Shown: piece after piece, positions 1-64,000 of the stretch
How positions within the stretch are numbered: the first letter of the stretch is position 1
How the letters are laid out: the number at the start of each line of letters is the position of its first letter
Source: Candidatus Latescibacterota bacterium
Lineage (GTDB): Bacteria; Latescibacterota; UBA2968; GCA-2709665
Length of the DNA stretch: 64,000 nt
Assembly (NCBI GenBank): GCA_965248435.1
Contig: OZ252100.1
Coordinates: 4,512,001 to 4,576,000, forward strand
Direction: 5' to 3'
Program-made: the position numbers and the translations under genes
The notes under the pieces: generated by a model
The model's input: only the letters and a program-made list of their open reading frames with translations
What the model was told of the DNA's origin: nothing
Databases searched by the model: none

Positions 1-118
1 GCGGATGATAGCGGTGTCTGAGGCAGGTCGCTCAGTCTTGAGAAATCCTTTTGACTCGATGGCCTGCCTGTCGAAGAAAAACCTGGCCTTCAAAGGAGGC
101 CAAGAAGGAGGTGCCACC

Positions 119-1465
119 ATGAAACTCTCAAATGTAGACCATGCGAAGGCCTCAGCTGCCAGCGATCCAGGCTCGCAGATTAGGGGGCACGCCGCTCGTT
201 GGGTCCGTCAGTTCAAAGTCGGGGTGGTTATGATGTTGATTCTCGGTCTGGGATGGTCAGGGACGCAAGCCTGGGCCCAAACCCATAATTATAAATCGGA
301 TAAAGGCATCAAGATTTCAGAATTCGACGGAATGAAACTTTACATGGATTTAAAGACCGTCGGAAGGTTCCAGTCGTTGGACCACGAAGGGGTATTTGTT
401 GGTGGGAAAGAAACGCTGGGACTCCCGTCCGGATTTCAGACGGCCTGGGGAAATCTGGGGTTTCTGGCGGATTATGACGGTAAGGTCGAGGTCTTCTTCG
501 AACTCTACCTGAGCAGCCGGCCACATCCCGAAAAGGTTTATGGACACGAGGGCTATCTGCTGATCCGTGGTATACCGGAGAACCTCACCACCGGACCTGT
601 TGCGTCCCTGTTCAATGCGGTTGATTTCAAGGCGGGTCACTTCGAGATCGATTATGGAGATCACCGCTACCGGCGATCGGACAATGCGCGGGTGCAGAAA
701 AACCCATTGATCGGAAACTACATCATAGATCCGAAGACGGTAGAAATCGGGGTAGAAGTGGCCACGGAACCCAACCGTTTCAATCTTCTGATGGGTGTTG
801 GGAGTGGAGGTACCACAGAGAAATTCAAGAAGGGAACAGGCCTAAGTTTTCACGGCAAGCTCTGGGGTGATATTACTAAGTCCCTTAGGGCTTCAGGGTC
901 CTTTTACCGCGTGGATCACTCCGGAAACAAGGTCCAATTTACTGGGAGCTGGAGCAATCTCTTTTCCGGACACCGGAGTGGAGGGCCCTATAGCGGTGTT
1001 CTCGCTGGTGGAAACGCTCCTGGGCAGGTGATGCCCGGTGCTGGACAGAAGGTCACCGCAACCCAGTTTGATGTGACGTGGGGTGTGGGTTCGTTGGAGC
1101 TCTACAGCCATTACGGGTGGATGCGAGACGCTGACATCAACGGCTCGGATTCCGGGTCACCCGAGGAAAGCTGGGCATACTACGCGGCAGAATCCACTTA
1201 CCGTATTACGTCGAACCTCCATGCCGCCATCCGTTATAGCGGGGCCGACGCGAACAAACTCAACGGGATTTCCTCCAAAGGCCGCATTGAGCGGATTCAG
1301 ATTGGCGGCGGATTCTGGCTGACGGAAAACATGCTTGCCAAAGTGGAATATGTGCATCAGAGATGCAACAATTTCACGGACTCAGACGGCAAGGTCGGCG
1401 GCGTAGATATCTGGATGGATCCTGTTTTTAGCGGCGCGATCTCGGAGGTATCCTTCGCCTTCTAG
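119..1465 (+). CDS. Outer-membrane beta-barrel (porin-like) protein
   Basis: ORF 5..1465; likely ATG at 119 after AAGGAGGT. Hydrophobic signal-like stretch ending AWAQ, Gly/aromatic-rich amphipathic strands and a C-terminal Phe (SEVSFAF), the typical BamA signal. Confidence 0.7.
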   Translation: MKLSNVDHAKASAASDPGSQIRGHAARWVRQFKVGVVMMLILGLGWSGTQAWAQTHNYKSDKGIKISEFDGMKLYMDLKTVGRFQSLDHEGVFVGGKETLGLPSGFQTAWGNLGFLADYDGKVEVFFELYLSSRPHPEKVYGHEGYLLIRGIPENLTTGPVASLFNAVDFKAGHFEIDYGDHRYRRSDNARVQKNPLIGNYIIDPKTVEIGVEVATEPNRFNLLMGVGSGGTTEKFKKGTGLSFHGKLWGDITKSLRASGSFYRVDHSGNKVQFTGSWSNLFSGHRSGGPYSGVLAGGNAPGQVMPGAGQKVTATQFDVTWGVGSLELYSHYGWMRDADINGSDSGSPEESWAYYAAESTYRITSNLHAAIRYSGADANKLNGISSKGRIERIQIGGGFWLTENMLAKVEYVHQRCNNFTDSDGKVGGVDIWMDPVFSGAISEVSFAF

Positions 1466-1576
1466 ATCTCCTTGGTCTGCGGAGTCTGTGCAGAGTTGCT
1501 GGATGCCGCAGACCACATTCGGATAGGTCTTTTCAAACCGCCTTGACGATGATGAGAAGGGCGTCATCAAAAGGAG

Positions 1577-2275
1577 ATGATCGTGATGAAAAGACACAAT
1601 GTCGAGATGGTCGGCGTATTCATTCTGCTTCTTACCCATTCCTTACAGGCACAAACCTGGATCAGGTTTGAAGGGGTACCGGAAGAAAGCAGGGTCACGA
1701 TTGAGGGGACGTCTACTCTACACGACTGGACCGTCGAAAGCGAGAGCATCAAGGGGTTCTTGGAAATCCAGAAGGATGCTGATGACGACGCACTGTGGAA
1801 AGGGGAATCTGGACCAATGCGTGTGAAGATGCGCGCTAATGTTCACGTAGAGATCGTGGTCCGTTCCCTGAAAAGCGGCAAAGGGGACATGGACAAGAAG
1901 ATGTACAAAGCCTTGAAAGATAGCGAACATCCCAAAATCGAATACCGTCTAACCGAGGCGATATGCAAGGGGAGCAAGAAGATACGAGATGCCCGATTGT
2001 CATCAGTTGAGTTTGACACCAGGGGTGAATTGACAGTGGCGGGAGTAACTCTGCCGATCGAGATGGCCGTGATAGTAGACCGTATAGGCAAAGATCAATT
2101 GATAACCAAGGGGGAGACTTTTCTGAAGATGAAGGACTTCAAGATTAAACCACCCAAGGCCATGCTGGGCATGATCCGAACAGGTAATGACATCAAAATA
2201 TCCTTTGAATGGATGACGAAGTTGCCCGTGGAAACCACACAAACGGTAGGAATATCTCAGTCGGGAGACGCATAA
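1577..2275 (+). CDS. YceI-family periplasmic lipid/polyisoprenoid-binding protein
   Basis: Signal peptide (LQAQ); motifs 'IEGTSTLHDW', 'GELTVAGVT', 'LKMKDFKIKPP' typical of YceI. Confidence 0.85.
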   Translation: MIVMKRHNVEMVGVFILLLTHSLQAQTWIRFEGVPEESRVTIEGTSTLHDWTVESESIKGFLEIQKDADDDALWKGESGPMRVKMRANVHVEIVVRSLKSGKGDMDKKMYKALKDSEHPKIEYRLTEAICKGSKKIRDARLSSVEFDTRGELTVAGVTLPIEMAVIVDRIGKDQLITKGETFLKMKDFKIKPPKAMLGMIRTGNDIKISFEWMTKLPVETTQTVGISQSGDA

Positions 2276-2276
2276 A

Positions 2277-2966
2277 GTGAGAAATCCCAAACGCGTTCTG
2301 GAAGGGTTCATCATCCTGCTGGCATCTTTCCCTCTGCTGGCAATGGCATCTGAGCAAAACCTATTTGTGATTGGGTCCGATAGTGAGATGCATCTGCAAG
2401 GGCGCGCGACGCTTCGCAAATGGCGATTCGAAAGTCACGAGGTGACGGGATTTGTAAAACTCGAAGCGACTCCTGAGGATCTCAAGCTGATGATTCAAAG
2501 TGTTGAAACGGCTCTCCGAAGCGGGGTGGAAGTAATCTTGCAAGACTTGGGCCTACAGATGTGCAACTCTCCTCGGGCCTTAGTGACCGTTCCAGTGGGG
2601 TCTCTTGCGAACCGAAGTTCTGCAATGACACGAGATATGTACAAAGCCCTGAAGAAGGAGCAATTTCCAGTTATAAAGTACACATTTTCCAGATTGATAG
2701 ACGTCAGGGTGATACCGGGTGCCGATACGTCCATCACTCGTCTTAGTCTGACTACGGAGGGTGTTCTGGAGATCGCCGGGGTCCGAAAGTTCATAGAGAT
2801 GGATGTTCTGGTCGAACACGATAAGAACCGATTCAAAGTATTTGGTGAGAAACGTGTGAAGATGACTGATTTTGGAATTGATCCGCCATCACAATTCTTC
2901 GGTCTGATCCGTGTGCGCGACGAGGTGGATGTGATCTTTGACCTGGTCGTGGGGACGGATTCTTAA
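2277..2966 (+). CDS. YceI-family protein (paralog of upstream gene)
   Basis: GTG start 1 nt after the upstream stop; signal peptide; 'GVLEIAGV', 'VKMTDFGIDPP', 'MYKALK' shared with the upstream paralog. Confidence 0.8.
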   Translation: MRNPKRVLEGFIILLASFPLLAMASEQNLFVIGSDSEMHLQGRATLRKWRFESHEVTGFVKLEATPEDLKLMIQSVETALRSGVEVILQDLGLQMCNSPRALVTVPVGSLANRSSAMTRDMYKALKKEQFPVIKYTFSRLIDVRVIPGADTSITRLSLTTEGVLEIAGVRKFIEMDVLVEHDKNRFKVFGEKRVKMTDFGIDPPSQFFGLIRVRDEVDVIFDLVVGTDS

Positions 2967-3005
2967 TGAAGTTGCATGATGTTCCAGTGGAGGAGGGAGT
3001 CTCCA

Positions 3006-4634
3006 ATGAGATGTGCAGTGCGTACCAGACCCGCAGGAGGAAAGTTACTTCTTTATAGCGGCATCTTACTTGGTCTGTCCCTGCTTTGTGTACAGACCTC
3101 CACCGGGGAGGGACGTTCTCTACAGCCTTCAAAGGATCTGAAAGCCTCTACTCGAGCCGTAGAATTGGGCAAGGCCACTTACCAGAGACAATGCGCTGCC
3201 TGTCACGGGCTGGAGGGGCGGGGTGACGGCGAAGCGGCCTTCCTGCTCTATCCCAAGCCCCGGGACTTCGTCGCGGCTCGCTACCGTCTCGTCTCGACGT
3301 GGGAGCGTGTGCCGACGGATGAGGACCTCTTCACCACCATCTCCCGCGGGATGCCAGGGTCGGCAATGCCGTCCTGGGCCCACCTGCCCGAGGAGACCCG
3401 ATGGGGGCTGGTTCACTATGTGAAATCTCTTGCCGAGAAGTCCTGGGCAGTGAAGCCGGCGACCGAACCAAAAGAGGAAGGTGCGTCGGGGACCGGTGTC
3501 ATCGCTGTTCCGCCCGAGACTGCTTACACGGCGGAGACGAAGAAGCAGGCCGCCTACTTTTTCAAGGAGGCCTGTGCGGGGTGCCACGGGCTGGAAGGTC
3601 GGGGCGACGGTGTGCAGCGCCAGGTGGACAGTGAAGGGTATGAAACGCGGCCGAGGGATCTGACGCGCGGGATCTACAAGGGTATCCCGGACCCGGAGGC
3701 GGTTTACCGCAGGATTGTCGCGGGGCTGCCCGGTACGCCGATGCCGATGAGCGACTGGGCCTACGGGAAAGATGCCTGGGACCTCGTCCACTACGTAATG
3801 AATATGTCCAGTGATCGGGAGCGCTCACGCAACGAAATGTTCAAGTTTGAAATCCACGCCGCGAGGGTGGCCAAACTCCCGGACCATCCCGATTCGTGGA
3901 TCTGGAATCGCGCCACGCCGGTCAACCTCCATCTGATGCCGCTCTGGTGGCGGGACGACCGGACCGAGGAGGTGACGGTGCGCGCACTGCACGACGGCAG
4001 GGAACTGGCCCTGCTCCTGGTCTGGCGGGATGAGACGCACGACCATACGACCATCCGCCCGCAGGACTTCAGAGACGCCGCTGCCGTGCAGTTCTCCCTG
4101 GATTCGGATCCACCCTTTTTCGCGATGGGGGAGCGGGGGAAGTTCGTGAACATCTGGATGTGGAAGTCTGAGCGGCAGGCGGACCTGCAGCCGGCGTATC
4201 AGGACCTGGAGAAGGTCTATCCGAATATCGGGATCGATTCCTACCCCAACTTCCAGAGGTCGCCCCTGGAACAGCCGATGCGACACGCGCTGACGCTGGA
4301 ATCGGATTCGACCTACGTGACGGGATGGGGGGCGGGAAACATCGTTTCGGACCCGACGTGGAAGCGAGCCGCGGAGGACCTCCGGGCCCAGGGCTTCGGC
4401 ACCCTGAAGGCCCGACCTCGGTTCGACCAGGCCGTGGAGGCCGATGGGGTCTACCGCGCGAACGCCTACAGGGTGGTTTTCCGCCGTGCGTTCAAACCGA
4501 AGGGGAAGGGGGCGGCGGCGCTGAAGAAGGGGACGACAGTGCCGGTGGCCTTTGCGGTTTGGGACGGGAGCGCGGGGGACCGGGACGGGAAGAAGTCGGT
4601 GACGATCTGGCAGGATTTGAAGATTTCGCCCTGA
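3006..4634 (+). CDS. Diheme cytochrome c fused to an ethylbenzene-dehydrogenase-gamma-like heme-b domain (candidate NXR gamma subunit)
   Basis: ORF 2976..4634; ATG 3006 follows GGAGGGAG. Sec signal; two CxxCH motifs (CAACH, CAGCH) each followed by PRD and a GxPG(S/T)xMP Met-ligand motif. C-terminal 'DAAAVQF..FFAMG..VNIWMWK..AFAVWDGS..RDGKK' EB_dh signature. Confidence 0.8.
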   Translation: MRCAVRTRPAGGKLLLYSGILLGLSLLCVQTSTGEGRSLQPSKDLKASTRAVELGKATYQRQCAACHGLEGRGDGEAAFLLYPKPRDFVAARYRLVSTWERVPTDEDLFTTISRGMPGSAMPSWAHLPEETRWGLVHYVKSLAEKSWAVKPATEPKEEGASGTGVIAVPPETAYTAETKKQAAYFFKEACAGCHGLEGRGDGVQRQVDSEGYETRPRDLTRGIYKGIPDPEAVYRRIVAGLPGTPMPMSDWAYGKDAWDLVHYVMNMSSDRERSRNEMFKFEIHAARVAKLPDHPDSWIWNRATPVNLHLMPLWWRDDRTEEVTVRALHDGRELALLLVWRDETHDHTTIRPQDFRDAAAVQFSLDSDPPFFAMGERGKFVNIWMWKSERQADLQPAYQDLEKVYPNIGIDSYPNFQRSPLEQPMRHALTLESDSTYVTGWGAGNIVSDPTWKRAAEDLRAQGFGTLKARPRFDQAVEADGVYRANAYRVVFRRAFKPKGKGAAALKKGTTVPVAFAVWDGSAGDRDGKKSVTIWQDLKISP

Positions 4635-4646
4635 GGAGACAGTGCC

Positions 4647-7600
4647 ATGGCTGATGATGCGAAGCTGGAATCGGGCGGCGTTCCAAGGCGTGAGTTCCTG
4701 CGCTGGCTGGGTCTCGGCACCGGTTCGGCCGTGATGGGCGTGGGCGTGCCGTTCAGGCTGCTGGCCGCCGCCCGTCCCGACGAAAATCCACTCGCCGGTT
4801 CCATCGACCGGGGCTGGGAAGGGATCTACCGCGATCAATACCGCTACGACCGACACTTCGACTGGGTCTGTTCGCCCAACGACACCCACGCCTGCAGGGC
4901 CCGGGCCTACGTGCGGAACGGCATCGTGACCCGACTGGGGTCCACCTACGACTATCAGGACTATGCTGATCTCTACGGCAACAAGGCCACGTCGAACTGG
5001 AACCCCAGGCAGTGCGCAAAAGGCTACACCTTTCATCGTGTGCTCTACGGGCCCTACCGGCTGCGGCACCCGATCGTGCGCAGGGGCTGGAAGGCTTGGG
5101 CCGATGCCGGGTTTCCTGATCTGACGCCTGAGCTCCGGTCGAAGTACAAGTTCGACAGCCGGGGAGAGGACGAGTTTGTTCAGATCTCCTGGGATGACGT
5201 ATCCCACGACATCGCAAAGGCGCTGGTATCAATCTCTACGCGATACAGCGGGGAGGAGGGCAAACGGCGTCTGCTGGAACAGGGCTACCAGCCCGAGATG
5301 GTGGACGCCATGCACGGGGCGGGCACACGGAGCATCAAGATGCGGGGGGGGATGGGGCTTCTGGGGGTCATCGGGAAGTACGGGATGTATCGGCTGAACA
5401 ACTCGCTGTCTCTGCTCGACTCCAGGATCCGGGGCGTGTCGCCGGACAAGGCCCTCGGGGGTCGCAACTGGTCCAACTACACGTGGCACGGAGACCAGGC
5501 CCCGGGACACCCCTGGGTGCACGGGTTGCAGACGTCTGACTGCGACTTCAACGATCTTCGCTTCTCGAAGCTGATCATCATGGATGGAAAGAACCTGGTG
5601 GAGAACAAGCTGCCTGATTCCCACTGGTTCATCGAGTGCATGGAGCGGGGGGCGAAGATCGTCGTGATTGCCCCGGAGTACGGGCCGCCTTCCACCAAGG
5701 CCGACTACTGGATCCCGATTCGTCCGGCCACGGACACGGCGCTCTGGCTGGGCATTACGAAGCTGATGATCGACCGGAAGTGGTATGACGAAGCGTTCGT
5801 GAAAGGGTTCACCGACTTTCCCCTGCTTGTGCGAACGGATACACTCAAACGCCTGAGGGCCCACGAGGTCTTCCCCGATTACAAATCGACCCTTTCGCCC
5901 GACGGGCCTTCCGTGAAGATCCAGGGCCTCAAGCCGGAACAGCACGAAAAGCTGGGGGATTATGTGATCTGGGACGAAGGCCAGGACGGTCCACGGGCCA
6001 TCACGCGAGACGAAGTCGGAAAGCGCATGGCTGAGAACGGACATCGTCCGGCGCTTTCAGGAAAGTTCAAGGTCCGGCTGGTAAACGGCGAGGAGGTCGA
6101 GGTCGGGACGCTGTGGACGCTATATCAGACGCACTTGAAAGACTACGATCTGGATACCGTGGTCGACATCACCCACACCCCGAAAGAGCTGGTGGTACAG
6201 CTTGCGAAGGACATCGCAACGATGAAACCGGTGGCCATCCACCAGGGAGAGGGGATCAATCACTGGTTCCACGCCACGGAGATGAACCGATCGGCCTACC
6301 TGCCGTTGATGCTGACCGGGAACATCGGGAAGCCGGGCGCGGGAGGCCACACTTGGGCAGGCAATTACAAGGCCGCGCTCTTCCAGGGGTCGCCCTGGAC
6401 GGGGCCCGGATTCAAGGGGTGGATCGGCGAGGATCCGTTCGAGCCGAACCTGAATCCGGATGCCCCCGGGAAAGAGGTTCCGGTGCGCCTGACCTGCAAG
6501 GATGAGGAACCGGCCTACTGGAATCACGGGGATCAGGCCCTGATCGTGGACACGCCAAAGTTCGGGCGGAAGAACTTCACCGGCAACACCCACATGCCCA
6601 CGCCGACGAAGGCCATCATCTTTAACAATGTGAACCTGATCAACAATGCCAAGTGGGCCTACGGGATGATCAAGAACGTAAACCCGAACATCGAGATGAT
6701 CGTCTCGATGGACATCCAGATGACGGCCTCGATCGAATACGCCGATATCGCCCTGCCGGCCAACTCGTGGCTCGAGTTCGAGGGACTGGAAGTCACAGCC
6801 TCCTGCTCCAACCCCTTCCTCCAGATCTGGAAGGGCGGCATCCCCCCGGTCTTCGACAGCAAGGACGACCTGAGGATCCTTGCGAACATTGCCAAGGCCC
6901 TGGGTTCAGTGACCGGCGACCGGCGCTTCATCGACTATTTCAAGTTCGAGCATCAGGGAAAGCGTGACATCTATCTGCAGCGCCTCCTCGACACCTGCAC
7001 GACCACGCGGGGATACAAACTCAGCGACATCATGACGGGCAAATTCGGGCCGCCGGGCGGCTGCTTGATGAACTTCCGAACCTACCCGCGCATCCCGTTC
7101 TACGAGCAGGTACACGACGACGAGCCCTTTCACACCGACACGGGACGGATGCACGCCTACTCCGACGTGCCAGAGGCCATCGAGTACGGAGAGAACTTCA
7201 TCGTCCACCGGGAAGGCCCGGAGGCCACGCCCTACCTGCCGAACGTGATCGTGAGTTCCAACCCCTACATCCGGCCGGAGGATTACGGCATCCCGCAGGA
7301 CGCGGAGCACTGGGACGATCGCACGATCCGAAACGTGATGCTCCCCTGGTCCAAGGTGAAGAAGACGAAGAACTTCCTATGGGAGAAAGGGTTCCAGTTC
7401 TACTGCCTGACACCGAAGACGCGCCACCGGGTGCACAGCGGCTGGTCGAACGTGGACTGGCACATGCTCTACGATTCGAACTTCGGTGACCCCTATCGGC
7501 TGGACAAGCGGGCGCCCTCAGTGGGCGAACACCAGCTCCACATCAACCCTCAGGCGGCGCGGGATCTCGAGATCAACGACGGAGATTACGTCTACCTGGA

Positions 7601-8117
7601 CGCAAACCCGGCGGACCGGCCCTACCTCGGGGCGAAGCCTGACGATCCCTTCTACCGTGTGGCGCGGTGCATGCTGCGGGTCAAGTACAACCATGCCTAC
7701 CCCTACAACATCGTGATGATGAAACACGCGCCCTATATCGCTACGGAGAAGAGCGTAAAGGCACACGAAACCCGGCCGGACGGCCGGGCGCTTTCTGCGA
7801 ATACGGGTTACCAGGCCAACCTTCGCTACGGGTCCCAGCAATCGGTCACGCGTAACTGGCATATGCCGATGCATCAGACCGACAGCCTTTTCCACAAGGC
7901 GAAGGTGTATATGAGTTTCATCTTCGGGGGCGAGGCGGATAACCACGCCATCAACACGGTGCCGAAGGAGACGCTTGTCCGCGTCACGAAAGCGGAGGAT
8001 GGAGGAATGGGGGGTGCGGGTATCTGGGCGCCGGCGACCACCGGACGTACCCCTGACAATGAGAATGAATTCACCAAGCGCTACCTGGTCGGCGAGCTGG
8101 TGCAGGTCAGGTCGTAG
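4647..8117 (+). CDS. nxrA: Periplasmic nitrite oxidoreductase/nitrate reductase alpha subunit (Mo-bisPGD, type II DMSO reductase family)
   Basis: 1156 aa; Tat motif RREFL; FS0 motif CSPNDTHAC...WNPRQCAKG with Asp in place of a Cys; 'NYTWHGDQ' Mo-ligand Asp region; 'TPKTRHRVHS' molydopterin-binding domain. These match Nitrospira/anammox-type NxrA; direction of catalysis cannot be read from sequence. Confidence 0.85.
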   Translation: MADDAKLESGGVPRREFLRWLGLGTGSAVMGVGVPFRLLAAARPDENPLAGSIDRGWEGIYRDQYRYDRHFDWVCSPNDTHACRARAYVRNGIVTRLGSTYDYQDYADLYGNKATSNWNPRQCAKGYTFHRVLYGPYRLRHPIVRRGWKAWADAGFPDLTPELRSKYKFDSRGEDEFVQISWDDVSHDIAKALVSISTRYSGEEGKRRLLEQGYQPEMVDAMHGAGTRSIKMRGGMGLLGVIGKYGMYRLNNSLSLLDSRIRGVSPDKALGGRNWSNYTWHGDQAPGHPWVHGLQTSDCDFNDLRFSKLIIMDGKNLVENKLPDSHWFIECMERGAKIVVIAPEYGPPSTKADYWIPIRPATDTALWLGITKLMIDRKWYDEAFVKGFTDFPLLVRTDTLKRLRAHEVFPDYKSTLSPDGPSVKIQGLKPEQHEKLGDYVIWDEGQDGPRAITRDEVGKRMAENGHRPALSGKFKVRLVNGEEVEVGTLWTLYQTHLKDYDLDTVVDITHTPKELVVQLAKDIATMKPVAIHQGEGINHWFHATEMNRSAYLPLMLTGNIGKPGAGGHTWAGNYKAALFQGSPWTGPGFKGWIGEDPFEPNLNPDAPGKEVPVRLTCKDEEPAYWNHGDQALIVDTPKFGRKNFTGNTHMPTPTKAIIFNNVNLINNAKWAYGMIKNVNPNIEMIVSMDIQMTASIEYADIALPANSWLEFEGLEVTASCSNPFLQIWKGGIPPVFDSKDDLRILANIAKALGSVTGDRRFIDYFKFEHQGKRDIYLQRLLDTCTTTRGYKLSDIMTGKFGPPGGCLMNFRTYPRIPFYEQVHDDEPFHTDTGRMHAYSDVPEAIEYGENFIVHREGPEATPYLPNVIVSSNPYIRPEDYGIPQDAEHWDDRTIRNVMLPWSKVKKTKNFLWEKGFQFYCLTPKTRHRVHSGWSNVDWHMLYDSNFGDPYRLDKRAPSVGEHQLHINPQAARDLEINDGDYVYLDANPADRPYLGAKPDDPFYRVARCMLRVKYNHAYPYNIVMMKHAPYIATEKSVKAHETRPDGRALSANTGYQANLRYGSQQSVTRNWHMPMHQTDSLFHKAKVYMSFIFGGEADNHAINTVPKETLVRVTKAEDGGMGGAGIWAPATTGRTPDNENEFTKRYLVGELVQVRS

Positions 8118-8142
8118 AAGACTTCGTCTGAAGGAGCCGAAA

Positions 8143-8469
8143 ATGCCTTACGATGAACCCGATGTCACCGACCCGATGATGGGTGTGGGCGTTGTGTTGC
8201 CGGGCGGCGAGGAAGCCACGCGGGACATGGCTTACGTCTTTGCTGAGGAGTTCGCCAGGCTGGGCCATTCCGAAGAAAAGATCCTGCGTCTGTTCCAGAC
8301 ACCCTTTTACCGGGCCGCACACGGCGCCTATTCCGCACTGGGCGAGGCTGTCATCCTACGGATCGTCCGGGAATGTGTCGGCGTCTGGGGACGCGTGCGG
8401 TTCGTGGATCTGGATGCGGAAAGAGAAGCAGAGGGGCTCATTCAAGTGGAACCGTGCAGGACCGAATAG
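8143..8469 (+). CDS. Small hypothetical protein between nxrA and nxrB
   Basis: ATG 8143 after AAGGAG, within ORF 7975..8469; 108 aa (MPYDEPDVTDPMMGVGV...FAEEFARLG); fills the alpha-beta gap. Confidence 0.7.
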   Translation: MPYDEPDVTDPMMGVGVVLPGGEEATRDMAYVFAEEFARLGHSEEKILRLFQTPFYRAAHGAYSALGEAVILRIVRECVGVWGRVRFVDLDAEREAEGLIQVEPCRTE

Positions 8470-8508
8470 GGATCTCGAATCGAAACTGGCCACGAGGAGG
8501 GGAGTGCG

Positions 8509-9777
8509 ATGGCACAGGTCTACAACTGGAACCTCGGACGCAAGATGGCCTATCCGTACGAGGCCGCATATCCGAAGGAGCAGTTCGCCTTCGTGTTCAA
8601 CATCAACCGGTGTATCGCCTGCCAGACCTGCACCATGGCGTGCAAGTCGACCTGGACTTTCAACAAGGGGCAGGAACACATGTGGTGGGCGAACGTTGAG
8701 ACGAAGCCCTACGGGGGCTACCCTCAGTTCTGGGACATGAAGACCCTGCAACTGCTGGAGGAAGGTAACCCGGACGGGCAGGTCTGGGACGGGTTGACTT
8801 CAGACGACCCGAAGCGGCCCTACGGTCAATTCGAGGGCCAGACGGTCTTCGAGGCGGGAAAAAAGACGCTGAAGCCCGACAGCTCGCGCGTGCTCGGCTA
8901 TCTGCCCACGGACGAGGAGTGGAACTCTCCGAATATCTATGAGGACAACCCGGTGGGCAAAAAGGGGGTGCGGGGCGAGTTCTATCCGGACGGGGTGGAG
9001 CTGCCGGTGCACAAGACCTGGTTTTTCTACCTGGCGCGCATCTGCAATCACTGCAGCTATCCGGCCTGCTTGGCGGCCTGCCCCCGAAAGGCGATCTACA
9101 AGCGCCCCGAGGACGGGATCGTCCTGGTGGACCAGAAGGAGTGCCGGGGCTACCGGAAGTGTGTCGAGGCCTGTCCCTATAAGAAGGTGATGTATCGGGG
9201 CAATACCCGGATTTCCGAAAAGTGCATCGCCTGCTATCCCCGAGTCGAGGGTAAGGACCCGGAGACCGGAGGGGAGCCGATGGAGACGCGGTGCATGGCG
9301 GCCTGTATCGGTCAGATGCGGATGCAGGGGCTCGTGAAGATGGATCCCGAAGGGACCTGGACCCGAGATCGGCAGCATCCGCTCTATTATATGGTTCACG
9401 TCGCCAAGGTGGCCCTGCCGCTCTACCCTCAGTTCGGAACGGAGCCCAACGGCTACTACATCCCACCCCGATGGGTACGTCGCGATTACTTGCGGCAGAT
9501 GTTCGGGCCGGGCGTGGACCGGGCGATCGAGGCCTATTCCCACCCAGACCGGGAGCTCCTGGCCGTGTTGCAGCTCTTCCGGCGCTCCAACCGGATCATC
9601 TACCGGTATGAGATCGAGGAGGGCCCGTTGATCTACGAAGCGGAGCTGCGAGGACGGCCGATCACTATTTACAACGACACTGTGATCGCGTTCGGTAAGG
9701 GGGGGAAAGAGATCTTCCGGACGACGGTGGAGGAGCCCATCTACGAGCGGCCCTCCGAGCACGCGAATTCGATATAA
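8509..9777 (+). CDS. nxrB: Nitrite oxidoreductase/nitrate reductase beta (Fe-S) subunit
   Basis: N-terminus MAQVYNWNLGRKMAYPY; four Fe-S Cys groups (CIACQTCTMAC; CNHCSYPACLAACP; CRGYRKCVEACP; CIAC..CMAAC); 'ALPLYPQFGTEPN'; no signal peptide. Confidence 0.9.
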   Translation: MAQVYNWNLGRKMAYPYEAAYPKEQFAFVFNINRCIACQTCTMACKSTWTFNKGQEHMWWANVETKPYGGYPQFWDMKTLQLLEEGNPDGQVWDGLTSDDPKRPYGQFEGQTVFEAGKKTLKPDSSRVLGYLPTDEEWNSPNIYEDNPVGKKGVRGEFYPDGVELPVHKTWFFYLARICNHCSYPACLAACPRKAIYKRPEDGIVLVDQKECRGYRKCVEACPYKKVMYRGNTRISEKCIACYPRVEGKDPETGGEPMETRCMAACIGQMRMQGLVKMDPEGTWTRDRQHPLYYMVHVAKVALPLYPQFGTEPNGYYIPPRWVRRDYLRQMFGPGVDRAIEAYSHPDRELLAVLQLFRRSNRIIYRYEIEEGPLIYEAELRGRPITIYNDTVIAFGKGGKEIFRTTVEEPIYERPSEHANSI

Positions 9778-9789
9778 GCGGAGAGAGAG

Positions 9790-10557
9790 ATGACCGAACT
9801 GAGAATCGAAGCGGAGGAACTCGCCCTGTGCCGGGCGACCCTGTACGAGGCGCTGGCGCTGGGGTTTCGCCCCCCTACGGAGGAAACGCTGGCTCGTCTG
9901 GTGGCCGTGGAGGGGGTGAGCGCACTCGCCGATGCAGCCGCGCCGCTGGACCCCGATCTGGCTGAAACGGTCAGGAGCCTGGCCAAGGCGAATCGGACGG
10001 ACGGCACGTCGGTCCTGTCCGGGCTCTACCGAACCCTCTTCGGGCATACTGCAAGGGGCGCCGTGCCGCCTTACGAGACGGAGTACGGCGTGGATGGACT
10101 GTTCCAGCAGCCCCAGGAGATGAGCGACATCGGCGGGTTTTTCGGTGCCTTCGGTCTTGCGGTGGATCCATCGAGTCACGAACGGATCGACCACATCAGC
10201 TGCGAGTGTGAATTCCTCCGTTTTCTTTGCGAGAAGGAGGTCTACGCCGCGGAGGCGGGGGATGAGGACATGCTGGAGGAAACCCGCAAGGCGGAGCGGC
10301 TCTTCCTGAAGGATCACCTGGGTCGGCTCGCGCCCGCCTTCGGACGGCGGCTGGTGCTCGAAGACCGAGGCGGCTTCTACGGTGCGCTGGGCGAATTGTG
10401 TGCCGGCTTTATCGAGGCCGAATGCCGGCGCGCCGGTGTTTCGGCCGGACCGGAACAGCTTCAGCTTCGACCGGCCCTGCCCGACGACGTGCCCATGGCG
10501 TGCGATTCGGGTGAAGACCTCCTGCAGATCGACGGGGAGTCGGAGGAGGTTGGATGA
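9790..10557 (+). CDS. TorD/DmsD-family molybdoenzyme maturation chaperone
   Basis: 'PPYETEY' and 'ERIDHISCECEF' (E-x-x-DH motif), 'FLKDHLG'; directly after the beta subunit. Confidence 0.85.
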   Translation: MTELRIEAEELALCRATLYEALALGFRPPTEETLARLVAVEGVSALADAAAPLDPDLAETVRSLAKANRTDGTSVLSGLYRTLFGHTARGAVPPYETEYGVDGLFQQPQEMSDIGGFFGAFGLAVDPSSHERIDHISCECEFLRFLCEKEVYAAEAGDEDMLEETRKAERLFLKDHLGRLAPAFGRRLVLEDRGGFYGALGELCAGFIEAECRRAGVSAGPEQLQLRPALPDDVPMACDSGEDLLQIDGESEEVG

Positions 10558-11516
10558 GAAGAGATCCCGAGGGATTTCGGCTGAACTTCGACCACCGCCT
10601 CGTGGAAGAATCGGTGTTGCTCGCCATCCCGGGCCGGGCCGATGAGGGCCGATTCCGAAGCGTGCGAGATCGGATTTACGACGAGCCTGACCTCGACGCG
10701 CGGGATGTGGCCTTCCAGAAGCTCCACGCCGAGTGGTTTGTGTTTCTCGGCCTGGGGGATCCCCTGGAGCAGGCTCTGGATGAGCGCTCCCTGTTGAAAG
10801 CCGCGACCCGTCAATGCGTCGTGGCCCCTGCACGGTCGAAGAAGGAGGAGGGAGCAGATCTTTTCGTGTCTCCACCCTTAGAGGGTAGGGATGAGGTGGA
10901 CAGGCGGTCGATCGGCTGCCGACTGAAGACCGAGTCGTTCCTGGAGCCTGACGCCCTGCTTGCAGTGCTTCGTCACGAGTTTCTACACATCTTCGACATG
11001 CTCGATCCGGCGTTCGACTACGAGCCGGAACTGCCCCAGTCGGAGGGAGGGGCCATGGCCAAGCGCCTCCTTCAGGATCGCTATCGGGTGCTTTGGGGTG
11101 TGACGATCGACGGACGTCTCGTGAGGGAAGGTCGGGCATTGGCCGGAGTGCGTGGACGCAGAGAACACGAATTTTTCCGGACCTTTCATTTTCTAGGCGC
11201 GAACACCCAAGACGCCTTCAGCAGGTTCTTCGACCACCCCTTCCGCACCCACGGCGAACTGGTCGCCTTTGCGCAAGCTCCCCATTTGGCCTTTGGCGAC
11301 TCATCCCGTCCTGATATGCGCTGTCCTTTATGCGGTTTCCCCACGCACGCCTTTGAGCCGAACCCACAACGGATCCCTGCCGAGGTGCTTACCCGGATCG
11401 CGAGTGATTTTCCGACCTGGCGCCCTGCGCAGGGACTCTGCCCGCAGTGTGCCGATCTCTATCGGGCCTCCCCGCTCTCCAGCGCGGCAGAGGCCGTCCT
11501 TCCGAAGATTTCATGA
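10554..11516 (+). CDS. Hypothetical protein with HExxH zinc-binding motif and C-terminal CxxC...CxxC
   Basis: ATGA overlap with the chaperone stop; 'LRHEFLHIFDMLDP'; CPLC ... CPQC. Confidence 0.7.
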   Translation: MRRDPEGFRLNFDHRLVEESVLLAIPGRADEGRFRSVRDRIYDEPDLDARDVAFQKLHAEWFVFLGLGDPLEQALDERSLLKAATRQCVVAPARSKKEEGADLFVSPPLEGRDEVDRRSIGCRLKTESFLEPDALLAVLRHEFLHIFDMLDPAFDYEPELPQSEGGAMAKRLLQDRYRVLWGVTIDGRLVREGRALAGVRGRREHEFFRTFHFLGANTQDAFSRFFDHPFRTHGELVAFAQAPHLAFGDSSRPDMRCPLCGFPTHAFEPNPQRIPAEVLTRIASDFPTWRPAQGLCPQCADLYRASPLSSAAEAVLPKIS

Positions 11517-11940
11517 GTTCTATGACCTCCCGAGAACGAATTCAGAGGGTGTTGGCAGCGAGGTGCCCGACCGTGTGCCGTTTCACGACGCCTACTGGGC
11601 GACGACGATCGAGCGGTGGCGTCGCGAAGGCATGCCGCCAGACAGATCTCCTGAAGAATACTTCGGGAGTGAAATCGTGCAGATCGCGGGCGACTATTCG
11701 CTGCAAGTTCCATTTCAGATGATCGAGGAGACGGATCGATATCGCGTCGGGAATATCGATGTTCGAAACCTGGCTGGAAGCCGTGAGGCGATCGAATCGG
11801 AGATCCGGTCGAAGGTGACCGCGGGGGGAGCTGGGGGCGGATACATCTATCATTCAGATCACTCCGTCCCCAAAGATGTGTCGTTGGAGAACTATCGATT
11901 CGCGCTGAAGATGCTCGAGAAGTACGGGCGTTACGATTGA
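11513..11940 (+). pseudogene. Frameshifted, internally deleted URO-D/MtaA-family (methyltransferase-like) gene remnant
   Basis: N-terminus MTSRERIQRVL (frame of ORF 11447) shifts into EVPDRVPF (frame of ORF 11269), then joins directly to C-terminal 'GNID...GGGYIYHSDHSVP'. About 140 codons against roughly 350 for the family. Confidence 0.7.
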
Positions 11941-11957
11941 GGCGTGAGGAGGACCGT

Positions 11958-12599
11958 ATGGACGACGTCGAGCGCTGTACTTGCGCAGACGAGGGCCCGC
12001 CCGTTATCGCGGTCACAGGCTACCGGGACAGCGGAAAGACGACCGCTATCGAGGCGATCGTAAAGGCGTGTTCTCTCCGGGGCACCCGTGTAGGGGTCTT
12101 CAAGCATTGCTGCCACGGCTACGATCTGGACCAACCCGGGAAGGACTCCTGGCGTATCCATCAGGCAGGCGCGGCCGGGACCGTCGTGATGGGCCCCAAG
12201 GGATTCGCGTTCCTCGGGGGATCCTGCCCTGACCAGGATCCACGGCGACTTGCGTCCTGGCTGTTCCCGAACGTGGACTTGATCCTTGCCGAGGGGTTTC
12301 ACTGGATCGGCCTTCCCCGGATCGAGATTGGAGATCGCGATGGAAGGACCCGCCCGGGGCATCCGGAAGGGGAGGTGCTGGGCCGTCTGCCTTTTAAGTT
12401 CGGTTCGAGGGAGATCCGGGCGGTCTGCGATCTGCTCGAGGCGAGATACGTGGAGGGGCGACGTGAACGAGAGGTCGCCCGAAGGGCGATTCTATCCTCA
12501 GCTCAAACTTCGTCGGATATCCGTCGAGGGGACATCTTCGGCAGGAGGACGACTCCCCACGCGATTACTCCGATCAGCCAGAACGCTGCTCCGATGTGA
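11958..12599 (+). CDS. mobB: Molybdopterin-guanine dinucleotide biosynthesis protein B
   Basis: ATG after GAGGAGG; P-loop GYRDSGKTT, 'KH..HGYDLDQPGKDSWR..AGA', 'DLILAEGF'. Confidence 0.85.
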   Translation: MDDVERCTCADEGPPVIAVTGYRDSGKTTAIEAIVKACSLRGTRVGVFKHCCHGYDLDQPGKDSWRIHQAGAAGTVVMGPKGFAFLGGSCPDQDPRRLASWLFPNVDLILAEGFHWIGLPRIEIGDRDGRTRPGHPEGEVLGRLPFKFGSREIRAVCDLLEARYVEGRREREVARRAILSSAQTSSDIRRGDIFGRRTTPHAITPISQNAAPM

Positions 12600-13666
12600 A
12601 GCATCCCGAAATAGTAGAAGGGCAGGAAGTCGGAGATCACGCGGGCGATGAGGGCCAGGAGCGTACAGAGCGCGAGCGTGAGCATGGTTTTCGAGTTCTT
12701 CTGCCAGATCGCTTCGAATCCGCAGTGAGCCGCAGTGACACGTGTCGCGATGATGACGGTCAGCGTCGCGAACCCCCCGATGAAGGTCAGGTGGAGGGCC
12801 GGGATTTCGTAATCTGGAAAAAGGCCCGCCACCCAGAGGCCTGCGATTACAAACCAGAAGGAGAGCCAGAGAAGGCGCAGGTGCCAGAGCGGACTGGCGG
12901 GTCGCTGGAATAAAGGGAGTGTGCGCAGCAGGTGGACGGTGACGACAAAGGCCCGCAGGCTTCTACCCGCGGACTCTAAAACCCCCGACTCGATCCAGAA
13001 GCTGACGAACAGTGCGAGTGCCAAGAGCAGGTTGATGCCGAGGGGTGTGTGTCTGTGGCGTGACGCGGCGTCGTTCGCACTAAGCAGACGCCCGCCGAGG
13101 TAGGGGCCGACCCCCATGATGAAGCAGAGAAGCATGCCCTGTTCCACCATGCGGTTTCCAAGCTTGACAAATCCATACAAGGGCCACAGGATGAGCAGGC
13201 CCCCGACCAGGGCGTGGATCAGGCCGGCCGGGACGAAGATGAATGTCGGGGGAGGATCGTGCTTTCGTTCGGGGAATCGACGGGCGGCAAAGAGGAGCAG
13301 GTGGAGCGCTAGAAGAAGGAAGCCGACTTCAGACATGCTCCAGTTCTCCACGTATAGCTCAGCCGCAGCGAACAGGAGCAGGGCCAGACCCAGGAGGAGC
13401 TCCCACGGACGGGCACGTCGAACTTCCATGAATCTGGGTAGGGCCGTCATCAGAAACCCGGTTGCGAACCCCATCTCAAACCCTTGGATCATCAGGAGGC
13501 CGTGGTAGTTGCAAGAGAAGGTCTCGGTTAGGCCCGAATAGTACCACAGCCAGTGCGATACACCGACAACGCCGCAGAGCAAGCCGGCAGGGAAAAAAAG
13601 CCGAAAGGGTTCATCACAGAGGACCTCCAGAAAGGGGGTCCTTTTCTCGTTCGAATGGGTGACCAA
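12503..13666 (-). CDS. nnrS: NnrS-family membrane protein (NO response)
   Basis: ORF 12503..13795; TTG 13666 has GGAG upstream. 'EPFRLFF', 'HGLLMIQGF..GFLMTALP', 'ALHLTFIGG', 'TRV..AH', about 12 TM segments. Confidence 0.8.
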   Translation of the reverse strand: MVTHSNEKRTPFLEVLCDEPFRLFFPAGLLCGVVGVSHWLWYYSGLTETFSCNYHGLLMIQGFEMGFATGFLMTALPRFMEVRRARPWELLLGLALLLFAAAELYVENWSMSEVGFLLLALHLLLFAARRFPERKHDPPPTFIFVPAGLIHALVGGLLILWPLYGFVKLGNRMVEQGMLLCFIMGVGPYLGGRLLSANDAASRHRHTPLGINLLLALALFVSFWIESGVLESAGRSLRAFVVTVHLLRTLPLFQRPASPLWHLRLLWLSFWFVIAGLWVAGLFPDYEIPALHLTFIGGFATLTVIIATRVTAAHCGFEAIWQKNSKTMLTLALCTLLALIARVISDFLPFYYFGMLHIGAAFWLIGVIAWGVVLLPKMSPRRISDEV

Positions 13667-13955
13667 GTGCGCTCCGAATGGCGAGGGATTTGAAGGTGCT
13701 GATGTGTCAAGATAACCGTTCCGGCGGTCCGCGGACAAGCGTTTGGGCCGACCAGCGGGTGGACAGACGACTGGGATTTGCCACAGGCAAATCAACCCGT
13801 TCCCTGGAAAGGGAGATTAGACCTGGGACACGCTCGCCCCACCGGTGCGACATCCACCTTACGATTCCCGCTTTCCAGTGAAGATTTCGCTTCTGTGCCT
13901 TGCCATAACTTATTTAATAACAAACTGATAATTAGTACGACGTCGGCGACGTCCG

Positions 13956-13971
13956 TGGCACGTCATTTGTA
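13956..13971 (+). promoter_or_regulatory. Near-consensus sigma-54 (-24/-12) promoter
   Basis: TGGCAC-GTCAT-TTGTA (consensus TGGCAC-N5-TTGCA, one mismatch at the -12 C), with an AT-rich IHF-like tract (ATAACTTATTT) at about 13905. Confidence 0.45.
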
Positions 13972-14041
13972 AGGTGTTCATTAGATGGGTTTCGAATTGG
14001 GGGGGGTCCGGGTCTTCAAGGCGCAAAACGAAGGAGATTCT

Positions 14042-14152
14042 ATGGCTGACCTCGTCGCGATTGCGGAAAGTGTCATCAAGGGAGAGGCGCCCAAGGTGGA
14101 GGCGCTGGTTCAGGAGGCCCTGGACAATGGCGTTTCCGTCGGAGACGTCCTG
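14042..14152 (+). pseudogene. 5' remnant of a corrinoid (B12-binding) protein gene, cap domain only
   Basis: AAGGAG then ATG; MADLVAIAESVIKGEAPKVEALVQEALDNGVSVGDVL resembles the B12-binding_2 N-terminus. Similarity stops there and no DxHxxG follows. Confidence 0.6.
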
Positions 14153-14211
14153 CCTGAGAAATCATCATCTCAAAAGACAGTCTTATTGGCTTGGAGAGGA
14201 GGTGAACAGGA

Positions 14212-14793
14212 ATGGTCACCGAGACCTACATCATTGTCGCCGCATTCATCCTCGGGGCGTTCTTTTTCTTATGGCGGAATGTCATCAAAACCTACCAGAG
14301 GTTTCGCGGCAAGATGCTGGTGATGTGTCCCGAGACGCATCAAGCAACCGGCGTTGAGGTAGATGAAAGACATGCCGCCCTATCTACCGCCCATGGTGGG
14401 CCGGATCTGAGATTAAAGGCGTGTACGCGCTGGCCGGAGCATGAAAATTGTGGTCAGGGGTGTCTGAATCAGATCGAACTCTCTCCAGACGGATGTCTGG
14501 TCCGGACGATGTTGACGGATTGGTACCAGGGGAAGTCTTGTATTTCTTGTGGAAGGGAATTCCCAAAGATTGACTCCTATGACCATAAAGCGGTTTTCGG
14601 ATATGACAAGAAGCCCGCGCTGAGGAGCCCCGAGGGTGCGATTGTGGAATGGCTCGAGGTGCCAGTGGAAACGCTTCCCGAAGTTCTCTCGACGCATAAA
14701 CCGGTATGCTGGAATTGTTTGATTGTGCACAGGTTTAGAAACGGGCACCCAGAGCTCGTGGTGGACCGCCCGTGGAAGCGAAGTCAATTCTGA
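14212..14793 (+). CDS. Membrane-anchored Cys-rich hypothetical protein
   Basis: GGAGGT RBS; N-terminal TM helix; CPET, CTRWP..CGQGC, CISC, CWNC motifs. Confidence 0.75.
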   Translation: MVTETYIIVAAFILGAFFFLWRNVIKTYQRFRGKMLVMCPETHQATGVEVDERHAALSTAHGGPDLRLKACTRWPEHENCGQGCLNQIELSPDGCLVRTMLTDWYQGKSCISCGREFPKIDSYDHKAVFGYDKKPALRSPEGAIVEWLEVPVETLPEVLSTHKPVCWNCLIVHRFRNGHPELVVDRPWKRSQF

Positions 14794-14923
14794 ATCGTAT
14801 TCTGTCGCCTCGGCCGCCAGAATGAACGCGCCCAAGGGCTTATCGGACTCCAACTGTCTGGAGTTGTGGTTGAACGTGAAGTACCAAGCGGTCGGTGTCG
14901 CAGGTTAAGGTAGGGAGGCGAAC

Positions 14924-15201
14924 GTGAAACTTTCCGTAACAGCACTGGCCCAAGTGCAGCCATCCTGTGGGGAGCAGTGGTCCTCTTCCTGGGGACCGCG
15001 AATGCTATCTGGCCAACCTATGCGAATGCGTTTCTGCAGATCATAGACTCGATCTATCCGGGGTATCACGCTGGAGATGGGGCCTGGAGCGTCGTGGTGG
15101 GCACGCTTTATGCAATTGTAGACGGGGGCATAGGCGGGTTCCTGTTTGCGTGGATCTACAACAGATTTGCGGTTGAAGGAGAGACCGTGAGCGTAAATTG
15201 A
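14924..15201 (+). pseudogene. Small two-TM membrane protein gene with a frameshift near 14950
   Basis: GGAGG then GTG 14924 (MKLSVTALA) is out of frame with SAAILWGAVVLFLG...SIYPGY...LFAWIYN; one base is missing. Could be a sequencing error. Confidence 0.55.
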
Positions 15202-15376
15202 TCCCCGATTTCCGGTGGATTCTGTCGATGTGTGAAAATCGAAGCGAAAATGTGTTTGTGCCAGGACAGTCCGAATAGGGACCTACGGAAAAACCGGAAT
15301 CGATTTCACCGAAGCGACAGAAGGCGTACACAGCAGGACGAAGTTATTCCCGTGTTCGTTCTAAGGAGCGTCTATC

Positions 15377-16267
15377 GTGCCCAAAGGAAAAGTGAAAGGC
15401 AGAAATGCTGGCCTGTCACCCTACTTTCGTGAGGTTCGGCGGACGGAACTATTGAGTCGGGAAGATGAAGTGCGATTGTCTGCCAGGATCCGCCGCGGAG
15501 ACACAGAGGCCCGAAATCAGCTTGTTATGGCGAACCTCCGATTCGCTTTGAAGATGGCCATGCGATATCAGGGATTTGGACTTCCCTTAGAAGATCTAGT
15601 CAGCGCCGCCAATTACGGGCTCCTGCGGGCAGCAATCAGGTTCGATGGCCTGAATGGCGTAAGGTTTATCACCTACACTGTCTGGTGGATACGGCAGTCA
15701 CTTCAGCAGGCTGTGGCTGCAGAGCCTCGTACCATCAGGTTGCCAGGACACGTCGTGGAATTACTTTCCAGGATCAACAAGGTTTCCGCGTCGCTGCAAA
15801 TTCAGTTAGAAAGACAGCCCTCGAGAGATGAGATCGCCTCCGGATTAGACGTCCCACGTCGAAACGTACAGCGTGCTATGGATGCGGCGCCGGAGCCGCA
15901 TTCACTGGACGAGGAGATCGGGAGTTCGTTCGACGGCAGCACTCGGTTGATAGAAGTCTTAAAAGACCCAGCGAGTAAGGACCCCTCTGAAGAACTGGAC
16001 CGTCTGCTCCTCAAGGAGGACGTTCGGAAGGCGCTGGAAGTTCTGAAGGGCCGGGAGGTGGAGGTGATCAAACGGTCTTATGGGCTGGACGGCAGGCCGA
16101 TGGTTAGCCTCGCAGAGATTGGACGAAGCATGCATCTGAGTCGAGAGCGTGTTCGGCAGATAAGAGTTGCGGCCCTGGAACGGCTTCGGAGGGAGTTCGA
16201 GTCAAATGGACTGGGCAACGATCTGGAACCAGAAGGACATGCTGAAGTAGCGCAGGGGGCGTGTTGA
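15377..16267 (+). CDS. RNA polymerase sigma-70 factor, RpoD/RpoS-like, lacking region 1.1
   Basis: 'LLSREDE', 'LVMANLRF', 'RFITYTVWWIRQ', 'RTIRLP', 'SRERVRQI'. Confidence 0.9.
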   Translation: MPKGKVKGRNAGLSPYFREVRRTELLSREDEVRLSARIRRGDTEARNQLVMANLRFALKMAMRYQGFGLPLEDLVSAANYGLLRAAIRFDGLNGVRFITYTVWWIRQSLQQAVAAEPRTIRLPGHVVELLSRINKVSASLQIQLERQPSRDEIASGLDVPRRNVQRAMDAAPEPHSLDEEIGSSFDGSTRLIEVLKDPASKDPSEELDRLLLKEDVRKALEVLKGREVEVIKRSYGLDGRPMVSLAEIGRSMHLSRERVRQIRVAALERLRREFESNGLGNDLEPEGHAEVAQGAC

Positions 16268-16383
16268 ACCGCGCCGACCGGATATTGACGGAATCCTGAA
16301 TTCTCCCCCTGTGTGTTCACCCATATCCTTGGATTTCGAGCGTCTAAATGGCGCTTCTTTTTTTGATGTAACTATACGATAAT

Positions 16384-17643
16384 ATGGGCCAACCTATATC
16401 CTCTTCTCACCAAGCGAGCTTCTACTACATGATCCGCCGTACCACGAATGGAGTGCGAGGAATCTTTTGGGCAGGTATATTTGGCTGTCTGTTGACTATT
16501 CTTGGTGGGGCGTGGGCCAAAGATGTGAAGTTCGGGGGGCAAGTAAGACCCCGCTTCGAGTTTCGCGATCCGGTCGCTCAGGGCCACGATACCTTTGTCT
16601 CGATGCGAGTCAGGGCACAGATCGAGGCGTTGCTGGATAGGGACGTCGGTGTCTTGATCCAGTTTGAAGACGTCAGGCTCTGGGGGGAGGAGACGAGCAC
16701 GCTTGGAGATTTCAGCGCGGACAATTTCGATCTGCATCAGGGGTATATGGACTTTAAGAAGAATGAGGGGTTTCGGGTTTCGACTAGGGTTGGGAGACAG
16801 GAGATTTCATTTGGAGGTCAAAGGCTGATCGGCGCAGTGGGCTGGGCGCAGCAGGGCCGGGCATTCGATGGCATTCGTCTTACCGCTTGGCCCGAGGGAG
16901 GAAAAGTAGACCTGCTGGCAATTAGGCTGGGGGATTCAACGGCCCCTACTTCCAGCGAAAACGCCTACTTGACCGGTGTCTATTATGTGGTATCCCGGTT
17001 CGAAGACACAACGATAGATCTCTACAGCTTTTACAACCGAGTTTCAGGGATGAGTGGTACCGATCAAATCACTTTGGGTTTGCGCACGGTCGGCAAGGGG
17101 GGCAATATCCCCTATCGGGTGGAGGGCAGCTATCAGTTTGGTGATCGAAGCGGAGAGGACGTCTCCGCTTTTATGTTCGGCGCTCGTGCCGGCCTTCCCG
17201 TTGGAGGTGGGAAAGGAATCGTCACCTTTTGGTATGACTATCTGTCTGGAGATGATGAACCTGGAGATGGAAAGGCAAATGTGTTCGACACACTATTCGG
17301 CACGAATCATAAATACTACGGGTTTGCAGATCTCTTCCGGAACATTCCCGTCCACACCGGGGGATTGGGGCTGCAGGACGCCGCAATCAAAACGCGGATG
17401 TCGCTCCAAAAGGATGTATCCCTCGGCGCGGACATTCACAGCTTCTGGGTCGCGACGAAAGGTGGATTGTCATCCAGCCGTCTTTGCGAGGAGCTTGATT
17501 TGACCCTCACCTATCGCTATAGCAAGGAGGTAACGTTCATGGGTGGTTTCTCATACGTCCTTGTTGGAGATGCACTCACAGACATCGGGAGGCTGACGAA
17601 GGATCTGAGTTTCGGATATTTGATGACGAATGTGGCGTTCTAG
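16384..17643 (+). CDS. Alginate-export-family outer-membrane porin
   Basis: 'GGQVRPRFE', 'VGRQEISFGGQRLIGAVGW..GRAFDG', 'SGDD..FDTLFGTNHKYYG'; C-terminal Phe. True start may lie slightly downstream. Confidence 0.85.
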   Translation: MGQPISSSHQASFYYMIRRTTNGVRGIFWAGIFGCLLTILGGAWAKDVKFGGQVRPRFEFRDPVAQGHDTFVSMRVRAQIEALLDRDVGVLIQFEDVRLWGEETSTLGDFSADNFDLHQGYMDFKKNEGFRVSTRVGRQEISFGGQRLIGAVGWAQQGRAFDGIRLTAWPEGGKVDLLAIRLGDSTAPTSSENAYLTGVYYVVSRFEDTTIDLYSFYNRVSGMSGTDQITLGLRTVGKGGNIPYRVEGSYQFGDRSGEDVSAFMFGARAGLPVGGGKGIVTFWYDYLSGDDEPGDGKANVFDTLFGTNHKYYGFADLFRNIPVHTGGLGLQDAAIKTRMSLQKDVSLGADIHSFWVATKGGLSSSRLCEELDLTLTYRYSKEVTFMGGFSYVLVGDALTDIGRLTKDLSFGYLMTNVAF

Positions 17644-17742
17644 AGGCAGACGGCAGACGACGGACGGTAGACCGCCTTGCGATATTCTCAGGTTATCTAC
17701 GGGGGTGAGCCGATTGGATCCCGTTGGTTGGAGAGGAGGGAG

Positions 17743-17847
17743 ATGCCCTACAAATTCGAGAAGCTGGAGGTTTGGAAACTGGCACTAGAGAACATCGACA
17801 AGATCTATGCTTTTTCAGACGAACTCCTGGCGCAGGTCATATTGTAG
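17743..17847 (+). pseudogene. Truncated four-helix-bundle (23S rRNA IVS protein-like) gene
   Basis: GGAGG then ATG; MPYKFEKLEVWKLA..IY is the family N-terminal signature; stops after 34 aa. Preceded by 7-mer repeats (GGCAGAC GGCAGAC GACGGAC GGTAGAC). Confidence 0.65.
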
Positions 17848-17874
17848 CCCGACTCTCAAACGATTCGAACAGGT

Positions 17875-17905
17875 AAGCCCCCGGAAAGGCATTGGGGGCT
17901 TTCTT
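17875..17905 (+). terminator. Intrinsic terminator-like hairpin
   Basis: AAGCCCCC-loop-GGGGGCTT followed by TCTT. Confidence 0.55.
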
Positions 17906-17979
17906 AATTTGTTGTAGTTTGAAAGTAAGCGAGTGGGGCTGGGGCCTTCGATTTAATTTCAAGCAATGAGGTTGGAAAG

Positions 17980-20397
17980 ATGCTAGAGGAACTGTCGGCG
18001 GACCGGGTCAGAAATATCTGCGATCCCAACCAATTGGGGCTCCAGACGACGAGGGATTGTCCGCCGCTCGAGGGGATCATCGGACAGAAGCGTGCCGTGC
18101 AGGCCCTTCAGTTTGGTCTGGAGATTCCTGAGCGGGGTTTCAACATCTACGTGGCCGGTCTGCCCGGCACGGGCAAGACCACTGCCGTGATCTCCTTTCT
18201 GGAGGAACGTGCTCGGAGCCGGCCGGTACCCCCAGACTGGGTCTATGTAAACAATTTCAAGGACCCGTACCAGCCGAAGGTGCTTAAGCTGCCGGCGGGC
18301 AGAGGGCGAGCCTTCCAGAGGGGAGTAAGGGCCTTCGTCGATCGGGCAAGGTCTGGACTTCAGCATGCCTTCGAAAGCGAGGAATACGAAGCGCGAAAAG
18401 CGGAAGTTCGGGCGGATACCGATGGGCGGCGAGATACGCTCTTCCAGGGCATGGCCGACAGGGCCAAAGAGGCGGGGTTTCTCTTCCAGGTCACGCCGAT
18501 GGGCATGGTCGTCGCTGCGTTGAAGGATGGAAAGCCAGTGGACGCCAAGGCTTTTGCGGAACTTGAGCCTGAGGTGAGGGAAGACCTCGAAGCGAAGCGG
18601 GAGACCCTTCAGGATGGGCTCAAAGAGGTGATTAAGGAGGCCCACAAGCTGGACAAGACAGCGCAGGAGCGGACCGAGGAAATGGATCGGGAGGTTGCCA
18701 TCTACGCACTCGGCCACCTGATGGAGGACCTCCTCGAGTCCTATTCCGACATTCCAGATATCACGGCATACTTGAAAGAGATGCACGAAGACATCCTGGA
18801 GAATATCGGCCTTTTCAGATCGAATCCTGACGAAAAGAAAGATCCGAGACTCGAGGCCCTTCTTGGGGAGGGGGCTGCGTTCCGAAAGTACGAGGTCAAC
18901 GTGATCGTGGATAACCACGGACGTGAAGGGGCGCCGGTGGTTTTCGAAAGAAATCCCACCTATCCGAACCTCTTTGGAAGGATCGAAAAGGAAGCTCAAT
19001 TTGGGGCCTTGCAGACCGACTTCACGATGATCCGCGGGGGCTCGATTCATCGAGCCAACGGTGGATACCTGGTGATCCCCGTGCTGGAGATGCTCAGAAA
19101 CCTCTACGCCTGGGACGGGCTTAAAGGAGCAGTGCGCAACGAGGAGGTCGTTATCGAGGAACTCGGAGAACGGCTTGGTCACATAACCACCCGCGGCCTG
19201 AGACCGGAGCCAAGTCCACTCGAAGTGAAAGTGGTCCTGATCGGAAACCCCATGTATTACCAGATTCTTTACAACCAGGACGAGGACTTCAACGAGCTGT
19301 TCAAGGTGAAAGCAGACTTTGACACACGCATGGATCGTTCGGAAGAGAACATTCGCGACTATCTTGCCTTCGTCTGTACGCTGTGTGAGAAAGAGGGCCT
19401 TAGACAGCTGGACAGCCGGGGTGCCGCAAAGGTCATAGAGTTTGGATCCAGACAGGCAGACGACCAGGAAAAGCTATCGACTCACTTCAGGTTAGTGGCC
19501 GATCTCATCCGGGAAGCGAATTTCTGGGCAGGGCGCGACGGGCAGGATGAGGTGGGCGCTCCTCACGTCCAGAAGGCCATCGAGGAGAAGGTCTACCGGT
19601 CCAATCTGATTCAGGAACGGATCCAGGAAATGATTCGGCGCGGCAGTCTGCTGATCGACACCTCGGGCCAGACCCCGGGCCAAATCAATGGGTTGGCGGT
19701 CCTGAATGTGGGCGATTATCACTTTGGCCGTCCAAGTCGGATCACGGCGAGCATCGGCCTAGGCCGGGGCGGAATTGTGGATATCGAGCGGGAAGCAAAA
19801 CTCGGGGGGCCGATTCACACGAAGGGGGTACTCATCCTGAGCGGCTACCTGGTGCAGCAGTACGCCCAGGACAAACCGCTCTCGCTCTCTGCCCGGCTGG
19901 TGTTTGAACAGAGTTACGAGGGCGTTGAGGGAGACAGCGCGTCGTGTGCCGAACTCTACGCGCTCCTTTCGGCCCTCTCTGACCTGTCGATCCGACAGGG
20001 GATCGCGGTAACCGGATCGGTCAATCAGAACGGGGACGTCCAGGCCATCGGGGGGGTGAACGAGAAGATCGAAGGATTTTTCGAGGTATGTAAGGCCGCG
20101 GGACTGTCGGGCGAACAGGGGGTGCTGATTCCGGACAGCAACGTCCAGAATCTCATGCTCAAAGAGGAAGTTGTAGAGGCCATCCGGGCAGGTAAGTTTC
20201 ATGTCTGGCCGGCGCAGACGATCGATGAAGGGATCGAGGTGCTTACCGGCGTGCCTGCCGGCGTTCGTGGCACAGATGGTACGTATCCCGAGGAGAGCGT
20301 GCACGGCCTTGTCATTGGCAGGTTGGACGAGCTGGCCAAACGGATGAAATCATTCGCACAGGACGAGTCACCAGAGAAGAGGTCAGAAGAGAACTAG
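17980..20397 (+). CDS. Lon-like (S16, LonB/LonC-type) ATP-dependent protease
   Basis: Walker A GLPGTGKT; 'NPTYPNLFG', 'HRANGGYL'; catalytic Ser in GDSAS and Lys in GGVNEKIEG. Confidence 0.9.
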   Translation: MLEELSADRVRNICDPNQLGLQTTRDCPPLEGIIGQKRAVQALQFGLEIPERGFNIYVAGLPGTGKTTAVISFLEERARSRPVPPDWVYVNNFKDPYQPKVLKLPAGRGRAFQRGVRAFVDRARSGLQHAFESEEYEARKAEVRADTDGRRDTLFQGMADRAKEAGFLFQVTPMGMVVAALKDGKPVDAKAFAELEPEVREDLEAKRETLQDGLKEVIKEAHKLDKTAQERTEEMDREVAIYALGHLMEDLLESYSDIPDITAYLKEMHEDILENIGLFRSNPDEKKDPRLEALLGEGAAFRKYEVNVIVDNHGREGAPVVFERNPTYPNLFGRIEKEAQFGALQTDFTMIRGGSIHRANGGYLVIPVLEMLRNLYAWDGLKGAVRNEEVVIEELGERLGHITTRGLRPEPSPLEVKVVLIGNPMYYQILYNQDEDFNELFKVKADFDTRMDRSEENIRDYLAFVCTLCEKEGLRQLDSRGAAKVIEFGSRQADDQEKLSTHFRLVADLIREANFWAGRDGQDEVGAPHVQKAIEEKVYRSNLIQERIQEMIRRGSLLIDTSGQTPGQINGLAVLNVGDYHFGRPSRITASIGLGRGGIVDIEREAKLGGPIHTKGVLILSGYLVQQYAQDKPLSLSARLVFEQSYEGVEGDSASCAELYALLSALSDLSIRQGIAVTGSVNQNGDVQAIGGVNEKIEGFFEVCKAAGLSGEQGVLIPDSNVQNLMLKEEVVEAIRAGKFHVWPAQTIDEGIEVLTGVPAGVRGTDGTYPEESVHGLVIGRLDELAKRMKSFAQDESPEKRSEEN

Positions 20398-20435
20398 CCC
20401 GAGGTTTGAGAATCGAGTAATGGAGGAGTCCAAAC

Positions 20436-21323
20436 ATGAACGCCGAACTCATCCGCGGGATCATCCCTGCGATGATTACCCCGATGACCGAGGAAGAGGA
20501 GCTGGACAGGGAGGGATTCAAACGGCTCATCGACCATATGATCGACCGAGGCGTGCACGGAATCTTCACGGTGGGAACGGCCGGCGAATTCTGGGCCCTG
20601 AGTGTGGAGGAGAAGCGACAGATCTACGGATGGACGGTGGAGGATGTGGATGGCCGCGTGCCCGTGTATGCAGGCACCTGTGCCAATACGACTCGCGAGG
20701 CGGTTCTGCTGGCCGAGATCGCCCAGGAGGCCGGTGTGGACTGCCTGTCGGTGCTGACGCCAAATTTTATTTTGCCGAATCAGGAGGAGATGTTCTCGCA
20801 CTACGGGGCGGTCGCGAAGGCGGTGGACCTCCCGATCCTGCTCTACGACAACCCCGCGCGAACGGGGAACAAGCTGTCCGTGGATCTGGTCGTCCGGTTG
20901 GCGGAGCGGTTCGAGAATATCGTCGGGATCAAGGACAGTTCAGGAGACTTCGCACAAACGCTGGAATACCTACGCCGCACCCCCGAAGGGTTCAAAACGA
21001 TCATGGGAAGAGATTCGCTGATCTACTCGTCTCTGACACACGGAGCCGCGGGCGCGATCGCAGCGACGGCGAACATCGGGCCCGACCTGGCTGTCGGGAT
21101 CTACGAATGCTACATCAAGGGGGACCTGGAGGGGGCGATGGCGTTCCAGCGGCGTCTCGCTCCCCTGCGTCTCGCGTTTTCAATCGGGACCCAGCCGGCC
21201 ATGTTAAAAGCCGGAGCCGAACTGGCCGGGCTTCCGGGTGGACCTCCGCGGAGTCCTGTCAGCCCCCTGACGGAGGATGAGCGCGAACAGCTTCAGAAGA
21301 TCATCGAGGGTGTAGAAATCTGA
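20436..21323 (+). CDS. dapA: Dihydrodipicolinate synthase-family lyase
   Basis: 'GTAGE', 'LYDNPART', Schiff-base Lys in 'GIKDSSG'. GTAGE rather than GTTGE leaves specificity uncertain. Confidence 0.7.
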   Translation: MNAELIRGIIPAMITPMTEEEELDREGFKRLIDHMIDRGVHGIFTVGTAGEFWALSVEEKRQIYGWTVEDVDGRVPVYAGTCANTTREAVLLAEIAQEAGVDCLSVLTPNFILPNQEEMFSHYGAVAKAVDLPILLYDNPARTGNKLSVDLVVRLAERFENIVGIKDSSGDFAQTLEYLRRTPEGFKTIMGRDSLIYSSLTHGAAGAIAATANIGPDLAVGIYECYIKGDLEGAMAFQRRLAPLRLAFSIGTQPAMLKAGAELAGLPGGPPRSPVSPLTEDEREQLQKIIEGVEI

Positions 21324-21488
21324 ATGCGAATAAAGTTCTCTTTAGGGACAGGCCCGTCCCAGGTGGGACGCCCCTTTCACAAAATGACACCAGCTCAGGG
21401 TTCTGATGGGCTCAATACAGTCCATATAAAACGTTGTTTTATAATATGTTAAAGCTAAAATGAGAAGATTTCATAAATGAAAAGGGCA

Positions 21489-21504
21489 CGGCATAGAGTT
21501 TGCC
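21489..21504 (+). promoter_or_regulatory. Possible sigma-54 promoter upstream of the metal-efflux locus
   Basis: CGGCAT-AGAGT-TTGCC (GG-N10-GC spacing correct), downstream of an AT-rich 8-3-8 palindrome at 21425-21443. Confidence 0.4.
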
Positions 21505-21598
21505 TGGAAACCTGAGGAGCTTTGATCTTCCTTGGGATCGTGTATATTCTGCTGGAATCACGTCACTTGCCGTTTTGTTTGAATGGAAGGAAGATGCG

Positions 21599-21943
21599 TT
21601 GATACGAGCCTCTTCAAGATACTTGATGGTTTTGGCCATCGTGCTCCCGGTCCTCAGCTGTTTCTGCTGGGTGCCGATCCAGGCAGAGGCCTGTCATTCG
21701 TCCGCAGAGATGGCCGATTGTTGCTGCAACGAACAGGGCATCTCCAAGGGTGGCACGACGGATCTGGTATATGTCCTCCCTTATCCCACGCCGAAGTTGC
21801 CCGAGCTCCAGAGTTTCGCTGTCCTTCAGAATTCCGTTTCTCTGCAAACCACCCTTTTCATCGATCGGGAGCCAACTGCATCCCACCTTCGTTCTCGATC
21901 CTTCCCTTCTTTATATCTCCTCAACTCCTCCTTCCTGCTTTGA
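21599..21943 (+). CDS. Small Cys/His-containing hypothetical protein upstream of cusCBA
   Basis: Within ORF 21500..21943, start uncertain (TTG 21599 or ATG 21626); signal-like N-terminus, ACH..DCCC, C-terminal 'SLYLLNSSFLL' of the kind often seen before heavy-metal efflux operons. Confidence 0.5.
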   Translation: MIRASSRYLMVLAIVLPVLSCFCWVPIQAEACHSSAEMADCCCNEQGISKGGTTDLVYVLPYPTPKLPELQSFAVLQNSVSLQTTLFIDREPTASHLRSRSFPSLYLLNSSFLL

Positions 21944-22206
21944 TCCTCTTCCAGTAGGGGAAGTGTGCACCTGGGTGGGGAGGGGGCGTTTCAGTCCCTG
22001 TCCCGCATCAGGAGTTTGCCAGGATAGGTGTGACACGCGTGTCGCACGTGATTGTCGAACCCTGCATCTATCCCCTACTCCCAACTCTCTTTTTCCAAAG
22101 TTCTCTGTTGCACAGTAGGATAACATCCAGGCCCAGGGTCTAATGGCTCTGGTACGCTATTCGTTTTGACTGGATGTTTGGACCTCAAAAATGGATGGAG
22201 ATGTCG

Positions 22207-23487
22207 ATGGGGACCAGACTGAAGCTTTTGAGATTACTGGGCGTCCCGTTGATCCTTGTGGTTTTGGGCTGGGAGCCGGCTCGCGCCCAGGAATTGGACC
22301 TGAAAGCACTCATAGACGAGGCGTTGACGAACAACCCGGAGCTGAGCGTGCTCGAGCATCAATGGGAGGCATTCGAGACACGGGTACCGCAGGCCGGGGC
22401 CCTGGATGATCCCGTGTTCCGGTTCGATGCCCTGAACCTGCCATCCAGCTCATTCGACTTCGACAGCACTCCGATGTCCGGGAAGATGTTCACGTTCAGC
22501 CAACAGGTCCCCTTCCCGGGCACGCTGGCGGCAAAGGAACAGGTGGCCCAGCACGCCGCCGCTACGGCCCTGGCCGCCTTCCAGGACCGGGAAGGGACGA
22601 TCGTCAGCCTGGTCAAGCAGGCCTACTTCACCCTGGCCTTCCTGGATCGGGCGATCGAGATCACAGCGAAGAACGAGGCGCTGCTGAAGGATTTTGTCCG
22701 GATCGCTCAGACGAAGTATGCGGTGGGGCGAGGGGTGCAACAAGATGTGCTCAAAGCGCAGGTGTCGCGTTCGGGGTTGATGGATCAGCTGTTGGTTCTC
22801 AAGAGTAAGCGTCGCATGACCGAGGCCAGGCTCAATCTCGTGCTGAATCGACCTCCGCAAGAGCAAGTGGGCATACCGGGCAAGGTCGCATTGACTCCGT
22901 TCCAGATGCCTTTGGAGGAAATCCAACAGGCCGCCCTGGACAATCGCCCCCTTTTGAAGGGGATCGACAGGACCATTCAGCAATGGGCAGCCTCGGAGAA
23001 TCTTGCGAGCCGACAATACTGGCCGAATTTCAACTTCAGCTTCGGTTATCGCCAGAGGGCGTTTATGCCGGGAGATCCTGTCGCGGGGAACGACTTTCTC
23101 TCGTTCGGGATCGGAATGAACCTCCCGATCTACCGCGGGCGAAAGCAGCGCCAGCAGGTGCTGGAGGCACAGGCAAAGTCACGGATGGCGGAGGCGCAGC
23201 GTCAAGCCGCGAGGCAGCGTGTCCTTTTCCAGGTACAGACGATCTATCTGGAGATCGAACAGCACCGGGAAGAGGCCGGGCTGTTCAAGACGGCGATTTT
23301 GCCCCAGGCTGAACAGTCTCTGGAATCGGCGATGGCGGGCTACCAGGTGGACAAGGTCGATTTTCTTACGTTGCTGAATAATCAACTCACGCTATTCAAT
23401 TTCGAGATCGACTACTTTCGACACGTAATCGGGCACGAAAAACGGCTCGCTGAGCTGGAGGCCGTGATCGGAAGGCGGTTGTTCTAG
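22207..23487 (+). CDS. cusC: TolC-family outer-membrane efflux protein (CusC-like)
   Basis: Signal peptide, 'ALTNNPEL', 'AGALDDP', 'SQQVPFPG', OEP repeats; first gene of the RND triad. Confidence 0.85.
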   Translation: MGTRLKLLRLLGVPLILVVLGWEPARAQELDLKALIDEALTNNPELSVLEHQWEAFETRVPQAGALDDPVFRFDALNLPSSSFDFDSTPMSGKMFTFSQQVPFPGTLAAKEQVAQHAAATALAAFQDREGTIVSLVKQAYFTLAFLDRAIEITAKNEALLKDFVRIAQTKYAVGRGVQQDVLKAQVSRSGLMDQLLVLKSKRRMTEARLNLVLNRPPQEQVGIPGKVALTPFQMPLEEIQQAALDNRPLLKGIDRTIQQWAASENLASRQYWPNFNFSFGYRQRAFMPGDPVAGNDFLSFGIGMNLPIYRGRKQRQQVLEAQAKSRMAEAQRQAARQRVLFQVQTIYLEIEQHREEAGLFKTAILPQAEQSLESAMAGYQVDKVDFLTLLNNQLTLFNFEIDYFRHVIGHEKRLAELEAVIGRRLF

Positions 23488-23509
23488 TCGACAGAAAGAG
23501 GCCGGTTTC

Positions 23510-24904
23510 ATGGATAAGAGACAAATCATTGCGGTCACGCTCGCCCTCGGGATTGGGATCGGGATCGGGGTCTGGATCGGTGGAGATGAGGGGACAGGTC
23601 AGGTGGGGGCGGAGGACGCGGTCTACTACTGTCCCATGCATCCCACCTACGTATCAGATAGGCCCGGATCCTGTCCGGTCTGCGGGATGGACCTCGTAAA
23701 AGAGAAAGCGCCGGCGGAGGCTCACGTGCACAAGGGCTCCACCGCCTCAGGAGAGCGGAAGATCCTCCACTGGCGCGCGCCGATGGACCCCAATTATACC
23801 TCCGACACGCCGGGCAAGTCCCCGATGGGGATGGAACTGATCCCGGTTTACGAGGACGAAGTGATGGGTGCCGGGGGAGGCGTCAGTATCGATCCCCAAA
23901 CGGTGCAAAACATCGGCGTGAAGACAGCGGTGGTGGAGCACCGGCCGCTGACCCGGATGGTGCGAACGGTAGGGCGCGTGGACTACGACGAGACCCGGAT
24001 CACGGACGTCAACACGAAAGTGATGGGATGGGTCGAAAAGCTGTTTGTGGACTATACGGGCCAATCGGTGAGCAAGGGACAGCCGCTTCTCGAGATCTAC
24101 AGCCCTGAGCTGGTCGCGGCCCAGGAAGAGTATCTGACGGCGCTGGACTACAACCGGCGTCTGGAGCAGGGTGCAGTCGAGGAGATTGCGACGGGCGCTC
24201 GGGAGCTGCTGAACTCGACGAAGCAGCGGCTGCTCTACTGGGACATCACAGAGGAGCAGATTGGCGAGTTGGAACGGACGCGCCTGGTGAAGCGGACGAT
24301 GATGATTCACTCGCCTCAGGAAGGCGTCGTAGTGCACAAGGCGGTGTTGGACGGGGCACATATCAAAGCCGGTCAGCACCTCTACCGGATCGCAGATCTC
24401 TCTCGCGTGTGGATCTATGCCGACATCTACGAGCACGAGCTGCCCTGGATCAAGGTGGGACAGGAGGCGGAGGTGACGCTTTCTTATGCGCCGGGCAGAG
24501 TTTTCGAGGGGAAGGTGACCAACGTCTATCCTTTTCTGGAGGAGAAGACACGAACCGTGAAAGTGCGGATGGTCTTCCCGAATCCTGAGATGGAGTTGAA
24601 GCCGCAGATGTACGCGAACGTAAAGATCAGGCCGGTAATCTCCAGGCACGCAATCGTCATTCCTACTCAGGCAGTGATCCACTCCGGGGAACGCAACGTC
24701 GTGATCCTGGATCTCGGGGAGGGACGCTTTCTGCCCAGGGAGGTCAAGCTGGGCGTCGAGGCGGAAGGGATCTATGAAGTGCTTGAAGGCCTTAAGGGCG
24801 GGGAACGGATTGTCACGTCTGCGCACTTCCTGATCGATTCGGAGAGCAACCTGAAGGCGGCGCTCGCCGGGATGGCCAATGGAGAGGAAGAGGAGGTCGA
24901 ATAA
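23510..24904 (+). CDS. cusB: RND efflux periplasmic adaptor with heavy-metal-binding domains (CusB-like)
   Basis: YYCPMHP..CPVCGMDL and WRAPMDP..GKSPMGMELIP domains; 'YSPELVAAQEEY', 'FLIDSES'. Confidence 0.9.
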   Translation: MDKRQIIAVTLALGIGIGIGVWIGGDEGTGQVGAEDAVYYCPMHPTYVSDRPGSCPVCGMDLVKEKAPAEAHVHKGSTASGERKILHWRAPMDPNYTSDTPGKSPMGMELIPVYEDEVMGAGGGVSIDPQTVQNIGVKTAVVEHRPLTRMVRTVGRVDYDETRITDVNTKVMGWVEKLFVDYTGQSVSKGQPLLEIYSPELVAAQEEYLTALDYNRRLEQGAVEEIATGARELLNSTKQRLLYWDITEEQIGELERTRLVKRTMMIHSPQEGVVVHKAVLDGAHIKAGQHLYRIADLSRVWIYADIYEHELPWIKVGQEAEVTLSYAPGRVFEGKVTNVYPFLEEKTRTVKVRMVFPNPEMELKPQMYANVKIRPVISRHAIVIPTQAVIHSGERNVVILDLGEGRFLPREVKLGVEAEGIYEVLEGLKGGERIVTSAHFLIDSESNLKAALAGMANGEEEEVE

Positions 24905-24948
24905 CCAGCGATGCCTGCCGGGCATCAGCATTAGCGAATCTCGCTAGA

Positions 24949-25053
24949 ACCGGGTACCGGGATAGGTAGATAGGTTACAGGGATCTTACGGTTTGGGGGC
25001 GACGCTGGGTCGCCCCGGGAAATCAAAACACGGGTACCGGGTACCGTAAAACC
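24949..25053. repeat. Composite interspersed repeat, copy 1 (ACCGGGT 7-mers flanking a GGGGCGAC/GTCGCCCC hairpin)
   Basis: Closely similar to 60886-60991 and partly to 46481-46575. Confidence 0.85.
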
Positions 25054-25092
25054 AGCTACCGGGACTCAGTACCAGAGATGGTCATGAGCCCG

Positions 25093-25116
25093 GTAGGGGC
25101 GAATCTTGTGTTCGCC
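25093..25116 (+). repeat. GTAG-type REP-like element
   Basis: GTAGGGGCGAA-TCTTGTG-TTCGCC: GTAG tetranucleotide plus imperfect palindrome. Confidence 0.6.
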
Positions 25117-25189
25117 TGTTAGGCCTGATTACGTGAATTGAGCGACCGCTGGGGTCGAACGTGTCAAGAGAAGGCCAGGGGATTTGATT

Positions 25190-28100
25190 ATGCTGGAAAA
25201 AATCATTGAAGCGAGTCTGCGGAATCGCTTTCTGATCGTGCTGGGAACGGCCTTCGCCATCGGGTGGGGACTCTACGCGATGTGGAATACCCCACTGGAT
25301 GCGATACCGGACCTGTCTGACGTACAGGTGATTATCTTCACAGAATTTCCGGGTCAGGCACCGCAGGTCGTTGAGGACCAGGTGACCTACCCGCTGACCA
25401 CGGCGATGCTGGCTGTTCCGTATGCGAAGGTGGTTCGCGGATATTCCTTCTTCGGGCTGTCGTTTGTCTACGTCATCTTCGAGGACGGAACGGATATGTA
25501 CTGGGCGCGCAGCCGGGTGCTGGAGTACCTCAACTTCGTCGCAGGTCGGCTGCCGAGCGGCGTGACCCCCACGCTTGGACCGGACGCGACCGGGGTGGGA
25601 TGGGTCTACGAGTACGTGCTGGAGGATACAACAGGGGCGCACGACCTGTCGGAACTGCGGTCGATTCAGGACTGGTACCTGCGATATGAACTCACGAGTG
25701 TGCCTGGCGTGTCGGAGGTGGCCAGCATAGGGGGTTTTGTCAAGCAGTACCAGGTGACCGTAGACCCCAACCGGCTTCTGGCGTATGACATGCCCCTGCA
25801 AAAGATCAAGACTGCGATCCGCAGGAGCAACAACGATGTGGGCGGGCGGCTGATCGAGATGGGCGAGACGGAGTTTATGGTGCGAGGGCTTGGCTACATA
25901 AAGTCTCTGGATGACATCCGGAGCATCCCGGTGGGGGTGGATGCCAACGGGACACCGGTCCGAGTCAGAGACGTCGCGACCGTAGAGTTGGGGCCGGAGA
26001 TGCGGCGCGGACTGGCCGACTGGAACGGCGAGGGAGAGATCGTCGGAGGGATCGTTGTGATGCGGTATGGGGAGAACGCCCTGGCCGTGATCAATCGGGT
26101 GCACGAGAAGCTGGAGGCACTCAAGCCCGGGCTTCCCGAAGGGGTCGTGATTCAGACGGCCTATGACCGGTCGGCCCTGATCCTTCGCGCAATCGACAAC
26201 CTGACGGAGAAGTTGATCGAGGAGAGCGTCGTTGTGGCGCTCGTGTGCATCATTTTCCTTCTGCACTTTCGGAGCGCGTTCGTTGCGATCTTCACGCTCC
26301 CGGTGGGCATCCTGATCTCCTTTACTGTGATGCTGAATCAGGGAATCAATGCAAACATCATGTCCCTGGGTGGGATCGCGATCGCGATCGGCGCCATGGT
26401 TGATGCAGCCATTGTGATGATCGAGAACGTTCACAAGCATATTGAACGCGACGGGGGGAAGAAGGAACACTGGGCGATCGTTCTGGATGCCTCCCGAGAG
26501 GTAGGTCCGGCGCTGTTCTACTCGCTGTTGATCATCACGCTTTCGTTTCTTCCGGTCTTTACGCTTCAGGCCCAAGAGGGACGGCTCTTCAAACCCCTGG
26601 CCTTTACAAAGACCTACGCGATGGCTGCGGCCGCGTTTCTCTCGATTACGATCGTCCCGGTGCTGATGGGCTACCTTATTCGCGGCCGGATTCTTCCCGA
26701 ACGGAAAAACCCGGTCAACCGGTTCCTGATCTGGGCCTATCGGCCGATGATCGATTGGGTGCTGCGCAATAAGGTGAAGACGATCGTTGTGGGCGGGGTC
26801 GTTCTGTTCGTGACGGTTTTCCCCTTTTCCAGCACGGTGCTGTCCCGGTTTTCGGAAAACCCTAGAAGCCTGAGCTACCGGGCGCTCGTAAACGTGGACC
26901 GGCTCTTTCCCCTGGAGAAGCTCGGTTCGGAGTTTATGCCACCGCTCTACGAGGGAGACCTGCTCTACATGCCGACGACGCTGCCCGGGATTTCGATCAC
27001 GAAGGCGAGGGAGCTCCTGCAGCAGACAGACAAGATCATCCGGACATTCCCTGAGGTCCACCACGTGTTCGGGAAGATCGGCCGAGCCGAGACGGCCACC
27101 GACCCGGCACCGCTGTCGATGATCGAAACGACGATTACGCTCAAACCGGAGAAGGAATGGCGTCCTGGAATGACACCAGGAAAGCTGGTGGATGATTTGA
27201 ACGAGGCCCTCCAGTTTCCGGGCTTGACGAACACCTGGACGATGCCGATCAAGACTCGAATCGACATGCTCTCGACAGGAATCAAGACCCCGGTGGGCAT
27301 CAAAGTCGTGGGGGACGATCTGGAGATCCTTCAACGTCTCGGGAGACGGATCGAGAAGGTGATGCGAAGGGTACCGGGGACACTGAGTGTGTATGCCGAG
27401 CGCGTGGCAGGGGGAAACTACCTGGACTTCGAAATCAACCGGGAGGAAGCCGCACGCTACGGGCTGACCGTCGGGGATGTACAGGACGTCATCATGTCGG
27501 CGGTCGGAGGGATGAACATCACCTACACGGTGGAGGGTCTGGAACGGTATCCGGTGAACCTGCGCTACGGGCGCGAACTGCGCGACAACCTGCCAGCGCT
27601 CAGACGCGTCCTGGTGCCAGCGCCGACCGGGGCCCAGGTGCCGATCGGTCAGCTGGCCGACATTCGGTTCAGAAAAGGGCCGCCGGGGATCAAGAGCGAA
27701 AACGCCCGTCTGAACGCGTGGGTCTATGTCGACATAAAGGGCATCGACGTTGGCACGTATGTGAAGCGCGCGCAGCAGGCCGTGCTGGAGGGCGTCGCCA
27801 TGCCGCCAGGCTATACGGTGATCTGGAGCGGACAGTATGAATACATGCAGCGGGCAGAGAAACGGCTGAAGGTCGTGATGCCCCTGACCCTGGGGATTAT
27901 CTTCCTGCTGCTGTTCCTGAATTTCCGAAATGTGATCGAAAGCCTCATCGTTATGCTCTCGCTGCCTTTCGCGCTCGTTGGCGGGATCTGGCTTATCTAC
28001 CTTCTCGATTACAACATGAGCATAGCTGTGGGCGTGGGCTTTATCGCTCTGGGAGGCGTAGCTGCAGAGACTGGCGTGGTCATGCTGATCTATCTTGACC

Positions 28101-28447
28101 ACGCCTACGAAGAGATGCGCCGAGAAAAGGGGGTCGGAATGGGCCTGAGTGACATCTACAGCGCCATCATGATCGGGGCGGTGGATCGGGTGCGGCCCAA
28201 GATGATGACGGTGACGGCGATTATGGCGGGACTGCTGCCGATTATGTGGGGCCACGGGACCGGCTCGCAGGTGATGAAGCGCATCGCCGCACCGATGGTG
28301 GGCGGGATGATCTCGTCTACTGTCTTGACGCTACTGGTCATTCCGGCGATCTATGCACTTTGGAAGGGGTGGGAACTGGGCAGGAAACCAGGGCAAGACA
28401 GAAGCGTGAAAGGAGAAGAGGGAGATGCGCAAGGCACATCCCGATAG
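25190..28447 (+). CDS. cusA: CusA/CzcA heavy-metal (Cu/Ag) efflux RND transporter
   Basis: 'LDAIPDLSDVQVII', 'GAMVDAAIVMIEN', Met motifs 'LYMP', 'PAPLSMIET', 'WTMPIKTRIDM', and 'RVRPKMMT'. Confidence 0.95.
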   Translation: MLEKIIEASLRNRFLIVLGTAFAIGWGLYAMWNTPLDAIPDLSDVQVIIFTEFPGQAPQVVEDQVTYPLTTAMLAVPYAKVVRGYSFFGLSFVYVIFEDGTDMYWARSRVLEYLNFVAGRLPSGVTPTLGPDATGVGWVYEYVLEDTTGAHDLSELRSIQDWYLRYELTSVPGVSEVASIGGFVKQYQVTVDPNRLLAYDMPLQKIKTAIRRSNNDVGGRLIEMGETEFMVRGLGYIKSLDDIRSIPVGVDANGTPVRVRDVATVELGPEMRRGLADWNGEGEIVGGIVVMRYGENALAVINRVHEKLEALKPGLPEGVVIQTAYDRSALILRAIDNLTEKLIEESVVVALVCIIFLLHFRSAFVAIFTLPVGILISFTVMLNQGINANIMSLGGIAIAIGAMVDAAIVMIENVHKHIERDGGKKEHWAIVLDASREVGPALFYSLLIITLSFLPVFTLQAQEGRLFKPLAFTKTYAMAAAAFLSITIVPVLMGYLIRGRILPERKNPVNRFLIWAYRPMIDWVLRNKVKTIVVGGVVLFVTVFPFSSTVLSRFSENPRSLSYRALVNVDRLFPLEKLGSEFMPPLYEGDLLYMPTTLPGISITKARELLQQTDKIIRTFPEVHHVFGKIGRAETATDPAPLSMIETTITLKPEKEWRPGMTPGKLVDDLNEALQFPGLTNTWTMPIKTRIDMLSTGIKTPVGIKVVGDDLEILQRLGRRIEKVMRRVPGTLSVYAERVAGGNYLDFEINREEAARYGLTVGDVQDVIMSAVGGMNITYTVEGLERYPVNLRYGRELRDNLPALRRVLVPAPTGAQVPIGQLADIRFRKGPPGIKSENARLNAWVYVDIKGIDVGTYVKRAQQAVLEGVAMPPGYTVIWSGQYEYMQRAEKRLKVVMPLTLGIIFLLLFLNFRNVIESLIVMLSLPFALVGGIWLIYLLDYNMSIAVGVGFIALGGVAAETGVVMLIYLDHAYEEMRREKGVGMGLSDIYSAIMIGAVDRVRPKMMTVTAIMAGLLPIMWGHGTGSQVMKRIAAPMVGGMISSTVLTLLVIPAIYALWKGWELGRKPGQDRSVKGEEGDAQGTSR

Positions 28448-28588
28448 CTGCTTGCCAAATGCTCAGATACGAGATTGAATGTCGCTGCTTCACGGGTGAC
28501 GATATCTTTTGGTGAGGGGGAATTAATGGCTTTATTTAGTGGTTGAACTTACCTGCCTACGCAGGCTTATAACCCTACTGAGGGGACC

Positions 28589-29872
28589 ATGGGAAATTCA
28601 AATGCAGAAACAGCGGACAGGGAAGGGGAGCGTCTGAATCCCCTGGACATCGCCAAGCAGCAGCTCGACCTTGCGGCGGAACGGCTCCAACTGGACCAGG
28701 CCACCCACGAGCGGCTGCGGCATCCAAGGCGGTCCTTTACCTTTTCGATTCCAACAGAGATGGATGATGGATCGGTCCAGGTTTTCACCGGTCATCGGGT
28801 GCACCACAACCTCCTCAGGGGACCGGCGAAGGGGGGGATCCGATATCACCCCGACGTGACGCTGGACGAGGTGACCGCACTCGCGATGTGGATGACCTGG
28901 AAGTGCGCCCTTGTGAATATCCCTTTCGGGGGCGGGAAAGGGGGTGTGGTATGCAATCCGAAAGAGATGACTGAAAATGAGCTGAGGCGCATGACGCGCC
29001 GGATGACATCGGAGCTTATGATCATTCTGGGTCACGACAAGGATGTGCCGGCGCCGGATGTCGGTACAAACGCTCAGACGATGGCGTGGATCCTGGACAC
29101 CTACAGCATGAATGTGGGCCACACGGTTCCGAGTGTGGTCACCGGTAAACCGCTATTTCTGGGCGGCTCCCAAGGGCGCGAGGAGGCTACATCCCGTGGA
29201 TGCGTCTTTACGGTGATGGACGCGCTCGAGAATCTGGAAATCCCGACGGAGGGGATCCGGGTGGCCGTCCAAGGATTTGGGAATGTGGGGCGGATCGCGG
29301 CCCAACTGATTGAGCGAGAGGGGGCCAGGGTCGTGGCAGTAAGCGACTCGCAGGGCGGGATCTACAACCCTAAGGGGCTCGACATGGACGCTGTCGTGGC
29401 CCACAAGCAGGAATCGGGGCAAGTCAAAGACTACCGGTCTTCGGATGCGGTCACGAACAGTGAGTTGCTGGAGTTGGAATGTGATGTACTCATTCCCGCT
29501 GCCCTCGAGAACCAGATTACGAAATCCAATGCATCAGAAATCAAGGCAAAGATCGTAGCGGAAGGAGCCAACGGGCCGACAACACCAGAGGCAGACCAGA
29601 TTCTGTTCGATCGGGGTGTTTTCATGGTTCCGGATATCCTTGCGAATGCCGGGGGTGTGACCGTTTCCTACTTTGAGTGGGTGCAGGGGCTGATGGAGTT
29701 CTTCTGGGAGGAGGAGGAGGTCAACCGAAGACTTAAGCGGATTATGCAGAAGGCTTTCGCGGAGACGCTGGAGGTATCGCGCAAAGAGAAGGTCGATATG
29801 CGTACGGCCAGCTACGAGTTGGCCGTGTCGAGGGTGGGCGAGGCCGCTCGTACGTTAGGAGTGTATCCTTAA
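28589..29872 (+). CDS. gdhA: Glutamate (Glu/Leu/Phe/Val) dehydrogenase
   Basis: 'GPAKGGIRYHP', 'GGGKGG', 'DVPAPDVGT', 'QGFGNVG', 'EGANGP', 'NAGGVTVSYFEWVQ'. Confidence 0.95.
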   Translation: MGNSNAETADREGERLNPLDIAKQQLDLAAERLQLDQATHERLRHPRRSFTFSIPTEMDDGSVQVFTGHRVHHNLLRGPAKGGIRYHPDVTLDEVTALAMWMTWKCALVNIPFGGGKGGVVCNPKEMTENELRRMTRRMTSELMIILGHDKDVPAPDVGTNAQTMAWILDTYSMNVGHTVPSVVTGKPLFLGGSQGREEATSRGCVFTVMDALENLEIPTEGIRVAVQGFGNVGRIAAQLIEREGARVVAVSDSQGGIYNPKGLDMDAVVAHKQESGQVKDYRSSDAVTNSELLELECDVLIPAALENQITKSNASEIKAKIVAEGANGPTTPEADQILFDRGVFMVPDILANAGGVTVSYFEWVQGLMEFFWEEEEVNRRLKRIMQKAFAETLEVSRKEKVDMRTASYELAVSRVGEAARTLGVYP

Positions 29873-30036
29873 ATCACGGAGGCTATGGGGAAATCGGCAA
29901 ATACACGGAAGGGTCGGGTGAGGTATAAAGGCTGCGAGATGGCGCTAGATGAGAAGGACTCTGGTGTGCACGGAGGGCCACGGAAATTTCCGATTGCGGA
30001 ATGAAAGGCATCGTTTACCGCAAAGGAGTGCTCACA

Positions 30037-30246
30037 ATGTTTGGTTTCGGACACTGGGAAATTCTGATCATCGTGCTGGTCCTCGTGCTGATCTTCGGTG
30101 CCAGGCGGATTCCTGAGATGGCCAGGGGTGTGGGCAAGGGAATCATAGAATTCAAGAAGGCATTGGGTGAAGGCCGGAAAGAGGAAACTCCGAAAGAGAG
30201 TCCACAAGATCAGGCAGCCAAAGAGGAGGAAAAAGATGGAGAATGA
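30037..30246 (+). CDS. tatA: Twin-arginine translocase TatA/E subunit
   Basis: AAGGAG then ATG; MFGFGHWEILII..LIFGARRIPEMARGVGKGIIEFKK. Confidence 0.9.
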   Translation: MFGFGHWEILIIVLVLVLIFGARRIPEMARGVGKGIIEFKKALGEGRKEETPKESPQDQAAKEEEKDGE

Positions 30247-30569
30247 ACCTCGTCCCCCGAAGGTGCATCAGGAATTCATAAATCGGTTTCCCAAACTCCA
30301 ACTGGCGTGGGAATCTATCGCCGAGGCCGGAAAGCAAGGCCCATTGGATGAGCGTACGGCCTGGCTCGTGACAACTGGGGATCGCCATCGGGGCACTTAG
30401 AGAGGGTGCTGTAGACGCCAGTGTGCGTAAAGGCCTCTCCCTGGGCATCTCACAGGAAGAGATCGAGCAGGTCGTCGCCCTGGCTGCGGGGACGATCGGC
30501 CTGCCTTCAACGGCGGCGGCCTTTTCCTGGGTTCAGGACGTGGTGGTCAAGAACCAGACCCCGGCTTGA
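30236..30569 (+). pseudogene. Carboxymuconolactone decarboxylase (CMD/AhpD)-family gene with a frameshift at about 30371
   Basis: MENEPRPPKV..GPLDERTAWLV continues in another frame as QLGIAIGALREGAV..GISQEEIEQVVALAAGTIGLP; one extra base. Confidence 0.7.
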
Positions 30570-30623
30570 GGCACGCCGGGGCGTTTTAATTTCCGTCGCT
30601 TGGTTCAACGCAAGTGACTCGCC

Positions 30624-30911
30624 CTACATCGTAATCGTCAGCTTTCTCCTGCGATCCGCTCGCGTACTGCTATGTCGGTCCTGCAGGTCTTCGACCGCGT
30701 CCTTCATCCCGCTGACTCGAAATCGATGGACCTCTTCATTTTCCCGCGTAGCCTTAAGCCTTTCGCGCGCCTGCTCAAGGCTGTCTTTATCCCTCCGCCG
30801 ACCGACACGAAGGGATTCAATGCGTTTCACCAGGTTCTGGATCTCGAACGCGGTATAGTACTTGAATGTTGCGAGGATGGCAAACGCGAGAATGGCAAGC
30901 AACCACCACAT
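30624..30911 (-). CDS. Small membrane-anchored coiled-coil hypothetical protein
   Basis: 95 aa; hydrophobic N-terminus MWWLLAILAFAILA followed by a charged helix. Confidence 0.55.
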   Translation of the reverse strand: MWWLLAILAFAILATFKYYTAFEIQNLVKRIESLRVGRRRDKDSLEQARERLKATRENEEVHRFRVSGMKDAVEDLQDRHSSTRADRRRKLTITM

Positions 30912-30964
30912 AAGACCGTCCTATGAGGGTGGACCTTTCCTCCTAGAGAGCATCCGGCGTGCGA

Positions 30965-31201
30965 TCACGAATGGTACAGGAGTTGATCCAGGAACTGCCT
31001 GGACAACTGTGTTTCTTCTATCCTCGAGGAAAAATCCGTCCTGAACTTCTCTATGCCAGGGAAACGCCGGCCTGGCTTCACGATCACCAGCCAAAAGTAG
31101 AGAATCACCAGTCCAACGATCAGCGCCCCGATGATGGCATAACCAATGATTTTCCTACGCCTCAGGATCTTTCTTTGCCTCATTAAAGTTCCGCTTACCA
31201 T
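30965..31201 (-). CDS. Small single-TM hypothetical protein
   Basis: Within ORF 30965..31342; GAGGTG RBS before ATG 31201; basic stretch then one TM (IIGYAIIGALIVGLVILYFWLVIV). Confidence 0.5.
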   Translation of the reverse strand: MVSGTLMRQRKILRRRKIIGYAIIGALIVGLVILYFWLVIVKPGRRFPGIEKFRTDFSSRIEETQLSRQFLDQLLYHS

Positions 31202-31655
31202 AACAGGCATCACCTCTCTTCGATGCAGCACAAACGAGAATAGCCGCACCTGCCCAAAGTCTTCGGCAGTGCGGCTATATTTTGATTTTATGAGCCTCTT
31301 CTTCTGACCCCGTGTTTGACACCAGGCCAGATGAGGACACATGATTTTTCACGCCCAGACTTCTCTGCAGATGGCCCTTCTCTGAGGGCTTTTTACAAAC
31401 TAAACTGAATCATCCATAGGCGTCCTCCCCGACAGAGGAAAATCCGCCGGCACAATTCGCTAACCGCGCTTTACAATGATAAATGTACCAGGTTATGGTT
31501 CACCGTCAAGCTGTGGAGTCTTGAAAAGTGGCTGACCAGGGGCGCCGGCGGACTGCGGATAAGATTCCCTTCATGATAATTGGAAAACGGATGAGATTTT
31601 CTTATAACATAGCTTAAAATATGATGTTGCGATCGTCTTTTCTCGAAAAACGGTA

Positions 31656-31684
31656 TTGACATCTGTTGGGATGTAGGCTATAAT
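31656..31684 (+). promoter_or_regulatory. Perfect-consensus sigma-70 promoter
   Basis: TTGACA-17 nt-TATAAT. Confidence 0.85.
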
Positions 31685-31708
31685 TTAGGCAGAAGTTGAA
31701 AGTAAGAA

Positions 31709-31884
31709 GCGTGGGCGCACCATCCGAAATGATCTGTGTTCGACCGAGCGGCTTGCGCAGCACGGAAACCATGGATCGTCAGCGTAATTTCTGACCTGGA
31801 ATACAATATTCCGAAACGGCCCGAATGGCGCTGGCCAACGGTCTGAGTGAAGGGATCACGGATGTGAGTTGCGTGCCCAGACGC
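31709..31884 (+). ncRNA. ssrS: Candidate 6S RNA (rod-shaped ncRNA of about 175 nt)
   Basis: Follows the perfect promoter with no credible ORF. The ends pair in nested order (GGGCGCA with TGCGTGCCC, CATCCG/CGGATG, GATC/GATC, GACCG/CGGTC), with internal bubbles and an apical GTCAG/CTGAC stem. Confidence 0.55.
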
Positions 31885-31921
31885 AGTGCAGGAAAGGAGG
31901 CTACGTGGATTTCTGTCTAAC

Positions 31922-31978
31922 GTGGCCGTGAGCGGATAGCTTCTGATTGGTTTCTTGCTCGCGGCCGCGTTCTTTTTT
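31922..31978 (+). terminator. Terminator-like hairpin after the ncRNA
   Basis: GTGGCCGTGAGC ... GCTCGCGGCCGC followed by GTTCTTTTTT. Confidence 0.55.
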
Positions 31979-32090
31979 GTCCATATGATCTTACCTCTCA
32001 TCAGTGTTGAGAGGTTTTTTTGTTGTCAAATCAAGAATCCGAATTCTGTTATTCGCGGTCTGGAGACCGCTCCTACCGGACGTATTGGGC

Positions 32091-32127
32091 AAAAAGAAGC
32101 GCCCCCGGAAATCCTGTTCCCGGGGGC
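32091..32127 (-). terminator. Intrinsic terminator of the DUF151 gene
   Basis: GCCCCCGG/CCGGGGGC stem with an A-tract on the + strand (U-tract on the minus strand). Confidence 0.6.
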
Positions 32128-32149
32128 TGAAGGTCTCAGGCTCACCAGA

Positions 32150-32812
32150 TCAGTCTGTTTTTCCTTTGATGCGATCGATCTCCTTCTTGATGCGGGCCGC
32201 CTCCTCGTAACGCTCGAGTTTCGCCGCAATCTGCATCTCTCGACTCAAGTCTTCCAGTCTCCTTTTGCTCTCCCCTTTGCTCCCGTCTCTATTATCTGTC
32301 CGGTGAGTTTCCTTCAGGAGGTGTTCAATCGCGTCCTTGAGATCATCCGACCCAACCTGCACAGGGTCGGAGTGGGGTGGCTTGGCTTCAAATTCGAATC
32401 CCGCCTTTCCCTGCTTGACCATCAGTCCTGCCTTTGACAATACCTTTTCTGATATATATATGGGAGCACCACACCTGATGGCCAGGGCGATGCTATCGCT
32501 GGGGCGGGCATCAATGCAGATGGATTCCTGGACTGAAGAGATCACGATCTGGGCGTAGAAGGTCACATCTTTAAGGTCGACGATCTGAACCTCCTGCACC
32601 TTGGCACCGAGCTTTTCCATCAGGGCCACGAAGAAATCGTGAGTGGTGGGGCGGCCTGATCGATTTTTCGTCAGGGTGGCCAGGATCGATGCCGCTTCTG
32701 TCTCCCCGATGATGATCGGAAGCATCGTATCATCCCGGACGCTCTTCAGCCACACGATTGTCTGCTTCCTCAGCGCGTCTGAGGTCAGCCCCTTGACCTG
32801 CATTTCAATCAT
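32150..32812 (-). CDS. Bifunctional nuclease (DUF151) with C-terminal UvrB/UvrC motif
   Basis: 'LPIIIGETEA', 'RPTTHD', 'IDARPSDSIALA', 'ERYEEAARIKKEI'. Confidence 0.9.
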   Translation of the reverse strand: MIEMQVKGLTSDALRKQTIVWLKSVRDDTMLPIIIGETEAASILATLTKNRSGRPTTHDFFVALMEKLGAKVQEVQIVDLKDVTFYAQIVISSVQESICIDARPSDSIALAIRCGAPIYISEKVLSKAGLMVKQGKAGFEFEAKPPHSDPVQVGSDDLKDAIEHLLKETHRTDNRDGSKGESKRRLEDLSREMQIAAKLERYEEAARIKKEIDRIKGKTD

Positions 32813-32878
32813 TACGATCCCATCATCTCAGTGAAATCACAGTGCTACTAGGAGGGCACTCTTATGCTATTTAAACTC

Positions 32879-32894
32879 TGCAATCGCTGTGCCA
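32879..32894 (-). promoter_or_regulatory. Consensus sigma-54 promoter upstream of the DUF151 gene
   Basis: Minus strand reads TGGCAC-AGCGA-TTGCA, about 67 nt upstream of the ATG. Confidence 0.75.
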
Positions 32895-33505
32895 GTTCCA
32901 TCAGCCAACCAGGAATTGGCCTAATCTTCGCTAAATCAAACGGTTACTTATTCTGTTCTTTTTTGTAGAGGTTTCAGGGTGGGAAAGGACCGGCGCTAAG
33001 TGTGGCGGAAGTGCCTCAACGGCGGGCTGGCACGTGAAGCAATCCGCCGATCTCCGAGTCCTGGACTACAACGGGCACAATGTCTTTCACAGTTTCTCGT
33101 TTTCGGACCTGGGGGAACCGGTCTTCTACGAAGGCGAATCGTTTGACCCGTTTGTGCCTGAAGAGGTGGCGAAGGTTGAGAGAAGAACCGGGTCTCTTTG
33201 GGGCAGCAGGCACTTTCACGTGAACAACACGCTGTATTGAACATTTTCAAGGTGCATAAACTCCGCAGGGACAACCAACCTGACCACAGAACAGATGTTT
33301 CGACCGACGGCGTTTAGATAACAATTTATTTTTAAAACAGTTAGTCGCAAATCGCCTTTCGCTTGACATTCCCAATCTTTAAGGCCATGTTTGATATTAA
33401 GTGGGTCAGTTCTTGGGGTCCGATGAGGGGTTCCTCCGCCATTTCTGGTATTCTGCGAACTGTTGTTCGTTCCGGGCGTCATGGGTGGAGAGGGGGGATT
33501 GGAAG

Positions 33506-33687
33506 ATGCCGATCTATGACTACCACTGACTGAGTGCGATCATGCCTTTTCCGTAACAGAAAGGATCAGCGAGCATGCTTCGAAGAAGGTGAAGTGTAAG
33601 GCTTGTTGGAAGCACCGTTGTCGAGCGGGTTTTTGCTTCCTCCTTGCCAAAGCTTCAAAGAAGAGCATACGGAGCACCTATGTATAG
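33506..33687 (+). pseudogene. FmdB-family zinc-ribbon gene with several indels
   Basis: MPIYDYH then a frameshift; restored reading is C-TEC-DHAF...KVKCKAC-GS..VERVF, the FmdB signature. About three indels in 180 bp. Confidence 0.7.
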
Positions 33688-33753
33688 ATGACGCGTCCAT
33701 TCAAGCGGGAAAGTGAAGGACATTGTATGAAACTCCGAACAAGGAGGAGAGAC

Positions 33754-34098
33754 ATGGCCGAAGCGACTGAGAAACTTCAAGAGGTCGAAGAAGTAAGCTT
33801 GCTGGACCAGACGCGGAAGAGAATGAGGACAGGAGAGGTCGGGGATACGGAACGTCTGATCTCGACCGTGACGGGCGGGACGATCCTGCTGTTCGGCCTG
33901 GGGCTGATCCGACGGTTTTTGGGCGGAGCAGGGCTTGCGGCGGCTGGAGGTTATCTTCTCTACCGAGGGATGACGGGCAAATGCCCCGCGTCGAAGGTCG
34001 TGGAGGACCGGTTCACCGCACTGGAACAGGCCATACAGAAGGAGAAGGATCAGGCAAAATCGAACGGCAAAGGGGAAGTCGAGACTTCTGAAGCTTAA
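33754..34098 (+). CDS. DUF2892 (YgaP-like) membrane protein
   Basis: AGGAGG then ATG; 'VGDTERLIS..GG..LLYRGMTGKCP'. Confidence 0.75.
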   Translation: MAEATEKLQEVEEVSLLDQTRKRMRTGEVGDTERLISTVTGGTILLFGLGLIRRFLGGAGLAAAGGYLLYRGMTGKCPASKVVEDRFTALEQAIQKEKDQAKSNGKGEVETSEA

Positions 34099-34118
34099 GG
34101 GTTCGACAAATATAGACA

Positions 34119-34147
34119 AAGGGGGACCTCAGGTGGTCCCCCTTCTT
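34119..34147. terminator. Bidirectional terminator between convergent genes
   Basis: AAGGGGGACC-TCAGGT-GGTCCCCCTT with flanking A and T runs. Confidence 0.7.
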
Positions 34148-34182
34148 GCAGGTGGCCAAGAATGATCAGGCGGACGATCAGG

Positions 34183-35049
34183 TTACATCAAATCTTTGAA
34201 CGCGCCTGGTAGCCCGGACATTCGGCGTTCGAAATAGTCTTGCATCTGGCCCATGGCGTGGTTCCTGATCTGTCGCACCCGCTCCCGTGTAATTCCCAGC
34301 TCTTGGCCGATATTGTCTAGTGTGCGTGGGCGCTGCTCATCCAGGCCGAAATACTCACCTACAACATGCTTTTCCCTGTCAGTGAGGGAGGCCATAGACT
34401 TCTGGATGAACTCTCTTTGGTCCCTCTGAAGCACGACACTGTCGACCTCCTCTGCTTCTGCTTTGATCACGTCCAGAAGCGTTCGATCTCCCCGGTCCGG
34501 TTTTTCGTAGAGCGGTGTGTCCAGTGAAAGGATGGGTTTTACACTCTTCAACGCGCGCTCGGCCCTTTCACGGCTGATCTTGACGTCATTCGAAACCTCC
34601 TCGAGCGTTGGCGTCCGACCGAGTTCTTGAGTCATTCGGTTCTGGTGACGGAGGATTCGCCCCATGTCTTCCTGCCTATTTGCGGGCACGGAGACGATCG
34701 AGTTCTGCTTGAGGGCCTTTTGAATCGATTGATGGATCCACCAGACCGCATAGCTGATGAATTTGTTTCCGAGGGTTTCGTCGAACCGTTTCAAGGCCTG
34801 TATCAGCCCGAGGTTCCCGTTCGCGATGAGTTCTGAGAGGGGCAGACCCCGCCCTCTATAGTGCATTGCGACGCTGACCACAAACCTGAGGTTTGAGGTG
34901 ATCAGATGTTCAACGGCCTTCTGATCTCCTTTTCGGATCCGTAGCACGGTCTTTTCTTCTTCCTCCCGACTCATAGGAGGATATTTTCGAAGCTCTGCCA
35001 TGTAGCTCTGGACGGTACGCGTATCAGGTTCTTGGTGCAAAAATTTCAT
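34183..35049 (-). CDS. RNA polymerase sigma-70 factor, RpoD/RpoS-like, lacking region 1.1
   Basis: 'LITSNLRFVVSVA', 'KFISYAVWWI', 'SLDTP', 'GITRERVRQI'. Confidence 0.9.
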   Translation of the reverse strand: MKFLHQEPDTRTVQSYMAELRKYPPMSREEEEKTVLRIRKGDQKAVEHLITSNLRFVVSVAMHYRGRGLPLSELIANGNLGLIQALKRFDETLGNKFISYAVWWIHQSIQKALKQNSIVSVPANRQEDMGRILRHQNRMTQELGRTPTLEEVSNDVKISRERAERALKSVKPILSLDTPLYEKPDRGDRTLLDVIKAEAEEVDSVVLQRDQREFIQKSMASLTDREKHVVGEYFGLDEQRPRTLDNIGQELGITRERVRQIRNHAMGQMQDYFERRMSGLPGAFKDLM

Positions 35050-35445
35050 CTCGGGGCCTCTTTAGAGAACTTTAGACCCTCCCCTTCACTAAGACGATTC
35101 CTGTCCATAACTTATTGAAAATATACCAGTTTTTTAAGTGTTGGGAAGGGGTAGATAGCGCGGTACGTCGGTCATACGACAGCTTGGAGGGAACAACCGT
35201 TAGCTACTCTTACTTTTTTGTATAGGCTAAATAAACAATATCTTATCTCTGGTTCTGGTTGCCTGGTCATTATCCTACAGTTCCTGGCAACAGCAAAAAT
35301 TTCAATGCTTGAATTCAAAGCCCCCTGAACATTATATTTGTAGTATACCGGCCTTGCCACACATCGAAGGACCTCCAAACGCATCGGGTGACCGGGCGGT
35401 TATTCGGGGATTCGGACGATCCTTATTTCTTCAAGGGGAAAGAGC

Positions 35446-36120
35446 ATGGCGATCATAACCCTTTCCAGGGAGTACGGTAGCGGCGGCCGTAAAGTGGGTG
35501 CCAAGGCCGCTGAGGCCCTTGGGTACTTCCTGTTGGACAAAGACCTGATCCGGGGGGTTGCACTGGAGGCAAACGTACCGGTCTCGGAGGTTGAAAGCTT
35601 CGACGAACAACCCGAGCATCCCATAGCCCGGGCCGTCCGAAAATTACTGACCCCGACCCACCCAGGAGTCGTAACCGGTTTCGAGGGAGATTTGTGGGGG
35701 ACGATGGTGGGTGTTCCGGGCTTGGGCGATGAGGGCGAACTGCAGGAGAACCTGGATGAGGATGCTTATGTAAGCATGACGCAAAAGGTGATGCTTCACA
35801 TTGCGAATAAGGGAAATGTAGTCATAACCGGACGAGGCAGCCAGGCGCTGTTTTCCGACCGAGCAGATGTCCTTCACGTTCGGATTGTGGCGAATGAGGC
35901 GTTCAAGATCCAATACCTCATGGAGGAAGATGGTCTCCTCCGGGACGACGCGATTAAGCGTATCCGAAAAGTGGACGACCAGCGTCGTCGCTACATCAAG
36001 CGACACTTCGGTATTGTGTGGGATAGGCCAGAATATTATCACATGATCATTAACACCGAAAAGACAGCGGTAGACGGGGCATCTCACCTAATCGTGCAGG
36101 CCGTACGTAACCTTCAGTGA
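35446..36120 (+). CDS. Cytidylate kinase-like family protein
   Basis: 'IITLSREYGSGG', 'VVITGRGS', 'D..RRRY', 'YHMIINT'. Confidence 0.85.
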   Translation: MAIITLSREYGSGGRKVGAKAAEALGYFLLDKDLIRGVALEANVPVSEVESFDEQPEHPIARAVRKLLTPTHPGVVTGFEGDLWGTMVGVPGLGDEGELQENLDEDAYVSMTQKVMLHIANKGNVVITGRGSQALFSDRADVLHVRIVANEAFKIQYLMEEDGLLRDDAIKRIRKVDDQRRRYIKRHFGIVWDRPEYYHMIINTEKTAVDGASHLIVQAVRNLQ

Positions 36121-36349
36121 GGCAAAGACAGTCTCTCGAGGGAACAATAGCAGTATCGGTGTTCATTTTCGAATAACACGAGCTTTAATTCAGTAGGCGA
36201 CCAGTCGATCTTTTGATGCGCAATTGCATCAATCTAATCGTCTCCTCTGGAGCTGCTGCTGAGTGAAGCCTTTGAAACCGTCGTCAATGTCTGCTGCAGA
36301 GTGGCCGCATTGACGATTTTCTTTTTTCTTCAACCCTGCGAATCTCCTC

Positions 36350-37057
36350 ATGAGAAATGCACCTCTCATAGGTATGACGACTCATCACCGTGATGATCAA
36401 CACGGCTTTACCCTACCCGACAAGTACGTCGATGCGCTGCGCCGAGCAGGAGGCATCCCCTTCTTGATTCCGCCGGGTGAAAGACGCCTGGACCAGTTGC
36501 TGGTCCTTTTGGACGGGATGGTTCTGTCCGGCGGCGGCGACATCGATCCCGCTTCGTACGGAGGCCAGGATCACGAAGCCCTATACAACGTCAGCCCGGA
36601 AAGGGATGAGACCGAACTCGCTATCATCTCAAAAATTGTTAGCACGCGAATGCCGCTGATGTTCATTTGTCGTGGGATGCAAATGCTCAATGTGGCACTT
36701 GGCGGCACGATCATCCCACATTTGCCGGATGTCGTAGGAGAAAAGGTTAGCCACCGTGCTCCTCCCCGTAGCCCGATTCCTCATTCCGTTCAAATTCATT
36801 CGGATTCTCGGTTGGCTGAAATTATGCAAGCCGACTCTGTAGAAACGGCATCGTGGCACCACCAGGCGATCGAAAAACTTGCACAGCCGTTAAGAGTCGT
36901 CGCCCACGCACCTGATGGAACGATCGAGGCGGTAGAGTTACCTGACCATCCGTGGCTAGTGGCTGTTCAGTGGCATCCGGAAGTCACAGCAGCCGATGAC
37001 CCGACTCAACAGCGACTCTTCGACAGCCTGGTAGAATTTGCTACGAACGAGAAATGA
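36350..37057 (+). CDS. Gamma-glutamyl-gamma-aminobutyrate hydrolase family (peptidase C26, PuuD-like)
   Basis: 'LSGGGDIDP', nucleophile in 'ICRGMQ', 'SWHHQA', 'VQWHPE'. Confidence 0.9.
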   Translation: MRNAPLIGMTTHHRDDQHGFTLPDKYVDALRRAGGIPFLIPPGERRLDQLLVLLDGMVLSGGGDIDPASYGGQDHEALYNVSPERDETELAIISKIVSTRMPLMFICRGMQMLNVALGGTIIPHLPDVVGEKVSHRAPPRSPIPHSVQIHSDSRLAEIMQADSVETASWHHQAIEKLAQPLRVVAHAPDGTIEAVELPDHPWLVAVQWHPEVTAADDPTQQRLFDSLVEFATNEK

Positions 37058-37198
37058 TTCCAAGATTGAAGGAAGTGGGCAAGGGCGTTGTATTGCCCAA
37101 ACGACCAGAATCAGCTAGATTGATTGTAGTAACCATTTGATTTCAATCGTACTTGGGGAATCACAACTCAACTGATATCCCAAGGCGAAGGGTGAGCC

Positions 37199-38485
37199 AT
37201 GAAAGGATCTTACAGACGGATTCGCGCCCTCTTCCCGGATCAACTGGGTCTGGCACGAGGAAAGTACGTTCCCGCAGCCCTCGCCAAACAGGGGGTGCGG
37301 CAATGCATCACGCTGTTTGCCACGGCGCTGGACAGGACGTTGACACCTGCCCCAGGAGCCGGAATGTTGGAAGGTCTGCCGGATTGCGAGCTTACCTTTT
37401 CGGCGGAGGATGTCAAACCATCCTGGGAACAAGACACTGGCGTTGTGGTGGGCGATTTGCAATTCCAGGGTAAGCCGCTGGCCATCTCCTCGCGACTGGC
37501 GTTACGGAGAGCGGTCGACGATTGGCAGGCACTGGGTTACAAAGTGAAGATCGGCATTGAATTCGAAGCTTTCGTGCTTCAGCGTGATGGCAGCGGAGAG
37601 TGGACCGAATGGGACACACCCGGGGCTTACGTTTACGGCACGGGAACAGCCGTCGATCCGATCGGTCTGATGGACGAAATTATGCAAACTGCCGAGGCGT
37701 GCGAACTTCCCGTCGAGTCGGTAAATTCGGAGTACGAGACGCCCCAGTTCGAACTGACTTTGCGCTACGGTGATGCACTCGAAGCGGTTGACAATGCCTT
37801 TTTGTTCAAGTTGATGGCGAGAGAATTGGCGGCAAAGCACGGCCTGTTGCTCACGACCCTTGGCAAGCCCTTGGGAGATCGGGGCGGCAGCGGTCTTCAC
37901 ATCAATTTTTCGCTCGAGGACGGTAAGGGAAACAACCCGCTCTCTGATCCAAAATCTGCGGATGGTCTATCACAAATTGCTCACTACTGTATCGGTGGTC
38001 TTGTGGAGCATCACGAAGGCATGACGGCCTTGCTTGCGCCAACGGTCAACGCATACAAACGACTGTGTCCGGGACAGCTCGTTGGCTACTGGGCAAACTG
38101 GGGGTATGACCACCGCGTTGTGACAATCCGAGTGCCGGAAGAACGCGGTACTGCGACAAGACTTGAACATCGGATGGGTGACGGAGCTGCGAATCCGTAT
38201 CTCGCCACTGCCGCGGTGCTGCAGGCAGCGCGGTTGGGTGTGGCTAACGAGCTCCAGCCGTCGGCCGCCGAAGAACAGGACGGCCTTGAGAACGTGAGCA
38301 CAGATCGTCACGTTCCTGACGATCTTAACCTGGCGCTGGACGCACTCGAAAGAGACCGTGAATTGGTGGAGGCAATCGGTCAGGAGCTGGTCGATAACTT
38401 CGTCGCCAACAAGAGATTCGAGTGGGAAAAGTTCGCGGCCGCCGTAACGGATTGGGAACTGCGCTACTATCTGCCTTTCTATTAG
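37199..38485 (+). CDS. Glutamine synthetase-like gamma-glutamyl-amine ligase (PuuA-like)
   Basis: 'GLARGK', 'GIEFE', 'SEYETPQFE', 'GSGLHINFS', 'NAYKRL', 'RLEHR..ANPY'; adjacent to a C26 hydrolase. Confidence 0.85.
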   Translation: MKGSYRRIRALFPDQLGLARGKYVPAALAKQGVRQCITLFATALDRTLTPAPGAGMLEGLPDCELTFSAEDVKPSWEQDTGVVVGDLQFQGKPLAISSRLALRRAVDDWQALGYKVKIGIEFEAFVLQRDGSGEWTEWDTPGAYVYGTGTAVDPIGLMDEIMQTAEACELPVESVNSEYETPQFELTLRYGDALEAVDNAFLFKLMARELAAKHGLLLTTLGKPLGDRGGSGLHINFSLEDGKGNNPLSDPKSADGLSQIAHYCIGGLVEHHEGMTALLAPTVNAYKRLCPGQLVGYWANWGYDHRVVTIRVPEERGTATRLEHRMGDGAANPYLATAAVLQAARLGVANELQPSAAEEQDGLENVSTDRHVPDDLNLALDALERDRELVEAIGQELVDNFVANKRFEWEKFAAAVTDWELRYYLPFY

Positions 38486-38587
38486 AAAGTGATCCACGAC
38501 CGCAGACGGCGACATGAATGGCGTGATCATAGGGGTTAGCTGTCCGCGGTCTGTGGTCATGTATGCTGGTTTTGCACGACACAAGAG

Positions 38588-39865
38588 ATGCCTGCAGTGA
38601 AAACAACCCCTCCCAAATCCGACCTCGGCGATGCCTTCGCCGACATAACCGACCCTGACATCTACGTGCAGGGCGTTCCGCACGCCACATTCAAACGGTT
38701 GCGCCACGAAGACCCGGTAAGTTGGTGGGAGGAGAAAGAGGGTTCTGGATTCTGGGCCGTGACCCGCTATGAGGACATCATCACAGTGAGCCACGACCCG
38801 GGCCTGTTCTCTAGCGCCTCTGGCATTCGCCTAGAGGAAATGGATGAGGAAGAGCTGGAGGCGCGTTGTACGCTCATGGAGGTAGACCCACCCGAGCACT
38901 CGAGGTACCGGCGTCTGGTGCAGCCACAGTTCCTGCCCGATTCAGTAAATGCATATGAGGCTGCCATCCGTCTGCAGGCACGGGCGGTGATCGATGATGT
39001 GAAGGGAGAAAGTGAGTTCGACTTCGTGGAACGCGTTGCGACGCAACTCCCTATGCGGATGTTGGGGAAACTGTTAGGGGTCTCCGACAGCGACGGGGAT
39101 TGGCTCGTTAAAATGGGTGATGCGCTGATCGGCAACATGGATCCGGAGTTTACGACTCACCCTGTCGATCTGGTGGACACGGATGAATATCGACTGATGC
39201 CATTCCGAAGTCCCGTGAGCTACGAACTGTTCGAATACGCCGAGAACCAGGCCAGAGAACGCATGGCGAATCCTGCCGAAGATTTGATTACCCGCCTGCT
39301 CCAGCCGATGCGGGATGGGAATCGGCTTTCCGAAGAGGAGTTCAAAAACTTTTTCACCTTACTCGTCGCTGCAGGAAATGACACGACGCGCTACACAATG
39401 GCCGCGGGAATGCTGGCCCTGATCAACCACTCGGAACAGATGGCTGAGTTGAGGGACAACTTGACCTTGATGTCGTCCGCGACCGAAGAAATTCTACGCT
39501 GGGGCTCGGTGACGATGCATTTTCGTCGCACGGCGACACAGGACGCTGAACTGGGTCGCAGGCACATCAAGGCGGATGACAAGGTGGTAATCTGGTTCAT
39601 CTCCGGTGACTACGACGAGCAGCAGTTTCCCGATCCTTACCGGTTCGACATCAAGCGTTCGCCGAATAACCACGTCGCGTTCGGTCTGAGAGGTCCCCAC
39701 AAGTGTCTGGGTGAGCATCTGGCTCGCCTCGAAATTAAGGTGCTCTTCGAAGAGTTGCTACCTCTTCTGGCAGACATAAGACTGGGCGGCCCCATAGAGA
39801 GGCTGCGTTCAAATTTCATTTCGGGAATCAAGCACCTTCCCGTCAAAGCGACCTGGGTTCGATAA
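38588..39865 (+). CDS. Cytochrome P450
   Basis: I-helix 'AGNDTT', K-helix 'EEILR', heme ligand 'FG..GPHKCLG'. Confidence 0.95.
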   Translation: MPAVKTTPPKSDLGDAFADITDPDIYVQGVPHATFKRLRHEDPVSWWEEKEGSGFWAVTRYEDIITVSHDPGLFSSASGIRLEEMDEEELEARCTLMEVDPPEHSRYRRLVQPQFLPDSVNAYEAAIRLQARAVIDDVKGESEFDFVERVATQLPMRMLGKLLGVSDSDGDWLVKMGDALIGNMDPEFTTHPVDLVDTDEYRLMPFRSPVSYELFEYAENQARERMANPAEDLITRLLQPMRDGNRLSEEEFKNFFTLLVAAGNDTTRYTMAAGMLALINHSEQMAELRDNLTLMSSATEEILRWGSVTMHFRRTATQDAELGRRHIKADDKVVIWFISGDYDEQQFPDPYRFDIKRSPNNHVAFGLRGPHKCLGEHLARLEIKVLFEELLPLLADIRLGGPIERLRSNFISGIKHLPVKATWVR

Positions 39866-39878
39866 CCCAAGCGAGGGT

Positions 39879-40688
39879 GTGGATATGCCCATCAGTGGAT
39901 ACACGGCCCCCCTTTCGCCCGATGGAAGGGCCGGTATCGTGCCGCCTCCGCCGTGGCACTACTCGGGTGACTTCTTGATTGTCGAATACCGAACCGATCC
40001 GGAAGCCGTCACCGCCCTGTTGCCTCCGGAACTCCAACCGGCAGACGACCCGGGTGCGGTTGCCGCCATCTTCGCGGACTGGCAATCCTGCTCGGACGAT
40101 TTTCACGAACTGGTCGACCCGATTCAGTCTCAATACAAGGAGTTTTTCATCGTGGTGGGCTGTAAATACGACGGAAAACCGGCCAGCCGCTGTGTCTATA
40201 TCTGGGTCGATAAGGACTTCGCGATGTATCGGGGCTGGATTCAGGGTTTTCCGAAGAAACTGGGCTCCATCCACATGACACGCGTGTATCCAGTGGGGAA
40301 GGCCTTCCCGGCCATCGAGGCGGGTGCCCGTTTCGGTGCAACGTGCTGCGCGAACGACCGACAGATTGCACGCGCTGTGGTTACCCTTCAACGAATTTCT
40401 GAGACAGGCCCGACGGTCAATGATCCTCCGATGCACAATACCCGTCACTTCCCGGCCTACGACGGCCTGGTCCCCGACGTTTTCGAAATGGTCAAGGCCG
40501 GCGGGTTCGACCGCGAGGTCACGGAAATTTGGGAGGGGGATGCCGAGCTGACTTTTTACCCGGATACGATAGAGGACCTGAAGGCTATTGCTCCCGAAGA
40601 GATTATCATGGGCTATCGTTTTTCCTTTGCCTACACGGTGGAGGGTGGCGAGGTCCTTGCTCAACACGACAGGGTGGTGCATCAGTGA
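39879..40688 (+). CDS. Acetoacetate decarboxylase-like family protein
   Basis: 'PPPWHYSG', 'QYKEF', 'IWVD..RGWIQGFPKKLG' with the Schiff-base Lys region. Confidence 0.85.
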   Translation: MDMPISGYTAPLSPDGRAGIVPPPPWHYSGDFLIVEYRTDPEAVTALLPPELQPADDPGAVAAIFADWQSCSDDFHELVDPIQSQYKEFFIVVGCKYDGKPASRCVYIWVDKDFAMYRGWIQGFPKKLGSIHMTRVYPVGKAFPAIEAGARFGATCCANDRQIARAVVTLQRISETGPTVNDPPMHNTRHFPAYDGLVPDVFEMVKAGGFDREVTEIWEGDAELTFYPDTIEDLKAIAPEEIIMGYRFSFAYTVEGGEVLAQHDRVVHQ

Positions 40689-41548
40689 AACGTGCCCGGA
40701 TTCTCCATGGCGGGAAGCCAGTATGGGGCGTGGTCGAGGGCGGCGTGATCAAACTCGAGACCGGGGAGTCGGTTGACGAGGATAAGGCCAAGTATCGGCC
40801 GCCTGTGGCACCCTCGAAAATAATGGCCACTCACCTCTCTTACCGCAGCCGCTGTGTCGAATACAAGATGAAAAGCATTCCCCAGTACCCTTCTTACTTT
40901 ATGGTGCCGCCGACGGCCCTTTCTTACCATACCGCTCCGATCGCCCGACCTCGCGGATGCCACTTTCTGAATTACGAAGGGGAGGTCGCCGTCGTGATCG
41001 GAAAGCAATGCGTCAACGTGCCTGTCGAGGAGGCGCTGAGCTATGTAGCCGGGTACACGATCGCCAATGATTGGGGCGTTCACGACTTCCGGCACGCCGA
41101 CCGCGGTTCGATGTTTCGGGTGAAAGGCCAGGATGGGTTTTGCCCGGTCGGTCCGGTATTGGTGGACGCGGAAGATGTCGACCCCGATGACCTGACCCTG
41201 CGCACCACGGTAAACGGCGAGGTGGTCCAGGAGGGTCATACCGGCAGCGATCTCATCTTCTCTTTCGCTTACCAGATCGCGGACATCGCCCGACTGATCA
41301 CCCTGGAACCGGGTGACCTCTTGCTCACGGGCACTCCGGCCAACTCGAGGCCAGTAGAGATCGGGGATGTAGTTGCGGTGGAAGTCAGTGGAATCGGCCG
41401 CCTGGAGAATACGGTGGTCGAGCTGGACAGGGACCTGGTGCCGATTGGCGAGCAGCCTGCCGTTACCGGGGCCACACTTCACGTCGCACTGACCATACCT
41501 GAAGACGAAGCGGAACGACGTGCCTCTGAGTTTGGCGCGGATAACTAA
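40685..41548 (+). CDS. Fumarylacetoacetate hydrolase family protein
   Basis: GTGA overlap with the upstream stop; 'YEGEVAVVIG', 'GYTIAND', 'KGQDGFCPVGP', 'LEPGDLLLTGTP'. Confidence 0.9.
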   Translation: MKRARILHGGKPVWGVVEGGVIKLETGESVDEDKAKYRPPVAPSKIMATHLSYRSRCVEYKMKSIPQYPSYFMVPPTALSYHTAPIARPRGCHFLNYEGEVAVVIGKQCVNVPVEEALSYVAGYTIANDWGVHDFRHADRGSMFRVKGQDGFCPVGPVLVDAEDVDPDDLTLRTTVNGEVVQEGHTGSDLIFSFAYQIADIARLITLEPGDLLLTGTPANSRPVEIGDVVAVEVSGIGRLENTVVELDRDLVPIGEQPAVTGATLHVALTIPEDEAERRASEFGADN

Positions 41549-41564
41549 GAAGGAAGAACAGACG

Positions 41565-42482
41565 ATGAAACTCGTAACGGCTTTGCACCACGCTGCGCTA
41601 CGCGTGGCGGACCTGGCCGAGGCCTTTGAACGGTGGTCACACCTCTACGGCTTGAACGGAGCGTGCTTTGATGACCACGCCCGTCTGCGCTGCACACACG
41701 AAGACTTTTGTCTGTTGCTGCTTCCGTCACCAAAGGAACCAGGGCTCGAGTATGTCGCCTACGAGCTCATGCCGGGCCTGACCCTGGGCGAGGCTGCGGC
41801 GGAGCTCTCCAGGCGTGGGGTGGAGGCCCGAGAGATTGGGGTCCCTGTGCGGGACAAGGGTCTGCGGCTTTCTGATGCCGACGGAAATGGCATTGTTCTA
41901 CTGGAGCGCCAAACGTCCGAGGACACGCGCCCCGCTGAAATGATCTTAACTGGGGAGGTGCCCGGCTTCCACCCGCGTCGTTTGGGTCACGTGAACTACC
42001 TGACAGAGGACGTAAAACGGGCCGAAAAATGGTACGTGGAAAAACTCAGCTTCTCAGTAACAGACTGGATTGGCGATGAGGGATTGTGGCTGCACGTGAA
42101 CCCGATTCACCACGTAGCGGCCTTCTTGCAAAAGGGATTCAACCACATTCACCACATCGCCCTTGAGCTGGTCGACTGGGGCGAGATGCGCGTCGCGTTG
42201 GACCATCTGGCAAAAAACGAGAGAAGTGTAACGTGGGGACCGGGCCGTCATGGCATGGCCCGAAACATCTTCAGTTACTTGCGTATGCCCGAGGAAGACA
42301 TCTTTGTAGAACTATACTGTGACATGCAGCAGCTGGAGATTGACCACGTGCCGTTCCGGCATCCGGACGCGCCGCATTCATCGAATACCTGGGGCATCCT
42401 GCCGCCGCGTACCTATTTCCGTTTTGATGAAGAAGCGATCCAAATGGAACGGGACCAGACTTACGCATATGCCATGCCGTAG
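41565..42482 (+). CDS. VOC-superfamily extradiol ring-cleavage dioxygenase (catechol 2,3-dioxygenase-like)
   Basis: Two VOC domains; 'RRLGHVN', 'HH', 'HHIALE', 'WGPGRHG', Tyr and Glu in 'FSY..PE..FVELY'. Confidence 0.85.
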   Translation: MKLVTALHHAALRVADLAEAFERWSHLYGLNGACFDDHARLRCTHEDFCLLLLPSPKEPGLEYVAYELMPGLTLGEAAAELSRRGVEAREIGVPVRDKGLRLSDADGNGIVLLERQTSEDTRPAEMILTGEVPGFHPRRLGHVNYLTEDVKRAEKWYVEKLSFSVTDWIGDEGLWLHVNPIHHVAAFLQKGFNHIHHIALELVDWGEMRVALDHLAKNERSVTWGPGRHGMARNIFSYLRMPEEDIFVELYCDMQQLEIDHVPFRHPDAPHSSNTWGILPPRTYFRFDEEAIQMERDQTYAYAMP

Positions 42483-42704
42483 AAATGGGTTCTTCGCCGA
42501 GTCCGATCATACTTTTGCCGGCCATCGCTGTAGGACCGGTCTCCTGACCGGGAACTGGCTTCACATTCTTCTTCTAAGGCCAGAATGCAATGCCGGCAAT
42601 CTCAGCACCTTTAACCTCGGGCCCTAGTCAACGCAATCGCCCTGTTCCCCGACTGGAGTCGGATCCTACAGTTATCGGTGCCTATTCCCATGAGAGTGGT
42701 TTTG

Positions 42705-43013
42705 ATGCCAAAATTCGTCACAGTAGCTCAGAAATCTGAAATTTCCAGCGAATCGGGACGATGCGTCGAGGTTGAGGGCAAGCGCATCGCGCTGTTCAAT
42801 CTGGGGGGCGATTTCTACGCGATCGATGACTCGTGTCCCCACGAAGGCGGACCACTCAGCGAAGGTTTCATAGAGGGCGAGGAGGTGGAATGCCCCTGGC
42901 ACGGCGCCTGTTTCAACATTAAATCGGGGGCGGTTACTGCGCCGCCGGCCTTCGAGGACGTCACCAGATTCAACGTACGGGTCACAGAGAACGATATAGA
43001 AATCGAGGTCTAA
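42705..43013 (+). CDS. Rieske [2Fe-2S] ferredoxin
   Basis: CPH-x16-CPWH ('SCPHEGGPLSEG..ECPWHG'). Confidence 0.9.
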   Translation: MPKFVTVAQKSEISSESGRCVEVEGKRIALFNLGGDFYAIDDSCPHEGGPLSEGFIEGEEVECPWHGACFNIKSGAVTAPPAFEDVTRFNVRVTENDIEIEV

Positions 43014-43055
43014 CCGGGTTCAGAAATAGATTCAGCTGTCTGGCTGGAAAATGGC

Positions 43056-43084
43056 TTGACAGCACGATCACAATTTCTTAATCT
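43056..43084 (+). promoter_or_regulatory. Sigma-70 promoter of the aromatic operon leader
   Basis: TTGACA-17 nt-TAATCT, about 30 nt upstream of the leader peptide start. Confidence 0.65.
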
Positions 43085-43114
43085 TTATTACAGAGCATCA
43101 AAAGGAGACTGAAA

Positions 43115-43219
43115 TTGAACTTGCAAACGGGCAGCACGCTCTTTTGGCGCAACGCATACGATGGGTCCTTCTGGTATTACCGGCAAGGCGCGCGGGGAGC
43201 TGTATGCCCACCTGGTTAA
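43115..43219 (+). CDS. Aromatic-amino-acid leader peptide (34 aa; MNLQTGSTLFWRNAYDGSFWYYRQGARGAVCPPG)
   Basis: AAGGAG RBS then TTG; 2 Phe, 2 Trp and 3 Tyr clustered; overlaps the antiterminator upstream of trpE. Confidence 0.75.
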   Translation: MNLQTGSTLFWRNAYDGSFWYYRQGARGAVCPPG

Positions 43220-43274
43220 CGAGGTTCTGACCGACCGATTCAGGGGCCGTGGGCATACGCTCACGGCCCTTTTT
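43202..43274 (+). terminator. Attenuator: antiterminator and intrinsic terminator
   Basis: Terminator GGGCCGTGGGC-ATAC-GCTCACGGCCC-TTTTT (43244-43274). GTATGCCCAC (43202-43211) is the exact complement of GTGGGCATAC (43249-43258). Confidence 0.8.
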
Positions 43275-43331
43275 ACGTTCATCTAAAGGCCTTGACAATG
43301 TTTTCATTCGTTTTTTCCGTAATGCTAAGCC

Positions 43332-43360
43332 GTAGAGACGCCCCGCCGGGGCATCTCTAC
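43332..43360. repeat. GTAG-type REP-like palindrome
   Basis: GTAGAGACGCCCCG-CCGGGGCATCTCTAC, a near-perfect inverted repeat with GTAG/CTAC ends. Confidence 0.65.
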
Positions 43361-43386
43361 AGGACATTCAAGGATCGGGTTGGATC

Positions 43387-44856
43387 ATGATTTCCCTCGA
43401 AAACGTTCGCGGTTTGGCTGATCGCGGAGGGTTGGTTCCGGTGTCTCGTAAGATTCTGGCTGACACCGAGACGCCTGTCTCGGCCTACCTCAAGATTCGC
43501 TCCAAAAGCCCATACGCCTTCCTGTTCGAAAGCGTGGAGGGTGGCGAGAAGATCGGTCGCTACTCGTTCCTGGGCGTCGGACCCTTTCTCATCTTCAGGT
43601 CGCGGGGCGCCGAAATCCAGGTAGAGGATCTGGAAAAGGGCGAAAAGAAGACGTTCGAAGGAGATCCGATCTCCGAATTCCGAAAGCTGTTGAAGCGTTT
43701 TCGTTCGGTACACGTGGATGGCCTGCCGCGATTTACAGGCGGCGCCGTCGGCTACGTCGGCTACGATGCGATCCGCCTGATCGAGGACATTCCAGACCAG
43801 ACGGTGGATGACATGGAACTGGACGATATCCTCTTTCTGTTCTTCGATACGCTGCTGGCGTTCGACAACATCCAACACCAGATTCATCTCATTTCGAACG
43901 TTCACACGAGTGGAAATCTGGAGGCCAGCTACCGAAGAGCGGTGGACCGGATCATCTCTCTGGAGGAGACCTTGCAGCGTCCGTCCCTGGTTACGCTTTC
44001 TAAAGGGGGGAGCGCCTGCGATGTGCGGTCAAACACCGAACCTTCGGATTATCTGGACAAGGTTCGTCGTTGCAAGGAATATATCGTTTCGGGAGACGTG
44101 CTCCAGGTGGTGCTCTCTCAACGATTTGAAACAGAAGTAACGGTAGATTCCTTAGACGTCTACAGAATGCTTCGTGTCGTGAATCCTTCACCGTATATGT
44201 TTCACCTGGATCTCAAAGACCTGCAGATTGTCGGCACGTCTCCGGAGTTGCTCGTTCGCGTAGAGGAAGGGGTCGTTCAGGTGCGCCCTATCGCTGGAAC
44301 GCGATGGCGGGGTCAGACGGAGCAGGAAGATCGTCACCTGGCCGATGAGCTGCTCGCCGACGAAAAGGAGCGGGCCGAGCACATTATGCTTGTTGATCTC
44401 GGCCGAAATGACGTCGGACGTGTGTCAGAATTCAACACGGTTCGCGTGACCGATCAGATGGTGATCGAGCGCTATTCACACGTGATGCACATCGTTTCGA
44501 ACGTGATGGGTGAACTCCGTAAGGACGTGGATGCGCTCGACGCCCTTTTCGCGTGCTACCCCGCTGGCACGGTTTCAGGGGCCCCGAAGGTTCGTGCGAT
44601 GGAGATCATCGACGAGCTCGAGCCGACCCGGCGGGGACCGTATGCTGGTGCCGTGGGTTACATCGACTTTTCTGGAAACATGGACACCTGCATCGCGATT
44701 CGAACGATGATCCTGAAAAACGGCAAGGCATACGTACAGGCAGGAGGAGGTATCGTGTTCGATTCGGTCCCCGAAAACGAATACCAGGAAACTGTGAACA
44801 AATCCCGGGCACTATTCCGAGCGGTCGAGCTGGCGGAGCGCGGGGAACTCAGATGA
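43387..44856 (+). CDS. trpE: Anthranilate synthase component I
   Basis: '[16 protein letters not shown]', 'QVVLSQR', 'NPSPYM', 'RPIAGT', '[12 protein letters not shown]', 'GAPKVRAM'. Confidence 0.97.
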
Positions 44857-45416
44857 TCCTGATGATCGATAATTACGATTCCTTCACGTATAACCTGGTC
44901 CAGTATTTGGGAGAGCTGGGGGCCGAGTTGGAGGTCCATCGCAACGATCAGATCTCACTTCAGGAAGTGGAAAGCCTTGCGCCAGAAAAGGTTGTGATCT
45001 CGCCCGGCCCGTGTACGCCGAACGAGGCGGGAATCTCAGTGGAATTGATTCAGGTGTTTGCAGGCCGGTTTCCCATTCTGGGGGTCTGTTTGGGACACCA
45101 ATCGGTCGGTCAGGCCTTCGGGGCCGACATCGTCGGCGCACCCACAATTATGCACGGCAAGGTTTCGGAGATATACCACGACGACAGGACGGTTTTCAAG
45201 GGTCTTTCGCAGGGCTTCGTTGCCACCCGCTATCACTCCCTTGTCGTGGATAGAGAAACACTGCCGGACTGTATGGAGGTCTCGGCCGAAACGTCGGAGG
45301 GAACAATCATGGGCGTTCGACATAAAAAGCTGCCCGTCGAGGGCGTCCAGTTCCACCCAGAGTCGATCCTGACTGGTGAAGGGAAAAATCTCCTTCGAAA
45401 TTTCTTGGAGGCCTGA
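44853..45416 (+). CDS. trpG: Anthranilate synthase component II (glutamine amidotransferase)
   Basis: ATGA overlap with trpE; '[12 protein letters not shown]', 'SPGPC', 'GVCLGHQ', 'QFHPES'. Confidence 0.95.
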
Positions 45417-45426
45417 GGGGATAGAA

Positions 45427-46440
45427 ATGGACATGCAGGCAGCAATTGCTAAAGTGATAGAGGGTGAGGATCTCACTCGCGGAGAAACCGTCGCAGTGAT
45501 GGACCAGATTATGTCCGGGAAGGCGACCGAGGCACAGATTGGTGCGTTTCTGGTAGCGCTCCGCCTTAAAGGGGAGACGGTGGATGAGATCGTTGGCGCT
45601 GTTGAAGTGATGCGTGAAAAAGCAACTCCAATAGAGACAAGTCACGACATCGTCGTCGATACCTGCGGGACGGGTGGCGACCGTTCAGGTACATTCAATA
45701 TCTCCACAACGGCCGCCTTTGTGGTTTCCGGCTCAGGATTATGCGTAGCGAAACACGGAAACCGCGCGGCATCGAGCCAATGCGGAAGTGCCGACGTGTT
45801 GAAGGCGCTCGGTGTGAACATCGAAGCAACACCGGAGAAGGTTGGCGCGTGCCTGGACAAGGTAGGTATCGGGTTCTTGTTCGCGCCCGCGCTGCACGGA
45901 GCCATGAAGCACGCCATCGGCCCGCGCCGTGAGATCGGCATTCGCGTGATCTTCAATGTCCTCGGGCCGCTAACGAATCCTGCGGGCGCACGTCGGCAGC
46001 TGATTGGGGTTTACGACAGTGATTTGACCGAGACGCTGGCCGAGGTGCTTGGGCAGCTCGGATCTGAGCGGGCCCTCGTGGTACACGGTCTGGATGGGTT
46101 GGACGAGATTACGCTGACGGGTCCAAGCCGAGTATCTGAGCTAAAAGACGGAGACGTAAAGAGCTACGAGGTTGCGCCGGAAGATTTCGGGCTTTCGCGG
46201 AGCAGCGCGGAAGATCTAAAAGGGGGAGATGCCGAGACGAACGCCGATATCCTCCGGTCCGTGCTGGTCGGTCAGAAAGGTCCGACACGGGATGTCGTCC
46301 TCCTGAATGCTGCCGCGGCCCTCGTCGCGGGCGGGAGAGCAGAGGATATCTCAACGGGGGTCGAGATTGCTGCGGGAGCGATCGATTCTGGAATGGCTAT
46401 GCAGAAGTTGGAAGGCCTGATTGCGGAAAGTAACACTTAA
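45427..46440 (+). CDS. trpD: Anthranilate phosphoribosyltransferase
   Basis: 'DTCGTGGD', 'FNIST', 'KHGNR', 'GPLTNP', 'GLDE'. Confidence 0.97.
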
Positions 46441-46442
46441 TG

Positions 46443-46620
46443 CCGTGGATCGTGGATCGACGTTCGTGGATCGTGAAAAGACCGGGTACCGGGTATCATA
46501 AGAGATCGGCGGTGTAGGGGCGACGCACGCGTCGCCCGGGGGAAAGCAAAATACGGGTACCGGGGTTCGGGTAAGAGATCGCGGATCGCGGATTTCGAAT
46601 TGGGGATTGCGGAATCGAAT
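46443..46620. repeat. Composite repeat copy (REP hairpin within ACCGGGT 7-mers) with extra CGTGGAT/GCGGATT 7-mer runs
   Basis: GTAGGGGCGACGC-AC-GCGTCGCCC at 46514-46537, flanked by ACCGGGTACCGGG and AAAATACGGGTACCGGG as in the copies at 24949 and 60886. Confidence 0.75.
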
Positions 46621-46793
46621 GCAGAACAGATGGATCACTTTATCGACAACCCCCCTGAATCCCTGAGTGCGGAGGCTGTAAGTTCGTTTTGGATCGCGCG
46701 TCCGTATATCGAAGGGTCGGGCATAGCGAGCATTAGTCGTCAACTTCCGTGGATCGCGGGGGATGGCGGGCAAATTCCAGGAAGATTGATAAC

Positions 46794-47585
46794 GTGGGTG
46801 GAATTCTAGACGAAATTATCGAGTACAAGCGAGCGTTCGTCTCGGAGGCCCGCAAGCAGGTGTCGATCGAGGAAATGGCACAAACGGCCGCGAGTCGCCT
46901 GCCAGGTTCTTCTTTCGCGGGGAGCCTTACGGCCAGTGAGGACGTTGCAGTGATCGCCGAGGTGAAGAAGGCGTCGCCCTCCCGGGGGGTTATTCGGGCC
47001 GATTTCGATCCGGTGGCGATCGCGAAGACCTATGCGTCACAGGGGGCGTCGGCCATTTCTGTCCTAACAGACGAAAAGTACTTCCAAGGATCGGCGGGCG
47101 ACCTGAGCCTTGTGCGCAAAGCGGTCAATATTCCAGTGCTTCGTAAGGATTTCGTCGTTGACGCCTACCAGGTTTACGAGGCGAGGCATTTGGGTGCCTC
47201 TGCTGTCCTGCTGATCGTCGCCGCCCTATCGGCCGGCGAACTAGGGAATTTCATCGATCTGTGCAGGGAAGTCCGGATTGATGCCCTGGTCGAGGTGCAC
47301 ACCGAAGCGGAACTCGAGGTCGCTCTCAGGGCGGAGGCAAAGATCATCGGGATCAACAACAGAGATCTCAGGACCTTTGAGACCGATCTGCAGACGACGA
47401 TGACGGTCGTAAAAAAGATTCCCAGCGGGACGATTGTGGTGAGCGAAAGTGGGATCTTTACCAGGGATGACGTGCTTAAGGTGCAGGATGTCGGCGTGGA
47501 TGCGGTGCTGATTGGAGAGGGTTTGATGCGGGAGGCCGATATGGGTGCGAAACTTCGTGAATTGCTGGGACGGCAGGCCGCGTGA
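46794..47585 (+). CDS. trpC: Indole-3-glycerol phosphate synthase
   Basis: 'IAEVKKASPSRG', 'SVLTD..F.G', 'LRKDF', 'GINNRDL', 'VSESGI'. Confidence 0.97.
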   Translation: MGGILDEIIEYKRAFVSEARKQVSIEEMAQTAASRLPGSSFAGSLTASEDVAVIAEVKKASPSRGVIRADFDPVAIAKTYASQGASAISVLTDEKYFQGSAGDLSLVRKAVNIPVLRKDFVVDAYQVYEARHLGASAVLLIVAALSAGELGNFIDLCREVRIDALVEVHTEAELEVALRAEAKIIGINNRDLRTFETDLQTTMTVVKKIPSGTIVVSESGIFTRDDVLKVQDVGVDAVLIGEGLMREADMGAKLRELLGRQAA

Positions 47586-47592
47586 GGACGGT

Positions 47593-48213
47593 ATGGTTCA
47601 GGTGAAGATCTGCGGGATTACGAATCCGGAAGACGCCCTGTTCGCGGCTGAGCTTGGGGCTGACGCACTTGGGCTTATCTTCTATAACGAGAGCCCTCGC
47701 TATGTCAGCCCCGAATGCGCTGCTGAGATTGTGGCGGGATTGCCTCCGTTTGTTACCCCTGTAGGGGTTTTCGTGAATGAGGTTAAGGAGCGGACCGAAG
47801 AGATTGTGCGCCTCGTCGGCCTCAGGGCCATTCAGCTCCACGGCGATGAACCGCCCGAGGCCTGCAGCGGATACTCGATTCCTGTCATCCGGGCAGTACG
47901 CGTGGGTGACGAGCTCGATCTAGATGAGCTGAGCCGATACCCCGTTGAGACATTTCTGCTGGACACAGCCAGGGCGGGCTTGTATGGCGGCACCGGCGAA
48001 CCGTTCGACTGGTCAGTTGCGCGAAATGCTTCTTCGGCCAGGAGGATTATCCTGTCGGGTGGAATCGATCCTGAAAACGTTGCAGCTGCCATCGGGGCCG
48101 TCCAACCCTACGGGGTTGACAGCAGCAGTGGGGTGGAGGCTGCACCGGGACGCAAGGATCACCAGAAGCTGACGGCCTTCTTCGAGGCCGTTCGGTCTGT
48201 CGATGGTCGCTGA
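47593..48213 (+). CDS. trpF: Phosphoribosylanthranilate isomerase
   Basis: 'VKICGIT', 'SPRYV', 'QLHGDE', 'GGTG..FDW', 'VDSSSGVE'. Confidence 0.97.
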   Translation: MVQVKICGITNPEDALFAAELGADALGLIFYNESPRYVSPECAAEIVAGLPPFVTPVGVFVNEVKERTEEIVRLVGLRAIQLHGDEPPEACSGYSIPVIRAVRVGDELDLDELSRYPVETFLLDTARAGLYGGTGEPFDWSVARNASSARRIILSGGIDPENVAAAIGAVQPYGVDSSSGVEAAPGRKDHQKLTAFFEAVRSVDGR

Positions 48214-48225
48214 TTCTTGAGACGA

Positions 48226-49503
48226 ATGGGGAACACCCAAGTGGATATCATAGAAGACCTGGAATTCAGGGGATACGTTTCCCAGAATTCCGACCCCGAG
48301 GGGTTGAAGCAGAGGCTCTCCACTGAACCCGTGACGCTCTACGCAGGTTTCGATCCGACGGCGGACAGTCTGCACGTGGGGAGCCTGATCCCCATCCTGG
48401 GGCTCCGTCGCTTCCAGATGGCGGGACATAGACCGATTGCACTCGTCGGCGGGGGAACGGGTCTGATCGGTGATCCGAGCGGCAGGGCCTCCGAGCGACA
48501 GTTGAACACCAAAGAAGTCGTGGACGGGTTCGTGGAACAGCAGAAGAGACAGCTGGAACAGTTTCTGGATTTTGAATCGAAGGGCAACGCGGCAAGCGTC
48601 GTAAACAACTTCACGTGGCTCTCCGAGCTCGGGATGATCGAATTCCTGAGAGATATCGGGAAGCATTTTCCGCTGGGATACATGCTTGCCAAGGAGTCCG
48701 TGGCGTCACGACTCGAGGCGGGCATCTCGTTTACGGAATTCAGCTACATGGTCTTTCAGGCGTGTGATTTCCTGGAACTGTTTTCCAGGTTCGACTGCGA
48801 GTTGCAGATCGGCGGAAGCGACCAGTGGGGAAACATTACGGCTGGGATCGAGCTCATCCGGCGGAAACTCGGGAAGCAGGCCTACGGGCTGACCTTTCCC
48901 CTGCTCGAAAAGGCGGATGGGAGCAAGTTCGGAAAGACGGAGTCGGATAACGTCTGGCTTGATCCAGTGAAATCGAGCCCATACCAGTTTTATCAATTTT
49001 GGATCAATACAGACGATCGCGATGTTATCAAGTTCTTGAAGATCTTCACGTTCCTCTCGAAAAAGGAGATCCTGGATGTCGAGGCAGAGGTCCTGGATCG
49101 ACCTGAAAAGCGGACGGCGCAACGCGTTCTGGCGGAGAGCGTGACGGAGTTGGTGCACGGGGCGGGGGCTACTCAGCGGGCAGCGCACATATCGCAGTCC
49201 CTTTTTTATGGCGACCTGGATAAGCTTTCAGCAGAGGAGATCGAGGAGGGGTTCAGGGATGTGCCCTCCTTCGCGCTCCAGAAGATGGACGGCATTGGGC
49301 TGATCGATCTCCTGGTGACGGCCGGCGTTTCGCCATCCAAGCGTCAGGCAAGAGAGGATGCCGGAAATGGTGCGATCACGATAAACGGGGAACGCTGCAC
49401 AGACCTCAATCGCCAGTTCGTCCCCTCAGATCGTCTGGGCGGAACCTATCTGGTCGTCCGGAGAGGGAAACAGAAATATCACCTCGTCCGGTGGGATGTT
49501 TGA
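48226..49503 (+). CDS. tyrS: Tyrosine--tRNA ligase
   Basis: 'YAGFDPTADSLHVG', 'QIGGSDQWGNI', 'KFGKT', C-terminal S4 domain. Confidence 0.97.
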   Translation: MGNTQVDIIEDLEFRGYVSQNSDPEGLKQRLSTEPVTLYAGFDPTADSLHVGSLIPILGLRRFQMAGHRPIALVGGGTGLIGDPSGRASERQLNTKEVVDGFVEQQKRQLEQFLDFESKGNAASVVNNFTWLSELGMIEFLRDIGKHFPLGYMLAKESVASRLEAGISFTEFSYMVFQACDFLELFSRFDCELQIGGSDQWGNITAGIELIRRKLGKQAYGLTFPLLEKADGSKFGKTESDNVWLDPVKSSPYQFYQFWINTDDRDVIKFLKIFTFLSKKEILDVEAEVLDRPEKRTAQRVLAESVTELVHGAGATQRAAHISQSLFYGDLDKLSAEEIEEGFRDVPSFALQKMDGIGLIDLLVTAGVSPSKRQAREDAGNGAITINGERCTDLNRQFVPSDRLGGTYLVVRRGKQKYHLVRWDV

Positions 49504-49546
49504 ATAGCGGATTTTGGATTGCGGAATGAAAGGGAAGTGATTCGAC

Positions 49547-50761
49547 GTGTCGTCTGTAAAACACACAACAACGCTGCCTGACGAACAGGGTCGTTTTGGG
49601 CCATATGGTGGCCGGTTTGTGCCGGAGACGCTGATGTGTCTCCTGGAGGATCTGGAAGCGGCCTACGGGGAAGCCAAGGATGACCCAGAGTTCAAGCGCG
49701 AGCTAGACACCTACCTTCGCGAGTACGTCGGTCGGCCAACACCGCTCTACTTTGCGGAAAGGTTGACCAAAGCGCTGGGAGGTGCGAAGATCTACCTGAA
49801 GCGTGAGGACCTGGCTCATACCGGGGCCCACAAAATCAACAATACGATGGGACAGATCCTGCTTGCCAGGCGGATGGGCAAGAAGCGAATCATCGCGGAG
49901 ACTGGCGCGGGTCAGCACGGGGTAGCCACGGCGACAGTAGCGGCCATGTTCGGTCTGGAATGCGAGATCTACATGGGGACGGAGGACATGGACCGGCAGG
50001 CGCTCAACGTGTTCAGGATGCGCCTTCTGGGGTCCAAAGTGACCGGGGTCACCTCAGGAAGCAGAACACTCAAGGATGCGATCAACGAAGCGATCCGGGA
50101 CTGGGTGACCAACGTCGAAACGACCTTTTACATTTTTGGTTCTGTGCTCGGTCCGCATCCCTATCCTATGATCGTCAGGGACTTTCAGCGTGTAATTGGC
50201 GTGGAGACCAGGGAGCAGATTCTAAAAGCGGAAGGGAGGCTCCCAGACTGCCTGATCGCCTGCGTGGGGGGTGGAAGCAACGCGATTGGGCTGTTTCACG
50301 AGTTTCTGGATGACAAGGAAGTGAAGATGATCGGTGTGGAAGCGGGCGGGCACGGAATTTCGACGGGGGAACACGCGGCGCGGTTTCAGGGCGGGGATCT
50401 GGGCGTCCTTCACGGGGCGCGTATCTATCTTCTGCAGGACAAAAACGGTCAAATCGCCCTTACCCACTCTGTTTCGGCGGGGCTGGACTACTCGGGCGTC
50501 GGTCCGGAACACTGTTACCTCAGAGATGAGGGACGGATCGATTATACCTACGCGACGGACGAGGAGGCCCTCGAAGGTTTTGAGAGGCTAAGTCAAACGG
50601 AAGGAATTCTGCCTGCACTCGAGAGCGCACACGCGATCGCAGAGGTCAAAAAGGTCGCTCCCCGCATGGAGAAGGACAGCATCATCATCGTCAATCTTTC
50701 AGGAAGGGGAGACAAAGACGTTCAGCAGGCTGCAAAGTTCTTAGGGGGGATGGACGAATAG
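49547..50761 (+). CDS. trpB: Tryptophan synthase beta chain
   Basis: '[15 protein letters not shown]', 'AETGAGQHG', 'CVGGGSNA', 'SAGLDY', 'NLSGRGDKD'. Confidence 0.98.
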
Positions 50762-51582
50762 ATATCACGACCCGAATATCGAGGACCTTTCTCCGGCTCA
50801 AAGAGAACTCCGAGACCGGATTCATCGCCTACGTCACCGCAGGTGATCCTGACCTGAAGACGAGCGAAGCGCTCGTGCTCGAACTGGAGCAGCGTGGGGT
50901 AGATATCGTAGAACTGGGCGTTCCCTTTTCAGACCCGATGGCCGATGGGACGATCAACCAGGCCTCGGCTCAGAGGGCCCTTTTGCACAACGTCTCCCTT
51001 CTGGATGTTCTTGCCATGGCCGAACGACTTCGTGCTCGAACCGACCTCCCGATTGTCCTTTTCACATACTACAATCCGGTACACCATATGGGTCTTGAAG
51101 CCTTTGCGGATCGGGCCGCAGACGCAGGGGTCGACGGAGTTCTGGCACTGGATCTGCCTCCTGAGGAGGCCGGGGACTATAAGCGTCTCCTGAATAGAGG
51201 AGGTTTGGATACGATCTTCCTCGTAGCCCCGACCAGCAGGGAGCACCGGATCCGTTTGATCTCATCGGTTTCGACGGGATTCGTCTACTGTGTTTCTCGA
51301 ACGGGTGTTACTGGGGAACGCGAGGGACTTTCAGATAGAGTTCGGCCTCTGGTTGAAAGTGTGCGGTGCCACACGACTGAGCCGATCGCCGTGGGCTTCG
51401 GTGTGTCGCAACCCGATCAGGTCTCTGAGATCGCCGCCTACGCAGACGCAGTTGTCGTCGGGAGCGCAATCGTTCGGAAAATCGGGGAGGAGGCCGAGAA
51501 GGGCGGGAATCTGATCTCCAATGTGGGACAATTCGTGGAGACGCTCGTCGGGCCTTCAAAAGGGGTAACGCATGGACATTGA
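50758..51582 (+). CDS. trpA: Tryptophan synthase alpha chain (start uncertain, probably non-canonical)
   Basis: '[13 protein letters not shown]', '[10 protein letters not shown]', 'VGFG', 'VVGSA'. The conserved N-terminal 'RI..F....[10 protein letters not shown]' is in frame upstream of the first GTG (50875). Confidence 0.9.
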
Positions 51583-51847
51583 GGACTGGCGAAAGAAGAT
51601 CGATGAACTGGATGCGAAGTTGTTGGAACTGCTGAACGAAAGGGTATCCCTGGCGCTGGAGATCGGTAAGATCAAGGCCACAAATGCAAAGCCAGTCTAT
51701 TCACCCGATCGGGAAGCCTATATTCGAAACCGTCTCAAGACGCTGAATTCGGGGCCGTTGCCCGATGAAGCTGTCGATCGACTTTTTCAGATGATCATCG
51801 ATGAGTCTCGGCGCATGGAGGAGGAGGACAGCGGAGCGGAGGAGTAA
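51572..51847 (+). CDS. Chorismate mutase (AroQ type, monofunctional)
   Basis: 'R.KIDELD..LLELLNER..LA.EIG.IK....VY.PDRE'. Confidence 0.9.
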   Translation: MDIEDWRKKIDELDAKLLELLNERVSLALEIGKIKATNAKPVYSPDREAYIRNRLKTLNSGPLPDEAVDRLFQMIIDESRRMEEEDSGAEE

Positions 51848-51879
51848 AACCCTGGCCGGCAGGTAGGAGAGTTAGAGGG

Positions 51880-52908
51880 ATGAGTTTTACAGCGATTTGC
51901 GAGCTTCCGGGTCCCGAGGCCATTCAGGAGGCGATTCCCCTTTCAGAGGAGTTGAAGCGGATCAAGTCTGAGAGGGATCAGGAGATCCGGGCGATTTTCG
52001 AGCGGAAGAGCGAGAAATTTCTCGTTGTGATCGGGCCATGTTCGGCGCACGACGAAGATGCGGTTTGTGAATACGTAAGCCGACTCGCCAGGCTCCAGGA
52101 GGAAGTAAAGGAGCGGCTCGTTCTGATCCCGAGAATCTACACGAACAAGCCGAGGACGACAGGGGAAGGGTACAAGGGTATGGGGCACCAGCCGGACCCT
52201 CAGAAGGAACCCAATATTGCCGAGGGCATCAGTGCCATTCGGAGGATGCACGTGCGGGCCCTTGGGGAATCGCACCTGACGGCTGCGGACGAGATGCTCT
52301 ACCCTGGAAATACGCCTTATCTCGAAGATGTGCTGAGCTACGTCGCCATCGGGGCGCGGTCTGTAGAAAACCAGCAGCACCGGCTGACGGCCAGCGGCCT
52401 CGACGTGCCCGCTGGGATGAAGAACCCGACGGGCGGAGATCTGGACGTGATGTTGAACGCGATCTATGCTGCTCAGCTATCTCACGTTTTCAGTTACAAC
52501 GGCTGGGAAGTCGAGACGACCGGTAATCCTCTGGCACACGCCCTTTTGAGGGGCTTCGTAGATTCTTCCGGGAGGAGCATTCCGAACTATCACCACGAGG
52601 ATCTGATCCACATCGCTGAAGCGTATTTGAAACGCTCGCCTGCCAATCCGTCGATTATCGTGGACACAAACCACGCCAACTCGAACAAGCAGTTCCAGGA
52701 GCAGCCGAGGATCGGCATGGAAGTGATCCGAAGCCTCCAGAGTTCTGATCTTTTGAGAGGGATGATCCGGGGACTCATGGTCGAAAGTTATCTGGTGGAG
52801 GGATCTCAAGACGTAGATGAAGAGGTCTACGGAAAATCAATCACGGATTCCTGTCTGGGTTGGGAGGCGTCGGAAGATTTTGTGAGACAGGTCGCAGAGG
52901 TGTGCTGA
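51880..52908 (+). CDS. aroG: 3-deoxy-7-phosphoheptulonate (DAHP) synthase, class I-alpha
   Basis: 'IGPCSAHD', 'KPRTT..YKG', 'IGARS.ENQ.HR..ASG', 'KNPT.G', 'HANS', 'SITD.CLGW'. Isozyme name (aroF/G/H) is uncertain. Confidence 0.9.
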   Translation: MSFTAICELPGPEAIQEAIPLSEELKRIKSERDQEIRAIFERKSEKFLVVIGPCSAHDEDAVCEYVSRLARLQEEVKERLVLIPRIYTNKPRTTGEGYKGMGHQPDPQKEPNIAEGISAIRRMHVRALGESHLTAADEMLYPGNTPYLEDVLSYVAIGARSVENQQHRLTASGLDVPAGMKNPTGGDLDVMLNAIYAAQLSHVFSYNGWEVETTGNPLAHALLRGFVDSSGRSIPNYHHEDLIHIAEAYLKRSPANPSIIVDTNHANSNKQFQEQPRIGMEVIRSLQSSDLLRGMIRGLMVESYLVEGSQDVDEEVYGKSITDSCLGWEASEDFVRQVAEVC

Positions 52909-52930
52909 ATCCGATAAGGCGTGGTTTAAT

Positions 52931-53091
52931 TGCGGATTGCGGATCTGGGATTGCGGAATGGGAGGGAACGTATCTCGTATCAGGTATCTCGGCGTTAATG
53001 ACCTTCTTAGTACAACAGCGCGATTCGATTCTATCCTATTCGGAGAGCAAGATGTATCCGACGAGATACACTTCACGAGATACGAGATACG
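52931..53091. repeat. Intergenic 7-mer arrays, partly inverted (GCGGATT; GTATCTC versus GAGATAC)
   Basis: TGCGGATTGCGGATCTGGGATTGCGGAAT, then CGTATCTCGTATC..GTATCTCG and its reverse complement CGAGATAC..CGAGATACGAGATACG. Confidence 0.65.
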
Positions 53092-53106
53092 CTCGAAGAG
53101 TCGACT

Positions 53107-54219
53107 ATGTCGGATGATACCCAATTCGCTTCAGCCAGGATTACGATCGTTGGCGTCGGGCTGATCGGTGGATCGCTCGGGCTTGCCCTCAAGCGCTTTG
53201 GGATTGGACGAGAGATCGTCGGGGTCAGCCGACCCGAGACAGTTGAAGCCGCGAAAAAAATGGGGGCCATTGACACAGGATTTGACTATGATCAATTGAA
53301 AGCGGGTGTGGAGGAATCTGAACTTGTGATTCTCTCGACGCCCATTTCCCGGATTCTGGAGCTCTTACCCGAGGTTGTGTCCGGGGTTTCAGAAGGGACT
53401 CTGATTACCGACGTCGGGAGTACCAAGCGCGAAATCGTTGCTGTGGCATCTTCATTGAAGCGGGAAGGGGTCATCTTCGTCGGGGGGCACCCGATGGCGG
53501 GGTCCGAGCAGAGGGGCGTGACGGCCGCCGATCCCTTCCTTTTCGAGAACGCGATCTATATCGTTACCCCAGAGGATGACGTTCCCGAACTCTGGGTGAA
53601 TCGTTTGGTGAACCTGATCGGCCGCCTTGGTGCAAGGCCGATGCGGATCACTGCGCAGGCCCACGATCGTGTTGCTGCCGCGGTGAGTCACCTGCCCCAG
53701 TTGATGGCCACGGCTCTGGTTGGGATGATTGGACGGCTCCACGAGCAGGACGGGGTCCCGATCGAGATGGCAGCCGGGGGGTTCCGGGATCTGACGCGGA
53801 TCGCATCGAGCCCCTACGCAATGTGGCGCGACATCTGCAAGACAAATGTAGGACCGATCCGGGAGATGATCGATCTGTATCTCAGGGATCTGGGCGCCCT
53901 GCGAGATCGAGTGGATGACGACGAATTGGCGGGCAACTTCTCGTATGCAAATGAGATCCGAGGCAATATTCCCAAGGACTCGAAGGGATTTCTCCATACC
54001 CTACACGAGATCTTACTGATCGTCGAGGACCGCCCCGGAGTGATTGCAGGGGTTGCGACAGCGCTTTCGTCGGCAGGGATCAACATCGATGACATCGAAG
54101 TGCTCAAGGTTCGCGAGAGAGAGGGGGGTACGATTCGTATGGGATTCGATACGAAGGAAACCGCCGCGCGGGCCATTGCTATTCTGGATGAGGCGGGTTA
54201 CCGAGTTCGGATGAGGTAG
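53107..54219 (+). CDS. tyrA: Prephenate/arogenate dehydrogenase with C-terminal ACT domain
   Basis: 'GVGLIGGS', 'TDVGSTK', 'GGHPMAGSE', 'HD...A.VSHLP', 'GFRDLTRIA', ACT 'DRPGVIA'. Confidence 0.95.
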   Translation: MSDDTQFASARITIVGVGLIGGSLGLALKRFGIGREIVGVSRPETVEAAKKMGAIDTGFDYDQLKAGVEESELVILSTPISRILELLPEVVSGVSEGTLITDVGSTKREIVAVASSLKREGVIFVGGHPMAGSEQRGVTAADPFLFENAIYIVTPEDDVPELWVNRLVNLIGRLGARPMRITAQAHDRVAAAVSHLPQLMATALVGMIGRLHEQDGVPIEMAAGGFRDLTRIASSPYAMWRDICKTNVGPIREMIDLYLRDLGALRDRVDDDELAGNFSYANEIRGNIPKDSKGFLHTLHEILLIVEDRPGVIAGVATALSSAGINIDDIEVLKVREREGGTIRMGFDTKETAARAIAILDEAGYRVRMR

Positions 54220-54222
54220 AGA

Positions 54223-55551
54223 ATGGAGATGAGAGAGCTCGTTTCTGAGTCAATGGAGCAGACGGTCTCGCCGATCAAGGGACTTTCGGGTGAGTGCGAT
54301 CTTCCAGGGCATCCAGAGCTGTCCATGATGGCGCTGGCCCTGTCGGCCAAGGCCGAGGGGACGTCTATTATCCGCCGATGCTCGCGCCGGCCTGAGGTAA
54401 AGACCCTCGCAGGATACCTGGCCCAGATAGGGATAACGGTGGGCTGGGAGGCTGAGGAAGCCAGGGTCACGGGGGGCGTGCTTCAGGCCTCGAATGGTGC
54501 GTTTGATGTCGGGCGATCCGAAGTCCTCTTCGGGTGCCTGGCCGGGCTTGCCGCGGGGGCGGACCTTAGACTGACGTTTGAGGGAAGTCCAGCCGCCGAA
54601 ACCGGCGTGAAGCCCGTCCTGGAAGCGCTTCAATCGTTCGGCGCAAGGTTCACTCCATCCTTCGAAAGCGTCTTCCCCGTAGAGAGCGGGGGCAGCAAGC
54701 CGAGACCCGGTTCTTTCGGTGCCGGCAGGCCAAGCGCTGCAGTCAAAACAGCTGTTTTCCTGGCTACGCTGGATGTCGGCGGTGAGATCGAACTGCTTCA
54801 GGAGGCCGCAGGCGAAGAGGATCTCGAGGTCCTGCTGAAGGCAGCGGGAGGAGACCTTAGGAAGGCCAGGGTTCAGGGAGGGGAAGGCTATCGCCTCGTG
54901 CTGCGCGGACCGGTGTCGGTTCAGGCGACCGAGCAAGATCTTCCAGGGGACCCGGATGCCGCCTTGTTTCTTTTGTTCGCCGCATCCATGCATAAGACGT
55001 CCGACGTGACGCTGCTCGGTGTTGGAAATGACTGGAAGACCCGACGGCTGCTGGACCTGCTGCGGCGGATGAACGCACAGATCGAGATCAAGGTGACACG
55101 ATCCGCATCAGGATTTTCCACGCGCATCGTGCGCGCGACGGGATCGGAGCTTCGGCGTACGAAGATTTCGGGGGAGCAGTCGTCCCTCTTTATGGACGAG
55201 ATCCCGGTTCTGGCCGTGATGGGCGCGCGGGCGGCCGGCGAGACGGTCATTCGGGATGCCCGTGCTCTGCGCGATGGTCCCAACGACTGCCTTGCCTTGA
55301 TGGCGGAGAATCTTCGCAAGATGCAGGTCCGCGTCGGAGAGATTACAGACGGGTTGGTGGTCCAGGGGGGAAGGACGCTTCGCGGCGCGGATGTGGATGG
55401 GGGTGGGGATTCGCGCGTCACCCTGGCGCTTACGCTTGCAGGGCTTGTGGCAGAAGGAGAAACGAAGATCAAAAATCCGGGCCCCGTCGATCGAGACTAC
55501 CCCGGCGTTCTGGACCGCTTGTTGTCCCTGAGCGAAAAGAGAGGGGAGTGA
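54223..55551 (+). CDS. EPSP synthase (AroA)-fold protein with degenerate active site
   Basis: Length and scaffold match AroA ('PG', 'S..VK.A..LA', 'PGD', 'DEIPVLAV.GA.A.GET.I', 'YP'), but KS..HR, GNSGT, RPM, SAQ, KE.DR and DHR are substituted. Confidence 0.75.
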   Translation: MEMRELVSESMEQTVSPIKGLSGECDLPGHPELSMMALALSAKAEGTSIIRRCSRRPEVKTLAGYLAQIGITVGWEAEEARVTGGVLQASNGAFDVGRSEVLFGCLAGLAAGADLRLTFEGSPAAETGVKPVLEALQSFGARFTPSFESVFPVESGGSKPRPGSFGAGRPSAAVKTAVFLATLDVGGEIELLQEAAGEEDLEVLLKAAGGDLRKARVQGGEGYRLVLRGPVSVQATEQDLPGDPDAALFLLFAASMHKTSDVTLLGVGNDWKTRRLLDLLRRMNAQIEIKVTRSASGFSTRIVRATGSELRRTKISGEQSSLFMDEIPVLAVMGARAAGETVIRDARALRDGPNDCLALMAENLRKMQVRVGEITDGLVVQGGRTLRGADVDGGGDSRVTLALTLAGLVAEGETKIKNPGPVDRDYPGVLDRLLSLSEKRGE

Positions 55552-55553
55552 TT

Positions 55554-55694
55554 ATGAAGGTGTTACTCAGGTTGGCACTGTTGACGATTCTCACGGTTTT
55601 TGGGGCCGTCGCCTTTATTCGGTATACCTATGGCTGTTCCTGGAAGGAAAGTTTCGACATCGCGGACCGGTTCGTCGAGGACCTCCTAGGGTAA
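55554..55694 (+). CDS. Small (46 aa) membrane-anchored hypothetical protein
   Basis: GGGGAG then ATG; MKVLLRLALLTILTVFGAVAFIRYTYGCSWKESFDIADRFVEDLLG exactly fills the aroA-like/aroE gap. Not in the ORF track. Confidence 0.6.
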   Translation: MKVLLRLALLTILTVFGAVAFIRYTYGCSWKESFDIADRFVEDLLG

Positions 55695-55703
55695 GGATCC
55701 AGT

Positions 55704-56570
55704 TTGAAGATCCAGGCAACGAGTCAGGTGCTCGGTGTGATCGGGCACCCGATTTCTCATTCTTTTTCCCCAGACCTTCACAACGCCGCAATCGATGCCC
55801 TTGGCATCGATTATTGCTATGTGGCCTATCATGTCCTGCCGGATAGGGTTGGATCCGCGATCGAGGGATTGCGCGGCCTGAACATTCGGGGTCTAAACGT
55901 TACGATTCCCCATAAACTGGCGGTGATGGAACATCTGGACCAGATTTCGGAGGAGGCCCTGGCCGTCGGTGCTGTGAACACGATCTCGCACGAAGCGGAC
56001 GAGTTGATCGGCTACAACACGGACGTCTACGGAATTGAGGCCGCACTGGTGCGCGTGGCCGGTCTGGAACTGTTGCCAGAAAACTGCGTTGTCCTGGGTG
56101 CGGGTGGTGCCGCTCGGGCGGTTGTCTACGCCCTTGGGAATCGGAAGGAAGTCCAAAGGATCACGATCTTGAACCGAACCGCAAAGCGGGCCGAGGACCT
56201 TGCCAAGGACATGGAAAAGTTGACGGGGAAGACGATCGATGTTGGCGGAATGGACGCCGACGGCCAGGATCGGGCCTTTTCGGAGGCGGGACTCGTCGTG
56301 AATGCGACTTCACTGGGGATGGTTCCGAACATAAAAGATTCCCCCCTGATGAGCGAACGTGCGGTTCACTCAAACCTGGTACTCTACGACACCGTATTCA
56401 ACCCACTCGAGACCCGGCTTATGGGGCAGTTCCGTGAGGTGGGGGCTCAGGCCTTTGGCGGCCTGGATATGCTCGTCTTTCAGGGCGCGCGATCGTTCCA
56501 GATATGGACCGGTATCGAGCCCCCCGTCGATGTGATGAAGCAGGCTGTTCTCTCCAGTCTTAAGACTTAG
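55704..56570 (+). CDS. aroE: Shikimate dehydrogenase
   Basis: 'GHPISHSFSP', 'NVTIPHK', 'GAVNT', 'NTD', 'GAGGAARA', 'NATSLGM', 'GLDMLVFQG'. Confidence 0.95.
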   Translation: MKIQATSQVLGVIGHPISHSFSPDLHNAAIDALGIDYCYVAYHVLPDRVGSAIEGLRGLNIRGLNVTIPHKLAVMEHLDQISEEALAVGAVNTISHEADELIGYNTDVYGIEAALVRVAGLELLPENCVVLGAGGAARAVVYALGNRKEVQRITILNRTAKRAEDLAKDMEKLTGKTIDVGGMDADGQDRAFSEAGLVVNATSLGMVPNIKDSPLMSERAVHSNLVLYDTVFNPLETRLMGQFREVGAQAFGGLDMLVFQGARSFQIWTGIEPPVDVMKQAVLSSLKT

Positions 56571-56572
56571 CT

Positions 56573-57283
56573 GTGGGCCCGAACAGAGATGTGAAGCGGG
56601 TATTCGTGCGTGGAATGTTCGACCGGATCGCGGGGACGTATGACCTGCTCAACCACGTTCTCAGCGCGGGTATCGACATCCTGTGGCGCCGCAAGGCGAT
56701 TGACGGGCTTGGACCCGAGCCCGCCTGGCGGGTGCTTGATCTGGCGACCGGCACGGGCGATCTCGGGTTTGAGGTCTCGCGACGCGACTCGCACATCTCT
56801 GTGGTGGGAGTGGACGTCTCAATCCCCATGCTTCGGCGGGGGATCGAAAAGGCGGAGTCCAGACCAGGCCGCACAACCTTCTGCTGTGGCGACGCAGGGC
56901 ATCTCCCCTTGTCGAGTGGTCGGTTTGAAGGGGTGACGATCGGGTTCGGGATTCGGAACGTGTGGGACGTGGATGCTGCTCTGAAGGAGATCCATCGTGT
57001 CCTGCGCCCTGGAGGCAGGCTTGCTGTTCTCGAGTTCTCCCGCCCTCGACTGTTCCTGCTCAGGGACCTCTACTTCTTCTACTTCAAACACGTCCTTCCC
57101 ACGGTCGGCCGCGTAGTTTCTGGTGACCGCCGTGCGTATCAATACCTCTACGAGTCCGCGATGCAGTTTCCCGAGGGCCGGGATTTCTGTCGTCACCTCG
57201 AAAACGAACGATTCGTAGACCTGATCGAGAACCGTATGACGTTCGGGATTGCGACGCTCTACCTTGCCCGAAAGCCCGAATAG
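56573..57283 (+). CDS. menG: Demethylmenaquinone/ubiquinone C-methyltransferase (UbiE/MenG)
   Basis: 'MFDRIA..YDLLN..LS.G....WR', 'LDLATGTGD', 'FGIRN', 'LRPGG', 'LEFS', 'Y.YL.ES..FP'. Confidence 0.9.
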   Translation: MGPNRDVKRVFVRGMFDRIAGTYDLLNHVLSAGIDILWRRKAIDGLGPEPAWRVLDLATGTGDLGFEVSRRDSHISVVGVDVSIPMLRRGIEKAESRPGRTTFCCGDAGHLPLSSGRFEGVTIGFGIRNVWDVDAALKEIHRVLRPGGRLAVLEFSRPRLFLLRDLYFFYFKHVLPTVGRVVSGDRRAYQYLYESAMQFPEGRDFCRHLENERFVDLIENRMTFGIATLYLARKPE

Positions 57284-57303
57284 GAACGATCGGAGATTTT
57301 ATT

Positions 57304-59010
57304 TTGCCGAACCCCTTTGTAGATGAGATCGTGCAGCAACTGGCCCAGGCATCGGGTGTTTCATCTGAGGACTTCGTCCCCCTGATCGAAGTGCCCCCAA
57401 ATCCGGACCTGGGAGATTACGCGCTGCCCTGTTTTAGCCTGGCAAAGACGCTTCGGAAGGCCCCGAACCAGATCGCGCTGGAGTTGGCAGAGCAGTTGAA
57501 ATTCGGCGACAGGATCTCGGAGGTACGCGCGGCGGGACCCTATATCAATTTCTTCGTTCACCCGTCCAGCTTTGTCGAGGAGGTCCTCTCGAAGGTTCTT
57601 GCCCAGAGTCGAGAGTTCGGTCGTACAGATGTCGGGACTGGTAAGACGATCGTCATCGATTTTTCCCACCCGAACGTCGCCAAGCCTTTCGGGATTCATC
57701 ACCTGCGTTCGACAGTGATCGGGAATGCGCTCAGGAATATCTTCCGGGCGCTGGGATACGAGGTTGTGGGCGTCAACCACCTAGGAGACTGGGGTTCTCA
57801 GTTCGCCAAGCTCATTGTGGCCTGGAAGCGCTGGGGTGAAGGCGAGCTCACAGAAGAGGCCATCAACATCCAATCGCTTTTGGATCTCTACGTGCGAATC
57901 CACGAGGAGATCGAAGACGATCCTGCGGTAGAAGAAGAAGCCCGAAACTGGTTCCGACGCCTGGAGGACGGAGATGCTGAAGCCACGCGTATGTGGCAGG
58001 TATGCGTTAATGTCAGCTTCAAAGAGTTCAACCGCGTTTATGAAACGCTGGGGATCACGTTTGAATCCGTGGCGGGGGAGAGTTTTTATCAGGATAAGAT
58101 GCCGGCTACGCTCAAGCGGTTGGAGGAGATGGGACTTACCCGGATCAGCGAAGGGGCGACGATTGTAGACCTCTCCGAGTGGGATATGTCTCCCTTCATG
58201 GCCCTGCGAAGTGACGATGCCACGCTTTATGCCACGCGCGATCTGGCCGCGGTCGAATACCGCCAGGAAACCTACGGGTTTCATCAGATGCTCTATGTGG
58301 TAGACGTGGCGCAGTCTCTGCATTTCAGGCAGCTGTTCAAGGTCCTGGAGTTGATGGGCTATGAATGGGGCGAACGATGTGCCCACGTCGTGTTCGGCCG
58401 GCTTCGCTTCAAGGATGGAGCGATGTCTACGCGGCGGGGTCAGATTATCTTTCTGGAAGACGTGCTGAACAAGGCGGTGGATCTGACACGGGAGATCATC
58501 GAAGAGAAGAACCCGGATTTGCCGGACAAGGAGCAGGTGGCTCGAGATGTGGGGATCGGGGCTGTAATCTTCGCTGACTTGGATTCCCGTCGGGTTCGGG
58601 ACGTTGTGTTCGACTGGGACGAAGTCCTGAATTTTAACGGAGAGACCGGGCCTTATGTTCAGTATACACACGCGCGCTATCGTAGTGTGCTGCGGAACTT
58701 TGGACAAGCCCTGCCCCCTTCGGATGTCGATTTCTCTCTTCTGACCGAGCCTGAGACGCTTGCCGTTGTGAAATGCCTGGAACAGTTCCCGTCGCAGATT
58801 GAAAACGCGGCTGAGGAGTATGAACCCTCGCTCATCGCCACATATCTGATCGATCTGTGTAGGGTCGCGAACCGGTTCTACAACGCACACCGCGTGATTT
58901 CGGAAGAGGCACCGCTGACATCGGCGCGCGTGGCGCTCGTTTATGCCATCACGGAAGTGCTGGCCGCCGGGCTGGATCTTCTGGGCATGAAGGCGCCCGA
59001 GCAGATGTGA
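57304..59010 (+). CDS. argS: Arginine--tRNA ligase
   Basis: 'GDY', 'GPYINF', 'DFSHPNVAKP..HLRSTVIG', 'NHLGDWG', 'MSTRRG', 'GETGPYVQYTHAR', C-terminal 'PEQM'. Confidence 0.97.
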   Translation: MPNPFVDEIVQQLAQASGVSSEDFVPLIEVPPNPDLGDYALPCFSLAKTLRKAPNQIALELAEQLKFGDRISEVRAAGPYINFFVHPSSFVEEVLSKVLAQSREFGRTDVGTGKTIVIDFSHPNVAKPFGIHHLRSTVIGNALRNIFRALGYEVVGVNHLGDWGSQFAKLIVAWKRWGEGELTEEAINIQSLLDLYVRIHEEIEDDPAVEEEARNWFRRLEDGDAEATRMWQVCVNVSFKEFNRVYETLGITFESVAGESFYQDKMPATLKRLEEMGLTRISEGATIVDLSEWDMSPFMALRSDDATLYATRDLAAVEYRQETYGFHQMLYVVDVAQSLHFRQLFKVLELMGYEWGERCAHVVFGRLRFKDGAMSTRRGQIIFLEDVLNKAVDLTREIIEEKNPDLPDKEQVARDVGIGAVIFADLDSRRVRDVVFDWDEVLNFNGETGPYVQYTHARYRSVLRNFGQALPPSDVDFSLLTEPETLAVVKCLEQFPSQIENAAEEYEPSLIATYLIDLCRVANRFYNAHRVISEEAPLTSARVALVYAITEVLAAGLDLLGMKAPEQM

Positions 59011-59047
59011 GAGGCCGCGGCGCGCCGTCAGAGAGAGCAGTGATTGA

Positions 59048-59611
59048 ATGGACCCCGTTCCCGATCGTCAGATTTTCATCACCGGGTTTATGGCTACTGG
59101 AAAGAGCAAGATCGGCCCGATCGTCGCGAACTGTCTGGGACGGTCCTACGTGGATACTGACGATTTGATTCAAGAGGTGGCGGGGAAGACGATTCCAGAG
59201 ATTTTTGAGGAGGATGGCGAGGCGGCCTTTCGGAAGATCGAGCAGGACTGTGTCAGAAAAGCCTCCGGGATGCAGAATTCTGTGATCGCCTTGGGGGGTG
59301 GTGTGGTCACACACGAGGCCAACTGGGAGACGATTCGTTCTACGGGGATCTGTATCTGCTTGCGCGCCTCACCAGAGACGATCGACAGGCGAGTGGCACG
59401 AAGCCGTGAGCGGCCCCTGCTTGACGGATTGAATGACAAGACTCGAATGGAAAAGATTTGCGAGCTGCTCGCGGAGCGTGAGCCGTTCTATAGCAGGGCG
59501 GATCTGTTCGTGACGTCGACCGAAAACCGGAAGCCGGAAGGTACAGCGGAACTCGTTGTCGAGGCGTTGATGAAGTTTGCCCAAGAGACCGGGGACCGGG
59601 AAAGTAAATGA
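59048..59611 (+). CDS. aroK: Shikimate kinase
   Basis: 'GFMATGKS', 'DTD', 'IF..DGE..FR', 'ALGGG', 'RPLL'. Confidence 0.95.
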   Translation: MDPVPDRQIFITGFMATGKSKIGPIVANCLGRSYVDTDDLIQEVAGKTIPEIFEEDGEAAFRKIEQDCVRKASGMQNSVIALGGGVVTHEANWETIRSTGICICLRASPETIDRRVARSRERPLLDGLNDKTRMEKICELLAEREPFYSRADLFVTSTENRKPEGTAELVVEALMKFAQETGDRESK

Positions 59612-59758
59612 CGGGTACCGTGAAGCCGTCGCTCGTCGCTCGTCGTTCGCGGTTCGCAAACTAAAACCTTACCATATATGCCTGCCCCAGAAAATGCTTT
59701 TATTCCGGGGGCACAGAAGACACAGAGAAGATAGAGCGATGAAGAAAAGGCAGGATCG

Positions 59759-60862
59759 ATGCCAACCCTTCAAGTTAACTTAGGCGAGCGAAGTTACCCG
59801 ATCCGGATCGGACACGGCACGCTGACGGGCCTCGGGCAGGCCTACCAGGAGATGAATCTGGGGCGAGCGGCGGCGATCGTGACGAATCCGACGGTGGCCG
59901 AGCTCTACCTGGATGTGGTGAACGGCAGCTTGCGTGACTCTGGCATCGTCACCACGGTGGTGACCATTCCGGACGGGGAGGCTTACAAGACCCTTGAGAC
60001 CGCAGATGGGGTCTACGGTGACTTGATCACCGCGGGTCTCGACAGAGGTGCCTCGGTCGTGTCCCTGGGAGGGGGGGTCGTTGGAGATACTGCTGGCTTT
60101 GTGGCTGCGACCTATTTGAGAGGGGTCCCCTTCGTGCAGATCCCGACGACGCTGGAGGCGCAGGTCGATGCCAGCGTTGGCGGAAAGACGGGGGTGGATC
60201 ATCCACTGGGAAAGAACATGATCGGGGCATTTCACCAGCCCCGGATGGTATACATCGACACGGATACGCTTCGATCCCTTCCCAGACGGGAGGTGGTTGC
60301 AGGGTTGGCCGAGGTGATCAAACACGCGCTGATTCGTGATGCCGACCTGTTCGCCTTTCTGGAAGCGAGACTGGAGGAAATCATCGAGCTCGGTATTGAA
60401 CCGAATGATCTGGACTGGCTGATCTCGGAAAACTGTCGCATAAAGGCGGAGGTGGTGGAGGTCGATGAGACGGAGGATTCGGGGACGCGAGAGGTCCTGA
60501 ACTACGGGCACACCGCAGGGCACGCGATCGAGGCCTTGACCGACTACGGGAGATACCGGCACGGCGAGGCGGTCTGCCTGGGCATGCTGGCCGCCGGCAA
60601 GATTGCTCTAGACAGGTCGTTCTGGACACAGGTGGACTTCGATCGTCAGAATGCGCTGCTAAAGAGGCTGGGGATCCCACGGGGTGCAGCGGCACTGGAG
60701 CCGGCCGCCCTGGTGGAACAGATGGGGAGGGACAAGAAGGTCCGGGACGGCGTGATTCGCTTCGTGCTGGCCGAGGGGATCGGGCAAGCGGCGAGCTGCG
60801 ATTCCGTTACTCGCGGAGAGATCGACGCCGGGATCGCTTACATGCAGGAGTGCTCTTCGTAG
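59759..60862 (+). CDS. aroB: 3-dehydroquinate synthase
   Basis: 'DGEAYK', 'GGGVVGD', 'RG....PTT..AQVDASVGGKTG', 'KNMIGAFHQP', 'LNYGHTAGHAIE', 'HGEAV', 'DKK'. Confidence 0.97.
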   Translation: MPTLQVNLGERSYPIRIGHGTLTGLGQAYQEMNLGRAAAIVTNPTVAELYLDVVNGSLRDSGIVTTVVTIPDGEAYKTLETADGVYGDLITAGLDRGASVVSLGGGVVGDTAGFVAATYLRGVPFVQIPTTLEAQVDASVGGKTGVDHPLGKNMIGAFHQPRMVYIDTDTLRSLPRREVVAGLAEVIKHALIRDADLFAFLEARLEEIIELGIEPNDLDWLISENCRIKAEVVEVDETEDSGTREVLNYGHTAGHAIEALTDYGRYRHGEAVCLGMLAAGKIALDRSFWTQVDFDRQNALLKRLGIPRGAAALEPAALVEQMGRDKKVRDGVIRFVLAEGIGQAASCDSVTRGEIDAGIAYMQECSS

Positions 60863-60885
60863 ATCGTCGTTCGTGGATCGCAATG

Positions 60886-60991
60886 ACCGGGTACCGGGAT
60901 AGGTAGATAGGTTACAGAGACCTGACGGTTTGGGGGCGACGCCTGCGTCGCCCCGAGAAACCAAAACACGGGTACAGGGTACCGTAAGACC
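60886..60991. repeat. Composite interspersed repeat, copy 2
   Basis: ACCGGGTACCGGGATAGGTAGATAGGTTACAG...GGGGCGACGC-CT-GCGTCGCCCC...CAAAACACGGGTAC.GGGTACCGTAA; matches 24949-25053; flanked by CGTCGTT/CGTGGAT 7-mers. Confidence 0.85.
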
Positions 60992-61094
60992 GTCGTTCGT
61001 CGCTCGTAGATCGCAAACAATCAAAAAGGGAAGGTCGAATGACCTTCCCTTTTGTCATTCCACAACAGATTGTGGAATGTTATAAGCACGGCGC

Positions 61095-62507
61095 CTATTT
61101 TTTCTTGGGGATGTAGAGGTCTGTTGCCGTGCCGAGATAGATCTCTGCGGCGATGCCGATCGACTCCGAAAGCGAAGGGTGCGGATGAATGCTCAAAGCG
61201 AGGTCTTCGGCCACGGCGGCCATTTCCACGGCTACCACTCCTTCCGCAATCAGTTCTCCCGCGTGGGGGCCGGTAATGCCCACACCTAAAATTCGCTGCG
61301 TTTCCGGATCGACCACGAGTTTTGTGAGACCTTCGGTTCGCGCGATCGTGGCGGCTCGCCCCGAGGCCGCCCAGGGGAATCGGGCGACTTCGACCTTCCG
61401 GTTCTCCTGCTTGGCCTGCTCTTCGGTCAGCCCGCACCAAGCGACTTCCGGATCCGTGTAGACGACACTCGGGATGACGCTGTCGAACACGGAAGGCTCT
61501 CCGGCGAGCACTTCGGCGGCGACCTTGCCTTCGTGGCTGGCCTTGTGGGCGAGTCCAGGGCCCTCCACGACATCGCCGATCGCGAGGATGGTTTCGTCCC
61601 GGGTTCGCTGCCGTGCATCCACCAGTATGAATCCGCGCTCGCTGAGCTCCACCTGGGTGTTTTCGAGACCGATCCCCCGGCTGTTCGGGACCCGACCCAC
61701 AGAGACCAGGATGCGATCGAAGGTCTGTTCTGCCTCTTTGACCTCTCCCTCCAACGTAGCAGTGATTCCCTTCTGGGATTCTTTCGTCGACGTGACCTTC
61801 GTGTTGAGGTGGATGGCTTTGAAGATCTTTTCCATTCGATTTTGCAGGGGTCTCACCAGATCGCGGTCGGTGCCCGGGAGCAGTCCGTCCAGGAGCTCGA
61901 CGACCGTGACCTCGCTGCCGAGTTCGGCGTAGACCGTGCTGAGCTCCAGGCCGATGATGCCTCCTCCGACCGCAAGCAGCCGTTTGGGCACGTCTTCGAG
62001 CTCGAGGGCCGAGGTGGAGTCCAAAATGCGAGTGCTGTTCGAGTCGAAGATCGGGAGTGTACCGGGACTCGAGCCGGTCGCCACGATGGCGTGGCCGAAC
62101 TCGATGGATGAGACCTTGCTGTTTCCCTCGATCCGAACAGACCGTGAGCTCTCGAAGGCGGCACGCCCCTGGATGTGATCCACTTTTCGCTGCTTGCAGA
62201 GACCGGATAGGCCCCCCGACAGCCGGCTGATGATACCGTCCTTCCAGTTCCTCATCACATCCAGGTCGATCTCAGGTTTCTGAAACCTGAGACCCCAGCC
62301 CTCCGCCTCTCGCGATTCAGAGATGAGACCCGCGACGTGGAGCAGGGCCTTGGACGGGATGCAACCTCTCAAGAGACACGTGCCGCCGAGTTGTTCGTCC
62401 ACTTCGACGATGGTTGTCTGTAACCCCAGGTCGGCTGCGCGGAAGGCTGAAGCGTATCCACCGGGTCCGCCTCCGATGACAAGGACATCCGTCTTATTCG
62501 CCGGCAT
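61095..62507 (-). CDS. lpdA: Dihydrolipoyl dehydrogenase (E3)
   Basis: 'GGGPGGY', redox 'GGTCLLRGCIPSK', 'GGGIIGLE', 'HPHPSLSE'. Confidence 0.97.
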   Translation of the reverse strand: MPANKTDVLVIGGGPGGYASAFRAADLGLQTTIVEVDEQLGGTCLLRGCIPSKALLHVAGLISESREAEGWGLRFQKPEIDLDVMRNWKDGIISRLSGGLSGLCKQRKVDHIQGRAAFESSRSVRIEGNSKVSSIEFGHAIVATGSSPGTLPIFDSNSTRILDSTSALELEDVPKRLLAVGGGIIGLELSTVYAELGSEVTVVELLDGLLPGTDRDLVRPLQNRMEKIFKAIHLNTKVTSTKESQKGITATLEGEVKEAEQTFDRILVSVGRVPNSRGIGLENTQVELSERGFILVDARQRTRDETILAIGDVVEGPGLAHKASHEGKVAAEVLAGEPSVFDSVIPSVVYTDPEVAWCGLTEEQAKQENRKVEVARFPWAASGRAATIARTEGLTKLVVDPETQRILGVGITGPHAGELIAEGVVAVEMAAVAEDLALSIHPHPSLSESIGIAAEIYLGTATDLYIPKKK

Positions 62508-62582
62508 TTCGAATCCAGATCAGGTTAAGTAAAAGAGGAGGGTGGTATATAGATGTTTTGGAAGAGCGATCTCGCGTCCGTT

Positions 62583-63878
62583 CTACCCACCGAGGAGCAT
62601 CTGCTCCGGATTTTCTAGGGAATCCACGAGGTGTTTCGTAAAGCGGGCACCGTCCGCGCCGTCGATGGCACGGTGGTCGTAGGAAATACAGATCGGCATC
62701 ATCAGGCGGACTTCAATCCGCCCGTCCCGAACGATCGGTTCCTGCTGGCTGCGAGAGATCCCCATGATGGCCACCTCCGGAGCGTTCACGATGGGGGTGA
62801 ATCCTGTTCCTGTGATGGTCCCGAGGTTCGTGATCGTGAAGCAGCCTCCTTGAAGATCGTTCGGGCTCACCTTGCCTGTCCGGGTACGCTCTGCGATGTC
62901 GGAGAGTTCAGCGGCAAGTTGGAAAAGGTCTTTTCGATCCACGTCTTTGACGACGGGTACGAGCAGTCCTCGCTCTGTGTCCACCGCAATTCCGACGTTG
63001 TAGTAGTGCTTTAAGATCATTTCCTCCGACTTCAGATCGAGGCTGGCATTGAACGCGGGGAAGGCCTTCAGCGCGTTGACGACGGCCTTGAGGATCAGGA
63101 CGGTGGGCGTGAGCTTTCCGCCTTTTGCCTCGGCTTCAGCCTTATGACGCTGGCGGAAGGCTTCGAGTTCAGTGACGTCGGCCTTGTCGAACTGCGTGAC
63201 GTGCGGGATGGTTCCCCATGCCAGGGCCATGTGCTCGGCTGTTTTCTTTCTGACCACGTTGAGCGCGACCCGTTCTGTCTCACCCCATTTGGAGAAGTCC
63301 GGCAGATCAGCGGTTGTTGCGACCATCTCTCCGGCTGCAGGACCGGCCGACATCGTGCCCTTCACGTACGCCTGGACGTCGTCACGTGTGATGCGGCCCC
63401 CGGATCCAGTTCCGCGAAGCTGATGCAGGTCGACGCCGAGCTCTCGGGCCATACGCCGGACACTTGGCGCAGCAGGTACCGGGGCCGCGGTCTCTTCTGG
63501 AGGAGAGGGCGGCGGTGCAGCCGCCGCTTCTGGCTCGGGTGCCTCCGGCTCTGCGATAGGTTCCGGCTCTGTCGGCTGCTCTGGCGGTTGCTCGGGCTCG
63601 GAGGGCGCTTCCGCTTCCGAAAGTGCCTGTTCACCATCGGTGTCCTCCTCGATGGTGAACAGCAGGGTGCCAACCGGTACCTTGTCGCCCTGCTTGACTT
63701 TAATCGATATAACCTTACCCGCGTGGGGCGATGGGACCTCGATCAGCGCCTTGTCGGTCTCCAGCTCGAGCAGCGTCTGATCCGCTTGAACCAGGTCGCC
63801 TTCAGATACAAGGACACGCGCCACGTTCCCTGATTCGATGCCTTCCCCGAGGTCGGGGAGCTTAAACTCCTTTGCCAC
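62583..63878 (-). CDS. aceF: Dihydrolipoamide acyltransferase (pyruvate dehydrogenase E2)
   Basis: One lipoyl domain 'ETDKA', E3-binding 'PSVRRMARELG..GSGGRI', catalytic 'DHRAIDG'; lies between aceE and lpdA. Confidence 0.9.
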   Translation of the reverse strand: MAKEFKLPDLGEGIESGNVARVLVSEGDLVQADQTLLELETDKALIEVPSPHAGKVISIKVKQGDKVPVGTLLFTIEEDTDGEQALSEAEAPSEPEQPPEQPTEPEPIAEPEAPEPEAAAAPPPSPPEETAAPVPAAPSVRRMARELGVDLHQLRGTGSGGRITRDDVQAYVKGTMSAGPAAGEMVATTADLPDFSKWGETERVALNVVRKKTAEHMALAWGTIPHVTQFDKADVTELEAFRQRHKAEAEAKGGKLTPTVLILKAVVNALKAFPAFNASLDLKSEEMILKHYYNVGIAVDTERGLLVPVVKDVDRKDLFQLAAELSDIAERTRTGKVSPNDLQGGCFTITNLGTITGTGFTPIVNAPEVAIMGISRSQQEPIVRDGRIEVRLMMPICISYDHRAIDGADGARFTKHLVDSLENPEQMLLGG

Positions 63879-63895
63879 GCTTCCTCCTGTATTCC

Positions 63896-64000
63896 TCAGC
63901 CTATGAACTGTGCCACGATTGGGCCGGCAGCGACGGGGTCGGCCTTCTCGGGGTCGATGTCGAGATCCCGGATGGCCTTTTCGACAAGTTCCTTCTCTAC
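63896..64000 (-). CDS. aceE: 3' end of pyruvate dehydrogenase E1 (AceE type), partial at window edge
   Basis: Minus strand reads VEKELVEKAIRDLDIDPEKADPVAAGPIVAQFIG*, resembling the AceE C-terminus; directly upstream of E2. Confidence 0.65.
   Translation of the reverse strand, partial: VEKELVEKAIRDLDIDPEKADPVAAGPIVAQFIG

Follow-up and report, generated by a model that had tools for sequence, protein, structure and literature searches.

In the window, a stretch of 64,000 nucleotides from a Candidatus Latescibacterota genome, an open reading frame on the forward strand (54223..55551, stop codon included) encodes a protein of 442 aa, here called psAroA, which we classify as a dead class II EPSP synthase paralogue from its reading frame, PF00275 match, residue loss and AlphaFold2 model. 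It directly follows tyrA (53107..54219, +; prephenate dehydrogenase with a C-terminal ACT domain), whose stop codon lies 3 nt before the psAroA ATG, and precedes a conserved small ORF (55548..55694, +) and aroE (55704..56570, +; shikimate dehydrogenase). The small ORF, recognized by its own HMM and by synteny, encodes 46 aa when read from the ATG at 55554, and a GTG at 55548 overlaps the psAroA stop codon; such an overlap is found both in the window and in genus g6. A preliminary description, made from the sequence alone, had proposed a full-length AroA homolog with an intact 442-codon frame in the usual tyrA-aroA position. All of this was borne out: the translated frame has no internal stop, the gene sits between tyrA and aroE, and Pfam matches PF00275 from end to end (142.9 bits, with residues 16-433 aligned to 2-417 of the 417 profile positions).

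Identity of psAroA with class II EPSP synthases is 26-33%, and its score on the NCBIfam aroA equivalog TIGR01356 (162.8 bits) falls below the cut-off of 287.25 bits. Assignment to MurA was rejected (52.4 bits on TIGR01072 versus a cut-off of 392.7, with the MurA of the genome being a separate gene), as was a relationship to RtcA or Rcl1 by sequence, Pfam giving PF00275 alone at E-values up to 1. In public databases, proteins of this type are named either "3-phosphoshikimate 1-carboxyvinyltransferase" or "hypothetical".

The genome contains three PF00275 genes: psAroA, a MurA (474.6 bits on TIGR01072) and an intact AroA at C1:1931111-1932421, which has all catalytic motifs and scores 454.5 bits on TIGR01356. 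The preliminary description had expected true EPSP synthase activity to come from elsewhere and had proposed a genome search for a second intact aroA; this separate gene at 1.93 Mb is what the search found. An orthologue of the second, class-I-type AroA is present in 52 of the 53 genomes of the order, the sole exception being an assembly of 95% completeness in 320 contigs.

In EPSP synthases, S3P and PEP are bound by the Lys, Ser and Arg of PGDKSxSHR, the Asn, Gly and Arg of GNSGTxxR and the Arg of RPM, and further by the Gln of SAQ, the Asp of DE, the Lys, Glu and Arg of KExDR, and the His and Arg of DHR. The preliminary description had noted by eye that most of these motifs are replaced. We aligned psAroA by HMMER to the Coxiella AroA (4gfp/3roi), and each listed replacement was recovered: PGDKSISHR becomes PGHPELSMM, GNSGTAIR becomes GRSEVLFG, RRPM becomes ETGV, SAQVK becomes SAAVK, SRDHTE becomes GEEDLE, RVKETDR becomes RDGPNDC and DDHR becomes GDSR, with the DE(F/I)P motif retained. 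Alignment to EPSP synthase references thus did not restore the residues. The Lys of the Coxiella VKTSFP motif was left out of the lost residues because it is not conserved among class II enzymes. Only 4 of 16 scored catalytic positions are retained in psAroA (the Asp of PGD, the D-E pair and one Arg), and several of the 12 replaced positions now bear the opposite charge. All 16 positions are present in 107 of the 151 scored proteins (P0001 plus the 150 best representatives).

Among 50 close relatives, K31 is replaced by P, E or A, R36 by M, Q or L, R104 by G or A, Q173 mostly by A, R198 by D or E, H200 by D (48 of 50) and K352 by G (50 of 50). Since none of the 50 departs from this set of replaced columns, the residue loss is neither an alignment accident nor a sequencing error. 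Residues specific to the clade have become fixed as well, D270, W271 and T273 in 44-49 of the 50 sequences and N284 in 38. Overall charge and pI did not differ between dead and live forms. From these replacements we infer that psAroA is catalytically inactive.

The fold nevertheless appears complete. AlphaFold2 predicts an EPSP synthase fold for psAroA with pLDDT 96 and pTM 0.93, and the model matches the CP4 and Coxiella enzymes over the full length (Foldseek E-value 1.5e-36, TM 0.77-0.86); NikO and MurA also match it. By its predicted structure the protein can be divided into a middle globular domain (residues 30-240, 54310..54942, +), which dN/dS, variants and deletions mark as the more relaxed half, and a C-terminal globular domain (residues 241-442, 54943..55548, +), which invariants, dN/dS and fold mark as the conserved core. 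The latter would be completed by N-terminal strands (about residues 12-29, 54256..54309, +; model strands E12-15 and E20-26) and bears the clade-specific invariants D270-W271-x-T273, N284 and G352.

This division is mirrored by natural deletions. Genus g6 (21 of 21 genomes) and, separately, family f3 have lost residues ~30-240 in frame, with the cut at the (L/V)PG motif through which the chain passes from one domain to the other; relatives are still full-length. The g6 proteins start with ...ARGLxGECDVPG, joined directly to residue ~243, so that these natural single-domain forms keep the N-terminal strands; a natural single-domain orthologue has 219 aa. The single-domain form is predicted to fold alone (pLDDT 93.6), and its model superposes on one EPSP synthase domain (TM 0.80, Z up to 27). 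Other genomes have gone further. In genome G009 psAroA is cleanly deleted between tyrA and the small ORF, and in the sister species G001 only ~160 C-terminal codons are left, out of frame with the old start; in families f8, f13 and f14 a class-I-type AroA is present and the dead copy is unrecognisable or gives only a weak match. The phylum therefore offers a series from intact enzyme to dead two-domain protein, dead single domain and loss. Private substitutions in G009 gave no usable signal (tyrA 4, range 1-5; aroE 1, range 0-13; small ORF 2, range 0-1). No fused psAroA forms were found at E <= 1e-30 among proteins of 775-2210 aa, which is weak evidence, and long open frames upstream of f4 genes, considered as possible fusions, proved to be off-frame readings across tyrA. 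We infer that the C-terminal domain is the functional core.

Selection on the dead copy was assessed by pairwise Nei-Gojobori estimates of dN/dS, in which the related genomes are not independent of each other. For the full-length form in genus g3 (13 genomes, 78 pairs), dN/dS is 0.269, versus 0.131 for tyrA and 0.136 for aroE. For the single-domain form in genus g6 (21 genomes, 208 of 210 pairs usable) it is 0.155, versus 0.106 and 0.149, and in the distant family f4 of the same class 0.189, versus 0.149 and 0.163 for the neighbours. The middle domain has a dN/dS of 0.325 versus 0.218 for the rest of the protein. Among the strain-level variants listed in psAroA, 17 of 20 are synonymous, and all three non-synonymous ones fall within the middle domain. 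The claim of a maintained copy is thus upheld by purifying selection (0.155-0.269 in genera g3 and g6, together with the mostly synonymous variants), and the comparison of orthologues that the preliminary description had proposed did not reveal neutral decay. Retention on account of an RNA or DNA element within the 3' half is ruled out: dS is not reduced (0.345 for psAroA versus 0.25-0.27), and the constraint therefore acts on the protein. Compared with the neighbouring genes, full-length forms change at about double the rate (44-60% versus 57-76% identity). Rate covariation with the neighbours over 21 taxa was non-discriminating, with partial correlations of 0.39-0.59 for every pair. In a metatranscriptome run (X20), tyrA and aroE were covered by just two short contigs and psAroA by none; contigs of this kind cannot show absence.

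Descent of psAroA can be traced within the phylum. In three loci from outgroup classes (L040, L041 and L042), the same slot between tyrA and aroE is occupied by an intact class II AroA with all 16 catalytic positions. In five genomes (G050, G070, G047, G069 and G065), the best match to the class-I-type AroA is the intact operon copy itself, and therefore there is a single AroA in these genomes. In an IQ-TREE phylogeny, 17 dead sequences lie on one side of a branch (support 95/96), and the dead forms and the intact forms of the phylum together separate from the remaining class II enzymes (98/95). Stem lengths are considerable (0.70-1.18 changes per site, 1.18 for the window protein), and the end branch of family f10 reaches 3.2; long-branch attraction might account for part of the grouping of the dead sequences. 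tyrA adjoins psAroA in 19 of 19 loci (L005-L023) and in further syntenic loci. By sequence and gene order, psAroA descends from the operon-encoded class II AroA of the phylum itself. The dead copy has lasted throughout the class and in f10, where identity of the neighbours goes down to ~50%; selection has thus retained it in an entire class of marine bacteria.

The small ORF always lies between aroA or psAroA and aroE, and its HMM detects a single copy in 147 of the 168 genomes of the phylum. In its product, a single predicted membrane helix precedes a C/xSW(K/R)ESFxIAxxFVxDLL tail. It matched no Pfam or NCBIfam family, and its best score in the ESM Atlas (0.80) was reached by shuffled proteins a third of the time. 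The small ORF follows an intact AroA in L040 and L041 and persists beside aroE without psAroA in G009 and G071. Because it predates the degeneration and persists without psAroA, a role of its product as obligate psAroA partner is less likely. A three-chain complex prediction of TyrA, the small ORF product and psAroA gave a score of 0.00 and is evidence neither way.

Together, we consider it probable that psAroA is a maintained pseudoenzyme with the C-terminal domain as its working part, acting by binding. The ancestral state of the phylum was a class II EPSP synthase encoded between tyrA and aroE. In the class of the present genome, EPSP synthesis comes from a second, class-I-type AroA with its gene at another site, and the operon copy has lost its S3P- and PEP-binding Lys, Arg, Ser, Gln, Asn and His residues without being discarded, persisting as a folded protein under purifying selection. 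The working part would be the C-terminal globular domain, completed by the N-terminal strands, with the other domain being dispensable. Its most likely mode would be non-catalytic binding via the face of the C-terminal domain that once lined the active-site cleft, to a protein or small ligand. A plausible target would be one of the products of the aromatic-amino-acid operon itself, among them CM, DAHP synthase, TyrA, the small ORF product, AroE, AroK and AroB; both binding as the mechanism and the identity of the partner are guesses at this point. In EPSP synthases, helix N-termini point into the cleft, and conserved residues were mapped to the cleft face from the secondary-structure string and the helix orientation known in general for the fold.

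More specifically, psAroA, and especially its C-terminal domain, may tentatively be seen as a dedicated regulatory or assembly subunit, HisZ-like or Rcl1-like, for another enzyme of the aromatic supraoperon, with TyrA, AroE or DAHP synthase as candidate targets. Such a subunit would bind via the exposed former cleft face, at D270-W271, G352/D355 and D396/R398. If the ancestral class II enzyme already had this second job, its survival after takeover by the class-I-type enzyme would be explained, over the whole class of marine Latescibacterota and probably also in related phyla.

Among the other explanations, psAroA could be a functionless relic locked in the operon, its frame kept open since nonsense or frameshift mutations would disturb the essential downstream genes (the small ORF, aroE, argS, aroK and aroB). 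The amino-acid constraint would then reflect selection against a misfolding, aggregating product, and removal would be possible by clean deletions only. Recurrent loss by clean or domain-precise deletions (G009, G001, g6 and f3), the absence of the copy from f8, f13 and f14, the overlap of its stop codon with the small ORF start in the window and in g6, and the roughly twofold more relaxed constraint on full-length forms are all in line with such a relic. We nevertheless regard it as unlikely. Avoidance of stop codons alone would give a dN/dS near 1, whereas 0.16-0.33 was observed in every part of the protein, and the half left after domain loss is under as much constraint as aroE (0.155 versus 0.149). 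New polar or aromatic invariants (D270, W271, T273 and N284) replaced residues of the catalytic era and then stayed fixed, and the copy persists over the whole class and in f10.

A neofunctionalised enzyme, with an acidic instead of a basic cleft and thus another reaction or a metal or cationic substrate, would account for the new invariants at old active-site positions (Q193, D/E198-D199-D200-x-E202 and D270-W271) and for the retention of D325/E326 and R398. The enolpyruvyl-transferase fold has diversified before, as in NikO and MurA, and MurA is reported to make EPSP in bryophytes (PMC11588093). This explanation seems improbable to us, as the acidic D198-E202 cluster and half of the cleft are gone, along with the whole middle domain, in two lineages in which the remainder is strongly constrained; a two-domain clamshell active site is therefore not what is selected there. 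The replaced positions also differ between family f4 and the order comprising f1 and f2. Finally, the complete fold predicted with high confidence and the canonical operon position could suggest that psAroA has remained an EPSP synthase, its active site being unorthodox. This is hardly credible with 12 of 16 substrate-binding or catalytic positions replaced, a score under the aroA equivalog cut-off, the intact AroA that this genome has, as do 52 of 53 genomes in the order, and single-domain forms that are unable to close the cleft.

EPSP synthase is among the best-studied enzymes, being the glyphosate target and a drug target. The passages returned by a full-text literature search did not describe an inactive, selected EPSP synthase paralogue, and those returned for the shikimate pathway of this phylum held nothing relevant. 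As a maintained pseudoenzyme, psAroA would represent a new pseudoenzyme family within the EPSP synthases. The series from intact enzyme to loss amounts to a natural dissection and points to the C-terminal domain as the bearer of a second, non-catalytic role. Where annotation goes by the PF00275 match in the operon, pathway reconstruction and glyphosate-sensitivity prediction for these genomes would settle on the wrong gene. Should a partner come to light, psAroA would be a case, in bacteria, of a replaced enzyme that stays on as a moonlighting scaffold.

Among known systems, the class II EPSP synthases of Agrobacterium (CP4, 2gg6) and Coxiella burnetii (3roi/3slh) share with psAroA the two-domain fold and the slot after tyrA; unlike them, psAroA keeps only a quarter of the scored positions, scores below the cut-off and coexists with another, intact AroA. 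The intact AroA proteins of L040, L041 and L042 are its closest intact relatives in the tree (98/95) and share the tyrA-aroA-(small ORF)-aroE arrangement. Unlike psAroA, they have the full 16 positions and are the sole AroA in their genomes. HisZ, an inactive histidyl-tRNA-synthetase paralogue, is a regulatory subunit of ATP phosphoribosyltransferase, its proven partner. As a dead enzyme paralogue in the context of amino-acid biosynthesis it is a model for the putative subunit role of psAroA, although fold and pathway differ and the partner of psAroA is only hypothesised. Rcl1, a precedent for a non-catalytic role in this fold, belongs to an enzyme family but is itself inactive and serves in binding or assembly within the small-subunit processome. 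Its three-repeat domain superfold (4clq Rcl1-Bms1, 5oql, 7mq8) is the same as that of the single-domain form of psAroA (Z 11.0-12.6), and the matching chains come from pre-ribosome and Bms1 complexes. Rcl1 is eukaryotic, serves ribosome biogenesis and derives from RtcA, not from EPSP synthase; a sequence relationship to psAroA was not found in Pfam (PF00275 only), and the likeness to the RtcA/Rcl1 family is one of fold alone (Z 11-12.7). The isolated E. coli EPSP synthase domain (1p89) superposes on the natural single-domain form with Z 13.1 and an rmsd of 3.1 over 175 residues, and shows that one EPSP synthase domain can stand alone. It is a laboratory construct of the N-terminal/middle domain, whereas the natural forms consist of the C-terminal domain together with the N-terminal strands.

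The degenerate class II EPSP synthase (AroA) paralogue of the window, here called psAroA (54223-55551, + strand), encodes 442 residues with no internal stop. The enolpyruvyl-transferase family PF00275 spans it end to end (142.9 bits), and the NCBI aroA equivalog model TIGR01356 gives only 162.8 bits, under its cut-off of 287.25. Among solved structures, the best relatives are class II EPSP synthases: the Coxiella enzyme (E 2e-40), followed by those of Streptococcus pneumoniae and CP4. All active-site motif replacements listed in the preliminary description were reproduced in a residue-by-residue HMMER alignment to Coxiella AroA, and only 4 of 16 scored catalytic and substrate-binding positions are kept. 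An AlphaFold2 model from a 105-sequence alignment (pLDDT 96, pTM 0.93) was matched by Foldseek to CP4 and Coxiella EPSPS (E 1e-36, TM 0.77-0.86). psAroA is thus predicted to have a complete fold, around a gutted active site.

The loss of catalytic residues characterises a whole clade and is no quirk of a single sequence. A word-indexed search delimited 50 clusters (at least 281 bits, 38-59% identity), with a sharp edge below them, ordinary AroA coming next at 170 bits and about 32% identity. When the 50 members were compared with 70 ordinary class II enzymes, the catalytic columns were found changed throughout: K31 to P, E or A, S32 to D, E or N, R36 to M, Q or L, R104 to G or A, R127 and Q173 mostly to A, R198 to D or E, H200 to D (48/50), K352 to G (50/50), and R356 to C, R or V. 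Replacement residues fixed in the dead clade are Q193, an acidic D/E198-D199-D200-x-E202 run, D270-W271-x-T273 and N284 (38/50). In genus g25 of family f4 (loci L036 and L037), the dead AroA is shorter (about 404-408 residues) and has IEDMPHVEHL in place of the loop that bears the KExDR motif of the enzyme.

The 5.67-Mb genome holds three PF00275 genes: psAroA, MurA and an intact class-I-type AroA (C1:1931111-1932421) with all motifs and 454.5 bits to TIGR01356, which bears out the earlier suggestion that true EPSPS activity comes from another gene. Orthologues of this AroA (58-77% identity) were recovered from 52 of the order's 53 genomes, as well as from all three of the neighbouring family f3. 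In family f4, the companion intact AroA is of two kinds (for example G106:C1:1116739-1117965 versus G136:C1:3061763-3063028), 52-55% identical to the AroA of the window's genome in genera g25, g26 and g18 and 33-40% in the remaining genera. Judged from these sequences, two kinds within one family suggest that AroA was replaced in more than one event. MurA (L002:1453-2745, - strand; in its own genome C1:~1317525-1318751) has the motif PGGDKIGRR, with Asp at the place of the Cys found in many MurA enzymes; we take this Cys to be the residue alkylated by fosfomycin, and Asp there to mark a naturally fosfomycin-insensitive type.

psAroA lies in a long supraoperon for aromatic amino acids, of the order trpE, trpD, trpC, trpF, tyrS, trpB, trpA, chorismate mutase, DAHP synthase, tyrA, psAroA, a small ORF, aroE, ubiE, argS, aroK, aroB. 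In this lineage, Latescibacterota according to the source names, the order DAHP synthase-tyrA-psAroA-aroE-ubiE is kept at 19 of 19 fetched loci of relatives and at further loci. Two tRNA synthetase genes, tyrS (48217-49500, +) and argS (57304-59010, +), are embedded in it; argS keeps its position across the class, and also adjoins a degenerate AroA in a Zixibacteria genome. Just upstream of trpE, a cluster encoding a cytochrome P450, a fumarylacetoacetate-hydrolase-family protein, a glyoxalase/dioxygenase-family protein and a Rieske ferredoxin (38588-43010, +) may be an aromatic-compound degradation module beside the biosynthetic operon. In candidate division KSB1 (L073) and Calditrichaceae (L076), the order trpB-trpA-chorismate mutase-tyrA-aroA-aroE-...-aroK is found with an intact class II AroA. 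As other phyla share the arrangement with an intact AroA, the supraoperon must long predate the degeneration.

Outgroup classes of the phylum (L040, L041, L042) carry an intact class II AroA in the same slot (16/16 positions). In those genomes it is the sole AroA, since the operon gene itself is what the class-I-type enzyme matches best. In an IQ-TREE analysis of 39 sequences, all 17 dead ones (families f1, f2, f4 and f10) fell on one side of a branch (support 95/96), and together with the intact forms of the phylum they split from other class II enzymes (98/95). The tree has long stems (0.70 and 1.18 changes per site), and the very long end branch of f10 (3.2) leaves it uncertain whether the dead state arose just once. 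The simplest history is that a second AroA made the ancestral, operon-encoded class II enzyme redundant; the latter then underwent a burst of change in which its catalytic residues were lost, and settled afterwards.

A search of 1.84 billion representatives with the dead-clade profile returned 2101 proteins at E <= 1e-30. Among the 151 scored (the window protein and the best 150 representatives), 27 keep fewer than 13 of the 16 positions. In a quick tree, 8 of 12 added degenerate representatives fell within the dead clade (SH-aLRT 93), and three partly degenerate ones grouped with intact enzymes. One of these three, from a Candidatus Zixiibacteriota MAG record (L067:4001-5368, gene adjoining argS), keeps 10/16 positions, its losses being mainly in the middle domain, and represents a separate, earlier stage of degeneration, as it clusters with intact enzymes. 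Among its substitutions are K to R and R to Q (first motif), G to D and R to Y (GNSGT..R), a Q to L, and DHL for DHR; RDHTE and KETDR are unchanged. Because partly degenerate forms sit outside the dead clade, AroA has degenerated on more than one occasion in this region of the bacterial tree.

Within the phylum, psAroA has been trimmed and lost repeatedly. All 21 genomes of genus g6 encode a protein of 214-223 residues, in which the N-terminal strands (...ARGLxGECDVPG) are fused in frame to residue ~243 (DPE/DTxLYLL...); the excision removed the whole middle globular domain, cut exactly at the (L/V)PG motifs of the interdomain chain crossing. Family f3, of a different order, has a similar form (215-227 residues). 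There were at least two independent excisions, since other genera of the family of g6 and families f1 and f4 retain full-length forms. The single-domain protein is predicted to fold alone, with its N-terminal strands in place (pLDDT 93.6, pTM 0.90), and its model superposes on one EPSPS domain (TM 0.80, rmsd 2.3-2.8 over ~198 columns, Z up to 27). The sister species G001 has a larger deletion, probably a recent loss; some 160 C-terminal codons remain, no longer in frame with the original start. On a 906-kb contig of G009, psAroA is cleanly deleted from between tyrA and the small ORF, and in families f8, f13 and f14 class-I-type AroA is present and the dead copy unrecognisable or only a weak match.

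This pattern of losses fits the main rival reading, a functionless relic whose frame is held open by polarity and coupling constraints and which only clean deletions can remove. We nevertheless consider a relic unlikely, as the dN/dS of 0.16-0.33 and the enzyme-like constraint on the trimmed form do not fit. By pairwise Nei-Gojobori estimates, dN/dS of psAroA, tyrA, aroE and the small ORF was 0.269, 0.131, 0.136 and 0.058 in genus g3 (full-length; 13 genomes, 78 pairs), 0.155, 0.106, 0.149 and 0.134 in g6 (shortened; 21 genomes, 208 of 210 pairs usable), and 0.187, 0.137, 0.161 and 0.164 between the window and G001 (psAroA as the remnant); one close pair of f4 gave 0.189, 0.149 and 0.163 for the first three genes. 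The constraint concerns the protein rather than a nucleic-acid element, because synonymous divergence is not reduced (psAroA dS in g6 0.345 versus 0.25-0.27). Close strains on seawater metagenome contigs from three studies, mostly 95-99% alike, had no insertions or deletions in the tyrA-aroE stretch; among 40 listed of 104 variants, 17 of 20 within psAroA were synonymous, and the 3 replacements were all in the middle domain. Neutral decay, named in the preliminary description as contrary to its reading, is ruled out by the low dN/dS and by these mostly synonymous variants among those listed. In g3, dN/dS was 0.325 for the middle domain (residues 30-240) versus 0.218 for the N-terminal strands and C-terminal domain.

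A still-active EPSPS is extremely improbable, as 12 of the 16 positions carry another residue, several with the opposite charge, and single-domain forms lack a cleft that could close. The domain excisions are difficult to reconcile with a new two-domain enzyme, and a new enzyme in general seems to us rather improbable. Constraint, trimming and losses together argue for a protein that is useful but not indispensable, with the C-terminal domain (residues 241-442) as its selected core.

The small ORF (55548-55694, ATG at 55554, +), directly upstream of aroE and apparently unannotated, encodes 46 residues: one hydrophobic helix, then a CSW(K/R)ESFxIAxxFVxDLL tail with invariant S-W-x-E. It occurs once per genome in 147 of the phylum's 168 genomes and is strongly constrained (see g3); it matched no family in Pfam or NCBIfam and had no useful neighbour in the ESM Atlas. 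In G071, where tyrA and psAroA are absent, it is still paired with aroE. Since it is older than the degeneration and persists where the dead AroA is gone, it is a weaker partner candidate than its overlapping start suggests. TyrA is the constant upstream neighbour, and no other tie of it to psAroA was found.

The most likely remaining role for psAroA is binding by the C-terminal domain. In the model, clade-specific and retained polar residues of this domain lie at or just before helix N-termini (D243; D270-W271-x-T273; D325/E326; G352/D355; D396/R398), and these helix ends of the EPSPS fold presumably point into the interdomain cleft. The former cleft face, exposed in single-domain forms, is taken here as the likely functional surface.

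In public sources these proteins bear the name of the enzyme or are called hypothetical, and a full-text literature search, in its listings and the starts of abstracts, gave no inactive EPSPS paralogue. As a type, pseudoenzymes are familiar; what seems new is a dead EPSPS that has single-domain derivatives in nature. The single-domain model also matches RtcA (Z 12.1-12.7) and Rcl1 in its Bms1 and pre-ribosome complexes (Z 11-12.6). Rcl1, which we take to be an inactive, non-catalytic member of the superfold, provides a precedent for such a member acting through binding.
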